Assembly (NCBI GenBank): GCA_965240325.2
Contig: OZ251238.1
Coordinates: 620,001 to 684,000 of the forward strand
Reading direction: 5' to 3'
Source of the DNA: Rebecca billardiae RCC1528
Taxonomy: Eukaryota > Protista > Haptophyta
DNA: 64,000 bases
The notes beneath the pieces were generated by a model. The model was given only the letters and a program-made list of their open reading frames with translations. It was not told the origin of the DNA and searched no databases. Shown piece by piece: positions 1-64,000 of the stretch (positions are counted from its first letter, which is position 1; each line of letters opens with the position of its first letter). Position numbers and translations under genes: made by a program.

Positions 1-580
1 GCCCGCGGAGGGCGGGCACGTGCCGCCTGAACAGCGCCTGCGCGTGGGCGGGCACCTGCACGCACACACCCCAGTTGGAGATGTTGTTGAGCCCGTTGAC
101 CTCGACGCCCGTCCAGTGCGGCTCCTTGCACGCGCGGTGGAAGCGGTACCCGGACACGAGCATGTCGAGCGGGTGGTGCACAAAGTGCACCACCACGTCG
201 TGGGCGCGCTTGACGGAGCGCGGTGTGCGCTTTGGGGGGTCTGCCGTCGCGCCGTCGCAACGCGCGAGGCCGTCCCAGGCGCGGCCCACCCTGTTCTCCG
301 CGCAGCACTTGTTGCGCCGGCTGCGCCGCGAGTGGCTGTGCTCGTCCAGCGCTTCACAGAGACGCTCTCGCAGGGCCATTGCCGCGAACGTGCCAGACTT
401 GTGGTGCGCGATGACGAAGACCGATCGGTTGATCGGCTTGACGCAGTGCCCCTTGGCGCGGCCCTCGTCCGTGGAGCCCGGCGGCGCGAGGCAGACGAGC
501 GCGAGCATGGACGCCCGCCGCCATCGCGCCGTCGATGGCTTCGCGCTGTGCGCAGCGAGGAGCCACGCCGTTGCCGCCAT
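1..580 (-). CDS. Sulfotransferase-like protein, 5' part (runs off window start)
   Basis: Manual translation from ATG at 580 (absent from ORF track): MAATAWLLAA..., 5'-PSB-like motif VFVIAHHKSGT and 3'-PB-like motif VVHFVHHPLDMLVSGYRFH. Confidence 0.7.
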   Translation of the reverse strand, partial: MAATAWLLAAHSAKPSTARWRRASMLALVCLAPPGSTDEGRAKGHCVKPINRSVFVIAHHKSGTFAAMALRERLCEALDEHSHSRRSRRNKCCAENRVGRAWDGLARCDGATADPPKRTPRSVKRAHDVVVHFVHHPLDMLVSGYRFHRACKEPHWTGVEVNGLNNISNWGVCVQVPAHAQALFRRHVPALRG

Positions 581-698
581 CGTCGCTTGCGCCGTTTTCC
601 TAATAGGACCCAATCTGCTTCGTGAAATATTATACTACGAGGATCTCGCGGATAAAATCATCGTCAATTTCTGTGTGTGATGAATCAAGGTGGTGTTG

Positions 699-3657
699 GA
701 GGCCACTCCACCGAAATCGAGCCCGTCCAGGGCTTCGGCCGCCCACTGGCGTCCAGGGCTTAGCCCTGGACGCGCCGAGCGCGTCCAGGGCTCCGCTCGC
801 CAGCGCGAGATAGTATTGAGCTCATAGGCGATGCCGCCGCGCCGCGTGCGCGCGCTCCGTCTCGCGCTGGCTGCGGCCGCGAGCGCGTGCGGCGAGCCGT
901 CGCGTGCGGTCGCGCACCGGCGCTGAGGTATGGTGTGCCCATCCGTGCCCTTGGCTCGTGCCCGCGCGCCCTCCTCCGCCGCTGCGTGGCGCGCGTGTGG
1001 TCGCGCCGCCTCGCTCGCTGGGCGCACCGAAAGCGCAAGCGCGCAACGAGTCACCTGTGGCGTGTCGGACCCAGCGCGTGCGCGCCTGGCGTGTGGTTTG
1101 TGTTTGACATGGCCTTGGTCACGCGCGGCGCCGGCCGTGCCCAGCGTCTGACCGCGCGCAACGCGCATAGTACTGGTGGTCCCGGCTGGGTCGAGCCGAC
1201 CCCTCGGGGCTCGGCGGCACCCAGCCACTCGTAGGCGGCCGCGATGGGTCGACGCGTCGGATGGGTGGCGGCTACACACCATGCTGGTCGCGCACTGCCG
1301 CGTGCAGGGCGGTTGCACGGTGACAAGTGCCCCCGCGATCGTGCCGCGCTCGGGTACGAACAGGAGCAGTATGTTGCATGCGTGCCGCCGGCAGGTGGCG
1401 AGCTGGGGCGTGCTGGTCGGTGTGGCTGACGGGCGCGCTCGCGCGCGTGGCATGAGCGAGCGCGCCGCCGCCCAAGCGTGCCGCCCACGCCGCGCGCCGC
1501 GCGCCGCGCGCCGCGCGGCCTACGTCGCGTCGGCGCTCGCGCGGCCGGCAGCTCCGGACGGCAGCGTGGCCGGAAGGCGGCACGGGCACCATGCTGCTCA
1601 AGGCTGGCAAACAAGCTGCAGTAGTCGTCCCTCATCTTGGCATACGGAAACAGCTAGCACGCATGATGAGATGGATACACAGCAGTTCAGCAGTCTGCAT
1701 GCTCCGTGACCGTGACGGGGTATTCGGAAAGTGTTCAGCTGACAAATCTCGCCTGCCTGAGCTATCTGTCAGGCTGTGTGCGTCTCTTCTTCTTAGTCAG
1801 TGTTGTGCTCAGGCCGGCCACCGTAGAAGGGTGGGAGCTGGCGAACTTCTCCACCGGGTACCGAGCCTATCATAGCCATCAGCGCGCGCATACTGTAGCA
1901 GCGGTTCAGCCTTGTCACTGGCTAGCATCCCGTACTTGGTAGCTGCCGAGCAGCTCCGCGCGCTGAGCGTCGTGTTCAGCTGTGATGTATGATGAGCAGC
2001 GCAGCTTGCTCGCACCACGCGCGCACCCTCGCGTGCACCCACTAGACCAGTGTTGATGTGAGCCACCGACAGTGATAGGTCGGCACGAATGTGTGCAACA
2101 GAAGCCTCGCTAGGAACTGCTGTCATGAAAGTGCTGTCAGCTGACGCTCCAGTGAATCGCTTGTTACGCACTGCTTACAATATCATTCCATTTCCCACAG
2201 TCGTTCATCAGACGCCGTGGCCGTGGCAGGCGCCAACGCCACAACTGACGCCACTCTAGGCTCCATGCTACTTCATTGAGGGCGTGGGCCCGCGCTACAT
2301 GCTCAAACCAGCCGCGGCGAGCATCAGGTGCTTGAGGCGTGCGTGCGCTTGCAGCCGCTCAGAAGTACAGTATTGAAGGCAGTGCCGCCACCGAGCCCGT
2401 GCAGCGTCCGAGCTACGCATCTCGACTCTGGCGCATGCGCAGGCTGCCGTAAGCCTCTGGGTCTCCACCACAACGGGAGGAGGGGCGATGTATCACCTCG
2501 GTGCGTGTGCATACCTTCTGTTCACGTGTCTTGCGACCGGCCATCTTCATAGTCATCTACCCGAGCCTGCGCCAAGGGTTTGCGCCGCGGACGTCAGTCA
2601 GCCCGCTGTGCTGATATCACCGCAGAATCCGTGGGCAATGACGTACTTCAGGGTACGAGAAGACACGCGGCATGCGGACGCCCATAGACGCAAGGCCGTG
2701 GCTATCAACCTCTTCACCCGCCGCCCATTTCGCGTACTAGTAAGGACCAGCTCTGCAGCTGGCACACGACAGCCACTCGGACCAGTCACGCTGCCGTCCG
2801 GAGCTGCCGGCCGCGCGAGCGCCGACGCGACGTAGGCCGCGCGGCGCGCGGCGCGCGGCGTGCGGCGTGGGCGGCACGCTTGGGCGGCGGCGCGCTCGCT
2901 CATGCCACGCGCTCGAGCGCGCCCGTCAGCCACACCGACCAGCACGCCCCAGCTCGCCACCTGCCGGCGGCACGCATGCAACATACTGCTCCTGTTCGTA
3001 CCCGAGCGCGGCACGATCGCGGGGGCACTTGTCACCGTGCAACCGCCCTGCACGCGGCAGTGCGCGACCAGCATGGTGTGTAGCCGCCACCCATCCGACG
3101 CGTCGACCCATCGCGGCCGCCTACGAGTGGCTGGGTGCCGCCGAGCCCCGAGGGGTCGGCTCGACCCTAGCCGGGACCACCAGTACTATGCGCGTTGCGC
3201 GCGGTCAGACGCTGGGCACGGCCGGCGCCGCGCGTGACCAGGGCCATGTCAAACACAAACCACACGCCAGGCGCGCACGCGCTGGGTCCGACACGCCACA
3301 GGTGACTCGTCGCGCGCTCGCGCTTTCGGTGCGCCCAGCGAGCGAGGCGGCGCGACCACACGCGCGCCACGCAGCGGCGGAGGAGGGCGCGCGGGCACGA
3401 GCCAAGGGCACGGATGGGCACACCATACCTCAGCGCCGGTGCGCGACCGCACGCGACGGCTCGCCGCACGCGCTCGCGGCCGCAGCCAGCGCGAGACGGA
3501 GCGCGCGCACGCGGCGCGGCGGCATCGCCTATGAGCTCAATACTATCTCGCGCTGGCGAGCGGAGCCCTGGACGCGCTCGGCGCGTCCAGGGCTAAGCCC
3601 TGGACGCCAGTGGGCGGCCGAAGCCCTGGACGGGCTCGATTTCGGTGGAGTGGCCTC
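699..3657. mobile_element. Foldback-type non-autonomous DNA transposon with ~870-bp TIRs and 5-bp TSD
   Basis: 699-1568 is the near-perfect reverse complement of 2787-3657. TGTTG flanks both ends (694-698, 3658-3662). Termini are GAG...CTC. Confidence 0.9.
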
Positions 3658-3843
3658 TGTTGGCCGGACAATGATTAATTTAATACGGTACGGTAAGACG
3701 ATCGACCAATTTACCAATAGGTGCAAATAGAAGTGATCAAGTTTTTAGTACATAGCAGCCACCAGCGCGCGCCGACGACCCAACGGCCCGAACGGCGGGC
3801 GCAGCATTGGGCTCCACACTGCGCGACTGACTGCGTCGCCACC

Positions 3844-5379
3844 ATGTCTCGACCGCCCTCGTCGCTCGGCGCGCTCCTAGCGCTCGCGGCGTGGGCTGTT
3901 GCCCCGGCGGCTTGCTTCGAGTTCGTCATGGGAGGCTGCGGTGGCCCCGGGTGCGCCATCCTCGACACGGGCGAGGCCAAGTGCTGGGGCAACGGCGGGA
4001 AAGGACGGCACGGCCACGGTGACATCGAGGACCGCGGCGACGACCCGGGCGAGATGGGCAACAACCTGCCGGCGCTCGATCTGGGCACGGGGCGCACGGT
4101 CGTAAAGATCTACTCGACGATGGAGGAGAGCGCCTGCGCGCTCCTCGACAACGGCGACTTCAAGTGCTGGGGCGAGGCGAATCACGGCCGACTCGGGACC
4201 GGCGACACCGTCGACCGAGGCGGCTTGCCGGGCACGATGGGCGACAAGCTGCCGGCCATCGAGCTGCCGTCCGGCACGGCCATCGTGATCGCGGCCGTCG
4301 GCGAACTCTCCCGCTGCCTCCTCCTCAACGACACCACCACTCGGTGCTTCGGCCACGCGCAGTGGCTCGGCCTCGGCCTGACGGGCTCAAGCACGAACAG
4401 CGTCGGCGACGACCCGGGCGAGATGGGCAACAACCTGACGGCCGTCGACTTCGGGGCGGGGCGGTACGCCATAAACCTCTTCGCCGGCTCGGACGCGTTC
4501 TGTGCCATCCTCGACGACCGGTCCCTCAAGTGCTTCGGCGACAACCCGGAAGGCAATCTCGGCTACGACGACCGCCACGACCGCGGCTCGGGCCCGGAAG
4601 ACGATTGCCCCGACTGCCATCTCATGGGCGACAAGCTCCCGGCCGTCGACCTGGGCAAAAACCGGACGGTGAAGACGATGGAGCTCTCGACGATGCACAC
4701 CTGCGCGATCCTCGACAACGACGCGCTCAAGTGCTGGGGGAAGGGCGATGACGGCGCGCTCGGCTACGAGGACACGCTCGATCGCGGCGACGGGCAGGAA
4801 GACGCGCTGCCCAACCTGATGGGCGACAAGCTGCCCGAGGTCAACTTGGGCACGGGCAGGAAGGCCGTCGCGGTGAGCCTCGCGGCGCCCTCCTCCGGCA
4901 CGACGTGCGTGCTGCGCGACGACGGCGCCTACGTGTGCTGGGGCGACAACCCCTACAGCCTGGTCATGGACGGTACGACCAACGACTACGGCGAGGTGGC
5001 GGGGACGATGGGCGACAACCTCAAGCCCATCTACCTGGGCAGGCACCCGTCCGACCCGAAGAACCGCAACCGGACGGTCTGCAAGTTCGAGATGGGCGAG
5101 GAGACGAACTGCCTGCTCCTTGACGACTGCACCTTCACGTGCATCGGCTATCATCCGCTCCTCGCCCAGGGCGACGGTGAGAGCCGCGGCGATGAGCCGG
5201 GCGAGCTCGGCGACGGGCTGCTGCCCATCGACCTGGGCGACGGCGCCCTCAGCAAGTGCCTGTCGGGTACGGAGACGTGCTTCCTGGACGCCTTCGCGAG
5301 CGCGCCGCCACCGCCGTCCCCGCCGAGCCCGCCGCCGGACCCGCCGAGCTCGCCGCCGCCGCCGGCGTCGCCGAGCCCA

Positions 5380-5413
<34 letters not shown>

Positions 5414-6145
5414 CGCTGTCGCCGCCGCTGTCGCCCCCACCGAGCCCGCCGTGGAGCCCACCACCGCCCAGCTCGCCGCCATCGCCCCCGACGCCCTTCC
5501 CGCCGCCCAGCCCGCCGCCGCCCCCGTCGCCGCCGCCAAGCCCGCCGCCGCCGCTCGAACCACTGCCGCCGCCGTCCCCGCCGCCGCCGCCGCCACCCAC
5601 GCCGCCGCCGAGCCCGCCGCCGTCCCCACCGCCACCGCCGCCCCCCACGCCGCCGCCGTCACCGCCGCCGCCACCGTCGCCGCCGCCGCCGAGCCCGCCG
5701 CCGCCGCCGTTGCCACCCCCCTCCCCGCCGCCGCCGCCGCCGTCGCCGCCGCCACAAGCCCTGTGCGGCGGCGGCTGCTTCCTTGCGGTGCGCGCCCGCC
5801 GCCGCCGCGCGTCGCCGCGCGCCCCACCGGGTCGCGAAGCCGGCCGCGTAGTGCCGCCCGCCGTTTCATCCCGCGGCCCGTAAGCCGCGCGTGCGCTGCC
5901 GCGCGCTTGGTCGCCCAGCGCCCGCGGCGATGTGCGGCTGTGGCCGAGATGCTACGCGCGCATATGCGCCGTGAGCCGTCCGCCACGCGCGTGTCGTGTG
6001 TGCTGTGCTGTCTCACAAGGACCGCCCCTGCCCCGTGTCGACCGCGCGGGCCGCGTGCGCGCGCGCGCGCCTGCAGCTCATGGCCACCACGCTGTACAGG
6101 CTCACCGTCGGGAACGTGGCGTGCGGCGTCTTCGGCGTGTGCTAA
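3844..6145 (+). CDS. Secreted RCC1/BLIP-II-repeat protein with extensin-like Ser-Pro stalk
   Basis: Signal peptide MSRPPSSLGALLALAAWAVAPAAC. Repeated CAILD..KCWG..G.LG..DRGD..GEMG.NLPA.DLG blades, then an SP2-6 tract. Predicted intron 5788-6076 and last exon LMATTLYRLTVGNVACGVFGVC*. Confidence 0.8.
5303..5753 (+). repeat. Pro/Ser low-complexity coding repeat (CCG-rich)
   Basis: Encodes (S/T/L)P2-6 units. Confidence 0.9.
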
Positions 6146-6376
6146 CTGAGTAGCTCAGCTGGCTGCTCGCGAATAGTACTGATTGACGAGCTGGACGTCG
6201 CCCGGACCGTGTGCCATCCCGCGTGACCCGCCGTCGTCATCGCTTTGGCGGAATAGACAATAGTGCCACGGACGAGCTGACGACATCAGCCTTTATTATT
6301 GGACGTCTGGACTCGCCTGGCCACTGTCGCTTATATAGCTGCTTCAGCAGTCTATGTCACACTCGACGGCACAGGT

Positions 6377-8092
6377 TAGGGGGGCCAAAGTGGCACTGTA
6401 GCGTTACTGACGGCCACGAGCGCGGGTCCTAGCGAGTGTTTAGAGCTGATTTCGGGCTGGATCATTTGCCCTCTGGAGGGGTCTGGGCCGGCCATGTAAA
6501 AAAAGCAGGTGCCCATACCCTGAATATAGGGCGTAACGGCTAGCATATTTACTTATTAGAATGAGCCTGAACTTATTGGAAACGGTATATAACGGTCGTC
6601 CTATATGTGACATATAGACCATGTCGACCTCACTTTGATAGAGCATCTCAGCGAGATCGTTCTGAGTCCCCAGCAGCAGCAGGTCCCAACATGCGATATA
6701 GGCTGTGTACTGGCAGGCTGTCAAATATGTAGTTTCCTAGAAGCCACCGATCGTTACATACCCACTGTGTATATAGGCGCCATGCTGATGAATACAGCCT
6801 CGTCTGATCTCGAGCTGCGAGATACGTTTTCAGACTGTGTATACGGCCACGCGTACGGCGTATTGCAGACATAGTAGACCCAAAGCACCGGCCCCACGTC
6901 CTTAGCCCGGGAGTGCTCTCGGTCATAGGCAAGGTTTAAAGTGACTCGAGCCAACCGTCACCGCTCCCTGGCCGAGACCTACGAGGCAGGTCAAATCTGT
7001 CGTCGTCGCAGTGCGGCACAGTGCCGAGCATGCGATTCGGCAGCAAACGTCTGCTCCAGGCGGTGGCTGGCGTGTCTGCACCAAACCAGGCTGGATGGGA
7101 TTGGTCCATATAGGTACGAACTACCCTGTTCCGCGCTATTTCTGGGCTTAGGGGCGGATATTCGGCCTACAGAGGCTGATCCGGCGCTGTTCGGCGCTCC
7201 TGGCTGGCTGCGCGGAGCCCAACGGCAAGCGCCGGCGTGTGCAAGGTGTCAAGATTGAGACGGTCTCTGACGCTCCCGCCGGTCTTGGGCGCACCAGGGT
7301 GCATGAGGGCCCATCTGCATCTGCTTCTGCAGGCATGAGCGTCACAGGGGCGCGCTTGCAGGCACGGTCGAGTGCACGTCGGACCTGTCGAATGAGCCAA
7401 CCGCTGCCTGCGAGCACGTCCGCGACGTCCTGAGAGGCGAATGGGAGGCGCCCAGACGCCATCAGAGGGCACACGTGACCCATACCCAACGTACTGACCA
7501 TCGCAAGTGCCACGGCAGGTGCAAACACGGGCCCTACAAGCGGAACATGACAGTTGCGAGCTCCGCGGAGGTGTTGCGCGCGAGCTCGCGCCGGTCTGCT
7601 GACGGCGATTCCGGCGCAGCAGGGCAGGTTAGGCGAGCTGGGCATCCACATACATACATGGGCACTTGGTGCGAGCATCGATCTCAACTGTGCGAGTTGA
7701 TCATGAGCCACACCGTGCGGTAGCGTGACGGGCGCACGCAGCGCGCCAATTCAAGCCGGCCGACGCGCGCCGCGCACGGCGCGAGATGGCCAAGAAGCGG
7801 GTGGTGAGCCGCTGGTGGCGCAAAGGCACGGGTCGGTAGCGCCCACCAGCGTCACGCGCGCGCGCACCCGAGACCATCTCGGCGTCTCAAAGGTCGCGAG
7901 CGCGCGGCGGTCCACTGCCTCCGGCCGCTCGCGCTGGAGCGGAACCGAGCTCTGAGCGTCCGAAGGCGTGAAGCTCGATTTTCGAGCGGGGTCCGAGAAA
8001 AAGGCTCCGCGCCACCCTAAAAGGCCGAGGGCGGAGCGAAAATGCGACGCGACTTTGCTTTTCATTTTTAAATGGGCGGTTTGGCCCCCCTA
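6377..8092. mobile_element. Degenerate hAT-like DNA transposon
   Basis: 13-bp TIR TAGGGGGGCCAAA (6377-6389) and TTTGGCCCCCCTA (8080-8092). ACAGGT lies near both flanks. Interior has lower GC and broken frames. Confidence 0.55.
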
Positions 8093-8528
8093 CTGACAGG
8101 TCCAGGACTCTCAGCTAAGAGTATGAGCAGTACGGCAGCGGCAGTGAGTACTCTCCGAGTGCTATCACGTATCAGCTATATATGCCGCCGAATACAGCGC
8201 AGTATCGGAATCCGCGACGATGATGATGACTCTGCTGCAGTCTGCTGGCGACAACCGGACTCTATGGGGGCGCATCAGGCGGTATCAGCAGTCTGGCAGA
8301 CGCGGCGTCGCTCACAGCGCAGGCAGGTGTTTGGCGCGGCTGCACTCTCGAGGTGGCTGGGATACATCAGTATTACAACATCCAGGCCCAGCACCCTCCC
8401 CGCTGGCTGGTACTCTCCGCCATCGCACTCGCTCATCACGCGAGTGTGCCCGCCGAGTAACGATGGCGGCGCAGTCCGGAGGAGAGTACCAGACAGCCCT
8501 CCCCGCGTGTGGTCTGACTAAGTGTGGA

Positions 8529-8746
8529 GTGTCAGAGCGCGGCTCCCGAGCGCGTGCCGCTCCGAGCGCGGGGCCGGCCGTCTTGCTGCAATGGCCGCCT
8601 CGATGAGGTGCGGCAACGCGCCCCTCACCTGCCTGCGCCGGTCTGTTTTGAATTGCGGTGTCTTTGTGCAGTCGTGTTGGATGGCGTCAATCACGCCTTA
8701 ACCAAGTGTGCACGTTAAAACATATATATATATATAGTGAACTGTA
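8529..8746 (+). repeat. Interspersed repeat family A, copy 1
   Basis: Highly similar to 45062-45261. The 3' end (taaccaagtgtgcacgttaaaaca(ta)n gt.aactgta) also occurs at 29675-29718. Confidence 0.85.
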
Positions 8747-9148
8747 TAACTGGGTACTACGGAGTACTATGATGATATGCTATAGCTACGGTGACGGTCA
8801 TCATCTCACATCTGTTATTATCTTCCGGGACGACGAGAGTGAGGCTGCTGATGATGATTATAGCCTGCGCTGACTTCGGCGGAGTGACACCGACGCTTCA
8901 GCAGACGGTGATGACGGCTGACGTACTGTGCGGGGCCGCGCCACGGGGCCGGGGCGGCCCGGCGCCGCATCAATCATGAGCGCGATGACGACTAGTCGTC
9001 GCCATGATATCAGCAGCATCATTATCACATCACGTGTGGCGGCGGGCCCCGGTCACGACTCCGACGATGATGATTGATGATGATGAGCACGCCCTACTCA
9101 GTCATAGTGATCTGGTGCTCCATCCCGGCCCCGCTCCCCGTTGACAGG

Positions 9149-9460
9149 GGGGCAGGGCTGCGGGTGGCGCACTGCCTGACCTGATGGTCGGAAGGCGCGG
9201 ACGCATTCTATGCTATGCTAGTGTCTGCTGCAGTCTGCACTCTGAGCCTGATGACGCTTGCCCCGGTTCGGCACTGAGTGAGTCACTGACCGGACCACCT
9301 CGGTTAAATAAATAAATAAATAATAAATAAATATATATTATAATACATTTAACGACGTGGCAGCATCGGACAAGCGTCAGGCTCAGAGTGCAACAGACAC
9401 ATAGAATGCGTCCGCGCCTTCCGACCAGGTCAGACAGTGCGCCACCCGCAGCCCTGCCCC
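9149..9460. mobile_element. MITE-like hairpin (inverted arms around an AT-rich (TAAA)n loop)
   Basis: 9149-9260 is the reverse complement of 9371-9460, with small insertions in the left arm. Confidence 0.7.
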
Positions 9461-9515
9461 GTAATATATATATTATATTATTACTAACACGCCGTACTAT
9501 TAACTATATATATAT

Positions 9516-11365
9516 GACCGCGTTCCGCGGTCCTTCCGTAGAACCAACGTAGTTAGAGGCCCGCGGTGCAACCTCCGTCGGCTGCTGATGTCGATCAGTC
9601 TGACTGACATGGCGGGCCGAGGACTGTCGCCGCGGGCCGCGCGGCGGGTGAAGCGCGGCCGCCGGGGCGGCGCGCGCGCGCAGGGCGAGAGGCGCCGCGC
9701 GGCGCGGGCCGGCGCGGGCGGGCGTGCGGGCGCACCTGCTTGAGGTGCTCGCGCTGCGCCATGCGCTCGACGACGGGCCGCTGGTCGCTCAGCCGGCGCG
9801 CCTCGTGCCGGCAGAGCGAGAGCGCGCGCCACTGCCAGCGGGCACTGCGTCTGCTGCCCCGGCCCGTGCGCCGCTGCGCAGCCGCGCACCGATCGCCAGA
9901 GGCGAGACCGAGCGGAGCTCGGAGTGGAACGAGGCGAGCGGCGCGTCGCGCCTGCCGCCGCGCGTGCGCGCCTGCTCCACCGCGCCGCGCCGTGCTCGCC
10001 CGCCGCCTCCTCGTCCGCCACGTCGCGGCCTCGACTAGCTAGCCACGGCGGCGGCCAGCCGGCGCGGCAGGCCGTGACAATCGGCAGCCCGTGGCCGTGC
10101 GTGCTCGCCGAGTTGCTGCTGCTGCACCTCCGGCGCGGTCGACGACCGAGTTGAGGAGGGGCTCGCGCTCGGCGTCGAGGAGCGAGCTCGCGAGCTCGAG
10201 CTCGCCCTTCATTCAGCCGCGCTAGCTCCGGGCGCATCCGGCTCATCTCCGCTGCGGCGTGCCGTCGCGGCGCGCTCCCAATCCTCATTCCTCAAGCGAC
10301 GAGCTCGCGTAGTGCTCCGGACTCGGCTCGCCCTTGCGCGCTCCTCCTCGAGCGACGAACGCGCCCGCGGGTAGGTTGTTGGGCGCGCGCCGACTCGGCG
10401 TGACTCGGCCACGCGGCCCGGCAAGACGACAGACAGACAGACCGGTGCCGGTGGGCGCGCTCGTTGAGAGCGGAGCGCGAGGGCCGGGCGAGACGGAGTA
10501 GACGCGGGGCCTGCGAGGCGACAGGCGCGCTCGGGGAGAGCAGAGTGCGAGGGCGAGAGGCAGCGGCCGGCCGGCCCCCGCCACCACCTCGCGCACCGCG
10601 GCGTATTCTGCGGCGGCACGCGCACGCCGTCACTGCCGCACGCCGCCCCCCGGTCCGAGTCAAGCACTCCACGCGTCGCGGCAGGCCCCTTGCCCCGCGT
10701 CTATTTTACTCCGTCTCACGACTCCGCGCCGGTACGCGCCGGCCCGAGCATTTCGTCTGCGTGCTGTATATATATATATTCGTCACGAACTAGTACCCGG
10801 TATGGGGGTACGGAGTGATCATCTTTTGTCTGCAGTGCGCCCTCTAGTGGCTTCCGCGGGAACCAGTGAGTCCATTTACGACCATGCACGTTCAACCGTA
10901 TCGTCGGAAGATTGAACGGGAACCCCCTTGGTAGAATACCCTGCTACTGTAGGACCCCCGTGCACATGCACTTTTAAAAAAACACGTCCGGCCCTGGGTC
11001 CGGTTGGTCCCGGGCTGGCGACCAAGTTTTGTTCCGTAGTATATATATATATATGAATGTTTACAACAAATCGCAGCTAGATATTCGTTCACTAGTACCC
11101 AGATATACTGACAAAGGCGCGTCCAGGCTCACGTCCGTCCGTAGATACGGAATTGGAGCGGGCGCGGCTATTTCGTCAATGCGCCTGGCTAATGCAGAGC
11201 AATGGGCCAAGGTACCCCTGGAAAAAGCGAAAACTCACCCTCCGACAGCCCTCAAAATCGTCCCCCGTCCCCTCATTCTTTTAGATCAAAAGATCTTTTT
11301 GACAACGTAGTGAGGGCCCCCGGCGGGGCTCCACGCTACGCGCTCCGCCCTGCACCGCGGGCCAT
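9516..11365 (-). mobile_element. Non-autonomous Helentron/Helitron2-like element, copy 1
   Basis: Asymmetric 13-bp inverted repeats GGCCCGCGGTGCA (9558-9570 and 11351-11363), terminal hairpin GACCGCG-ttc-CGCGGTC (9516-9532), and homology along its length to 56470-58035. Confidence 0.7.
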
Positions 11366-11558
11366 TAGTAGTAGTATAGTAGTATTAGTATTATATTATT
11401 ATATATATATAATATATATATATATAATACTATTATTATTATATTACGGCCACCTGCGTCCTGCTGCTTCATCTGGCCTCGTCGCGTCGTCGTGTCTAAC
11501 GTCAACGTGTCACTCGTGACTCGTCCTCGACGTAACGACGACGTACTCGATCGCGTCA

Positions 11559-14500
11559 TCACTGCTGAGCAGCTAACGCCTCGAACGCCAGCTGCACCGA
11601 GCGGCCGAGCCGCTCCGCCTCGACCTCCAGCCAGGGCGTGCCGTCCACGCCGCCCTCCATGTCCACAGCCATCTCACGGCCGGCGGCATCCAGTTCCACG
11701 CCCGGCGCAGGCTCGCCGCGCGCGCGCTTGAACCCCGCCGCCCGCCCGCCCCTCGGCACGCCGCCTCCGTCCTCCGCGGCCGCGGCGAGCGGCGGCGCGT
11801 CGGGGAGCAGCACGAGCTCCGCGCTGGCGGCGCCGCGCCCCGCGCCCGCGCGGCAGCACAGCCGGTGCACGGCGTGGCCGAGCACCTCCGCGGCCGACGC
11901 GAGCTCTGCGCCGCCGCCGCCCTGCGAGGGCGCACCAGGCGGCACGGCGCGGTGCGCGGCTCCGCGCGGCGCGGGGACGAGCGTGATGGCGAGGAGCGCG
12001 CGCGCGGGGCGCGCGGCGCCGCCGCCATCGTGCGCCGGCAGCTGGAGCGCCAGTGTCTCGGTCGGAGCGCGCGCGCCGCCCGAGCCCGCCGCCACGGGCG
12101 CACGCTCGAGCGCGAGAGAGATGGCGTGGCGGAGCTCCGCCGGAGCGTGTGCAAACGCAGAGTAGGGCGCGCCCACCGTGTGCGGCGCGGCGCGCTGCTC
12201 GGCGGCTGTGTCCGCCGTCGCGCCCAGCCCGGCCGAGCTGATCGCCGCCGCCTCGCTCGCGCGCTGCAGCCGCTGCCACGCCTGTAGCCGCTCGAGTGGC
12301 GGCGCGGCCGCGCCCACCGGCCTCAGGCCGAGGTGCGCGGCGCGCGCGCTCAGCTGGCCCAGTGCCAGCCGCCGTTCGAACGCTGCCCACTCGGCGACGA
12401 CGGCGGCGCGCGCGGCCGGCGTGCTCAGGTCGCCCGCGGCCGCGAGCGCGGCGAGCAGCGGCTCGGCGGGCTCGGCGGCGGCCCCCTCCGCCGTCGAGGC
12501 CGGGCAGCCGCTGCCCGCGGCCGCGGAGAGGCGCACGCTCCACGCGCCGTCGACGGGCGAGAGTGCGCAGAGCGCGCAGCCGCCGCCGAGCAGGCACACG
12601 CGCACGCAGCGCGCGGCAGGCGTGGGCTGCGCGCCGTCCTCGGCGCCTGGCTCGCCTGCCTCGGCGGCGGCGGGCGCGGCCGGCAGCTGCCGCGGCGGCT
12701 GCGCGCTCGCCGCCGCCGCGCCGACATCGACGCCGCCGTCGCCGCCGCCGCCGTCGCCGTCAACGGTGACGAGGCTGCAGCGCGCGGCGGCGCCCGCGGC
12801 GCAGAGCGCGCGGCACAGTCGGCTGAGGAGCAGCCTGGTGTGCGCGCGCACCGCCGAGCTGAGCAGCTGCTCCGCATCCACGGCCGCCATGCTGAGCTGC
12901 AGCGCGGCGCGCGCAGAGGGCGGCTCAGCGCCGCCACCGCTCACGCGCGCTCGCTGCCGCCCGCCCAGCCCATCGGCGGACGCGGGCGCAAGCGTCGGCC
13001 ACACGTCCGCCTCCGCCTCTGGCTCGACCGCGGGCGAGAGCGTGGCGACGAGGAACTGCGCGGCGTGCGCGCTGCTCAGCGGCGCGGGCGCCAGCGCCGC
13101 GCCCGCGCACGCCAAGCCGCGCGCGCTCGCGCCCGCGCACGCCGCGCGCGCCGCGGCCGCGTCGTCCAGCGCGGCGGCGCTAAGTGCGTGCACGCTCGCA
13201 CAGTAGCGCTTGCCGGGCGCGGGCGCGCGGCCCGGCCAGTAGGAGAGGGTGACGCCCGCGGTGCTGCCGAGCGCCGAGCCGTCGGCCGAGCCTGCCCCGC
13301 CGCCGCGCGGCGCGAGCCCCGCCGAGCCCGCCGCGCCGCGCGTGAGCGGCGGCGGCTCGTGCAGCCCCAGCCGCGCGCGCCACGCGGTCGTCAGCTTGAG
13401 CCGAGCCGCCTGCGCGCGCAGCGCCTCGACTGCGTGCCTCGCGCAGAAGGCGGAGGCGAGCTGGTCGCCGAGGAGCAGCGGCTCGAAGGGCGGCGTGGCG
13501 GCGGTGCGCGGCCTCGGCTCGGCGTCCGCCACGCCGCCGCCCGCCGCCGCGCCCCCCGCGTCACCACCGATCGCTGCAGCGCCCGCCCCCGCGGCGCGCT
13601 GGGAGGCCAACGCGCCGGCGGCTCCGGCCTCCGAGGCGGCGGCGGCCGCGGCGCGCCGGCTGCCGAGCTCGATCGCGGCGGCGAGCTGCGAGCCGAGCGC
13701 GGCCTGCTCGCGCGCGTAGCTGCCCAGCTCGAGCACGCTCACCCGCAGCCGCAGCTCGAAGTGCCGCACGCGCCACTTGGCGCTGGGCAGCGCGCACGTC
13801 GGGAAGAGGACAAGTGAGTATAATCCGGGTACCTCACACACGACAAGCCCGCCGCACGCGCGCACGGCCGCGCCCGCGGGCGCGCGCAGCCGGAGCGCGT
13901 GGACGCGCGCGGCGCGGAGGAAGCGCGCGTCGTGCGGCGCGCCGCCCGGCCCCGCCTCCGCGCGCGCGCTCGCCGCCTTCGCCTTCGCCGCCGCCGCCGC
14001 CGCGTCGGGCGGCCATTCTGTCCCCAGGCCGAGAGGCAGCTCTGAGTAACTGCCGCCGCCAAGCACGCTCAGCGCGGTGCGCACGTCGAGCGGCGCGGCC
14101 GCGTCGTACGGCGGCTCGAGCGCGGCGGAGGCGAGGTGCGCGAGCCGGCCCAGCGCGCTCAGCGCCGTCGCGTGCCCGTTCCGCGCCCCGCGCAGCGCCT
14201 CCGCCGCGCCGCGCGGCGCGTGCAGCGCGCGCGCCGCCGCGTGCCTCGGCGCAAACTCTGCGAGCGCAAGCAGACGGCACAGCAGCGCGCGCGCGTGGGC
14301 GAGGGGCTGCACGGCGGTGGCGGCGCGCGCGTCGCGGCGGAGCATCGACGCCTCCGGCGCGCCGCTCGCCAGCCCCGCCGCCGCGTGGTGCAGCTGCGCC
14401 ACCACGCCCACGGCGATCGCGCGGCCGACAGCGCCGAGTGTGAGGGGCGCGCGCGCGCTGCCGCCGCCCTCGGCCGGGTGCGCGCGCTGGGCCACGCCGC

Positions 14501-15225
14501 GCTCCTCGTCGGCGAGCGTGCGGCACGCGGGGGGCAGCGCGAGGCCGAGCTCGCGCGAGAGCGCGGTGCGGTAGTTCTGCGCCCGCGGAGTGCGCGCGCG
14601 CGGGCGCACGCAGGGTGCGCGCGAGCGTGAGCGCGGACAAGGGCGCCGGCGCGCGCGCGGCGCGAGCGCGCGCGCGCGGCGTGCGCACATCGAGCATGGC
14701 CGTCCGCGCGCCGAGCTGGGCGTTCTCGCGCATGACGTCGGTGAACGAGACGAACGTGCCTCCGCCGTCCTCCGCGAGGTGCAGCTTCAGCGGATTGCTG
14801 CCGGCATCCACCTTGCTGCGCGCGCACGCGCACGCGCGCGCCTGCTCAGCGCCGCGCGAGAGGTGGCGCGCAGCGCGTGCTCGGGGTGCGCGCGCGCACT
14901 CGACGGCCTCGCGCGGTATCTCGAGGTCGTACGCGTGGAGAACTGTCACCATGGTCTCCAGCTGCGCGTGGAAGCAGTAGCTGCACGTGCGCGCGCGCGC
15001 GCGCGCGCACGCCGAGCCTCCACGTTCGTCAGCGCGCGCCAACACCCGCTGCGCGCGCGCGCGCGCGCCGTGCGGCGCGGAGCCGCACATTCCGTCCAGG
15101 AGGGAGTTCAGGTCGAGGCTCGCGTGCGCCCCGGCGATCCTGACGAGCTCGGCCGCGCTGTCGATCGTCGTGCGCACAGCATCCACGCACTCCTGCGCGG
15201 CGAGCTCGTCCGGCGTGGCTGCCAT
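11559..15225 (-). CDS. MED10-MED14: Mediator subunit fusion: N-terminal MED10-like domain plus MED14-like protein
   Basis: Predicted exons 15225-15089, 14980-14900, 14815-14689 and 14576-11559, with GT-AG introns, all in frame. MED10-like: DLEIPREAVDKVDAGSNP...RENAQLGARTAMLDNYRTALSRELGLALP. MED14-like: HARALLCRLLALAEFA and PYD...VRTALSVLGGGSYSELP. Confidence 0.75.
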
Positions 15226-15320
15226 CGTCGCCACTCGACCGGGGATGCAGGACTTGTGCCGTGCCACCCGGCGTGCGCGGCCGCAGCGCATCCATCCTGC
15301 GCATCGCCGGGGTGTGCACT

Positions 15321-17678
15321 ATGGGCGTGCGCGCGGCTGCCGCGGCGCTGCTGCTGCGCGCGGCGGCGGTGCACGCGGCGGGCGGCGCGGACAGTGACGC
15401 CTCCGTGCACGTCGTCTTCTGCGCCGAGTGCAAGGCGGACATGGACTGGAAGTCCGCCGGCATGTTCCACTCATGGCACACGTCCGGGATGCCTGGCCGA
15501 ATCACGCGGCTGCTCGCGTGCTCCGAGGAGCAGCTCGCGACGTACCCCAAGGCGGCGCTGGAGATGGGCCCGACGTTCGTCCACCGCAACTACCGCACGC
15601 ACCCGCGCGTGCCCAAGGACTTCTCCGGCTCGTACAACAAGGCGGCGTCCATCATGGAGTTCATGGCGCACGTCGACTTTTCGGAGCAGTTCGTGCTGTA
15701 CGTGGACGCGGACATGCTGATCCGCCGGCCGCTGGTGCCGTCGGTGCTCGGCGTGCAGAAGGGCACCGTCGTCTCCGAGCACGTGATGTACCTCGAGAAC
15801 GGCGTCAACGGCGGCCTGATCAAGCAGTTCTCGCCGGAGGCGAAGGGCGTGCCCGCGCCGGTCGGCTGGTACCACTTCTTCCACCGGGACGACATCGCCA
15901 AGATCGCGCCGCTGTGGCTGCACTACTGCGAGCGCATGCGCACCGAGCCGGAGCTGTACTGGAAGCAGTACGGCAAGGTGCGCCACCGCCCCGCGCCGCC
16001 ACGACCGACCACCCTTGCCGCCACCGCTGCGGCTGCGGCTCGAGCCCGCTGAGCGCTCCGCTGAGCAGCGCCCCGCGTCGCCCCGCGCCGCGCTCGCGCC
16101 CACGCGCCGTGCACCGCGCGTCGCGGGCAGATCGACCACGACATCCCGACGGGCGACGCGTTCGTGCGGCAGGGCGGCATCCCGTGGATCTCCGAGATGT
16201 ACGGGTACGTGATCGCCGCGGCCGAGGTCGGCGTCTCGCACGTGCTGACGCACGGCGTCGTCAAGTACGCGCAGTGGCCAGAGGACCACAAGGACAAGCC
16301 GGATTGGATCCCGGATCCGTATATCATCCACAACGGGATCGGGTGCCACGTGAACGACGAGGCGGGGAAGCGCGTGTACGGCTTCGAGAAGAGCGGCGTG
16401 GCCGTCGACCCCGCGCGCGGCTGCGAGCTCGACGATTCGAACGGCGAGACCGAGGAGCCGCCCAAGCGCCGGCTGATGCCGCGCACGCGGTACGCGCCGC
16501 GCCCGCCTCCCTTCCGCCTGGGTGAGCCGGGGCGGAGCAAGCCGCGGCCGTTCAACGAGCAGCTGTGCATCTGGGCGACCAACATGGTGAACAACGCGCT
16601 GTGCGGGCTGTACCGCGTGCAGTGCGGCCGGCCGGCCGAGGAGTGCCCGGTCGAGTATGCGAACGACGGCCAGCCGACGACCGGCGGCGAGCTGGGCTGC
16701 GAGGACAAGGAGGGCGCGCAGTGCGCCGCGTGGGCGGCCGCGGGCGAGTGCGGTAAGAACCAAGGCTTCATGCGCGAGGCGTGCCGCCGCTCGTGCCACA
16801 TGTGCGCGCACGTGCCGCCGCTGGTGCCGCACCCGGAGCACACGTTCAACGGCACGCTCGGCGCGCACCTCATCCACAAGGGGATGACGGCGGCGCAGGC
16901 GGCGATTGGCGGGCGCACCGCGCGCGACGCGCACGCGACGGGCGAGGGCGGCGACGCCGCGGGCGGCGCGCCCAAGTCTTCGGAGGATGGCGGCGGCAGC
17001 GCGCCGGCCGGCGAGAGCGCGCCTGCGGCGACGCCGGCCGCGCTGACCACCCCCGAGCCCACGCCCACGCCAGCGCCCGCCGCCGCGGAGCAGGCGGCGG
17101 CCGCCGCCCAGCCGTCGGCGGCGGGCGCGGCGGCGGGCGCGGCTGGCAGCACGGCCGGCGGCGCCCGCGCGGAAACGGCGGCCATGCCGGCTGGGTCGGC
17201 GGGTGGCGCGCCTGCGGCGCACGCGCGCGACAGCGAGGTGGGTCACGGCCTCGCCGCCGCCGAGGCCGCGCGCGACGGCGTGGCGCCGCTGCCGAGCCAG
17301 GCGGCGGCGCGCATGCCGCGCACGCCCCCGCGCCGCGCCGCAGAGCCAGGCGCGGGCGAGTGGGCGGCGATGCGCGGCGGGGGCGGGGCCAGGCGCGACG
17401 CGGAGACCAAGCCGCCCTTCCGCCGCCCGCCGCTCCGGCGCGAGGGCGCGCGCGTGCTGCCGGACGGCGAGGACGACAGCGGCGACGCCGAGCGCGGCTC
17501 GGCCATCGAGGAGGAGATGGCGGCGGCGACGCGCATCCAGCGGCAGATGCTCGCCATGTGGGGCGTGATCACGCTCTGCCTCGTGTGCTGCATCGGCGGG
17601 CGCGCCATGCAGGTGCGCGAGCGCACGCGCGCGCGCGAACGGAAGCGGCGCATGCTCGGCCCAAAGCACGCCGTGTGA
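15321..17678 (+). CDS. Peptidyl-serine alpha-galactosyltransferase/HPAT-family glycosyltransferase with ShKT domain and C-terminal TM
   Basis: Signal peptide. Motifs HVVFCAEC..DW, GRITRLLAC, YNKA, VDADM (DxD) and WISEMYGY. ShKT pattern CEDK..CAAWAAAGEC..N..FM...CRRSC..C. Intron 15978-16130. Confidence 0.85.
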
Positions 17679-18237
17679 GCGGCCTCACACGGTTCGAGCT
17701 GCCTGCTCTCGCTCGGCTGCCTACGGGTGGCTGAGTCGCCGCCGCATGCACTCGCCCCTCCCCCCCCGCCACGACGGCAGCCATCGCGAGTTCGGTGCGG
17801 TTCAGTGAACCCTTTGACGTCATGACCGTTGGATGAGCAGAATCTGACAGGAATCCGAGCGGCCTGCGTGAGCCAATCAGGAGCACTTCCACGTGGAAAG
17901 CCTGGGAAACTCCGCGCCTCGTTTCGGCCGTTTCTACAGGCCGAAGAGTACCTAGGTTTATGCGTACCAACGAAGCATAGGAGTCAGGATCGTCAAGTTC
18001 CGGCTTTCATTGTATTCGCCAATCAGGATGAGTAAACTTTGCGATCTGGTTGAGCGTGGCGACACAATCTCGGTTGCTTGCTTTCAGGGGCCGGCGCCTC
18101 TGTGGAATGCTCACCCCAAGCGGCCAGCTCGTCAGGTCTTACCCAAACGTTTACCCACGTAGGGCAGTTTGATTGCCGCGCTAATCTCTCCGCACATGGC
18201 CCTGGTAGCCCCAAGCAGCCAGCGCAAGACGTCCCCG

Positions 18238-18954
18238 ATGTTCTCTCGACCGATCTCGCAGGCGGCGCGTCACATCACGCGCCCGCGTGAGCGCGTGTTC
18301 CACCTCTGGCGGCACGACGCCGCCCAAGCCCCAGCCCGCCTCCAGCGGCCCCGCCATCACGCCGCGCGCGAGCTGCACTTCTGCGCGGCGCTCGCCGTCG
18401 AGAGCCAAGGCACCAAGCAGATGATGGGCAGCAGCGCGATGGCGTCGATGAGGACGCCGCCACGCGACGTGGACATATCACCATCATCCATCGCGTCGTA
18501 CACCGTCGCCGCCGAGGCCGGCGTCGCGCGGAACCACCGCCTCGAGGGCATCGTCGACGAGCGGAGCATGGCACCGCCGCAGGGCCGGATCGCACGCCGG
18601 CGCTGCGACCTCGCGATGGAGTGGGAGTGGGTGCCGACCAAAGCAAAGCCCAGCGAAGAGTGCCTGGACGACTGGATGCTGCGACCCAAGGGCGAACCGC
18701 TCTCCCCCGGCATTCCTCTCGGCATGCCGCCGCCCTCGGCCGAGCCCGACACTGCCGCCACCCGCCCAGCAGCAGCCGCCCCCGAGCGTACAGCCTCGGC
18801 GGAGCCACCACGGCGGCTCTCGCGAAAGCGGATGGACCGGGAACAGATCATCGAGAAGATCCAGCTCTGCTTCGATGACCAGGGCTCGCCTGCGCCCGTC
18901 GTGCCGGAGTCGCTCGCGGCGCTGCTCACGCCTGCCGCGGCTGCTGGCTCTTAG
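18238..18954 (+). CDS. Hypothetical protein
   Basis: Intronless ORF with GC3-rich codons and natural-looking composition. No recognised domain. Start uncertain. Confidence 0.5.
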   Translation: MFSRPISQAARHITRPRERVFHLWRHDAAQAPARLQRPRHHAARELHFCAALAVESQGTKQMMGSSAMASMRTPPRDVDISPSSIASYTVAAEAGVARNHRLEGIVDERSMAPPQGRIARRRCDLAMEWEWVPTKAKPSEECLDDWMLRPKGEPLSPGIPLGMPPPSAEPDTAATRPAAAAPERTASAEPPRRLSRKRMDREQIIEKIQLCFDDQGSPAPVVPESLAALLTPAAAAGS

Positions 18955-19484
18955 GACTTTGCTCTGCCGTCGCTCCGTCTGCACACACACGCACACGCAC
19001 TCGTCTGGTCTTTGCCACTCGTCATTCATGGGCGCCGTTGTCCTGGGCTGCAGCACCCTGCTGTGTTCCCGCACCTGCTGAGACAGGTCGGTCGAGCGGA
19101 TCCCGATGCAAGCCATCCAACTACCCGCCCCACCTGGCTGCGTCGGACGCGGGCAGCCCGCACCAGCCGCGGCCCCGTGCCCGCGCACTGGCCTGCGAGC
19201 GCGGCTCGACGTCGCCCTGCACACAAGTCACGCCGCCGCACACACTGTCAAGTCAACCGTCATCGCCCTACCACTGTCTAAACAATATATATACTATATA
19301 TATATATTAAACAGATCGTCATCTAGACGAAATAGCTGATGGTGCGGCCGCACCAGCTAGCTGGTGGCTGCTGGTGCCGGCACTCGGCGCTGCACCGTGC
19401 ACGGCGCCGTCCGTGACGAGTGCGGCTGCGCGGTCCGGCGGCGCGGCCAAGCCGGAGCCGGCAGCGGGCTCAGCCTCCGTGCTA

Positions 19485-20168
19485 TCATCGCCGGCCCCGA
19501 GCATGCGCCGCCTTGTCGCGCTTGCTCTTCACCCCGCCGGCCTTCCCCTTCTGCCGCCCGCCGCCCCGCTTCGCCCCGCCATGCCCTCCCCGGCCGCGGC
19601 CGCTGCCAGATTGTGACCGGCCGGAGGGATGAGGCTTGGACCTCGGTGCGGTCTGCTTCGCGCGCGCCTGCTTGCCGCTCGGCGCACGCGCGCCTGCGCC
19701 GGCCGCTTCGGCACTGGCTTTTCGCTTTTTGCTCTCAGCCTTGTGCAGGGCGATGGTCACGTCGCTCGTGCTGGCGAGGGGCGTGACGGTCGTGGTGGCG
19801 AGCGTGTTCTGAAAGACCTGCTGCGTGTGCATGGCCGGACCGACTGCAGGCGTGGCACCCTTCGCGCCGCCTGCTTTGGACACGGCGGTGATGGGTGCCT
19901 CGGACGGCACCGCCTCCGCAGATCGGTTCACAATCCCGCCGCTCAACGCAAACTTGAGCGCCTGCCGCCGTTCCCGCCGCTCCTCGATCTTTGCATGACG
20001 CGCTTTCTCCTCGAGCGCGCGCTGTGCGATCTCGCGCCGCTCGTCCTTGCGCTTCTTGAAGCCGGTGACGTACTTGCGCCGCGCCGTCTCGTCGAACATG
20101 ATCGGATCCCTCCGCTTCGACGGCTTCGAGGTTCGCCCCTCGGGCTGCAGGGCACGTGGACGCCCCAT
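19485..20168 (-). CDS. NOL12: Nucleolar protein 12 / Rrp17 (Nop25 family)
   Basis: IMFDETARRKYVTGFKKRKDERR...EERRERR motif and a basic K/G/R-rich tail. Confidence 0.85.
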   Translation of the reverse strand: MGRPRALQPEGRTSKPSKRRDPIMFDETARRKYVTGFKKRKDERREIAQRALEEKARHAKIEERRERRQALKFALSGGIVNRSAEAVPSEAPITAVSKAGGAKGATPAVGPAMHTQQVFQNTLATTTVTPLASTSDVTIALHKAESKKRKASAEAAGAGARAPSGKQARAKQTAPRSKPHPSGRSQSGSGRGRGGHGGAKRGGGRQKGKAGGVKSKRDKAAHARGRR

Positions 20169-20457
20169 GGCAGCGCCTACCAAGGGCGTTCCCGGGATCC
20201 TGCCACACGCTCCCGAAAGCAAAGCCCCCCCTGGGGGGGCTTTGCCTTTTTCCGTATTCAATGTACCCGCTTCAAATGGACGAAGCCCGTTCCAATAGGA
20301 AGACGGTTCAATTTGGCGTATGACCGATGCGGGGAACGCCCCTGAGATAGCCTGATCGATCACGATGGAAGAAATGGCTTCGTCCTTGGACGCCAGTGAA
20401 TCAGTGAGACACTGAGACTGGTTCAGCATGGCGGTCGAACACGGCCGGTGACCACAC

Positions 20458-21382
20458 ATGGGTGTGAAGGCCTCTCTTGTGATGGGGAGTGGTTCGGGCG
20501 ACGACCGCGTGCTGAAGCTTCTCAACTCGCAGGAGTGGCAGCAGCTTTCTGGCAGCCGAGCCCATGGCGTGCGGCGCAAGCTCGAGCTCATCGAAGCTAG
20601 TGGTGTGCCGCCGATGCGTGTGCTGCCGGCGAGCGCGCTGTCCACGCCCGAAGGGGTGATGCTCCCGCGGAGCGACACCGCGCTGACGGTGGACGCACGC
20701 GAAGCTCTTGAGAACCGTGGCGTCATCCTCTTCTGCAGCCACAGATGGCTCCGCCCCGAGCACGGCCTGCCGGACGACGCGCACCACACCAAGGCGCGCG
20801 CCCTCGACCGGTTCGCGCGCTGGTACGAGGCCAAGTACCAGGCGCGCAGGGTGTACTTCTGGGTGGACTGGGCGTGCATCGACCAGGAGGCGCCGCTCGA
20901 GGGCGTGAAGGCCCTGCCACTCTACGTCGCGGCGTCGAATGACATCCTCTGCTACGAGACCACCGATTATGACTCGCGCGCCTGGTGCCAGGTGCGCGCG
21001 CGCGCCAGGGCTCATTCCAGGCGCCATATCGAGCGGTGCGCTGACGGATGCGTGCGCCCGCCTCCTCCCACGCGGCCGCCAGGTGGAGAGGCTGGTCGCG
21101 TACAAGTTCATGGCCACTGGACGCATCCCATGGGTGATGCGCCACTCCGACCCGCACGTCATCAGCGGCGCCGTGAGCGCCAAGAGCGTGCGCATGCACA
21201 CGGAGCAGCGCAAGCTGGTCGACCCGGCCACATGCAGCCTGTCCAACCCCGCGACCGATCGCGCCGCCGTCGAGCAGCTGCGCTGGTGCGCGCTGCGAGC
21301 AAAGGCCTGGACGGGGGGCGATCCGCGAGACCTGGACTTTGGCGTCACTGCGGTGGACGCCACCGTCGTCACGCTGCTGTGA
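20458..21382 (+). CDS. Stand-alone HET-like (TIR-related) domain protein
   Basis: Motifs LFCSHRW, YFWVDWACIDQ, ALPLYV and YDSRAWCQVE. Intron 20992-21082. N-terminus MGVKAS. Confidence 0.7.
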
Positions 21383-22357
21383 TGAGCAGCCTGATAGTAT
21401 TCAATAAACGGATGATCGACACGGTAATGAAAATGATGAGCAGAGATCAGCCTGCTATATTATTACGACTAGACTTAGGTGTCGTCTCACTTACATCGTC
21501 AGGTCGTATTTAATATATATAAACTAATATGACTGCTCGGTGCCGCGCCGCTGATGACTCAGTGACTTGAGTCAGTGCCGTAGCACATGGCACTATCGGA
21601 GCATCAGCCAATACCGCTCATATTCACTAAGCTATAGCTGCCGCCTGCGCTAACATCGTCGAGTAGTCATCAGTGCGCCGTGCGGCCCGTCCTGCGGACG
21701 TGTCGTCGTCAACCGGACCTGGCAGTCCCAGTCGGTCGTCCGATGAGACCGTGATCCGTCGCGATTGCGGCGGGCGCGCTATTAGTTATCGTATATCAAG
21801 GCCCTTGCGTATATATTCCTCAGACGTCAATCGTTCATTCAATCGAATTAATCGATATATGCTGATCTGAGCTGATTTTATTTTATTTGATGATCGATAT
21901 ATATTAACGACGTGGTATGCAACGGGCAGGCGTCAGAGTCAGCAAGCTGTAGCAGCAGATCGAGCAGCAGAGACAAACACCAGGATCAGCGCTCCTCGCC
22001 GTCGTCCCCCCCCCCCTCGTAGTCGCCCATCACTCCATCGCCGAGCGGAAGCTCGACGCACCGTCTGGCGTCGACGCGCGCGCGCCACCGCGGTGGTCGC
22101 GGTGCCACGCGTCGTCAGCCGTCGATATATATGCATGATGCGCTGCGCTACTCATCGGGTTATTCATCAATAACGTTCCATCGATATCCGCCAACCGCCA
22201 AGCCCAAGGCTGTGCGCCCATGCTGTGATGCTGCCCCGCGACGACAATCTCAGCCCTGCTGCTGATGCTCCGGAGTCCGGACATGATGCAGCGCGCGCGC
22301 GCTGTCGCTACGGACACGGTGCCGCCATCCCTGGATGATGGCACCGCTCACAGACTC

Positions 22358-24957
22358 TCACAGGCTGGCGAGGAAGTCGGTGACGTTGATGGTGCGCGAG
22401 CCTGCGTCGCCCGCGTGGAATTTGCGCATCAGCGTGATGAGCGCCTGGTCTTGCAACTCGAGAGATGCCGCCTTGAGCGCGCGCTGGAAGGCGTCGTAGG
22501 AGACGAAGCCGCTCTCGCCGCCCTCCTCCTTGGCGAGGCTGCGCGCGAGCGCGGCGCGCAGGCGGGCGGATCGGCGGGGCGGACACGCGCGTGAGCGCTG
22601 CTTGGCCCAACGGCGCGGCGCACGCAACCCTCGCGCGCGCGCGTGCGCGCGCACATGTCCGCGAGCTGCTCCTTCTTGCCGTCGCGCACCGAGGCGCCGA
22701 GCTGCTGCAGCACGTAGCCCGCGTCGCTCATCGGGTGCAGGTGGCGCTCCTCCTCCATCAGCGCGAGCGTGTACTCGTCCGCCTGGTACAGGATGAACTT
22801 GTGCGTGTAAAACTCGACCTGCGTTGTGCGCGCCGAGGGGGAGAGAGGGTGTGTGTGGGCGGAGTGTGTGTGTGCGGGGCACGCGGGGAGCGCAGAGCGA
22901 GCGCAGAGCGGGAGAGTGGGGCGACGGCGTGGGCGCGTGTGTGCGCTCCGGTGGGCGGTGGGTGGCGGTGAAAGCGGCGGCGTGCGCGGGCCCGATCCGC
23001 TGTCGCGCGCGGCTGTCCCTCCTCCGCCCGCCCGCCCGCCCCGGGCCCAGCCCACACGCCGTCCACACGCGGCACGCGCCCGGCTCGGAAAGCGCGCCCA
23101 CACCGCTCGCGCTCGCGCTCGCGCTCGCTCGCCCCGCCGCCCTGCACACACGCACACGCACACGCACGCACACGCACACACGCACACGCACACACGCACA
23201 CACGCACACACGCACACACGCACACACGCACACACGCACACACGCACACACGCACACACGCACACACGCACACACGCACACACGCACACACGCACACACG
23301 CACACACGCACACACGCACACACGCACACACGCACACACGCACACACGCACACACGCACACACGCACACACGCACACACGCACACACGCACACACGCACA
23401 CACGCACACACGCACCTGCGCGCCGACGAAGAAGTCCCCCTGGAGGTACCACGAACCGTCCGGCTTCCGCAGCCGCGAGCGCTCGAGGAACTTGCCGCCG
23501 ACGATGCCCGAGTTGCGCGCGGGCGGCTCGAAGACCGAGACCGTGTCGTCGGCCAGGTGGTACTTGATCACGAACACGCGGTCGCCGTCCTCCACCGCCT
23601 CCGAGACCAGCCGCCCCATGAAGCGGAAGACCTTTTGGTCGTACTCCATCATGCGCGTGTGGTTCTTCTTGGGCACCTTGGGCGTGAGGTAGAGGAAGGA
23701 GCCGAGCGAGTCCTCCTCCGTGCCGGGGTGGCCCTGGTAGTGCGGCGGGATCTCCACCTGCGGGCGCACCACCGTGTGGTCGAACTGCATCGGGATGTCC
23801 TCGAAGTCGAGCCCGTACACGCGCCTGTAGTAGTCGCGCGTGTACGCGTCGCAGCCGTGGATGAGAAAGGTGATGCCCTGCACGCGCACCTCCTTGCCCA
23901 CCGCAAAGTCGGTCTCGGAGAAGTAGTGCAGCGAGGCGGGGTCGACCTTGCCCGAGCGGTCGATCAGCTGCGTCGTGTGCGTCGTCGGCGCGTCGGTGCG
24001 CACCAGCGTCTCGATGTCCTTCGCCAGCTTCCCCTTCTTGAGGAAGGACGGGAACGGGTCCCGCCCAGAGTTGGCGCGCTTCACCTCGAGGATCTCCACC
24101 TCGTCGTCCGCGAGGTAGTAGTGGAGGATGAAGGGGCGGAGCTCGCCGTACATGCTCGTGCGGTCGTCCCACGCCAGGTAGAACCGGAGCACCTGCCGGT
24201 CGTGCCGCAGGAACTTGCCCAGCTTGTCCCCGCCGAGCTGCGCGGTCGAGGCGCCCATCTTGGCCTCCATGTAGCGCATCAGGTCGTCCTCAGACGGCCG
24301 CGGGTGGAAGTACTTCTGGTTGCGGATGGTCTGCTCGCGGAGCTGCTCGCGCGTCTGGTTGTACGGGTCGATTGGCGTGTCCTCCGGCGGCCCCTCCTCG
24401 CGCAGCCCGAGCTTCGCCACGAACTCGCGCGTGAACGTGTCGGCGTCCGTGATGTGAAACGTGCGGCCGTAGAGAGTGATGTCCTTGCCGACGCCCAGGT
24501 CGTCCATCGAGACGAACGAGCCGTCGGGCTTCTCGATGCGGTGGCGGCGGATGAAGACGGCGCCCTTGCCCTCGCCCTGCGGGATCCCCGAGTTCTCGAT
24601 CTTCGGCTCGGACACCTGCATCGTGCCGTCCAGCAGGTAGAAGAAGATGATGCAGCGGCGCACGCGCCACGTCTCGTCGCGGCTCTCGACGACCGCCTCC
24701 TTGAAGTAGCACTCGTAGCGGAGCACCTTGCCGTCGAAGACGACGTGGTCGGGCGCGTCGGTGATGCCGAGCTTCTTCGCCAGCGTCTTCGACAGCTGCT
24801 CCTCCACCGGCTTCTTCACGTCGTTCGGGTCGCCGACTTGCATCACGCCCGCGCGCATGCCGAGCGACGTCTTCCGCCGGAAGTCGGTCTGGCTGAAGTC
24901 GCGCACGGTGTTGCCCGGCAGGTTGGGCAGCCCGGGGATGTGGCGTGACGGAGCCAT
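22358..24957 (-). CDS. EFHC1: EFHC1/Rib72-like axonemal protein (3 DM10 domains plus EF-hand-like tail)
   Basis: FDGKVLRYECYFKEAVVES, HDRQVLRFY, YYLADDEVEI and YHLADDTVSVFEP...NSGIVGGKFL. Introns 22819-23415 and ~22539-22654. Confidence 0.92.
23143..23415. repeat. Intronic (GCACACAC)n tandem repeat
   Basis: ~30 near-perfect 8-mers abutting the EFHC1 intron donor. Confidence 0.95.
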
Positions 24958-25339
24958 CGCGAAACACCGGCGCGCCCGCGTGCGCGAGCTCTCTCTCTCT
25001 CTCCCTGCGCGTGCCGCGTGCGCGCAGCTTGCGTCCACGCCCACAAGCGATGGTGAGCCCGAAACGTACCTTGGCCGTGGCGAAACGACCGATTTCGCAC
25101 GCGCAGTTGGCAGCCATCGTGCGGCCCGCAATAACAGCAAGCGGCCTTTGATGCTCACCGGAGCAACAGCAGTGGCAGCCCAAGCCGTGCAGGTCTGCAC
25201 CGCCTGCTTCCCAAGATTCGGAGCTGCGCCAAGCCGGCGCTGCGCCTGCCAGCCTCTTTGTCTCACGCCCAGCGGGCTGGCGCGCGGTCGGCACGGGGTG
25301 GAGGGCGCGGGCGGGCCCCGCGACGAGCCCCAAGCGAGC

Positions 25340-28300
25340 ATGAGCACCGACGACGCCGCCGCCGTGCGCATCCAGGCCGCCGCGCGCGGCCGGCACTCGC
25401 GGCGCTACGCCGACCAGATGAACGAGCAGGCGCTGCAGCAGTGGATCTCGTGGCACCTGGCGTGCAACCAGTTCGCCGAGGCGCGCGAGCTCGGCTGGGA
25501 GGGCGACGAGCAGGCCGTCAAGGCGCGCAACCGCCTCCGCGCGCGCGCCGCGCTGCGCGTCGCCGTGCGCATGCAGGCCGTCGTGCGCAGGCGGCAGGCG
25601 CGCGCGCTCGTCGACGCGCGGCGCGACGAGCGCTCCGTCGAGCTGCAGGGCGTGCGCGAGATGGCGCGCGTGCGCGAGCAGCTCGAGCGCCCGCCAGCGC
25701 AGCTCGTCGCGCGCTTCGCCGACGGCACGCTCGACCTCGCGCGCTTCTGCGCGCCCATCCGCGCGCGCGCGCTCCGCACCGCCGCGGCGTGCGAGCAGCT
25801 TGAGCGCGCGGCGCGCTCGGCCGCGGGCGAGCGCGTGCCCGGCGCGGCGGCGCGCGGCGGCGGCGGCGAGGCGGCGGCGGGGCTGTCCGAGCTCGAGACC
25901 AACGAGCGCATCGACGCGCTGCACCACGCGGGCGCGCAGGCGCGCTGGCTCGCCGAGGCCGCGTCTGAAGACGCGGCCGAGCTCTGGCGACTGCTTCTCA
26001 CGACTCGGCGCCAGGACGCGGGCACGCGCGCGGGCGCGTGCGAGCTGCACATGCGCGCGGCGCTGCGCGTGCACACGGGGCGGGCGAGCTGGCGCTGGTT
26101 CACGCTGCGCCGCGCGCTCGTCGCGCACGGCTACCTCCGCCCGCCCGCCGCGCCCGCGATGCCCGCGGCGCACGGCGGCGGCGGCTCCGGCTCCGGCGCG
26201 GGCGCGGGCGCGGGCGCGGGCGCCGCCCCTGGGCCCGGCGGGCTGGGTACGCCGAGGGGCGTGTCGGCGCTGGCCGCGCGGCCGCGTGGGATGGGCACGC
26301 CGTCGCGCACGCCCGCGGCGCGCCGCGCGGCCGCCGCCGCCACGCTCGGCGGCACGCGCGCCGCCGCCGACTCGGAGCCGGCCAACTGGCGAGCAGTCAG
26401 GGACGACCTCAGGGCAAGGCTGCACCTGGGGGCGCTGCGGGAAGTGGCGACGGCGGCGGCGGCGCGCTCGGCGGAGGGCGGCGCGGAGGGCGGCGGCGCG
26501 GCGGGCGGCGCGGCGCGCGAGCCGACGCCGCGCGCGCAGCTCGCGCGGCTCGGCGCGCTGCTGCACGCGTGCGGCGGCGACGACGCCATCGCTGAGGCTC
26601 TCTCAGTGCACAGTCAGGCGCCCGCGCCGCCGCCGACCGCCGCGGCCGCGGCCGGCGGCGGCGGCGGTTATGGCGGCGGCGGTGGGAGCGGCGGCGGGGG
26701 CGAGGGCGAGGGGATGCAGCGCGGCGGGCCGGGCGCGGTGCGCAGGCAGCCCAGCGGCGGCACGGCGCTCGGCGGACACGCGCTCCAGCGCGCGCGCCGC
26801 ATCGCGGAGCTGCACGCAACGCGCGCAGAGAGCTGGCGCGCGCGCGTCGCGGTCGGGCTCGCGCGCTGGTGCCGCGCGCTGGACGACGCGCACTCGCAGC
26901 TGCTGCGGCTGCAGGGCGCGCTGAAGGGCGGGCGCGCGGGCGGCGTGCTCGCGGGCAGCGTGGTGCGCAGCGCGCGCGCCTCCGACGCGCGCGCGCTGCC
27001 CGCGCCGCCCGCGCGCGCCGCTACCGTCGTCGGCATCGCTCGGCCGTCGGCACTGGCTCTGCGGCGCGGCTCGGCGCCGGCGGGCGGCGCGCCGGGCGGC
27101 GGCGGGTATGGCGGCCGCGACGGCGGCGAGTACGCCGACGAGGGCAGCGCCGTGAGCGAGCGCCGGCTCAGCGGCAGCAGCGAGCGCAGCGCCGGCGGCC
27201 GCGCGCCCACGCGCACCCTTGAGGAGCTGCAGCTGCAGCAGCAGCGGCTGGAGGCGTCGGCGCTGCGCGCGGCCGCGGGGCTTCGGCTCGGCGGCGCCGG
27301 CGGGGTCAAGCCGCTCAGCCTCGCCATCGCCGCGTCCGCGCGCAGCAAGCCGGGCTCGAGCGCGCCCTCGGTCAGCGCGGCGTCGGCGCCGCCGAGCGCC
27401 AGCTACTTCTACGCCTCACACCGCGGCCCCGGCGACGGCCTGCCTGGCGCGCATGAGGGCGCGGGCGGCGGCGCGGGCGGCGGCGGCACGGCCCTCATCG
27501 CGCTCGGGGGGTCGGACGGTGGCGCGCATGGCTGGCCGCTCAGCTCGGGGCCGTCCTCCTCCGGCAGCCACGCTGACGGCTGGGACGCGGAGGGCGGCGT
27601 GTACACGCACGAGCCGAGCGTCGCCGCAGTGTCCTACGCCGCCGCGGCGCGCTGGCGTGCGACGAGTACGCGCGCCGCGCAGCGCTCGTGGCGCCGGCCG
27701 GGCGGCGCGGCGGTCGCGCGCGCTCTGTCCTTGCTCGTGGATGAAGGGGCGTCGCTGGAGGCGAAGCTGGAGGCGGTGGCGGAGGTGGAGGCGGCGGAGG
27801 ACGACGCGCAGACGGACGGCGTGCTGCGCGCGCTCGCGCCGCCGCCCACGCCACCGCGCGCTGTGCCGCTGCACGCGGCCGGCTGGGTGGCAAGCGGCAA
27901 GGGCGGCGGCGGCAAGGGCGGCGGCGGCGCGGCCCGCGCCGTTGTGCGCGCGGGCGGTGAGGCCGGCACGCTCGTCCCGTACCAGTACGGCCGTGCGCCG
28001 CCGCCCGCGCCGATGCCGCACGCGCAGGCGCTGCAGTGGGCGCACGAGGCGCTCGGCTGTGCACAGGACACGCGCCGCGCCCTTGAGGTGCGCACCGCGC
28101 GCGCGCTGCGCGGGCGGCGCGCCGCGACGGCCGCCCGTGCGCTCACCGCCCACGCTCGCCCGCGCGCGCGCACCGCGCCCGCGCCGCCGCTGCCCGCGCA
28201 GGCCGAGCACGCGGCGCGCGCGCGGCTGTCGATGCGCGCCGACGGGCTCGAAGCGGCCGCGGGCGCAATGCACGTGGCTAGCCTGGAGGGCGCCATCGCA

Positions 28301-29462
28301 CTCGGCGCGGAGTTGTTCGCAGCCCTCGACGCGCGCGCACGCGAGGTGTGTGTATGCGCTCGGGGGCGCGAGTGCACGCGCCGCCCGCCGCCCGCGCGCC
28401 CGCCTGCTCGCTCGCGACACGGGCTGGCCGCCGGCCGTGCACCGCACCGCCGCCCGGCAGCAACGGGCGCGGGTCGGACGCGCGCGAAGACCGCCCGACC
28501 GATCGCGCACGCGCCGGCTGAGCAGAGCGTCGTCCATTGCCCTCCCCTGCCCTCCCCTGCCCCCCCTCCTTCGCCCCAGCTCTCCACCGCGTCCGCCCAG
28601 ACGACCGCCTCCGCCACGCAGCGCGCGCTGCTCGATGCGTACACGATGGTGGCGGACGTGCTCTTCGCGACGCAGGCGCGCAAGCGGATGATGACCGAGC
28701 GGGCGGCCGCGTTGCGCGCCGTCGAGCGCTGTGAGGTGCGCGCGCACGGCGGCGCGCCGTGTGCTTTGCGCGCCGCGCCGCCGCGCGCCTGCGCCGCCAC
28801 GCGCCGCGCCGCCGCACGCGCTCAGCAGCCCGCCGCGCCGCCGCCGCCGCGCCGCCGCCGCCGCGCAGGCGACGCGCGCACGGCTCGCGCGGCTCGGGCG
28901 CTCCGAAGTGCCCCACGTCAAGCTCGTGCGCGGGCAGCAGGCGGAGGTCGAGGCCGAGCTCGGCCGCGAGCGAGCGCGCGCGCACTCACTCAAGGGCCGC
29001 ATTGACGGCCTCACGACGTCAGCGCGCGCGCTCATCGACGTCGAGCTCTTCCCTGAGGTGGTGGACCTGCTCGAGCTCGGGCTCGCGGCCGGCGCGACCG
29101 AGCCTGCCGTCGTGCGCCCGCCGAGCGCGCGCGCGAGCCCGCGCGGCGGCGGCGGCGGCAGCGGCGGCGGCGGCATGCCGCTGCCTCCGCACGCGGCGAC
29201 GTCTACACTCGACGCGCAGCCGCAGCAGCAGCATGAGAACGGGCCCGAGCCCAGCGGCTACGCACCCTACGGCCCCTACTACCAGTACAGCGCGTACGGG
29301 CCCGGGCGGCGCACCCACGGCACGGGCCTCGCGGCGCGCGGAGCGACCACGCGCGCCGTCGAGGCAGTCGGCGAGGATGGCGGCGGCGAGAACGTCGGGC
29401 CTCGCACAGAGACCTTCCCCGTGCACGCGCCTCGGCCGAGCCATCGCGCGCGCGCGCGCTGA
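25340..29462 (+). CDS. IQ-motif, Ala/Gly-rich coiled-coil protein (multi-exon, hypothetical)
   Basis: IQAAARGRHSRR and MQAVVRRRQAR motifs. Likely introns near 28088, 28346 and 28736. Transcribed divergently from EFHC1. Confidence 0.6.
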
Positions 29463-29674
29463 GAGCCGCCAGGGACCGCAGGCGCGCGCGCAGTGTACGT
29501 CGAAGCGCATCATCCGAGGCGCCTCCAGGCGGGGCCGGTCCGCAGATCGAGGCCTTGTGGGCGCTCGGTTGGATTGTCAGAGTCTGCCAGTCTGGGTCAC
29601 GGCGGGACACTCATAGTGCACAGCACGGCGCCACGGGCACGGGCGGGCACGGAGCCACGGTATGACTATGACGG

Positions 29675-29718
29675 TAACCAAGTGTGCACGTTAAAACATA
29701 TATATATAGTAAACTGTA
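29675..29718 (+). repeat. Repeat family A, 3'-end-only copy
   Basis: taaccaagtgtgcacgttaaaacatatatatatagtaaactgta matches the ends of the other two copies. Confidence 0.75.
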
Positions 29719-30310
29719 CCTGTGGCTGTGGGCACGCCCACGCGGCACGCAGCCCGTGCCGCCGCCGTGCCGCGCGGGCACGGCCACTGAGTCACAGTCA
29801 TCAGTCATTCAATACTGATATTACGGTCACCGGACACCGCCGCACGGACACGGTCGGCCGTCGCGGCGTCGCGCGGACCGTCGGCGTCGGCGTCGGCTGA
29901 CGCTGTCCGACTCCGTCGCGCGGTCGCGCCGACCGGGCGCCCGGACCGTGGGCGTGATCCGCCTGATGATGATGATCCGGCCGCCGCTCGGGCCGCAGCA
30001 TGAGCCTGAGGTCAGCAAGAATCAGACATATACAGACACTCCCGGAGGCCGGACCCGCCCGAGTCCCGACCCGGGCGGGCCGGGCCCGGCGAGTGCGACC
30101 CGCGGCGCGAGACCGACAGACCGTCCCGCGCCGACGAAATGAACCCGCGCCGCGGCCATCGAATTCGATGCTGACCACATCAGGCGCGGACGACCACACG
30201 CAGCCAAGCTCGCACAAAACTACGCCAGCGGTGTGCTGGTAGCTGCTCATCACCTTCGGCGCCGGAGCCGCCGCATTTCCAGTTGCCGTACTGTGAGCTA
30301 CAGTCAGCCG

Positions 30311-30754
30311 CTACGAGTCGAGCGTGAGGGAGCCCGATGTGACGGTGAGCGCGTCGCCCGAGCCGCCGATCTGCAGCAGCCACGTGGGGTTCTTGGAGTT
30401 TGGGTAGCCAGCGCATGTGGAGCCGGGCAGCTGGTCGAGATCACGAGAAGTACCCCAACCCGGTTGAGTCCAGTTGGTCAGCTCCACCTTGGGATACGGC
30501 GGCAGCCCACTCGCATGGAAATTGAACAGCTTGTTGCCCGCGCTGTCGTCGATCCGGTACGTCACATCGCCCGCATCGTCGTCGGCGTCGTCCCAGATGC
30601 TCGCATCCTGCTCGTAGTAGATCACCGGCGAGGCCCCGGCCGCGATGGAGTCCGGGAACGGGCCCCACTGGTTCATCTGGTACGAGTGCGACGCTGTCTT
30701 GGTGAACGAGTACGGCGTGTTGTTCACAAGCTTCAGGCAGCTGCCGAAGCCCAT
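30311..30754 (-). CDS. Small beta-rich protein (PI-PLC N-terminal / aegerolysin-like domain), paralog 1, 147 aa
   Basis: MGFGSCLKLVNNTPYSFTKTASHSYQMNQW..FPDSIAAG...DDAGDVTY. ORF conserved with the adjacent paralog. Confidence 0.75.
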   Translation of the reverse strand: MGFGSCLKLVNNTPYSFTKTASHSYQMNQWGPFPDSIAAGASPVIYYEQDASIWDDADDDAGDVTYRIDDSAGNKLFNFHASGLPPYPKVELTNWTQPGWGTSRDLDQLPGSTCAGYPNSKNPTWLLQIGGSGDALTVTSGSLTLDS

Positions 30755-31431
30755 GGCGCACACTCGGACGCGAGGCTGCGGGAGGGTAATGAGGCGCGTG
30801 GCGCACAATAAGCGTCTTCCTGTGCGCATTCGCGATGCATGTGGGCCGCGCGAACGCGGCCGCGTGCTCACCGCGGGCGATGGATTGAAGACCGGAGATC
30901 GACCACCCTTGGGAGATCGAACTCGCCGGCGGCGGCGGCGGCGCGCGCGAGCGATCCCGCTCAATCGCTCATCAAAGGGTTCAGGGTGGAACGTCATCCA
31001 GCCGAATAGTACTTGAACGTGTAACGTTTTCACGCATCATCGCAATTTATTAATAGCGCAGCAGTGCCGCGTCAGATTGCTGGCAAAAATTTTAGCCAAC
31101 AAGACCAAGGGCAAGTTCGCCGCAGTCTCTCGTTGAAACGAACGTCCGTCGTCCCGCTGGCCGATCGCGGCTGCAGCTCGCACGCGTGCTGACGCGGGCG
31201 GTGCTCTCGACCGGCGTCATCTGGCGTCCCGCGGGCCGCGCGCGGTAACTGGTGTGAAAGTGCCAGTGCAGGTCGTCGCCACGGTCCGGTGCCGGCGCGG
31301 ACTGGCGGTGGGCACCATAGTGCCGCGGACACGCCACATCTGCGGCCGCTCGCCACAACACGAGGACACCGAAATCCACCCATTCATGATCAGTCCGAGC
31401 ACACGAAGACACCCAAGCATGGCTATGAAAG

Positions 31432-31866
31432 CTAGAGCGTGACGACGGAGCCCGTTGTGAGGGTGAGTGCCTCGCCCGAGCCGCCGATCTGCAGAAGCCA
31501 CGTGGGGTTCTTGGAGGAGCCGGCGCATACGGAGTCGGCCATCTGGGAGAGATCGCCGGATATGCCCCAACCAGGGGCGGTCCAGTTGGTCAGCTCCACC
31601 ATGGGATACGGCGGCAGCCCACTCGCATGGAAATTGAACTGCTTGTTGCCCTCGATGTCGTCGATCCGGTACGTCACATCGCCCGCATCGTCGTCGGTAT
31701 CGTCCCAGATGCTCGCATCCTTCTCGTATTGGGTGACCGGCGAGGCCCCGGCCGCGATGGAGCCCGGGAACGGGCCCCACCGGTTCATCTGGTACGAGTG
31801 CGACGCTGTCTTGGTGAACGAGTACGGCGTGTTGTTCACAAGCTTCAGGCAGCTAACGTCGCCCAT
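31432..31866 (-). CDS. Small beta-rich protein, paralog 2, 144 aa
   Basis: Tandem duplicate of 30311-30754 with the frame preserved and upstream sequence also similar. Confidence 0.75.
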   Translation of the reverse strand: MGDVSCLKLVNNTPYSFTKTASHSYQMNRWGPFPGSIAAGASPVTQYEKDASIWDDTDDDAGDVTYRIDDIEGNKQFNFHASGLPPYPMVELTNWTAPGWGISGDLSQMADSVCAGSSKNPTWLLQIGGSGEALTLTTGSVVTL

Positions 31867-32210
31867 GGCGCACACTCGGAAGGGAGGCTGCGGGAGGGCG
31901 GCAGGGCACGTGGCGCGAAATGAGGGACTTGCGCTGCGCGATGGCTGTGATGTGGGCTACTCACGGCCGTGCTCACCGCGTGCGGCGGACCGACGACAAC
32001 AGTGGGCAAAGCGCCGCCGGCGGCCTGCGATCTCAGAGATCCTGCAGTGGTTCATCAGCTTCCGTTTCAAGTTCATCCCGATGACATCAGGGTGTGCATG
32101 CAGTGCATCCCAAACCGTCCTCGCCCGGACTTCGCGGCGGGCTGCGTTTCCACGGCCGCCCCGACGGCGAGGGCGGCTCGGGCTTGCCGGGCGTGCGTGC
32201 GACCGCTGGC

Positions 32211-34077
32211 ATGGAGGACGCACGGCCGCGCGGCGCCGCGACGGGCGTGGAATTCGCGCGCTCACCGCCTTGGCCGGCGGCCACGATGCTCGTGCTCGCC
32301 GTCGCGCTGCACGGCGTGGTGGTGGCGGCCAGCCTGCCCATCTGCGACAGCCCCTTCGCCGTGCCGGGCATGGAGCTTGGCATGCGCACGTACACGGCCG
32401 ACGCTCAGAACGGCACGGCGCTGTGCCCTCCCAACACCTCGTACAGCGCGCTCGAGCGGCGGCGCACGAGCTGCCTCGTGCCCACGCCGAGCGGGTACCG
32501 CGCGCCCGGTGGCACGCGGCCGGGCCTCGTCCGCGCCGTCCCGCTGCGCAACCTCGACGCGGGCAGCATGGCGCAGCTCCAGCGCGCCAAGAAGTTCCAG
32601 CACTGGGTGCGTGTGGCGGGAGATTCGCTCGAGATCCCGCAGGGCTCGAGCTGCGGCGAGGTGGGCTTGCTTGCGCGCGGCATCGCCAAGCTGCTCGGCA
32701 CGACCAGCGCGCGCCGCGCCTCGCCGCGCGCGCGCGCGATCATGCTCGACATGGGCTGCGGCGTCGCCTCGCTCGACGCTGCGCTCCTCGAGCACGGCGT
32801 GGCGCCTCTCGGCGTCGCGCCCGTCGACGCGCACGCGGGCCAGATGCAGGTGGTCTCCGAGCGCGGGGTGCCGTACATGGTGGGCGTGGTGTCCATGATG
32901 GAGCGGCTGCCGCTGCCCGCTGGCAGCCTCGACGTCGTCTACTGCTGCTGGTGAGGGCGCGCGCCCCCCAGCGGCCGGCAGCGGCCAGGCAGCCGCACTG
33001 CGGCCGGGCGCGCGCGGCCGCTCAGGCGTGTGGCGCGCGCGTCGCCCCGCCCCGTTGCGCGCGCCCAGGTGCCGCGCGTCGTGGCCCACGCAGGTGGCCC
33101 AGCTGCTGCGCCCCGGCGCCGGCTTCTTCCTTATCGACAACGGCCACTCCAAGTCCTTTTTCCAGGCAGGCGGCGCCGGGCGGCGCGGCGGCTCCGAGGC
33201 TGAGTACTGCATGGCGCGGCACGCCCAGATTCAATCTGGCAAGTACAAGCTGAACGTGTTCCGCCGGCTGTCCGAGGCGGAGTGCGCGGCGAAGCAGCGC
33301 GCGCGCGGGGACGGGCGCGCAGCGCTGCCCGCGTGCACGCCGGCGCAGCTGCTCGACGCGCGCCCAGCCCCGTGCCTGCCAACCTCGGAGCAGCTCGGCT
33401 CGGGCGCGGCGGACGGCGCGGACGCTGCCGACGGGCAGGCGGCCGGCGTGGCGCCGCGGACGTCCGAGGCCGGCGCGAGCGAGTGGGCGCGCCGAGTGCT
33501 CGCGCACCTGCCGACGCGCACCGCGCTGCTGCGCGCGCTGCTCGTGGGTGACGATGGCCGCCACGCAGACGCGCTCCTGCGCGAGTGGCGCCGGCTCGGC
33601 CGGCCGGCAGACGGGCTGCAGCCGACCGTTGTCTCGCCCCTCCGCGTGCTGCGCGCCGCGTACGCGCGCGGCTGGCCCGGGTACGCCGACGACCTGTGCG
33701 CCGCGCTGCCGCACTACCCGAGGGCCTTCGACCTCGTGCTGCTGCTCCCGACCGCCCTCGAGCGCGCGGCGGCGCGGTGCGTGCCGCGCCGCGCGGCCGA
33801 GGGCAGCGCTGTCGCCGAGGTGGCGCGCGCGCTGCTGCTGGACCTGCTGCGAGTGGCCGCGGTGCCCGCGCTGCTCTCGGTGCAGCTGCCGGCGGCCGGT
33901 GCGGAGCCCGCGGCCAGCGCGGTGCGCCGCGCCGTGGACGAGGCGATGAGCGCAGGTGCCGTGGCGCTGCCACCCGGCGCCCAGCCCGCGGCGGAGCCAT
34001 CGGGCGCGGCTGATGGCGAGGGCCGTGCTCATGAGCTCGTGCTCGAGAGGCGCGCGCTGCGGCTGCCAACTCAATAA
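32211..34077 (+). CDS. SAM-dependent methyltransferase, Methyltransf_29/DUF248 (QUA2/PMT-like)
   Basis: LER...CLVPTPSGYRAP, MLDMGCGVAS, APVDAHAGQMQVVSERGVP, RLPLP.GSLDVVYCCWCR, LLRPG and YPRAFDLV. Intron 32951-33068. Start may be 32286. Confidence 0.75.
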
Positions 34078-34133
34078 CCGAGTGCTATAGCAGCTTTCAG
34101 AGCTAGCTTAGCATCGGCGATGCAGTCTCACTG

Positions 34134-35085
34134 CTGGCTCCAGCCACAGTCAGGGACGTCCACTGACCCTATGGGGGGGGTGCATTTAGACGAACCCCTG
34201 GGAGCCAGGGAGCGATGAGGGTACCAATCGAAAGATCTCCGGGGCGGCGGACGAAGCCGCAGGTTCAAAACCGAAGCCGCAGACGATTTCGTATGTTTCC
34301 TTGTCCTTGAACGCGTCGTCACAGTCGAACACGGAGGACTCCATCGTGCTGAACTTTTTTTTGGGCTCCCGGACCGGTCTCTCGCACGATGGAGCGCCGC
34401 CGAGCGAGCGAGGAGACGAGACGTCTTGGAGGCCTTGATCCGGGCGCATCCGCTGGTTGGCCGCGGCACCCTGTCGCGCTCGCGCCCCGGGTGCACCTTC
34501 GTGCACTGAGAGTCACCGATGGGCGAGAAGCTGCTCGTCGACTCGAGCAAGCTGCGCGCTTTCCGCGTCGAGCTGCTCGCGCCGGCGGCCACACCTCGCG
34601 GCGGTGCGGGCGTGCGCATGAGCTTGTCGGCTTCTAGCTGCTCGCGCCCCGGGCCGCGCCGTCAGCTCGTGGTGCCACGGGTATGCGCACGAGCTCGTGC
34701 TTGGCTGCAGCTCCTCAGAGGACTGCCACAGCTGGCTGGCTCAGAGCTTGTTCGCGAGTGCTAAGGTGCGGCGTGGCCTGCGCGGTGCGCCGCAGCGGTC
34801 AATGCGTTGCTCGATCCTGCACTACGCTACGTCTTGACTCGCGAGGGAGGCGCCGATATTGGGGCTGTGTGCAATGCGTCATGGCCGCCCGGCGCAGAGC
34901 CGACGCCGCACGACGCAGCCCTCAGCCAACACCAGCGAACACGGTCTGCTATGCGAATTCTGGCGAGTTGGGGCCTTATTGAGGCGTATTTGGTCCTTCG
35001 ATCGGCTGGGGGGAGCCCCCCCCAGACCCCCCCAGAGAGTCTGAATGCACCCCTGCTAGACGTCCCGGACAGTGACCGGAGCCTG
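34134..35085. mobile_element. Degenerate TIR element (MITE/hAT-like)
   Basis: GGGGTGCATTTAGAC (~34177-34191) inverts with GTCTGAATGCACCCC (~35039-35053). A second imperfect IR lies outside it (ggctccagccacagtcagggacgtc / gacgtcccggacagtgaccggagcc). Confidence 0.5.
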
Positions 35086-35543
35086 CTCTCTGCGCGGCGG
35101 CGTATAGCACTCGCTCTTCACTTCTTCAGATCTGCTGAGTGACTACGATGACACTTGACATAGTAATTAGTATAGATGCTGTCGCCAATCGGCATCGCAT
35201 AGTTCTGACGAGCGGCATAATTCTGAGGCAGCGCTGATGACTACTTCTATTTACATGCATATATATGTATATGCACGACGACTGCTGGATGATCACATCT
35301 ATAGTTAGCTAAGGACTAAGGGCGGCGCAGTGCCGTGATGTAGTCCGCGCGTCCGGCCGTCTGCGCCGGGCCGCCGGAGGCCCGCGCGGCGTCACAGCCT
35401 GCTGGTCCTGGACACTAGTTCAGTCGCGCCATCGACGGCTGTCGTCTGCTGCCAGCGAGACGAGGCATGGCGGGCAGACTAGCCCACCATGCAGTAGACG
35501 TGCCAGCGGCGCCACGACCAGTCCAGCGCCCACGCAGCGCTGC

Positions 35544-36548
35544 TCAGCCGTAGCAGCGGATCTCGTCCGTGCAGCCCTTCTCCTTGGACTGGCCCTCCCC
35601 GAACCGGCCGCCCTTGGAGAGGTACTGCTGGTGGTACTCCTCGGCCGGCCTGAGGCCGGAGGGCGCGGCGCGAGCACGGCGCGGGTGCAGAGGGGCACAC
35701 GCGCGGCGTGAGCTCCCGCGCTGGCCGATGCGCCCGCCATGGCGGCCGCCCTGGCGGCGCGTCACGGCAGCCCCTCCCCTCCGCGCGGCGGTGTGCGCAA
35801 GCGGCGCACCAGAAGACGGCCGCCTCCTCGATCTCGGTCTGGATCTTGGGCGCGCCGTCACCGTTCGCTTCCCGCAGCTGCTCCTGCAGCGAGTTGATCA
35901 TGGCCTCCGCCGTCTCGCGCTGCTCGGGCGTGTTCGGGTAGATGCCGTGGCGATACTGCGGGCGCGCGCGCACGATGGCAGCGGTCGCACCGCGCAGGTG
36001 AGCCACTGCTGGGCATGCACGGGCCGCCCCGCTCGCGCAAGCGGAGGGCACACCTGGGGGCCGCGGTCGTTGCCGACCTGGTCCTTGAGGAACATCGACC
36101 GGCCCAGCCGGCTCATGAGCACGCCGCACAGCTGCTCGTACGTAACCTCCTTCGGGTCGTACAGGAGTTGCACCGCCTCCGTGTGCCCCGTGGTCGCCGA
36201 GCAGACGGCCGCGTACGTGGGCTTCTGGAGCTGGCCCTGTGCGTAGCCGACCGCGGTGGCGACCACGCCGGGCACGCGCTGGTACGCCAGCTCGATGCCC
36301 CAGAAGCAGCCGCCCGCGAAAGTGGCCACCTTGAACCCATCGCTGCTCTCGGTCGGGATCACGCCCGCCAGCGCGTTCTCACCCGCCTCCTTGCCCCACG
36401 ATGGCCGCCCTGCGAGGGTGGAGTAGTCGATGGTGGGCATGGCGTTGCCCAGGATCGAGGAGAAGAGGTTCATGCGCACGGCCGCGCGGGGCACCGTGGT
36501 GCGCACGGGCGACACCGCCGCGAGGTGCGCGATCACGACGGCGAGCAT
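35544..36548 (-). CDS. msrA: Peptide methionine sulfoxide reductase A, probably plastid-targeted
   Basis: FAGGCFWG, GHTEAV, QVGNDRGPQ|YRHGIY and PAEEYHQQYL. Two introns. Signal/transit-like leader. Confidence 0.93.
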
Positions 36549-37156
36549 GCTGGGCGATTTGGCGGGCGCGATACCTCACGTCCGCACTCCAGCTGCCCGT
36601 TGGAAGCTTCGCGAAGCGCCACAGGTGGCACGATGGCGGCGATCAGACTCTTGTCTCGCTTGCTTTCGAGCGGGTGCGACGAGGGATCGTGGCCAGGGCA
36701 ACCTTTAACATGGACGTGCTTGAGGCGAGGTACAGTAGGGCTCGCACCCGGGACTTCCAAGGGGGCTGATATGAGTCGATGCCGGGCTTCGGCTGTCGGC
36801 TGAGCAGCGCGCCGGATGCGGCCCGATTCGGCGCGGACGGTCCGGATGTGAGGCACCGTTGGTCGACAAGCACGGGATACGCGCCAGCAGAGCACGCAAC
36901 GCACGCAGAATGCTGGCCAATGACGCCACGGGAGTTGTGAACCGTCGATGTGAACGCGCATGTTGTGCAAGGTGCTAGGCAAAGGACACCACTCCACCGC
37001 CCTCGCCTGCGCCGCCGCCATCGTGCGAGCCGCCACCACTCGCGTCTCAAAATGGAAAATTCCCGTTTCAAAAATCTAGGAATCTAAACCGAACAGAAAA
37101 CAGAAAACCCGCGCCCAGGCTTCGGGCGGGGCTGCCAGTCGTTTCGCCTGGGCAAG

Positions 37157-38440
37157 ATGGCGCTCGCTACGGCGCAGGCGTCGTACGGCTCGTTCCATTA
37201 CGACGCCCTCCCGTACCATGGGATGACGTACAAGTCGGTAGCGATGACGAGCTGGACGCCAAAGGATGCGCATGGCCAGTTCTCCATGAGCTTCGAGAAG
37301 AAGGTGCGCCGCGCCGCGCGCTTGCGTGCGCAGACACGTGCTCTGCGCGTGCCCTCGGCGACTGACGAGCCGCGATCGTCTGTGCGCGCACCGCGCAGCC
37401 GCCGACGGCCGGGAAGATCAAGTACCTGCAGTCTGCCAAGGAGCTCAACACCAACGTGCTCCAGCGCTACGGCGGCACGCGCGTCGGCCTCGGCCGCCCG
37501 CAGTCAGAGACGTCGTCAGCATATCCGTTCCGCCACCCCGAAATCAGCCGCCCGTCGAGCGCCGAGCTGCTGCAGCTGTACGAGGAGCTCGCCGCGCCCG
37601 TCGAGTACAAGACGACCGCGCCCTCCGAGGGCCCGATCCCCGACTTCCTCTCGCGCTCTCGCGAGGAGCACCGCCCGCGCTCGCGCGCGGCGACCGCGCA
37701 GCACCGGCTGCGCACCCGGATCACGAGCAAGCACATCCCGCCCTCGGCGGGCTCGTCGATCGCGTCGTCGATGGCGTCGATCGTGGTGCCGCGGGCGGAG
37801 GGGGACACGGCGCTCACGCAGACGAGCCACATCTACCTGCGCGAGGGCGGCGGTGGGCGCAAGGTCGTCGCGCTCAAGTACGGCACCGACTCGGCCGCAG
37901 AGGCGGACGCTCCCGCGGCTGAGCAGCCGCCCGCAGCTGCCTCGCGCTGGCCTGAGCCCAGGTACACCATGGGCACATCGACGTCGTTCCGGCCGCGCAC
38001 TGCGGAGGAGTACTCGCACCGGGTCATCGCGCCGCTCAACACCACCGGGCAGCTCGACCGCATGCGCCAGCCTGCGCCAGACTACCTGCGGCCGGTGCGT
38101 GCTGCGCGCGCGCGACGCCTGCGCCGCGCGCGCCCACTGCCGGCCGTCGCACGGCAGATGCCAGGCGCGCGCGCAGCTGACTCGCCGCCTCCTTGCCCCC
38201 ACCGTGCGCCCTGCTCGGCGTGGTCTGGCCTCGGCGCGCGCCCTCCCCTCGCGCGAGCAGCCGGCGCACCCGCGCACGCAGCTCTTCGTCTGGCAAAAGG
38301 GCACGCCGATGCAGCTCGGCGAGCCCTCGACGGCAGTCCGCCCGTCGACGAGCTCGAGCGGGGCGCGGCCAGACTACTACGTGCTCGTCTCGGACGACTT
38401 CGAGAAGGGCGGCTTCCAGCGCGTGACGAGGAGCCGCTGA
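37157..38440 (+). CDS. Hypothetical protein (3 exons)
   Basis: Coding-like segments joined by GTGCG...GCAG introns (~37303-37398, ~38095-38281). No recognised domain. Confidence 0.55.
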   Translation: MALATAQASYGSFHYDALPYHGMTYKSVAMTSWTPKDAHGQFSMSFEKKVRRAARLRAQTRALRVPSATDEPRSSVRAPRSRRRPGRSSTCSLPRSSTPTCSSATAARASASAARSQRRRQHIRSATPKSAARRAPSCCSCTRSSPRPSSTRRPRPPRARSPTSSRALARSTARARARRPRSTGCAPGSRASTSRPRRARRSRRRWRRSWCRGRRGTRRSRRRATSTCARAAVGARSSRSSTAPTRPQRRTLPRLSSRPQLPRAGLSPGTPWAHRRRSGRALRRSTRTGSSRRSTPPGSSTACASLRQTTCGRCVLRARDACAARAHCRPSHGRCQARAQLTRRLLAPTVRPARRGLASARALPSREQPAHPRTQLFVWQKGTPMQLGEPSTAVRPSTSSSGARPDYYVLVSDDFEKGGFQRVTRSR

Positions 38441-39195
38441 GCGCGTGGCAGGGCGCGCGTGGAGGGCGTATTGGTGACGGGCGCGCGCTCGCCCCCGCAC
38501 ACCCGTGGCCCGTGCTTGTCTGACCAGCTGGCAGCTGGCAGCTCACTCACGTGGTCGTGCGCAGATAGCGCGGCGCAGGCTTGGCTGGGATCTTAGGATC
38601 TCACTGGCCGGTATGTGCCAAGCCGAACCGTCGTCGTATGCGCAGCCACATGCGGCCGCCTGCACACAGCGCCAGCCGCTACGGCCATGTCTACATCGGC
38701 ATCACTCCTCATGTCACGACCACGCGCGCCCCGGCTTGGACTTTGGCCTTGGGCCGCTCCGCGTCCGCGGCACGGCCACGGGCGTCCGGTCGCGTCAGCG
38801 TGCGGCGTGCGCAGGCCGTGTGAGTAAGTCACGCGGACCGCGAATCGTCCGCGGGCAGGGCAGCATTCTGACGGGCTGCCGATGCCGACTCAAGTGCATG
38901 CCAAGAGGACAGGTCCGCGGTGACGACCGGCGTCGGGCGTTGCCAATGCCAGACCCAGTCGATGGACGAGCGATGACGATATTGTCGCGCGTCTTAGTCT
39001 TATAGACTTATAATACTATAGCAGTCTTTGTACATTAATATTACTGTCTGTAGATCGACTCGCCTGCCTGAGCTGTGTGCGTCTCTTATTCTTAGTAAAC
39101 TGTAAAGTAGTCTTGTAACACAGTACTTGTAACACAAGGCTCACGGTGGCAGGTTGCCGCGCAAACGAGGCACGCTTGCAGCCTTGCACGGCAGC

Positions 39196-39786
39196 ATGGC
39201 TTCCGCCGATCAGCCGACCCGTGAGGTGGCCGAGGCGTCGCTCGACTTCCTCGCGATGGAGATGGTGGAGCACATGCTGCAGTCGCAAACACCGCACGAA
39301 CCCGCTGGCGTGAAGCTCGAGGCGACCGGCTACGCCGTGGGCCAGCGGCTCGCGGAGCGCACGACCGCCAGCCGGCCACCCCTCGCCGACACGTTGGATG
39401 TCGTCAAGTTTGTGTGCAAGGAGTTCTGGTACGAGGTGTTCCGTAAGCAGGTGGACAACTTGCGCACGAACCACCGCGGAGTGTATGTCCTGCAGGATAA
39501 CCGCGTGCGCTGGCTCGCCCGGCTCTCGCCCTCGCCAACCGACAGCGCAAGCGTGCGCACCAAGGCCACGCTCCTTGCGAGCTTTCCCTGCGGCCTGATT
39601 CGCGGCGCGCTCAGCACGTTTGGCATCGACGCGCTGGTCAGCGCAGAGCTCACGGCGCTCCCTGGTTGCCAGTTCACAATAAAGATCGTGCCGCCTGCGC
39701 CCTCGGCGGCCCAGGCAGGGGCTGGTGCGAACATTCCGGCGGCAGCGGCGGCAGGCCCGCCTCCGGCGATGCAGGCTACGACGTGA
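39196..39786 (+). CDS. TRAPPC6: TRAPP complex subunit 6 (Trs33)
   Basis: KLEATGYAVGQRLAER, LDVVKFVCKEFW, KQVDNLRTNHRGVYVLQDN and FPCGLIRGAL. Confidence 0.95.
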   Translation: MASADQPTREVAEASLDFLAMEMVEHMLQSQTPHEPAGVKLEATGYAVGQRLAERTTASRPPLADTLDVVKFVCKEFWYEVFRKQVDNLRTNHRGVYVLQDNRVRWLARLSPSPTDSASVRTKATLLASFPCGLIRGALSTFGIDALVSAELTALPGCQFTIKIVPPAPSAAQAGAGANIPAAAAAGPPPAMQATT

Positions 39787-40279
39787 GTCTCTGCAGCAGC
39801 CCGAGTCAGATCGAACGTCGGTCTTCTTCGCCAGCGCGCTCGGAGTCAAGTGATGAACCAGCCCGCGCCGACCACGTGGGCCGCTACTCGCTAGTCCTCG
39901 CGCTTGGCGGCCGCCAGTTGAACCCGGAGACGGGAAGAGACTAGGCCGCAGTGGGCTCAGGGCTGGCTCCTCATCACACAGTGACTGCTAAGTGGGCACT
40001 CAGTCCTCATCACATCAATATCCTCATAGTCCATGCAATGACGATCGGCGTCGTCATGACACGGTGCGGTCCCCGGGTGCGCCAGCCGCCGTGCGTGAGT
40101 GGCGTCGTCACTGACACTGCGGCTCTGCGCCAGTTACAGTTTCGGCGGTTTGCGTACCGCACGGACTGACCGCCACGGTAGCATATATAATTGTCTGCGC
40201 GTTGTAGTGTTATACCGTGTCCCGGCTCCGAGACTTGTATTGACGACGACAGAATCCGCCGCGCCGCCGAAGACTATAT

Positions 40280-40280
<1 letters not shown>

Positions 40281-40371
<91 letters not shown>

Positions 40372-40390
40372 GAGAGAGAGTCAGAGAGAG
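40281..40390. repeat. (GA)n microsatellite
   Basis: About 43 perfect units plus an interrupted tail. Confidence 0.97.
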
Positions 40391-40970
40391 CTGGACTATG
40401 AGTGACACAGTATTACTCCCAGAGACCCAGACCCATCAGTCCCGGGCCCGGCCGATCCGACGCAGCCCGAGCGCCCGCGTGATTATAGCTGCGCGCTGAC
40501 TCAGTCAGACTGCGATACGCAGATACGGGATTACGGCCACTAGTCACTAGATAGAATATGGCCTATGGGCTGCTGTGACCGCGGTGACGATCCGCGGCTG
40601 CGCTGGCTCCATGATATGATACTGTCTGCGTCTGTACCGTCGCGGAGTGGTAGAAGTGGACGACGTGGTTGTGGAAGCCACCCCACCGGCACCGTGGCCG
40701 TGTGGCATGCCCGCTTGAGTCTGACTCCACTGACACTCGCAGCGCTCTCTCTGAGTAGACTCTCTCCGACGGCGACGGGCGACTCTCCAGCAGGACCCGG
40801 CAAAAAAGAACCCGTCGGAAATCGACTCCGGCAAGCACAAACGTGCCGGCCCCGTCGATCTTCCGCCGACGGCGTCTGTGGCCGATCGTGCCTCCCCGTC
40901 CGGCAATGTGCCGGCCACGCCTCGCCACCTCGGCGATCGGCCCTGCACGCGCCAAGTCGGTCCCATCGGC

Positions 40971-43211
40971 ATGGACGACGATGCGGCTGGCGCCGAGAGC
41001 CCGGGCGCCGGTGCCACACAGCTCACCCCGCTCGAGCTCGGCGCGTGCCTCCTCGTGCTCCTCGTCCCGATCGGCGCCTCTCGACTCCTCGGCATCGGCC
41101 TCGAGCTGCGCGTGCTGCTCGCGGCGTTTCGTGCGACGTCGCAGCTGCTCTTCCTCGGCTGCGTGATGCTCGAGCCGATCTTCGGCGCGGTCTCGCCCCT
41201 GCCCGTCGGCGGGTACCTCGTCTTCATGCTCACCATCGCCGCGCTCGAGGCCGCGACGCGCAGCATCTACCACTACCCGGGCCTGCTGCGCGACACGCTG
41301 CTGGCCGTGTTCGTGGGCGCGGGCGCGGTGCTCGCGTACGCGGTCGTCGCCGTTCTGCGCACGGCGGCGCGGCCGTGGTGGAGCCCGCGCTTCGTGATCC
41401 CCATCGCCGGGATGCTCATCGGCAGCTCGATCAGCTCGACGACCATCGGCCTCGACCGCGTGCTCACGGAGCTCGCCGAGCGCACGAGCGCTCTCGAGCT
41501 GCGTCTGGCGCTTGGCGCCGGGCTGCACGAGGCGCTGCGCCCGGCGGTGCGCGCGGCGTTCACGGCGGGGCTCACGCCCTCGCTGAACCAGCTCTCGGTC
41601 GCCGGGCTCGTCTCGATCCCCGGCATGATGACGGGCCAGATCCTCGGCGGCCAGGCGCCCGCGGCCGCGGCCACATATCAGATCGCCATCTTGTTCCTAA
41701 TCAATGTGACGACCTCGGCGTGCCTCGGGCTCGGCTCGTGGCTGGCGATCCGGGCGGTGTCGGTCACGCGGCACCACCGCTTCCGCACGCACCTGCTGCG
41801 CAAGCGCGACGGGCCAAAGGTCGACATCCTCACCGCGCTCGTCGTGAACGCGGGTGCCTTGCTCCGCCGCTGCGTGCGCGGCCGCGGCGTGGCTGAAGGC
41901 TCGCCTGCCTCGCCGCGCGGCGGCGCGCCCGGCGGTGCCGACGCGGAGCAGTGCGGCGCTGAGCCGGGTCCTGCGCTCGCTGAGCTAGTGCCAACCGCTC
42001 GCGGCCACAACGCTGCGACGCCCGTGCCCGCCGGCACGAGGCCCGGTGGTGCGCTCGTTGGGCAAGCCGGCGCGCCGGCAGCGCATGCGGCGCGCAGCAG
42101 CCCAGCAGCCTCAGAGGCGCCCAGTGCCGCGAGCAGCGCAGGCAGTGGATGGGTGGGCAGCCTTGGGGCCATCAAGATGTCCGCGCTCATGCGCCGCGCG
42201 GTCAAGCCGCGCGGCGCGCCCGAGGACCTGAAGCGCGCGCTGCTCCCTGACGAGGAGGCGGGCCCCTCGCCGCCCCCAGCCGACACGCCGAAAGGAAGCG
42301 CGCGCGCGGCGCCCGCGGCTGCCGATGGCGCGACGCAGCAGGACGGCGCGCACACGGGCGAGCGCTCGGGCGCGGGCGCGAGCGTGGCTATTCGGCTGCA
42401 CCTGCGGGCTCTCGAGGTGGCCCGCCCGCTCGTGGCCGCGACGGCCGCGTCGCCGCGCGGCGGCGCCCCGTCCAAGGCTGCGCTGCTGCGGCTGCCCTCT
42501 GAGCTCAGCCTGCGGCCAGGGGAGCTGATGGCTGTGACCGGCCCCTCCGGCGTGGGCAAGTCTCGGCTGCTGCGTGCCGTGGCAGCGCTGGATGCGCCGC
42601 ACAGCGGGAGCTTCGCGCTGGAGCTCGCTCCGCGGGGCGGCGGCGAGGCGGAGGGCGGCGCGTGGCTCGTCGGGCCGTCGGAGCTGCGCGAGCCGCTGTG
42701 GCGCACGCTCGTGCGCTACCTGCCCCAGAACATCCCGCCGCTGCGCTCGTCCGCCTCCGCCCTCCTCACGGACGTGCTCAGCTTCAGCGCGCTCGAGCGC
42801 AGGAGCGCGCGGCTCGCGCGCGCGGGCGCGCCTGCGGCCGTGGCGGCGGCGGCTACGCTCGACACGGCGGAGGTGGTGCACGCGCGCTTGGTGCGGCTGG
42901 CGACGGCCTGCGGACTCGCCGCCGCTGACGTCGATCGGCCGCTCGACGACCTCTCGGGTGGCGAGCGCCACCGCGCCGCGCTCGCGCTCACGCTGAGCCT
43001 CGGCCCGGGGGTCGTGCTGCTCGACGAGCCGACGGGCGCGTGCGACGGCGCGACCGCGGGCAAGGTGGAGCGCGCCGTGAGCGGCGCGTGCGCCGAGCTG
43101 GGCCTGAGCGTGCTGTGGGTGACGCACGACCCGGCGCAAGCCGATCGCATTGGCGCGCGTGCGCTGCGCTGTCGCGCGCCCGCCGAGATCAATGGCGATG
43201 CCGATGTGTGA
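40971..43211 (+). CDS. Fusion of UPF0014 permease (FetB/YbbM/STAR2/ALS3) and ABC ATPase (FetA/YbbL/STAR1)
   Basis: PWWSPRFVIPIAGMLIG and GLVSIPGMMTGQILGG..P..AA.YQI, then GPSGVGKS, LSGGE, LLDEPT and VTHD in one uninterrupted ORF. Confidence 0.88.
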   Translation: MDDDAAGAESPGAGATQLTPLELGACLLVLLVPIGASRLLGIGLELRVLLAAFRATSQLLFLGCVMLEPIFGAVSPLPVGGYLVFMLTIAALEAATRSIYHYPGLLRDTLLAVFVGAGAVLAYAVVAVLRTAARPWWSPRFVIPIAGMLIGSSISSTTIGLDRVLTELAERTSALELRLALGAGLHEALRPAVRAAFTAGLTPSLNQLSVAGLVSIPGMMTGQILGGQAPAAAATYQIAILFLINVTTSACLGLGSWLAIRAVSVTRHHRFRTHLLRKRDGPKVDILTALVVNAGALLRRCVRGRGVAEGSPASPRGGAPGGADAEQCGAEPGPALAELVPTARGHNAATPVPAGTRPGGALVGQAGAPAAHAARSSPAASEAPSAASSAGSGWVGSLGAIKMSALMRRAVKPRGAPEDLKRALLPDEEAGPSPPPADTPKGSARAAPAAADGATQQDGAHTGERSGAGASVAIRLHLRALEVARPLVAATAASPRGGAPSKAALLRLPSELSLRPGELMAVTGPSGVGKSRLLRAVAALDAPHSGSFALELAPRGGGEAEGGAWLVGPSELREPLWRTLVRYLPQNIPPLRSSASALLTDVLSFSALERRSARLARAGAPAAVAAAATLDTAEVVHARLVRLATACGLAAADVDRPLDDLSGGERHRAALALTLSLGPGVVLLDEPTGACDGATAGKVERAVSGACAELGLSVLWVTHDPAQADRIGARALRCRAPAEINGDADV

Positions 43212-43413
43212 CGTCACTGATGACGATGATGATGATGATGTCGTGATGGCTGATAACTACATACGACATCACTGCTGTCGTTATTGTCACAGCGCACTCT
43301 GACCGGCGGCGGGTATATAGCCGTGCCACGACCCCGGGGGCCCCGGGCCCCGGACACCCCCCGTAGGCTCCGGGCGGCAGGCTGCGTGCGCTTGCACTCA
43401 CTAAGCTAGTGAG

Positions 43414-44923
43414 TCACTTGCGGCCGAGCAAGCACTCGAGCCGATTTCGCCGCAGATCGTGCAGAAAGTGCGAGCGCCCGTACTCATAGAGCTGCACGTC
43501 GAGCTGCGTGAGGTCGGCAATCATCTGGCGCGTGCGCCGCGACAGCACGACGCCTGTTGTGTTGGTGCCCCACGTCACCTTCTTCACGTCGAGCTGCTTA
43601 CCGGTGTTGCACTTGCAGGAGTCCGGGAACTTGCCCAGCTTCTTGAGCAGCAGGCACAGCGAGGCCTGGTACTCCTCCGTCAGGCCGACGTGGAAGGCGC
43701 TGTCGATGCGCTGCTTGGCGACGGTCAGGTTGAGGTTCGCCGTCTTGGTCGCCAAGTCGAAGGGCGAGAGGCGCGCGGTCATCATGTTGTACGGGTTGAA
43801 GTAGCACTGCTTGCCATTGAGTGCGGTGCCCTCGACCTTGGTCGGGTCCACACCCTGCAGCGACTCGAGCCAGCCGTCGATGTTCGCCGGCTTGAGCACG
43901 CCCAGCATGCGCGGGATCGGTGACAGGGTCGAGTTCTGACACATTGAGAACCTGCCGCGGTGAGGGGGGGCAACGGGGGGTGCGCGCCGAGGCGCGTCGG
44001 GCAGCTGCCAGCCACGCGGCGTCCCGCGGTGGGGTCACCCTGCGCCGCGCCGCGCCGCGCCGCGCCGCGCGCGTACATCGAGATCACGTGCTTCTCCGGC
44101 TTGCGCAGCATGATCGACATGCGCATGCGCCGGTCCTGCTCCAGGTGGTGCATCGACTCGGCCCACTCGTAGTTGATCTCGCACGCGGTGAACTGGCAGC
44201 CGCCGCGCCTGGCGAGCGTGAGTGTGTGGAACATCACTCCCTCAGTGGGGCCCCACAGCTGGAAGCACTCGTGCAGCTGCACCTGCGAGCCGCACGATTT
44301 CAGCCCCGAGCGCGCGTTCACATCGCCGATGAAGGACGTGCCCGCTGCTTTGGAGCTGGCGCAGCGGCACGGCGGGGGGCGCGAGCGGTGCGCGCCGGTG
44401 TCAGATGGCGTCCCGGCACGACTGACTGCGTGTGCGGATGCACGCGTTCCTGCCGCTCGCGCGCGCACATGTGCAGAAAATAGAGCACCGGCTCCGTGGC
44501 ACGCGGTGCCGCGGCGCGTCCCCACGAGCCCCATCCACTCGTGGCGGGAGCCTTGCTCGATCCCTTCGCAAAACCACCGTCAGTAAAACCACCGTATGCC
44601 TGCCCTGCGCCCATGCCCATGGCGGGACCCATGCCCGGGCCTTTGGCGATCCCTCTACTCGCGCCAAGGCCGCCACCCTTGCCCGCGCCCTTACCTTTGC
44701 CCGCGCCCTTGCCTGCGCCCTTGCCTGCGCCCTTGCCTGCGCCCTTGCCTGCGCCCTTGCCTGCGCCTTTGCCTGCGCCTTTGCCAAACCACGCCGTCGT
44801 GCTGGGGCTTTTCGTCGTGTGGCTGGCGCCCCATAAGGGCGCCGGCATAGCCATGGGGCACAATGCCACTAGTAGAGCCAGGGCCACGGCCACGCCGCCT
44901 CCAAGGCCAGAGCGCCGCCGCAT
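43414..44923 (-). CDS. Type II membrane/secreted sulfotransferase-family protein with GKGA repeats
   Basis: Spliced motifs YFLHISKAAGTSF, IMLRKPEKHVISMF, FHVGLTEEY..SLCLL and DVQLYEY. Two introns. N-terminal hydrophobic anchor. Confidence 0.8.
44678..44785 (-). repeat. 12-bp coding tandem repeat encoding (GKGA)n
   Basis: cttgcctgcgcc-type units, about 8 copies. Confidence 0.9.
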
Positions 44924-45061
44924 CGTGACAACGCACTGCATCGACACCAACTCCAGAGCGTGACGACTTGAGGATGGCGGCGCTCTTTGCGCCGGTCGAC
45001 CCCAAGAATTACTACGCTACTACTACCTGTGTCGATCATTGAATGAGTACAGTTGACTGTG

Positions 45062-45261
45062 GTGTCAGAGCGCGCTCTCGAGCGCGTGCCTCCGAGCGCG
45101 GGGCGGCCGCTTGCTGCAATGGCCGCCTCGATGAAGTGCGGCAACGCGCCCCTCACCTGCCTGCGCCGGTCTGTTTTGTGGCGGTGTAGATCTTTGTGCA
45201 GTGTTGGATGGCGTTAATCACGCCTTAACCAAGTGTGCACGTTGAATCATAGTAAACTGTA
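45062..45261 (+). repeat. Interspersed repeat family A, copy 3
   Basis: Homologous to 8529-8746. Confidence 0.85.
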
Positions 45262-45354
45262 GTACTACTACAGAGCAACTTCTCACATTGAACATGCACT
45301 GGGTCTGGTCAGCACTCAGCCAAGGGCGGTTGACTCAGCAGTGTGTCAGGCATG

Positions 45355-45504
45355 ACTCATTCTATGATTTAGCGACACAGGTAGGACGACGCGGGTCTCC
45401 TGATTCGTCTTAATCGTCGGCGGCAGTGCCCGATCGTCGACACGAAGTCGGCGCTGGTGGCAGAGCATAGCCTGCACCGCGATCGTAAAGCTTGAGCGCG
45501 GCCT
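45355..45504 (+). repeat. Interspersed repeat family B, copy 1
   Basis: gactcattctatgattta.cgacacaggtagg...aagcttgagcgcggcc is shared with 58464-58607. Confidence 0.85.
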
Positions 45505-46499
45505 TGAGCTGCTGAAGCGCAATCCACCTGCGCTGCGCGGCTCGCACTCATGAGTGGTATATGCTTCTTGGAGTTTTTTTGGCGCCGGGGCGCGCGCTGC
45601 GCCCGGCTATCATATCAGCGCGAGGAGGGCGACGGCGTCGTGCGACGGACAACGAGCTGGTGCGCGCGGCACCCTAGCCCTCAGCCATGATCGCATTTAT
45701 ACCGTCGCGCGCCATCACACGCGCAGTCGTCGGCGGCGGCTTGTATGCGGAACATTGAGTGTACCGCTTACTAAGTAATCCGCTCGGGCGTTGCCCACCG
45801 CATAACGGACCAACTCACTCCGTCTTGCACCTGAGCATGTGCCCACAGGTGTTGACAGCACGCGTGGCGACTACAGCATGGCCCGGGCACTCTGGGCCCT
45901 GTGCAGCCGCTGCTCTCAGCAGCGTCCCAGCCCTGGCACAGAAGATGGTCAAGCCCAAACCTCGGCTTCAAGCCGCCCGGGCCGGCTGACGGGCACGCAG
46001 GCACGCACCGCGTTGGCTCGAGCGTGCATGCGGCCCGGGTGGGCCCCCGAGCTGCGCGTGTTCACGGCGCGAGATGACACGTCCGAGACCGCGAAAGTAG
46101 CGCAAGTGTCCTTCTCTAGTACACTATCAAAGCTCTCCACAAGGGGGGGGGGGGCTCGACTGTCGACCGCCGCCATTGTGCGGATACTGTATGATCAACT
46201 TCCGCGCGTTGGCGTGCAGACCCGCCGCCGCCGCCGTCTCTCGCAACATCGCGCTGCGCGCGGGCGGTGCATGCAGCCCACGGATTGGCAGCAGCTGGGC
46301 CGTTCGACCGGTTCGACCAGCAGCGCCCTGCCCGCGGTGCCGCCTGCGCGGCTGGAGGACCAGGACGGTCTCAGGTGAGTGCGCGCGCGTCGCTCGTGCC
46401 CGCCGCGGTGGGCGTCGCCGCGTCCTGACTGGCGGCATGAGCGTGCGCGTGGCTGGCGTCTGCGCGCGGCGTGTGCCCGCGCGCAGGCCGACGACGGAG

Positions 46500-49400
46500 A
46501 TGTCACACGCGTACGTTCGCTACGAGGAGCTTGCGAGCCAGGCGCCCGACGCCGGTCCGCACGCGCGGCCGGCACGGTCACGACCGTGCGCTCGGCTGTG
46601 GCGGCTGCTCAGCTGGTGCGTGGGCGCGCGCGGCCACGAGAGCCGGCTGCTGCGGCTGAACGCGAAGCGGGTGACGGACCGGCGGTACTGCCGCAACGTG
46701 ATCAACAACCAGAAGTACTCGCTCCTCACCTTCTTCCCCAAGGTGCTGTACGAGCAATTCAAATTCTTCTTCAACCTGTACTTCCTGGTCGTCGCGGTCT
46801 CGCAGTTCTTCCCGCCGCTCAAGGTGGGCTTCCTGTTCACGTACATCGCGCCGCTGGCGTTCGTGCTGGTGATCACGATGGTCAAGGAGGCGTACGACGA
46901 CCTCAAGCGCTTCCTCTCCGACCGCAAGCTCAACGGCGAGATGTACGACAAGCTGCGGCCCGGCGGCGGCGGCACCGAGCCGGTGCCGTCCGCCAAGATC
47001 CGCGTGGGCGACCTGATCGCGATCCACACGAACCAGCGGGTGCCGGCGGACATGGTGCTGCTGCGAACGACGGAGGCGTCCGGCACCGTCTTCCTGCGCA
47101 CCGACCAGCTCGACGGCGAGACCGACTGGAAGCTGCGCGTCGCGGTGCCGTCGTGCCAGCGGCTCGCGTCGGACGAGCACCTGCAGCGCGTGGCGGCGAC
47201 GCTGTACGCGGGCGCGCCGTCCAAGGACATCTACGAGTTCGTGGGCGAGCTGACGACCGCGGCGACGGGCGAGGCCTCGGCCGCGCCGATCGGCTCGCCG
47301 ACCACCGAGCCGCTCGGCCTCGAGAACACGATGTGGTGCAACACGGTGCTCGCGTCCGGCACGGCGATCGGCGTGGTCGTGTACACGGGCGACGAGACGG
47401 TGTGCATGATGAACGCGACGTCGACGCCGACCAAGGTGTCGGGGCTCGACCTGCAGATCAACTTCCTGGCGAAGTTCCTCTTCATCCTCACCGTCAGCCT
47501 CTCCGCCGTGATGGTGCTGCTCCCGCCCGACCACTCGCCCTCGGTGATGCTCAAGCTGCTCGCGTTCTTCCGCTTCATCCTGCTCTTCTCGTCGATCGTG
47601 CCCATCTCGCTGCGCGTCTCGCTCGAGATGGCCAAGGTGACGTACGCGCTGCACATGTTCCGCGACGACGGGATGAAGGGCGCGATCGTGCGCTCCTCCT
47701 CGATCTCCGAGGAGCTCGGCGGCATCGAGTACCTGCTCACCGACAAGACGGGCACGCTCACGCGCAACGAGATGGTGTTCCGCAAGCTGCACCTCGGCTC
47801 CACCTGCCTGATGGCGCACGCGCGCGAGGAGGTGAGCGGGCTGGTGCGCGAGGCGAGCCGCGCGCAGCTCGCGGGCGCGCCGCTCGCGCCGCTCGCCGCG
47901 CTGGCGTACGACGCGCTCCTCGCCATCGCGCTCTGCCACAACGTCTCGCCCGTCTCGTCCGGCGACTCGTTCCAGGGCGCGTCGCCCGACGAGCTCGCGC
48001 TCGTCTCGTTCGCCGCGACGGTCGGGCTCGCGCTCGTCGCGCGCGACCTGCAGCACATCGTGCTGCGCCGCGCGCACGACGGCGCGGAGCTGGTGTACGA
48101 CATCCTGCAGGAGTTCCCGTTCACCTCCGAGACCAAGCGCATGGGCATCGTTCTCCGCGAGCGCGCGGGCGGCGGGATCCTCTTCTTTGTGAAGGGCGCG
48201 GACACGGTGATGGCGGAGAAGGTGACGGCCTCGTACTGGCTCGAGGAGGAGGTGGGCAACCTGGCGCGCGAGGGGCTGCGCACGCTGGTCGTCGCGCGCC
48301 GCGCCATCTCGGAGGGCGCGTACCGCCAGTTCGAGTCCGAGCTCCACGCCGCGCGCCTCGCCAAGTCCGCCGCGGCGCGCGAGCAGGGCGTGCGCGAGAC
48401 GGTCGACCGGCTCGAGGTCGAGATGGAGCTGCTGTGCCTCACGGCCGTGGAGGACCTGCTGCAGGCGAACGTGCAGCAGACGCTCGAGAAGCTGCGCAAC
48501 GCGAACGTGCGCACGTGGATGCTCACGGGGGACAAGCTCGAGACCGCGATGGTCATCGCGCAGAACGCCTCGCTCGTGCCGCGCGGCGGCGCGTTCTATC
48601 CGGTGGTCGCGCGCTCGCCCGTCGAGGCGCTGCAGAAGCTGCGCGGCTACCCGCAGGGCGTGTCGAACGCGCCGTGCCTGCTGGTGGACGGCGCGTCGCT
48701 CGAGCTGTGCCTCTCGCACCACCAGGTGCTCTACCTCGAGGTGGCGTGCGCCGCGCCCGCCGTCATCTGCTGCCGCTGCTCGCCCACGCAGAAGGGGCAG
48801 ATCGTGCGCCTCATCCGCACGCACACGGGCAAGTGCACCGCGGCGATCGGCGACGGCGGCAACGACATCCCGATGATCCGCGAGGCGCACGTCGGGATCG
48901 GGATCGAGGGCAAGGAGGGGAAGCAGGCGTCGATGGCGGCGGACTTCTCGCTCACCGAGTTCTCGCACCTGCAGCGCCTCGTGCTGTGGCACGGGCGCAA
49001 CGCGTACCTGCGCTCGGCGCTGCTCGCACAGTTTGTGATCCACCGTGGCCTCATCATCGCCATCATCCAGGCCGTCTTCTCGTCGCTCTTCTTCTTCGCG
49101 TCGATCGCCGTGTACAACGGCTTCCTCACCGTCGGCTACGCGACGATCTTCACCACCGGGCCGGTCTTCTCGCTCGTGCTCGACGAGGTGCGCGCGCGCT
49201 CGCGCGCGCGCCTCGGCCGTGCCGAGCTCGCCACGCGCGCCGCGCTCACGTGCCCGCGCGCGCGCCGGCGGCGCGCCCTCCACCGCGCGGCAGGACATCT
49301 CGCTCGACAACGCGCTCAAGTACCCGGAACTGTACCGCGAGCTGCAGAAGCGGCGGCACCTCTCGCTCAAGACGTTCCTCACCTGGGCGTGGAAGGCGCT

Positions 49401-49941
49401 GTACCAGGGGGGCGTGATCATGCTCGGCGCCATCTACCTGTTCGACCGCCGGCTGGTGCACGTGGTCGGGATCACGTTCACCGCGCTCATACTCACCGAG
49501 CTGATCATGGTAGCGGTGGAGGTGAAGCGGTGGCACACGGTCATGATCGCCTCGGAGGTGCGACGCCCGACGGCGCGCGCCCGCGCGCACACCAGCGACC
49601 GCGCGCAGCGCGCGGCGACGGCACACGCCGCCACCCGCGCATCGGCCGTGGGCGCGGCGCTGTGCCGCGCCGCCGAGCGCCCGCTGAGCCCGCGCGCGAT
49701 CGCGCACGCCGGCACGCATGGGCTTTCGCAGGTGGTGACGCTCGCCGTGTACGCAGGCTCCATCTTTGCGCTGTCGTCGCCGACTCTGCTAGGCACCAGC
49801 ACGTTCGACCTGCCCTTCATGCTCTCGGGCGAGTTCCTGTGGAAGGTGTCCGCCATCACCGCCGTGTCGTGCGTGCCCGTGTGGGTGGGCAAGGTCTTCT
49901 CGCAGCGGCTCTCGCCCGAGAAGGCGTCCAAGATCAGGTGA
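46500..49941 (+). CDS. ATP9: P4-type ATPase phospholipid flippase, ATP9/Neo1 subclass
   Basis: RTDQLDGETDWKLR, DKTGTLT, SPDE, EGLRTL, TGDKLETA, CCRCSPTQK and GDGGND. Introns ~49188-49293 and ~49558-49731. Confidence 0.93.
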
Positions 49942-50563
49942 CGCGACCGTCTCGGTCCGAGAGTCGGGACGCTCCGATCGATTTCGACTGCTATGACTTC
50001 GAGAAGAATCTGATGGGCGTCGTCGCCAATTAATCATCAGTTCATTATCATAACTATCCAAAGTGTCGTTCCGGTTTATAACCGTTTAAGTATGATACTC
50101 CTATGAGACGAGTACTTAACTCGAGTACCAGTAGACGTGTTCTTTGATGGTGAATGATGCATGTCAATGCTACAGCTTACGCTGATGACGACGAGCGGGT
50201 ACTGTAATCAAGGTTCATACCGCACCCCTTGCCTCAATTATATATATGATACGACCGATGCCCCCCCTGCACCTGCCTTCCCGTCAGACCGTCAAACGAG
50301 CGTCCTAAAAAATACGCGTACGTACCCACATTCTTCGCACCTGCGAAATACCGCGACCCGTCCGTTCTCACTGGCCAATAAGATTACCCGCGCCATATCA
50401 GATGAGCTTCCAACGCGGGACTTTCGTCTTTCGCACACGACCGCCCCAAAAAAAGGGCCCCCGCCCCGGCCCGGCCTCGCCACTCTCAACTCCGCCGCTA
50501 CCCGGCGGGCGGCCGTCGTCAGGAGCAGCCACCCGGGTTGTGGGGAGCGCCACCCATCACGGG

Positions 50564-52276
50564 ATGGTGTCGCCTTCGCCTAGCCCGCAAGGGACGCCGG
50601 GGGGCTCGTTCCACGGACGTGCGCGCCTGCGCGTGCGCCACAGCTGCCGCGCACAGATGCGAATCGTGCGCCCTTCACCCGCCCCCGCGTCACGCGCCCG
50701 CGTTCTCACCCCTTCCGCGTCGCTGGCCGCCTCGATGCTACGTACGTGCACCGACGCTCTGTCTGCTCGGCAGTGTTCCCCACGTCGGCGGAATCGGTGG
50801 ACGCGTGGCTCGATGCCATCAAGCTTGGACGCTACAAGTCGCACTTCGCGCAGCTGACAGTCGATGCCCTGCCCGCGCTCACCAACGACCGGCTGTCGGA
50901 GATTGGGATTGCGATCCCGGGGCACCGCGCGCGGCTATTGCAAGCCGCGCGCGCGCTGGGAGGAGGTGCGCGCCGTCGGGCGGGGTGCCTCCGCGCGAGG
51001 CCTGGGCGTGTGGCCATTCGCATGCCTCGCAGCTCGTCCGCGCTCACGCCCGCATCGTGGGGGCCCGTCGCCGCGCGCGCGCGCGCTACCGTGCGCAGAC
51101 GTACCGGCTGTGCCGATGGACACGGGTGGCCGACCCGGGACGGCAGGTGGCGAGGAGGACGACGCGGAGAGCGCGGGTGGTGACTCGGTGATGGGCTCGC
51201 CGATGCCCACACCGATTCTCAAGCCGGCGAGGCCGAGCCGCTCCGTCGATCTCAGCGGCTCCCTCGCCGCTAGAGCAGCACAGGTGTGCCAGCGCGCGCG
51301 CGCCGGGCCTGCTGCGCGCGGCGGCGCGCCGCGCCCACCTTCGCTCCGCGCTCGCGCGGCGGCGCCCGCCTTCGTGCGCGCAGCATCTGAAAACCTCCGC
51401 GAGGAAAGGGCCCGCCGAGAAGTACAACTCCACCTCGACCATGTTCATCCGCAACACGATCTCGGCGCCCGAGATCACCGAGGTGATCTACTGCGTGGCG
51501 ATCGTGCTGCACGACCGGATGCGCATCGAGGCGGAGCAGGGCGACGGCGAGCACGAGTACAAGGAGCAGCAGCTGTGCTACCCGTTCTTCTCGGAGGACA
51601 ACAACCCGCTGTACAAGGAGCCCACCAGCGAGGAGGTCAGGCGCAGCCGGCAGAAGCGCGTGCGCGAGATCCCGACGGAGAGCTTCATCCACGACACGAT
51701 CAAGTCGGTGTACGACTGCGCGCACTTCTCCGAGGAGTGCATCGTGATGGCTCTCATCTACATCGAGCGGCTGCTGAACACGACGGGGGTGCGCGTGCTC
51801 ACGAGCACATGGCGGCCCATCGTCCTCGCCGCGCTCATCGTCGCGCAGAAGGTCTTCGACGACCGCTCGCTCCAGAACTACGACTTCTCGGTCTACTGCC
51901 CGATGTTCACGCTGCGCGAGATCAACCATCTCGAGAACAAGTTCCTCGAGTTGCTGCAGTACAACGTGAGCATCAACGCGTCGACGTATGCGTCTTTCTA
52001 CTTTCACATCCAGACGCTCTGCCGCCAGTCGACCGAGACGCGCACGCAGCTCGACCTAGAAGCCGCACGGAGGATAGAGGCGAAGGTGCGCGCTCGCGCG
52101 CGCGCGGCGCGGCGCGGCGCACGTGATGCCCTCAGCTCACGCGCGCGCCTGCCACGGCGGCGCCGCGCGCGCGCGCGCAGGTGTCCGAGCGCCAAAGGTC
52201 GATGAACTTCGAGCGGAAGTCGCGCTCGGACAACGGACCCTTCCGCATGGGTCGCATAGCTGCGGCGATCAACTGA
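50564..52276 (+). CDS. SAM-domain plus cyclin Y-like protein (5 exons)
   Basis: SAM: VDAWLDAIKLGRY...LSEIGIAIPGHRARLL. Cyclin Y: KYNSTSTMF...IYCVAIVL, ECIVMALIYIERL, KVFDD and LE..FLELLQYNV.I.AS.YA.FYF. GT-AG introns keep the frame. Confidence 0.8.
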
Positions 52277-52862
52277 GCGCGTGTGCGCACTTCGGCCTGC
52301 ATCAGCACTCCTAGCGCGCTGGCTGCCGCTCACGGCACAGCTGGCGGCGCACGGTCGCAGCCGCCGCGGCCGCCGGGACGACCGGGTCAGACGCCCGCGG
52401 GTCAGAGCGGCGGCCGCGGCAGGTTTCACTTTCAGGAATTCAGCGCGCGGCCGCACCACGGCGCCGGCGGGACTCCGGACTGCGGTCCGACGACTGTGAG
52501 TACGGCGACGCTGCTGCGCACAGCTGCTGCGTGTATGTATCACATTTCCCGCTAGTAGTCATCACGCGCATACTTCTATTGTCATCAACGCTAAGATATT
52601 GGCAAGTCAGTGCGTCGCTGCTGATGTCAGACCGTTCAAGGGTCAGTCACGTCGCCGATCGCCGCTGGGCGCAGCTGCGACCGACTCCGGGACGATGAGG
52701 GGTTGTACCGAATGACGACCGCCTCCGCGGGCAGTGGCCGGCGCACCGTCTCGATGGCGCGCGCGCCGCAAGATGCGTGCGCAAGCTGCGTGCCCATGCC
52801 GTCTGCACAATGGTCACCGCCGCGGCGCCATGACCAAGTTCGTCGTGTCCCGCGCCGGGCGC

Positions 52863-54046
52863 TTAGTCATCGATGCCCGGGATGTGCGCCGACCACACGC
52901 CCTTCAGGAGGATCGTCTTGGGCGCCTTCGAGCCCATGTCGGTGTCCGACGCCTGCTTCGAGACGAAGGTGCCGGCGAAGTCGCCCGTCGACGCGTCCAC
53001 GGTCTCGACCGTCAGCTGCATGTTGCCGCCGAGCACGTCGAACACCTTGTTGTTCTCCTTGAAGAGCTTGGCGTCATCGCCCGCCTGCAGCGCCGGGAGC
53101 GCGACGGCCTGGTCGTAGCCCGTGGTGGTGCCGCGGCCCTTCGGGTCGAGGAAGAGGCCCGTGCGGTACGACGGCACGGTGAAATCGCCAGCGAGCTTGA
53201 GCCCCGGCTTGATCGAACCCTCCGTGCCCTTCGCGACAAGGTTCTTCACCGTGAAGAGGAACGGCACGCGCTCGCCGCCCGGCGTCTGCACAGTCGACGC
53301 CGCGTAGTCAATGCCTGCGGCGCCGCGCGAGCGGGCGAGCGCGGGCCGGTGCGTGGGAAGAGGCGTGAGCAGTCGAGCGCGCACGTGCGCACGAAGCCGG
53401 AGCGTGTGTGTGCGCGCGCAGTCGAGCACGAGGCCGCCGGGCCCAACGTCCGGGCCGCCATGCTGCCACGCCAAGTGCCCTGCGCCCAGTAACTGACAGC
53501 GCCGAGCGTGAAAGCGTGCGCGCGCGCACGCCGCAGCGCGTCGGCCTACGCACCATCCTTCTCCTTGAGGGTGACCTTGCCGCCCTCGCTGACCGCGTCA
53601 CCCTCAACGCCATAGAGCGTGTACGTCTGGCGCGTCATCATCTTGCCCGGGATCTCCTCGGTCGTCACCTGACCCTTCTTGTTGGTCGTCGTCTCAATCA
53701 CGAAGAACTCCTGCGGCTCCAAGCACATCTCGTCGAACTTGTTGAGCTTGCCGCCAATGTTGATCGAGCCCGTGCCCGAAATCGACGGGCACTTGTTTGC
53801 CAAGCCCGTGCCCTTGATCTGGTCGTAGGTCAGCGAGTTGTAGTCCGACTTCGAGAGGGCGTGCGCGCTGTCCGTCGCCACCGTCGCCGCGAACACCGCC
53901 GCGAGCGCCGCACCAGCGCCGGTCTCGACCGCGCGCGCGACGCCGCTCTTCGCCGCCGCCTTCGGCGAGAAGGCCGACCGCGCCGGGCCCGACTTCAGCG
54001 CGCCCGCACTCGCCGCCAGAGCCACCAAGGTGAAGGTACGCAGCAT
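52863..54046 (-). CDS. psbO: Photosystem II oxygen-evolving enhancer protein 1
   Basis: LTYDQIKGTGLANKCP, GIDYAASTVQTPGGERVPFLFTVK, VPSYRTGLFLDPKGRG and SDTDMG. One intron. Bipartite leader plus lumenal AHA signal. Confidence 0.97.
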
Positions 54047-54805
54047 TGTGACGACGAAGGAGCGAGACGCGGCCGCGGGGCTTCCAACACGACACAGCTA
54101 ATGGGTTACGCGTTAATTTGCGCCGATCTCCCGGACTCGGGCGCGTGGCCGCGTCTAGAATCTCCAAGTTCAGGCGCGATCGCGGCTTGATGAGAGTCCG
54201 GGGCTCTCGCTCACACCCAACGCCCGCCGTTCTCGAAACGCGCTCGAGATGTCAACGCACGAAGGCGCCTCGCGTCGCATGTACGGTGATTAACCATGGT
54301 GACGAGGGTTGTGCCCGGCGGCAGCACCCGCCCGGGAGTAGATCGAGCCACATGCCCGTGGCGCCGCTGGATGCGGCAGCCTTGACTCGGCCGCCGTTCA
54401 AGCCGTCCGTATGCAGCGTGTGAGGCAGCCGAGTCAGCACGCGCGTGGCGACACCACCCGAGGCGCGGTCTAAGCACAAATGTCGGTGCGAATATGTGAG
54501 TGGCCGGTGGGCGGTCCCGATCTTTTCTCCCGGCAAGCCTGCAGCGCGGAAGTACCGGCTGGTGCCGCAAGCTGCACCCTACCTGCGTGCGCGGCCCATA
54601 CGAAAGGCGCACGGTTGAGCCTCGGGCCACGGGCGAGCTAGCGCCCAGCAGGCGCAAACAGCACTGTCCTCGCAGCCCGCGGGGCACGCCGACTGCCACG
54701 CAACGTCGTATCCAACGCTGCCAAGTGCACGGGGTGAGAGAGAGACTTCTTGGCGCTCACGAGGAGAGCAAAGAATCAGGATTATTCTTGGAGCCACTGC
54801 TCGTC

Positions 54806-55049
54806 TGCTCGTGCGCTGCGGCCCGGCGCCATTCACACGGGCACACTCCCACCGGTCGCACCCGGCGTGGACGGACGGTGTTGTCGACTCCAGGTTTTGA
54901 AGCGTGGCTCTCGGGCTGCCCCGGTGATGCTCGTGCGCTGCGGCCCGGCGCCATTCACACGGGCACACTCCCACCGGTCGCACCCGGCGTGGACGGACGG
55001 TGTTGTCGACTCCAGGTTTTGAAGCGTGGCTCTCGGGCTGCCCCGGTGA
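54806..55049. repeat. Perfect 122-bp tandem duplication
   Basis: 54806-54927 is identical to 54928-55049. Confidence 0.93.
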
Positions 55050-55329
55050 TGAACGCACCCGGCGGCTTGGATTGGCGCTGGGCTTGCTCAGACTCGACCG
55101 CGAGGAACGCTCGCCCGGGCGCCACGCGCGATGCTCGCGAGTCATTGGGTGGGGTCGTAGTAATTCTATGATTTAAACACGTCGAAAATGACTATATACA
55201 GCATTTTCAATTTCGGCCGCCATTTGGCATTTGCCCGCCACTAATTCCGTCATTTTGACGGATTTCATTATTATTTTCGCAAGTGACTCCCGCGCGCACG
55301 CGTGGCCGCGCCGGGACCTCCACCGCACG

Positions 55330-56133
55330 ATGCTGCGGACGGGCGCGCGCATCGCGGCTGCAGGCACGGCGATAGGTGCCGCCGGCGGCGGCGTGCTGGG
55401 CTGGCGCTACGTCACGGACAAACCCTTCCGCACACACGTGCGAGAAGCGTATCCGTACATCGCTGCGCGCGTGGACGAGACGATGCGCACGCACGCGCCG
55501 CGGCGCTTTGTTGTGATGCGAGTCCAGGACGAGACGGACGCGGAGGATCCATCGGCTCCCTCGAACTGGCCCAACCTCGAACTGCCGTCGGTGGTGCCCG
55601 CGGAGACGCCCGCGCCCGCGACATCCGTGACGCCGGCAGCGGCAGAGCCGAGCGCGCGCTCGGCAAGCAGCTCAGTGATGCCGTCGTTGCCTGGAAGTAT
55701 TCTCTCAGCTGCGGACTCGTGGGCCCCGGAGAGCGGATCGGCCCTGCCGCCGGTGGTCGACGACGACCCCGAGGTGGATGGCGCACCTGCGCCGGAGCTC
55801 ACTTCCGCCCACCGCCTCATCGACGTCGAGCCGGCGCTCGCGGACGACGTGGCTGTCGAGGCGGCGACGGGCGCGCACGCGACGGTTGCGGGCGGCGACT
55901 TCCTCGGCCAGCTGCAGTGGCTCCGGGCGAAGGAGGCGCGCGCGCGCGAGCGGCTGCGCGAGACGCTCGAGTCACTCGACGACCACCGCAGACAGCTGCG
56001 CGCCGGCGGCGGGCTCCAGCCCGGCGGCGGCCGGCTGCTGGAGCTGGAGCAGAGCGCGCGCATGCTGCGCACCCAGCTGGACGACCTGGCCGCCGCCAAG
56101 CTCTCTGTCAAGGTGCGCGGGACTTTCCAGTGA
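55330..56133 (+). CDS. Hypothetical protein with N-terminal TM and C-terminal coiled coil (possibly mitochondrial)
   Basis: MLRTGARIAAAG...GGGVLGWRYVTDKPFRTHVREAYP, followed by an acidic/Pro linker and a heptad-like tail. Confidence 0.6.
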   Translation: MLRTGARIAAAGTAIGAAGGGVLGWRYVTDKPFRTHVREAYPYIAARVDETMRTHAPRRFVVMRVQDETDAEDPSAPSNWPNLELPSVVPAETPAPATSVTPAAAEPSARSASSSVMPSLPGSILSAADSWAPESGSALPPVVDDDPEVDGAPAPELTSAHRLIDVEPALADDVAVEAATGAHATVAGGDFLGQLQWLRAKEARARERLRETLESLDDHRRQLRAGGGLQPGGGRLLELEQSARMLRTQLDDLAAAKLSVKVRGTFQ

Positions 56134-56469
56134 CGACGCCGGCCCCCGGGCGGCAGGCCCGGCCGAGCCGCCGGCCTGCCGCGCTCGTGCGCCGTGGATG
56201 CGGCCGGACCAAAGCTCGGCACGCGCGACGCCTGCTCTGGTGGGCGCAGCCTGTTCTTGGCCTCGACAGAGCCAGAGGGTGCGAGGGCGCTGCTGGAACC
56301 CGTCTGTCTGTCTGTCGGCGGCGGCTGTTCTGCTGTGCACCGTTGGCGTGTCCCGCGTGGGCCGTGGCGCGTCTCGTGCGGGGCCGGCCGGCCGCGGGCC
56401 GCGCGGGGCCGCTGCTGCCGCCAGCTACTGCGTCTTACGCGGCTACTCAGATTACAGTTTACTAAGAAT

Positions 56470-58035
56470 GACCGCGTTCCGCGGTCTTTTTTCGTAGAAC
56501 GAACGTAGTTCGGGGCCCGCGGTGCACCCTCCGTCGGCTGCTGTCTCAGTCTGACATGTGTAACAGTTCGCCTGAGCTGCCACCGCCAACTCAGTCACTG
56601 CCGCCCACCGGGCCGGCGGGCCGAGGGCTGTCGCCGCGGGCCGCCGCGGGGACTAGCGGCCGGCGCGCGCGCGCAGGCAGGGCGAGAGGCGCTGGCGCGG
56701 CGCGAGCCGGCGCGTGCGCGCGAGCGGGCGCACCTGCTTGAGGTACTCGCCCTGCGCCATGCGCTCGACGACGGGCCGCTGGTCGCTCGTGCCGGCAGAG
56801 CGAGAGCGCGCGCCACTGCTGGCCCCGGCCTGCCGGCTGCGCAGCCTCGCACCGAGACCGACCGAGCGGAGCTCGGGGCGGTGGAACGAGGCGAGCGGCG
56901 CGTCGCGCCTGCCGCCGCGCGTGCGCGCCTGCTCCACCGCGCCGCCGTGCTCGCCCGCCGCCTCCTCCGCCGCGTCGGCCTCGAAGACGGCGGCTGCCAG
57001 CGGCAGGCTGAGCCGCGCGCGACTCACTCACACTGTGAGTCACACCCGCGGTCGCCTCGACAGCCATCTATCCACAGCTGCTCGAGCTGCTGGAGGGCGC
57101 CGCGACGATGGCAGCGCGGGCGCCCAGCGCGTCCGTTGCCGCGTCGCTCAGCTCGTCGAGCTCGGCGCCGCACTTCGTCAGCTTGGCGCCTAGCGCCTCC
57201 GCGTGTCACGTGCTCGTGCACGTCAGCCTGCTGATACGCCGCGGGTAACGCCGCCGCCCATCGGCACTTCTGGCATCTGCGCGCGCAGCTGCTGCAGCTC
57301 GACGGCGGAGTCGTCGCGGCTGGCGGCGAGGGTGCGCACCGCGTCGATTGCCGAGGCCTGCAGCCCGGTGATCGCCGCGTCGACGCGCGCCGCGATTTCC
57401 CCACGCAGCTCCTCGCGCCACGTGGCCGCCGCTCGCGTGCAGGCAGCTGGGCGCCGCTGCGCGACCCGCTCGCTCGGCGGTCGCTCTGCTCCGGGCGGCG
57501 AGCGACGAGCTCGCGTGCTCCGGACTCGGCTCGCCCTTGCGCGCTGCTCCTCGAGTGACGAACGCGCCCGCGGGCAGGCTGTTGCCCGTCGCCCCCGCCG
57601 CGATCTCGCCGCCCCCGCCGCGATCTCGTCGCGCATGCTCCGTGCGCAGCGCGACGCAACTGGTGCGCGCGCTCCGTGCCTGGCGCGCGCCTAGTAGGCG
57701 TAGCGGCAGCGAGGCCTGTTAACTGACTATGCTTGTTTTACTATGGTCATGTGCTTATTTACTATGGTCACAGTCTACCCACAATTACCCACCCTCGCAC
57801 ACTTGGACGTGGGTTTCGTTGATTCCTCTGACTATCAAAAGAGCGGACGCGTCCATTTCTCGCTGCAATGGATGTCTCTTGCGGTCTCAAAATTCGAAAC
57901 TCGGTCTCCTCCAGCCCTGAAAATCGTCCCCCATGGCCCATCCCTTTTTTCTTTGATCAAAGATCTTTTTGAAACGTGGTTAGGGCCCACGGAGCGGGCT
58001 CCACGCTGCGCGCTCCGCCCTGCACCGCGGGCCAT
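56470..58035 (-). mobile_element. Non-autonomous Helentron/Helitron2-like element, copy 2
   Basis: Hairpin at 56470-56486, sub-TIRs at 56514-56526 and 58021-58033, homologous to 9516-11365. Confidence 0.7.
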
Positions 58036-58463
58036 AAGCTCTAGACGCACACAGCTCAGGCAGGCGAGATGATTGACGCCCGCCCGCTTATAGCTCTGTA
58101 AAGACTAATAATAATAAACGCCGTAGCGGCCCGTAGGCGTAGCCCGGCTCCGCGTAGCCCGGGCTGCACGGCGCGGTCCCGACTCCGGACCTCCGGTCAG
58201 GCCGACAGGCGGTCTGCTATATTGCTGTCCGCCTAGCACTCCGGTCGCGCCGGACACTGGCTCGTCAATGTGACTCGTCCGAATAACGGAATATTGACTA
58301 GTGATGGCGGATATATCGGCCCGCGCGCCGATGCCTCGCCGACTTGCATCACTTGAGCATCATGATGATCATGCCCATGGCAGACAGACGGGCCGATGCA
58401 GCCGTGAGCCGCGACGTCGTCGGCGACGACCCGACCGGGCCCGGCGGGCCGGTGACCCGACGG

Positions 58464-58626
58464 ACTCATTCTATGATTTAACGACACAGGTAGGACGATA
58501 ACGCGGGTCTCCTGATTCGTCGGCGGCAGTGCCCGATCGTCGACACGAAGTCGGCGTTGGTGGCAGAGCATAGCCTGCACCGCGATCGGTAAAGCTTGAG
58601 CGCGGCCCCGGAGACGACCGATTGAT

Positions 58627-58696
<70 letters not shown>
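58464..58696 (+). repeat. Repeat family B, copy 2, followed by a (GA)n tract
   Basis: Homology to 45355-45504, with (GA)~34 at 58628-58696. Confidence 0.85.
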
Positions 58697-59004
58697 ATAT
58701 TGGCGCCGATTCAGCCGCGCCCGACTTTAGACCGTCACCGATCCCGTCCGATCCGTGCGCAGTCCGATTGGCCCAAATCTCATTGGGCATTGGCGCCCTG
58801 AGATGGCGACGATATGCTAGTTTAAGTTATATAGCAGGCGGCGCATCATCATCAGACATCAGTCATCACGACTATACCGCTACTGCCTACTCGCGCTCAG
58901 TTTACTCACTCTTACAGACTTTATGACTAGGGATCCGCCGGTACTCCGTATCCGGGCCGAGAGGTCAGAGGGCGGCGGGTGCACGGCGGCACCATCGGCC
59001 GGCG

Positions 59005-61080
59005 TCAACGCAGCTCGTAGTACCGGCCGGTGGTCGGCTCGTAGTAGCAGTTGAGCACTGGGTCGAACTTGATCGAGATCGCGCCTCCGCCGCCCGACTG
59101 CTGCGCGCTGCCGCCCGTTGACGACGGCTCGGCCGACGCGGCCGCGTTCTGGGCGGCGCGGGCCGCCGCGTCGGCGATCGGCACGCCGAGCCGGCCGGTG
59201 ATGATCGCGTCGGCTTTCGCCGTCTGGTGCTCCGGACCGGCGCGCGCTGCGCTAGCACCGGCGCCAACCGAGCGCTTGACTCGACCGGGTCGACGGGCGG
59301 CCGCGCGCGGCTGCTTGGTCGCGCCCGCGGTAGCGGCCGCAGCCGCGGGCGGCGGCGCGAGCGGCCAGCGCGATTCATCAGCCGCGCTCGGTGCTTCCGC
59401 GGCGCCCAACGGTCGCCGCGCCGAGAGCGGGATCACCGGCGGCGAGAAGAGGCGCTCGTCCGCCGCTGCGGGTGCAGCGATCACCTCGGGGCGCGCCGTC
59501 GCGGTTGCGGCCGCGCGCGCGTCCGCTGCAGCCGCGTGCGCGTCCGCCTCCGCAGGCGCCAGGAGGGGCTCGCCGATCTGCGGCGTGTCGTCCGCGTCGG
59601 CGTCGTCCTCGAACGGCCCAGAGGGCGAGGGCGGCTCGAGGCGGAACACCGCCTCGACCTCGGCAGCGCTCGGGACGCTCGACGCGCCGGCGGCCGCGGC
59701 CACGGGCTCAGGTGCCTCGACCGGGGCGACACGGGCGGGCAGAGCGCGCCGAGCGCGCGGCCCGGCCGCGCCCACTGCGCCGCCCGCGCGCGGCTGACGC
59801 CCGGCCACGGGCGCGTTGACGGGGGCCGCCGGGTCGAGACCGAGCGTCGGCCGCGCCCGACGCGCCGCGCCCAACTCGACGGACGCGTCGCCCTCGCGCT
59901 CGTGCCTTGCAGCCGTGTGCGCGACGCCCACTCCCGGGCCGCCCGCGCCCGGCTCCGCCGGGTCCACTGAGCGGCGGGTGCGCCGGAACAGCTTACGTGG
60001 CGGTGCCTTTCCAGAGCCCCGCCCAGCGCCCGCGCCGGCCGGCGCAGCCTCGGCCCCAGCCCCAGCCGCCACGCCGGCGGCCGCGCCACTCGCCGTCGGC
60101 ACGACCGTGCCTCCTGTCAAGCGCCGCGAGGCGCGCGCTCGGGAGCCGAGCGGCGGCGGCGGGCTGCGCGTCGCGCCACCATGCTGCGCTGTGCCGTCTC
60201 TCCTCAGCCCCCCTCTGGGCGGCGGCGCTAGGTGGGCGTCGCGGCCGGGCGCGGGCTCGTCGAGCACGGCCTCGGCGCCGTGCGCCCGGGCCTCGGCCGC
60301 GCCCGCTCCACCCGTCGGCAGCGCCGGCTGCGCCCAGTCTGCGGCATCGCCGACAGTTGAAGGCGTGCGGTCTGCACGCGTGCGCTTGAGCGGCGAGCGC
60401 TGCGGGCTGCGCGGGCTCGGCGAGGGCAGCGGCGCCTCGATGGGCGGGATGGGCGGGCACGACTGCCTGTACCGCGGCGGGCCGCCGCCCGCCGCTGAGC
60501 CCAACGCCCGCGCGCTGGGCACGGGGATGCGCGAGGTCGGAATCCCGAGCTCAGCAAGCGCCAGCCTCGCCGCGGCGATGCCCGTGCGCGCGGGCTTGGC
60601 TGCGACGAGCGTGAGGGGCGGGACGGCGTTGGCGGACTGCAGCGCACGAGACGCATCGTGGCGCAGCTCGTGCGCCAGCGGGGAGGACGCCGCGTGCACC
60701 GGCTGCGCCGATGGCGGCACGAGGACTGGTGGTGGTGGCGGCGGCGGCGGCGGCGGATGCGGCAGTTGGCAGGCCAACTGCTGCGACGAGGGCGCAGAGA
60801 GCGCGGAGGGTAGGCCCATGCGCCGCGCATCGCCGAGTGGAGGGAGCTGCGCCCCTCGATCTCCTCGCGGCGCCGTGTGCGAGCGGAAGGGCCCCGCAGC
60901 GAGCGCGCGCGACTCGTGGCCACGCAGCTCGGGTGGCACAGCGCGCGGCGCGCGCCCGCGCCGGCTGACCACGGGGACAGGACCGACGGGTGAGCCCGCG
61001 AGCGGCGAGTGCGAGTCCAGCAAGGTGATGCGTGCATGACGCCCGCCGACCATGCCCGCGCTCGTCGGAGAGAGCTCCAT
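59005..61080 (-). CDS. Low-complexity protein with CFAP20DC/C3orf67-like C-terminal motif
   Basis: Ends in IKFDPVLNCYYEPTTGRYYELR*. The rest is Pro/Ala/Arg-rich and probably disordered. Confidence 0.65.
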   Translation of the reverse strand: MELSPTSAGMVGGRHARITLLDSHSPLAGSPVGPVPVVSRRGRAPRAVPPELRGHESRALAAGPFRSHTAPRGDRGAQLPPLGDARRMGLPSALSAPSSQQLACQLPHPPPPPPPPPPVLVPPSAQPVHAASSPLAHELRHDASRALQSANAVPPLTLVAAKPARTGIAAARLALAELGIPTSRIPVPSARALGSAAGGGPPRYRQSCPPIPPIEAPLPSPSPRSPQRSPLKRTRADRTPSTVGDAADWAQPALPTGGAGAAEARAHGAEAVLDEPAPGRDAHLAPPPRGGLRRDGTAQHGGATRSPPPPLGSRARASRRLTGGTVVPTASGAAAGVAAGAGAEAAPAGAGAGRGSGKAPPRKLFRRTRRSVDPAEPGAGGPGVGVAHTAARHEREGDASVELGAARRARPTLGLDPAAPVNAPVAGRQPRAGGAVGAAGPRARRALPARVAPVEAPEPVAAAAGASSVPSAAEVEAVFRLEPPSPSGPFEDDADADDTPQIGEPLLAPAEADAHAAAADARAAATATARPEVIAAPAAADERLFSPPVIPLSARRPLGAAEAPSAADESRWPLAPPPAAAAATAGATKQPRAAARRPGRVKRSVGAGASAARAGPEHQTAKADAIITGRLGVPIADAAARAAQNAAASAEPSSTGGSAQQSGGGGAISIKFDPVLNCYYEPTTGRYYELR

Positions 61081-61490
61081 CTGCGCGAGCTGGGCGCGTG
61101 CAACCGCCGCAGGTGTGCGCTGGACGTCCGCGAAATCCCGAGCTGCGCTACAAGAGCGCGCAGCCGTTTTATCGGCGGCGTGCGCATCACTTTCCTCCTC
61201 GTCAAACCGATGTGTCTTGCTATTAATAGCGTGGTTTGTGGTACAACCCGCTCGCCGCGTGAAAAGCGGACCGTAGCTAATTATAAGCTATTATCGGCGG
61301 AGGGAGTTCGTCAACGACTTCTTTCGAAGTCTCGGGCTCTTAAAGATCACTCTGAGCGCTGACGTGACGAACCGGCCCCCACCTGGAGCCGACGCGTGCG
61401 CCGGTTGGGAGGCGAATAAAAGGGCAAAAAAAGCCAGAAAAGGGCAAAAAAAGCGAAAACTGTCGTCACGCCCGGAGCTCCAGAAAATCC

Positions 61491-62302
61491 ATGGAGCTGG
61501 AGCCTGCGGACAAGAAGCGGACCACGGGCCGTCGCTGCAGCCCCGTCGCATCAGCTACAGCAGCCATGGTGGGAGGTGGGGCGCTCATCATCATCGGGAT
61601 CGTCGTTTCGCGGGTTTCCGACCCCGCGCGCCTGAGCGGCCGCCCGCGCATCATGCGTGGCGATGAGTCGCTGATGACCTCGGGCAAGCACGGCTCGTGC
61701 GTGGGGCCGGTGCAATCGCCTCTGCGGTGGGGGTGCTCCGTGCAGACGTCAGACCAGATCTGCTGCTTCAACCGCCACTTTGCTGAGTACGCAGGCTACT
61801 GGGAGACGACGAGCTTCATGCAGGTGCCCGCCCGCACCGCGCCGCGCCCCTCTGCCGGCCACACATGTTGTGCGACGACGCGCTCACGTCAGTGACCGCA
61901 CCGCGTCGACCCTCGCGCCGGCAGGAGGCAAACCAGAAGCGCACCGTCTTCCGCGACCCTGTCACTGGTCTGCCCCTCTTCGTCGCACCCGTCGGCCGCA
62001 GCTGGCAGGCGTTTCTGGACGAGTCCAAGCGGCACGGCTGGCCCTCGTTCCGCACGAACGAGGTGGTGTGGGCGAATGTGCGCGTGCTGGGCAACGGCGA
62101 GACGGTCTCGGTGAACGGCACGCACCTCGGGCACAACCTGCCGGACATGAAGGGGGCGCGGTTCTGTATCAACCTCGTGTCCGTCGCTGGGCATGCCCTC
62201 GATGGTCGTGGCGACGACGAGCCGCCACCCGGCTTCGACGAGGATGGCGACGACGGCGACAGCGGTGGCGAGAGCGAGGAGGAGCAGGTTGCTGTGTCTT
62301 AG
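61491..62302 (+). CDS. MsrB/SelR-like methionine-R-sulfoxide reductase with N-terminal anchor
   Basis: HGWPSF, THLGHNLPD and RFCIN. N-terminal TM. Intron ~61824-61925. Confidence 0.75.
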
Positions 62303-62759
62303 CTCGGCAGCAGCGTACGGTGTGCATCACGGTGTGACCGCCGCGCGGACTGTCACCGACCGTGCGACCGTTCAGTAGCGCAGCATCGCTGCGGAGCCGA
62401 GCGGCCCACGTCGCCTGGCAGCCAGCGCAGCATCATGGCGGCCGCAGCGGCGCCGATTGCGGATTGGCCGGCGCGGCCGGCGACCGCGGGTCCGGGGCCC
62501 GGCGCCGTGCGGCGGGCGCCCGCGCCGTGCCCTGTGGACCCTGTGCATCGCTGAGTGGCCCGGCCGCCGGCGGCCGCCACGTGCGGGCAGCATTGGCAGG
62601 TGGCACACTGGCACTGAGGTAGTGTAAGTGGGCGGACCGATGGATGGGCCTTGAAGCGCGCTTCGCTGTAACCGGTGGAGACGCGTAGGTAGAGACGGTC
62701 GTGGAGTACAATATTAATATTACGCGTCAGAACGACGGTACAATAGCTAGGGGCCCACG

Positions 62760-64000
62760 ATGGCGACAAGGCCTATGCCCTGGCGCAAGCGCCTTTTTGT
62801 CGTGAAGGCTGGCCTAGCCGCGGGTGTCGGCGCGAGCATCGCGCTCATCCCCGCTGTGGGCGTGCTGGCGCGTGGCTATCAGGCGTGGCTCATGCTCGGC
62901 GTCATTGGCCTTGCTGCGGGGCCAACACTCGGCGGCATTACCTCGAGGGGAGGTAATGTTCTCGCTGGAACGGCGGTGGCCGCGGCGCTGAGCGTGCCGT
63001 TTGAGCTCACATGCAGCACGCTGCCACTCGAGGCGGAGGCCGCTGTCATCGCCATCGCTATCACCAGCATGACCTCGCTCGGCATGCTGGCCATCATCCG
63101 CATGCGCACGGCCCCGTCGCTTGCCGCGTGGGAGTACGCCGCCGCCTCGTGTGTGCTCATCTTCGACATGCTGCTGGTCATGAACGTGATGGAGGGGAGC
63201 GCTGCCATCTCCGCCACGCGTGCAGGCGCTGTCGGCGCGGGCGTCGCCATCGGCGCGGTCTTCACGTTTGTGCTGCCGTACCGGGCAGTGGATGCGCTCC
63301 GGGATGACGTCGCCGACTCCCTTCGCGATGTGGCGCGCCTCGTGCCGCTCGTCACGGGCCACTTCACACAAGGTGTGCGAATCCCACCCGTACACGCGCT
63401 CATCACCGCCCGGCCCACCGCGGCGCCGGCTGCGGGGGCGGTCGACGCTGACCCGGCGCACACCCTCTTCCTGCGCCTCGTGGCTGGCCGTGAGCGCCAA
63501 GCCAAGCTGGGTTTTGAGGCCTCGTGGGAGCTCGGCCCGTTTTCGTGGCCTCGCGCGCTTCGCGGGGTGGCCCGCGCCGGCTCGCTGGCTGCAACGAGCA
63601 GCCCGTGCCCGTGCGCAGAGCGCCACACGACCGTGCCCCACCGGTGGCAGTACGCGCAGCTGGGCCGAGCCGTGCGCGCGCTGGCCTACGTCTCGCTGAG
63701 CATCGACGCGCACAACCGCACGTACGAGCAGGCACGCGCAGCAGGCGGCAGCAGCGAAGCGTGGGCGCCGCCACGGCCAGCATCGCAGTTCGAGGACGTG
63801 CCGGAGTTCCGCGCCCTCGTCCTGGCGCTGGAGGACCTGGCTGCAGCGATGGCGGCTTCTCTCGAGGCCGCCGCCGACGTGCTTGACGCCTCGGCGGCGG
63901 GCGGCGGCGCGGAGGTGCGAGGCGCGTGCGAACGGGCGCTGCATGGCGTGCACGGCTCAGGGAGCAGCGCAGCCACGGAGTCGTGCGCTGTGCCAGTACG
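62760..64000 (+). CDS. ALMT/FUSC-superfamily membrane transporter, 5' part (runs off window end)
   Basis: Manual translation (absent from ORF track): VKAGLA, PTLGG..SRG.N...GT, EYA...CVLIF, LPYRAVDALR, ASWE and WQYAQLGRAVRALAY. About 6 TM segments. Confidence 0.7.
   Translation, partial: MATRPMPWRKRLFVVKAGLAAGVGASIALIPAVGVLARGYQAWLMLGVIGLAAGPTLGGITSRGGNVLAGTAVAAALSVPFELTCSTLPLEAEAAVIAIAITSMTSLGMLAIIRMRTAPSLAAWEYAAASCVLIFDMLLVMNVMEGSAAISATRAGAVGAGVAIGAVFTFVLPYRAVDALRDDVADSLRDVARLVPLVTGHFTQGVRIPPVHALITARPTAAPAAGAVDADPAHTLFLRLVAGRERQAKLGFEASWELGPFSWPRALRGVARAGSLAATSSPCPCAERHTTVPHRWQYAQLGRAVRALAYVSLSIDAHNRTYEQARAAGGSSEAWAPPRPASQFEDVPEFRALVLALEDLAAAMAASLEAAADVLDASAAGGGAEVRGACERALHGVHGSGSSAATESCAVPV

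Follow-up and report, generated by a model that had tools for sequence, protein, structure and literature searches.

The minus strand of the analysed window, a 64,000-nucleotide stretch of contig OZ251238.1 from the haptophyte Rebecca billardiae RCC1528, holds a locus of four exons and three GT..AG introns that join into one frame of 1120 amino acids, with a Med10 domain at its start and Med14 in the remainder (Table 1). The preliminary description of this DNA had placed three canonical introns here, splicing in frame, and all of them were recovered exactly at the same minus-strand positions, with every peptide string quoted there present in the product.

Table 1. Features of the MED10-MED14 locus, numbered from the first letter of the window
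Feature	Position	Strand	Details
Exon 1	15089..15225	(-)	ATG 15225-15223; codons 1-45 and two bases of codon 46; N-terminal helix and beginning of the Med10 match
Intron 1	14981..15088	(-)	108 nt, GTGCGG...GTGCAG, (GC)n-rich; multiple of 3, in-frame, stop-free
Exon 2	14900..14980	(-)	81 nt; middle of the Med10 domain, ends within the conserved P.E.V motif
Intron 2	14816..14899	(-)	84 nt, GTGCGC...GCGCAG; in-frame, stop-free; splits the most conserved Med10 motif
Exon 3	14689..14815	(-)	127 nt; D.G.NP motif and third Med10 helix
Out-of-frame ATG	14688..14690	(-)	lies across the boundary of exon 3 and intron 3; with intron 3 unspliced, starts a 1043-aa ORF (11559-14690)
Intron 3	14577..14688	(-)	112 nt, GTGCGC...GGCGCAG; not a multiple of 3
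Exon 4	11559..14576	(-)	3018 nt including the TGA stop 11559-11561; last Med10 helix, linker and whole Med14 part
Med10 domain (Pfam PF09748)	14532..15114	(-)	residues 38-130, broken by three introns; exon 4 opens with the codons of its last 15 residues
Linker	14451..14531	(-)	27 codons, residues 131-157; no stop, no Met, GC3 = 1.0
Med14 N-terminal domain	13806..14450	(-)	residues ~158-372; motifs common to relatives
Remaining Med14-like chain	11562..13805	(-)	residues 373-1120; Ala/Gly-rich

Exon and intron structure

The spliced product forms a single 3363-nt frame of 1120 codons, which is closed by one terminal stop at 11559-11561 and maintains a GC3 of 0.90-0.95 throughout. The three introns resemble each other at their borders, starting with GTGCG and terminating with GCAG or GTGCAG. 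Exons 1-3 display strong codon periodicity, with GC fractions of 0.70/0.42/0.90 at positions 1/2/3, whereas the introns are flat, with a GC fraction of about 0.83 at every position and a composition that is largely (GC)n. This difference, together with a Pfam match to Med10 that emerges only after the introns have been removed, places the division into exons and introns beyond chance. As the length of intron 3 is not a multiple of three, its removal is needed to bring exon 3 in frame with exon 4. The genome of this haptophyte is GC-rich. A less GC-rich stretch at 13790-13840 was considered as a hidden intron and rejected, since it aligns with a conserved motif of the relatives (G..VC.V.G.Y).

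Methionines are found at residues 1, 56, 101, 113, 193, 678, 1084 and 1088 of the spliced protein. The earlier observation that no methionine separates the two parts is borne out, as the series jumps from 113 to 193, and Met193 is already inside the Med14 domain. A naive open reading frame caller would report the 1043-aa frame from 11559 to 14690, through the unspliced intron 3, as a single-exon gene; an exact-product look-up of this frame returned no record.

Identity of the Med10 and Med14 parts

The exon 4 product reaches 15.1 bits (E 0.016) on the Pfam Med14 profile (PF08638), below the gathering score of 25.6, with its residues 59-193 on profile positions 16-135, and no match to the Pfam Med14 repeat modules RM2 and RM3 was found in it. 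A HMMER scan, run exhaustively over 1.84 billion proteins, recovered only three significant matches (E 1e-6 to 3e-4), all of which are clear Med14 N-terminal domains (75-97 bits on Pfam, 1e-21 to 1e-27), and a local HMM generated from these three scores 50 bits on residues 172-372 of the fusion. Protein-atlas features concur: Med14 clusters make up 10 of the 10 best matches of the N-terminal Med14 part (0.93, 201 shared features), and full-length Med14 clusters also come first for the C-terminal 700 aa, weakly at 0.85. Word-indexed protein searches with the whole of exon 4, or with its residues 40-310, yielded no matches, not even the protein itself, as Ala-rich words swamp the candidate list and the proteins of this genome appear to be missing from the collection. 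PDB sequence searches with the Med14 part returned chance matches only, and the AlphaFold2 model of exon 4 residues 1-305, based on a four-sequence alignment, was unusable at a pLDDT of 39.5. The Med14 identity of the second part is supported transitively, through its nearest relatives, and the MED14 N-terminal pattern first noticed in the sequence holds despite the sub-threshold Pfam score. With approximately 960 aa the Med14 part is close in length to yeast Med14, so that the designation 'short' is relative.

The first part, proposed from the outset to be MED10, is assigned more directly. Spliced residues 1-140 score 25.1 bits on Pfam Med10 (PF09748), above the gathering score of 23.3, with an E of 1.8e-5 calculated over the entire Pfam library, in which no other family came up even when E values up to 10 were allowed. 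The match exceeds the cut-off by 1.8 bits only, yet it spans profile positions 26-111 (86 of 119 positions) and extends to residue 130, so that the domain is complete including its C-terminal helix. Ending the query at exon 3, by removal of residues 116-140, costs the match about 10 bits, leaving 15.4. Hence the first 15 codons of exon 4 encode the last Med10 helix and account for this difference, and Med10 ends inside the exon that carries Med14. Pfam searches of the intron-retained N-terminus and of the exons one by one produced no match; little can be read from this null result, since the core Med10 motif is divided by intron 2. Dynein coiled-coil clusters, obtained in the protein atlas with the intron-retained N-terminus, were rejected as an artefact of the 64 residues of intron-encoded junk in that query, which render that result uninformative.

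It is unlikely that the locus makes a Med14-only protein, alone or beside the fusion, by way of internal initiation of transcription or a retained intron 3. Translation would then begin at Met113, at the end of exon 3 and in frame, or at the out-of-frame ATG 14690, from which an uninterrupted 1043-aa frame indeed passes via intron 3 into exon 4, and the product would comprise Med14 with only the last Med10 helix, leaving the upstream Med10 exons as a separate or non-functional unit. However, intron 3 shows no codon periodicity in the frame of ATG 14690 (0.80/0.90/0.83), with coding-like values after it, and it is (GC)n-rich as introns 1 and 2 are. Moreover, if intron 3 is kept, the Med10 frame lacks a stop close by and reads on, out of frame, as far as 13834, and Med10 would lose the helix worth 10 bits of its match; a stand-alone Med10 product would thus be without a proper end.

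We also consider it improbable that the N-terminal 130 residues represent a lineage-specific helical extension of Med14 that resembles Med10 by chance, with a normal MED10 elsewhere in the genome. The narrow excess over the Pfam cut-off agrees with such a resemblance, as do the outcome of phmmer with the Med10 part against PDB chains (no Med10 chain, chance matches only), the unrelated coiled coils in the atlas and a word-indexed search with the spliced N-terminus, which found no homologue in a collection that apparently does not contain the fusion protein itself. Nevertheless, a chance likeness would have to account for a sole family match at this E against the whole Pfam library and over this share of the profile, and for a score that tracks correct splicing, which is unexpected for accidental helical similarity; the coiled coils, for their part, stem from the query with intron-encoded residues. 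In addition, the fused partner is exactly the subunit that Med10 contacts (PMC6130968, PMC5066617, bioRxiv 10.1101/2020.10.05.326918).

The junction and its distribution among relatives

A Med10 domain is followed by a Med14 domain, and the two are continuous within one exon and one frame, congruent with the initial view that both parts share a stop-free exon: the junction is inside the uninterrupted exon 4, where the linker shares its frame with the last Med10 helix and with Med14. From the end of Med10 to the start of the Med14 homology there are 81 nt, without an ATG for Med14, a distance that leaves no room for a stop, UTRs, a promoter and a start codon. No stop follows the Med10 domain to delimit MED10 as a gene of its own, and the frame runs on into Med14. 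Intergenic DNA in the window can be recognised throughout by its AT-rich (TA)n islets; none is present between the two domains. An assembly or sequencing error joining two neighbouring genes (a lost stop or an indel), or a decaying unexpressed pseudogene, is very improbable, since, although the region attains 83-87% GC in places with error-prone (GC)n runs, one single error cannot turn two complete genes into an arrangement with this spacing and no Med14 ATG, and the intact 3.36-kb frame with its high GC3 does not suggest decay.

Six short metagenome contigs from GC-rich marine eukaryotes (TARA and JGI; L001-L006), representing approximately four distinct relatives, contain the closest relatives that could be detected for the Med14 N-terminal domain of the fusion, at 32-39% identity. 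The motifs LL.RLLAL, PPYD..R.AL.VL..G.Y..LP and G..VC.V.G.Y are common to the fusion and these relatives. In all six, however, Med14 is unfused and has a start ATG of its own, located 5-12 residues ahead of the point where the Med14 homology of the fusion starts. The fusion has no ATG at this point, so its translation must begin upstream. L001 displays an in-frame stop just upstream of Med14, and L005 and L006, which score 103-109 bits on Pfam Med14, have neither codon periodicity nor Med10-like sequence in their upstream DNA. An orthologue with the same fusion, or a close relative of either part, was not found in the protein collection or a first metagenome scan. As every relative found starts Med14 at its own ATG, the fusion appears specific to this lineage rather than general, in agreement with how it was originally portrayed.

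A proposed single-chain Med10-Med14 in the Mediator hook

Other eukaryotes make Med10 and Med14 as separate chains, and Med10 packs with the Med14 N-terminus and Med19 in the hook of the middle module. Med10 and the Med14 N-terminus adjoin there (PMC6130968; bioRxiv 10.1101/2020.10.05.326918), as the preliminary description had also maintained, they interact directly in yeast two-hybrid assays, and their contact has been linked to TFIIB recruitment (PMC5066617). Yeast requires about ten subunits of the transcription co-activator Mediator that are also conserved throughout the eukaryotes, and both Med10 and Med14 belong to this set (PMC2475620). Full-text literature searches retrieved no description of a natural Med10-Med14 fusion, and no study of Mediator from Emiliania or any other haptophyte.

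Aggregated, these findings make it likely that the locus is one four-exon nuclear gene, predicted to yield a single 1120-aa chain with a complete MED10 (residues ~38-130), a 27-residue linker and a full MED14 (residues ~158-1120). Judged from sequence, the fusion of these two interacting Mediator subunits is probably real, and the hook contact between Med10 and the Med14 N-terminus would then be made within one chain. Such an arrangement may have arisen when an ancestral MED10 gene came to sit just upstream of MED14 and subsequently lost its stop codon together with the intergenic DNA, thereby fusing interacting partners. The covalent link would fix two essential subunits at 1:1, and could let the hook assemble as the chain is made. 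More tentatively, this haptophyte lineage may lack a separate MED10 altogether and build its hook from the one covalent Med10-Med14 chain. If so, it would provide a natural single-chain version of an essential contact, with 1:1 stoichiometry and assembly of the Mediator backbone during synthesis of the chain.

If real, the natural fusion would represent independent evolutionary evidence for an obligatory 1:1 contact between Med10 and Med14. It would show that a tether of about 27 residues between the C-terminus of Med10 and the N-terminus of Med14 leaves function intact, and the protein would give structural or reconstitution studies a single-chain hook that needs no engineering. The fusion leaves the current view of how Mediator works unchanged. 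It would add an observation on Mediator from the haptophytes, in which this complex is all but undescribed.

Among known systems, MED10 (Nut2; PF09748), found in the middle module and hook of Mediator, is usually a free-standing small subunit of roughly 130-220 aa with its own gene. The hallmark I-P-.-E-.-V...D-.-G-.-N-P and the C-terminal helix ending in L-P are visible in the fusion. In contrast, its MED10 part is not free-standing, as the C-terminus continues through the 27-residue linker into Med14; it is also divergent, with an insertion of about seven residues after the NP motif, and yields no single-sequence match to any solved Med10. With MED14 (Rgr1; PF08638), the backbone subunit of Mediator, the fusion shares an N-terminal domain that shows homology to unambiguous Med14 domains and, after it, a long chain. 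It differs in a Pfam score under the gathering cut-off, in an alanine content of 27-29% in the chain, and in the start of Med14, which has no initiation codon of its own and is preceded by about 157 residues, as opposed to the 5-12 of its relatives.

Gene model and the N-terminal part

On the minus strand, between positions 15225 and 11559 of the window (69% GC), an ATG is followed by four coding segments split by three short ones. Each of the latter starts with GTGCG and ends with GCAG or GTGCAG (3/3), and their removal generates a 3363-nt frame with a single terminal stop, encoding 1120 residues. Intron coordinates and peptide strings of the preliminary description were thereby reproduced. 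The split is not arbitrary, since exons 1-3 display codon periodicity (GC at codon positions 1/2/3 of 0.70/0.42/0.90) and introns 1-3 are flat in GC (about 0.83), being mostly (GC)n. Introns 1 and 2 are of lengths divisible by three and stop-free in frame; retention of one or the other would add 36 or 28 Arg/Ala-rich residues within Med10, with no truncation. Since the length of intron 3 is not divisible by three, exons 3 and 4 share a continuous frame only once it has been spliced out.

For residues 1-140 of the spliced product, a Pfam scan reporting E-values up to 10 returned Med10 (PF09748) as the sole family, at E 1.8e-5 and 25.1 bits compared to a curated gathering score of 23.3; the match extends over residues 38-130 and profile positions 26-111 of 119. 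The MED10 identity put forward from the sequence thus withstood the profile search, the Pfam profile being the one source of this putative assignment and its threshold being cleared narrowly. With a query confined to the product of exons 1-3 (residues 1-115), Med10 fell to 15.4 bits (E 0.018), hence about 10 bits of the match originate from 15 residues in the first codons of exon 4. As judged by the profile, the predicted Med10 domain is terminated within the Med14-encoding exon and in the same frame, not at the earlier exon boundary. At E-values up to 10, Pfam gave no match for single exons or for a translation of exons 1-3 that retained introns 1 and 2; such negatives on unspliced pieces mean little, as intron 2 splits the most conserved Med10 motif midway. 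Single-sequence searches against PDB chains and a 5.8-billion-protein collection recovered neither Med10 nor any relative of the N-terminal part.

Features of the locus, its surroundings and two unfused relatives
Feature	Position	Strand	Length	Remarks
Intron 1	15088-14981	-	108 nt	
Intron 2	14899-14816	-	84 nt	
Intron 3	14688-14577	-	112 nt	
Divergent neighbour	15321-17675	+		starts 95 bp upstream of the MED10-MED14 ATG
RCC1-repeat protein	3721-5880	+		
Protein with three DM10 domains	22432-25404	-		EFHC-like, flagellar-associated; E 2e-86
AT-rich (TA)n-like islets	8714-8778, 9277-9377, 9453-9526, 11023-11099, 11351-11469, 19260-19345, 21827-21914, 38990-39060, 55154-55214			under 30% GC over 60 nt
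Unfused Med14, JGI marine metagenome	L005 (2064 nt); L006:2205-4272			97% identical; 74% GC, GC3 about 0.98

Identity of the large part

Pfam analysis of the exon 4 product yielded Med14 (PF08638) as the sole family, yet sub-threshold (15.1 versus 25.6 bits, E 0.016). The MED14 claim of the preliminary description therefore falls short of the gathering score, while its N-terminal domain is upheld by relatives, motifs and protein-atlas features. Exhaustive HMMER scanning of 1.84 billion representative proteins with the first 305 residues of exon 4 returned just three at E ≤ 1e-3 (1e-6, 1e-4 and 3e-4), each of which is a clear Med14 N-terminal domain according to Pfam (7.9e-21 to 1.6e-27). The four-way alignment has the motifs LL.RLL, PPYD..R.AL.V...G.Y..LP and G..VC.V.G.Y in common, and a local HMM derived from the three matches recognises residues 172-372 of the spliced protein with 50 bits. 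Among protein-atlas features, Med14 clusters make up 10/10 of the best named matches (top 0.93, with 201/256 features in common), and for the C-terminal 700 residues, devoid of the N-terminal domain, full-length Med14 clusters rank first (0.85), which we consider a lead. A Med14 repeat-module match was not obtained with Pfam. The Med14-like chain contains 27-29% alanine, and an AlphaFold model for residues 1-305 of the exon 4 product, based on four sequences, was unusable (pLDDT 39.5). Close relatives and the genome's own proteins were not found in the sequence collections searched. Overall, we regard the N-terminal domain as established Med14, and the same identity as probable for the chain in its entirety.

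Junction, alternative starts and surroundings

The Med10 match ends at residue 130 (nt 14532) and Med14 homology starts at about residue 158 (nt 14450). The 27 linker codons in between (GC3 = 1.0) include no stop and no ATG, and the methionine following Met113 is Met193, inside the Med14 domain, congruent with the earlier observation that no Met separates the two parts. Lacking a start codon at the equivalent start of Med14, this part is only translatable from upstream. The AT-rich (TA)n islets that appear to mark intergenic DNA elsewhere in the window are not present between the parts, and no second Med10- or Med14-like sequence was detected within the 64 kb.

Translation could alternatively be initiated at Met113, where exon 3 ends, or at the ATG at 14690, yielding Med14 with only the last Med10 helix instead of a full fusion. 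This out-of-frame ATG (14688-14690, minus strand) lies across the junction of exon 3 with intron 3, shares the frame of exon 4, and opens a 1043-residue ORF (11559-14690) via retained intron 3. However, intron 3 read in that frame exhibits no coding periodicity, and such a transcript would deprive the Med10 exons of a proper end, rendering this possibility of low likelihood. With a prokaryote-style ORF caller, the same ORF would be annotated as a gene of one exon, and the Med10 exons would be overlooked. Two complete genes joined by a single assembly error were rejected, as 81 nt are too short for a stop, 3' UTR, promoter, 5' UTR and start. Most likely, the locus encodes one predicted chain in which two pre-existing binding partners are fused.

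The divergent neighbour resembles hydroxyproline O-arabinosyltransferases (HPAT) weakly, in two open frames, and carries an ShK domain (E 8e-7), and the 95-bp spacing suggests a bidirectional promoter common to both genes. None of the nearby genes is related to transcription. The (TA)n-like islets, one of which is located about 100 nt past the MED10-MED14 stop codon, seem to mark intergenic or 3'-end DNA.

The Mediator hook and unfused relatives

In the hook of the Mediator middle module, Med10 and Med19 occur together with the Med14 N-terminus and portions of Med4, Med7 and Med21 (PMC6130968; bioRxiv 10.1101/2020.10.05.326918), in agreement with the hook contact initially noted for MED10 and the MED14 N-terminus. 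The yeast Med10-Med14 interaction is direct, and weakening of the contact reduces interaction with TFIIB (PMC5066617). Yeast cannot live without either subunit, and both are conserved across eukaryotes (PMC2475620). In the fusion, the Med10 part would fold back via the 27-residue linker onto the adjacent Med14 N-terminal helices, and the same hook would result with one free subunit fewer. Tandem MED10 and MED14 genes may have lost the stop codon and spacer, with fixed stoichiometry and assembly during chain synthesis as possible benefits.

A full-text literature search identified no natural Med10-Med14 fusion, an absence that is no proof of novelty, and returned no paper addressing Mediator in haptophytes, Emiliania included; Bourbon's 2008 survey does not mention fusions (PMC2475620). 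The Med10 and Med14 domains and their contact are well known, the novelty being the covalent link only. The predicted fusion leaves the understanding of Mediator unchanged; it offers evolutionary evidence that is neat and testable, and could serve as a tool in structural studies.

In the relatives found, on six marine metagenome contigs (four TARA and two JGI), Med14 starts at its own ATG, 5-12 residues before the start of the conserved domain. An in-frame stop is located directly upstream of this ATG in L001, a TARA contig, and in the JGI contigs L005 and L006 the DNA ahead of the ATG lacks codon periodicity, which sets in at the ATG itself. Pfam and tblastn searches of the 2.9 kb upstream in the latter two revealed nothing Med10-like. 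The open frame of 1401 codons in L006 is misleading, as an indel ahead of the ATG joins two reading frames there. Med14 has its own ATG on all six contigs, whereas the gene in the window has no start codon at the equivalent place.
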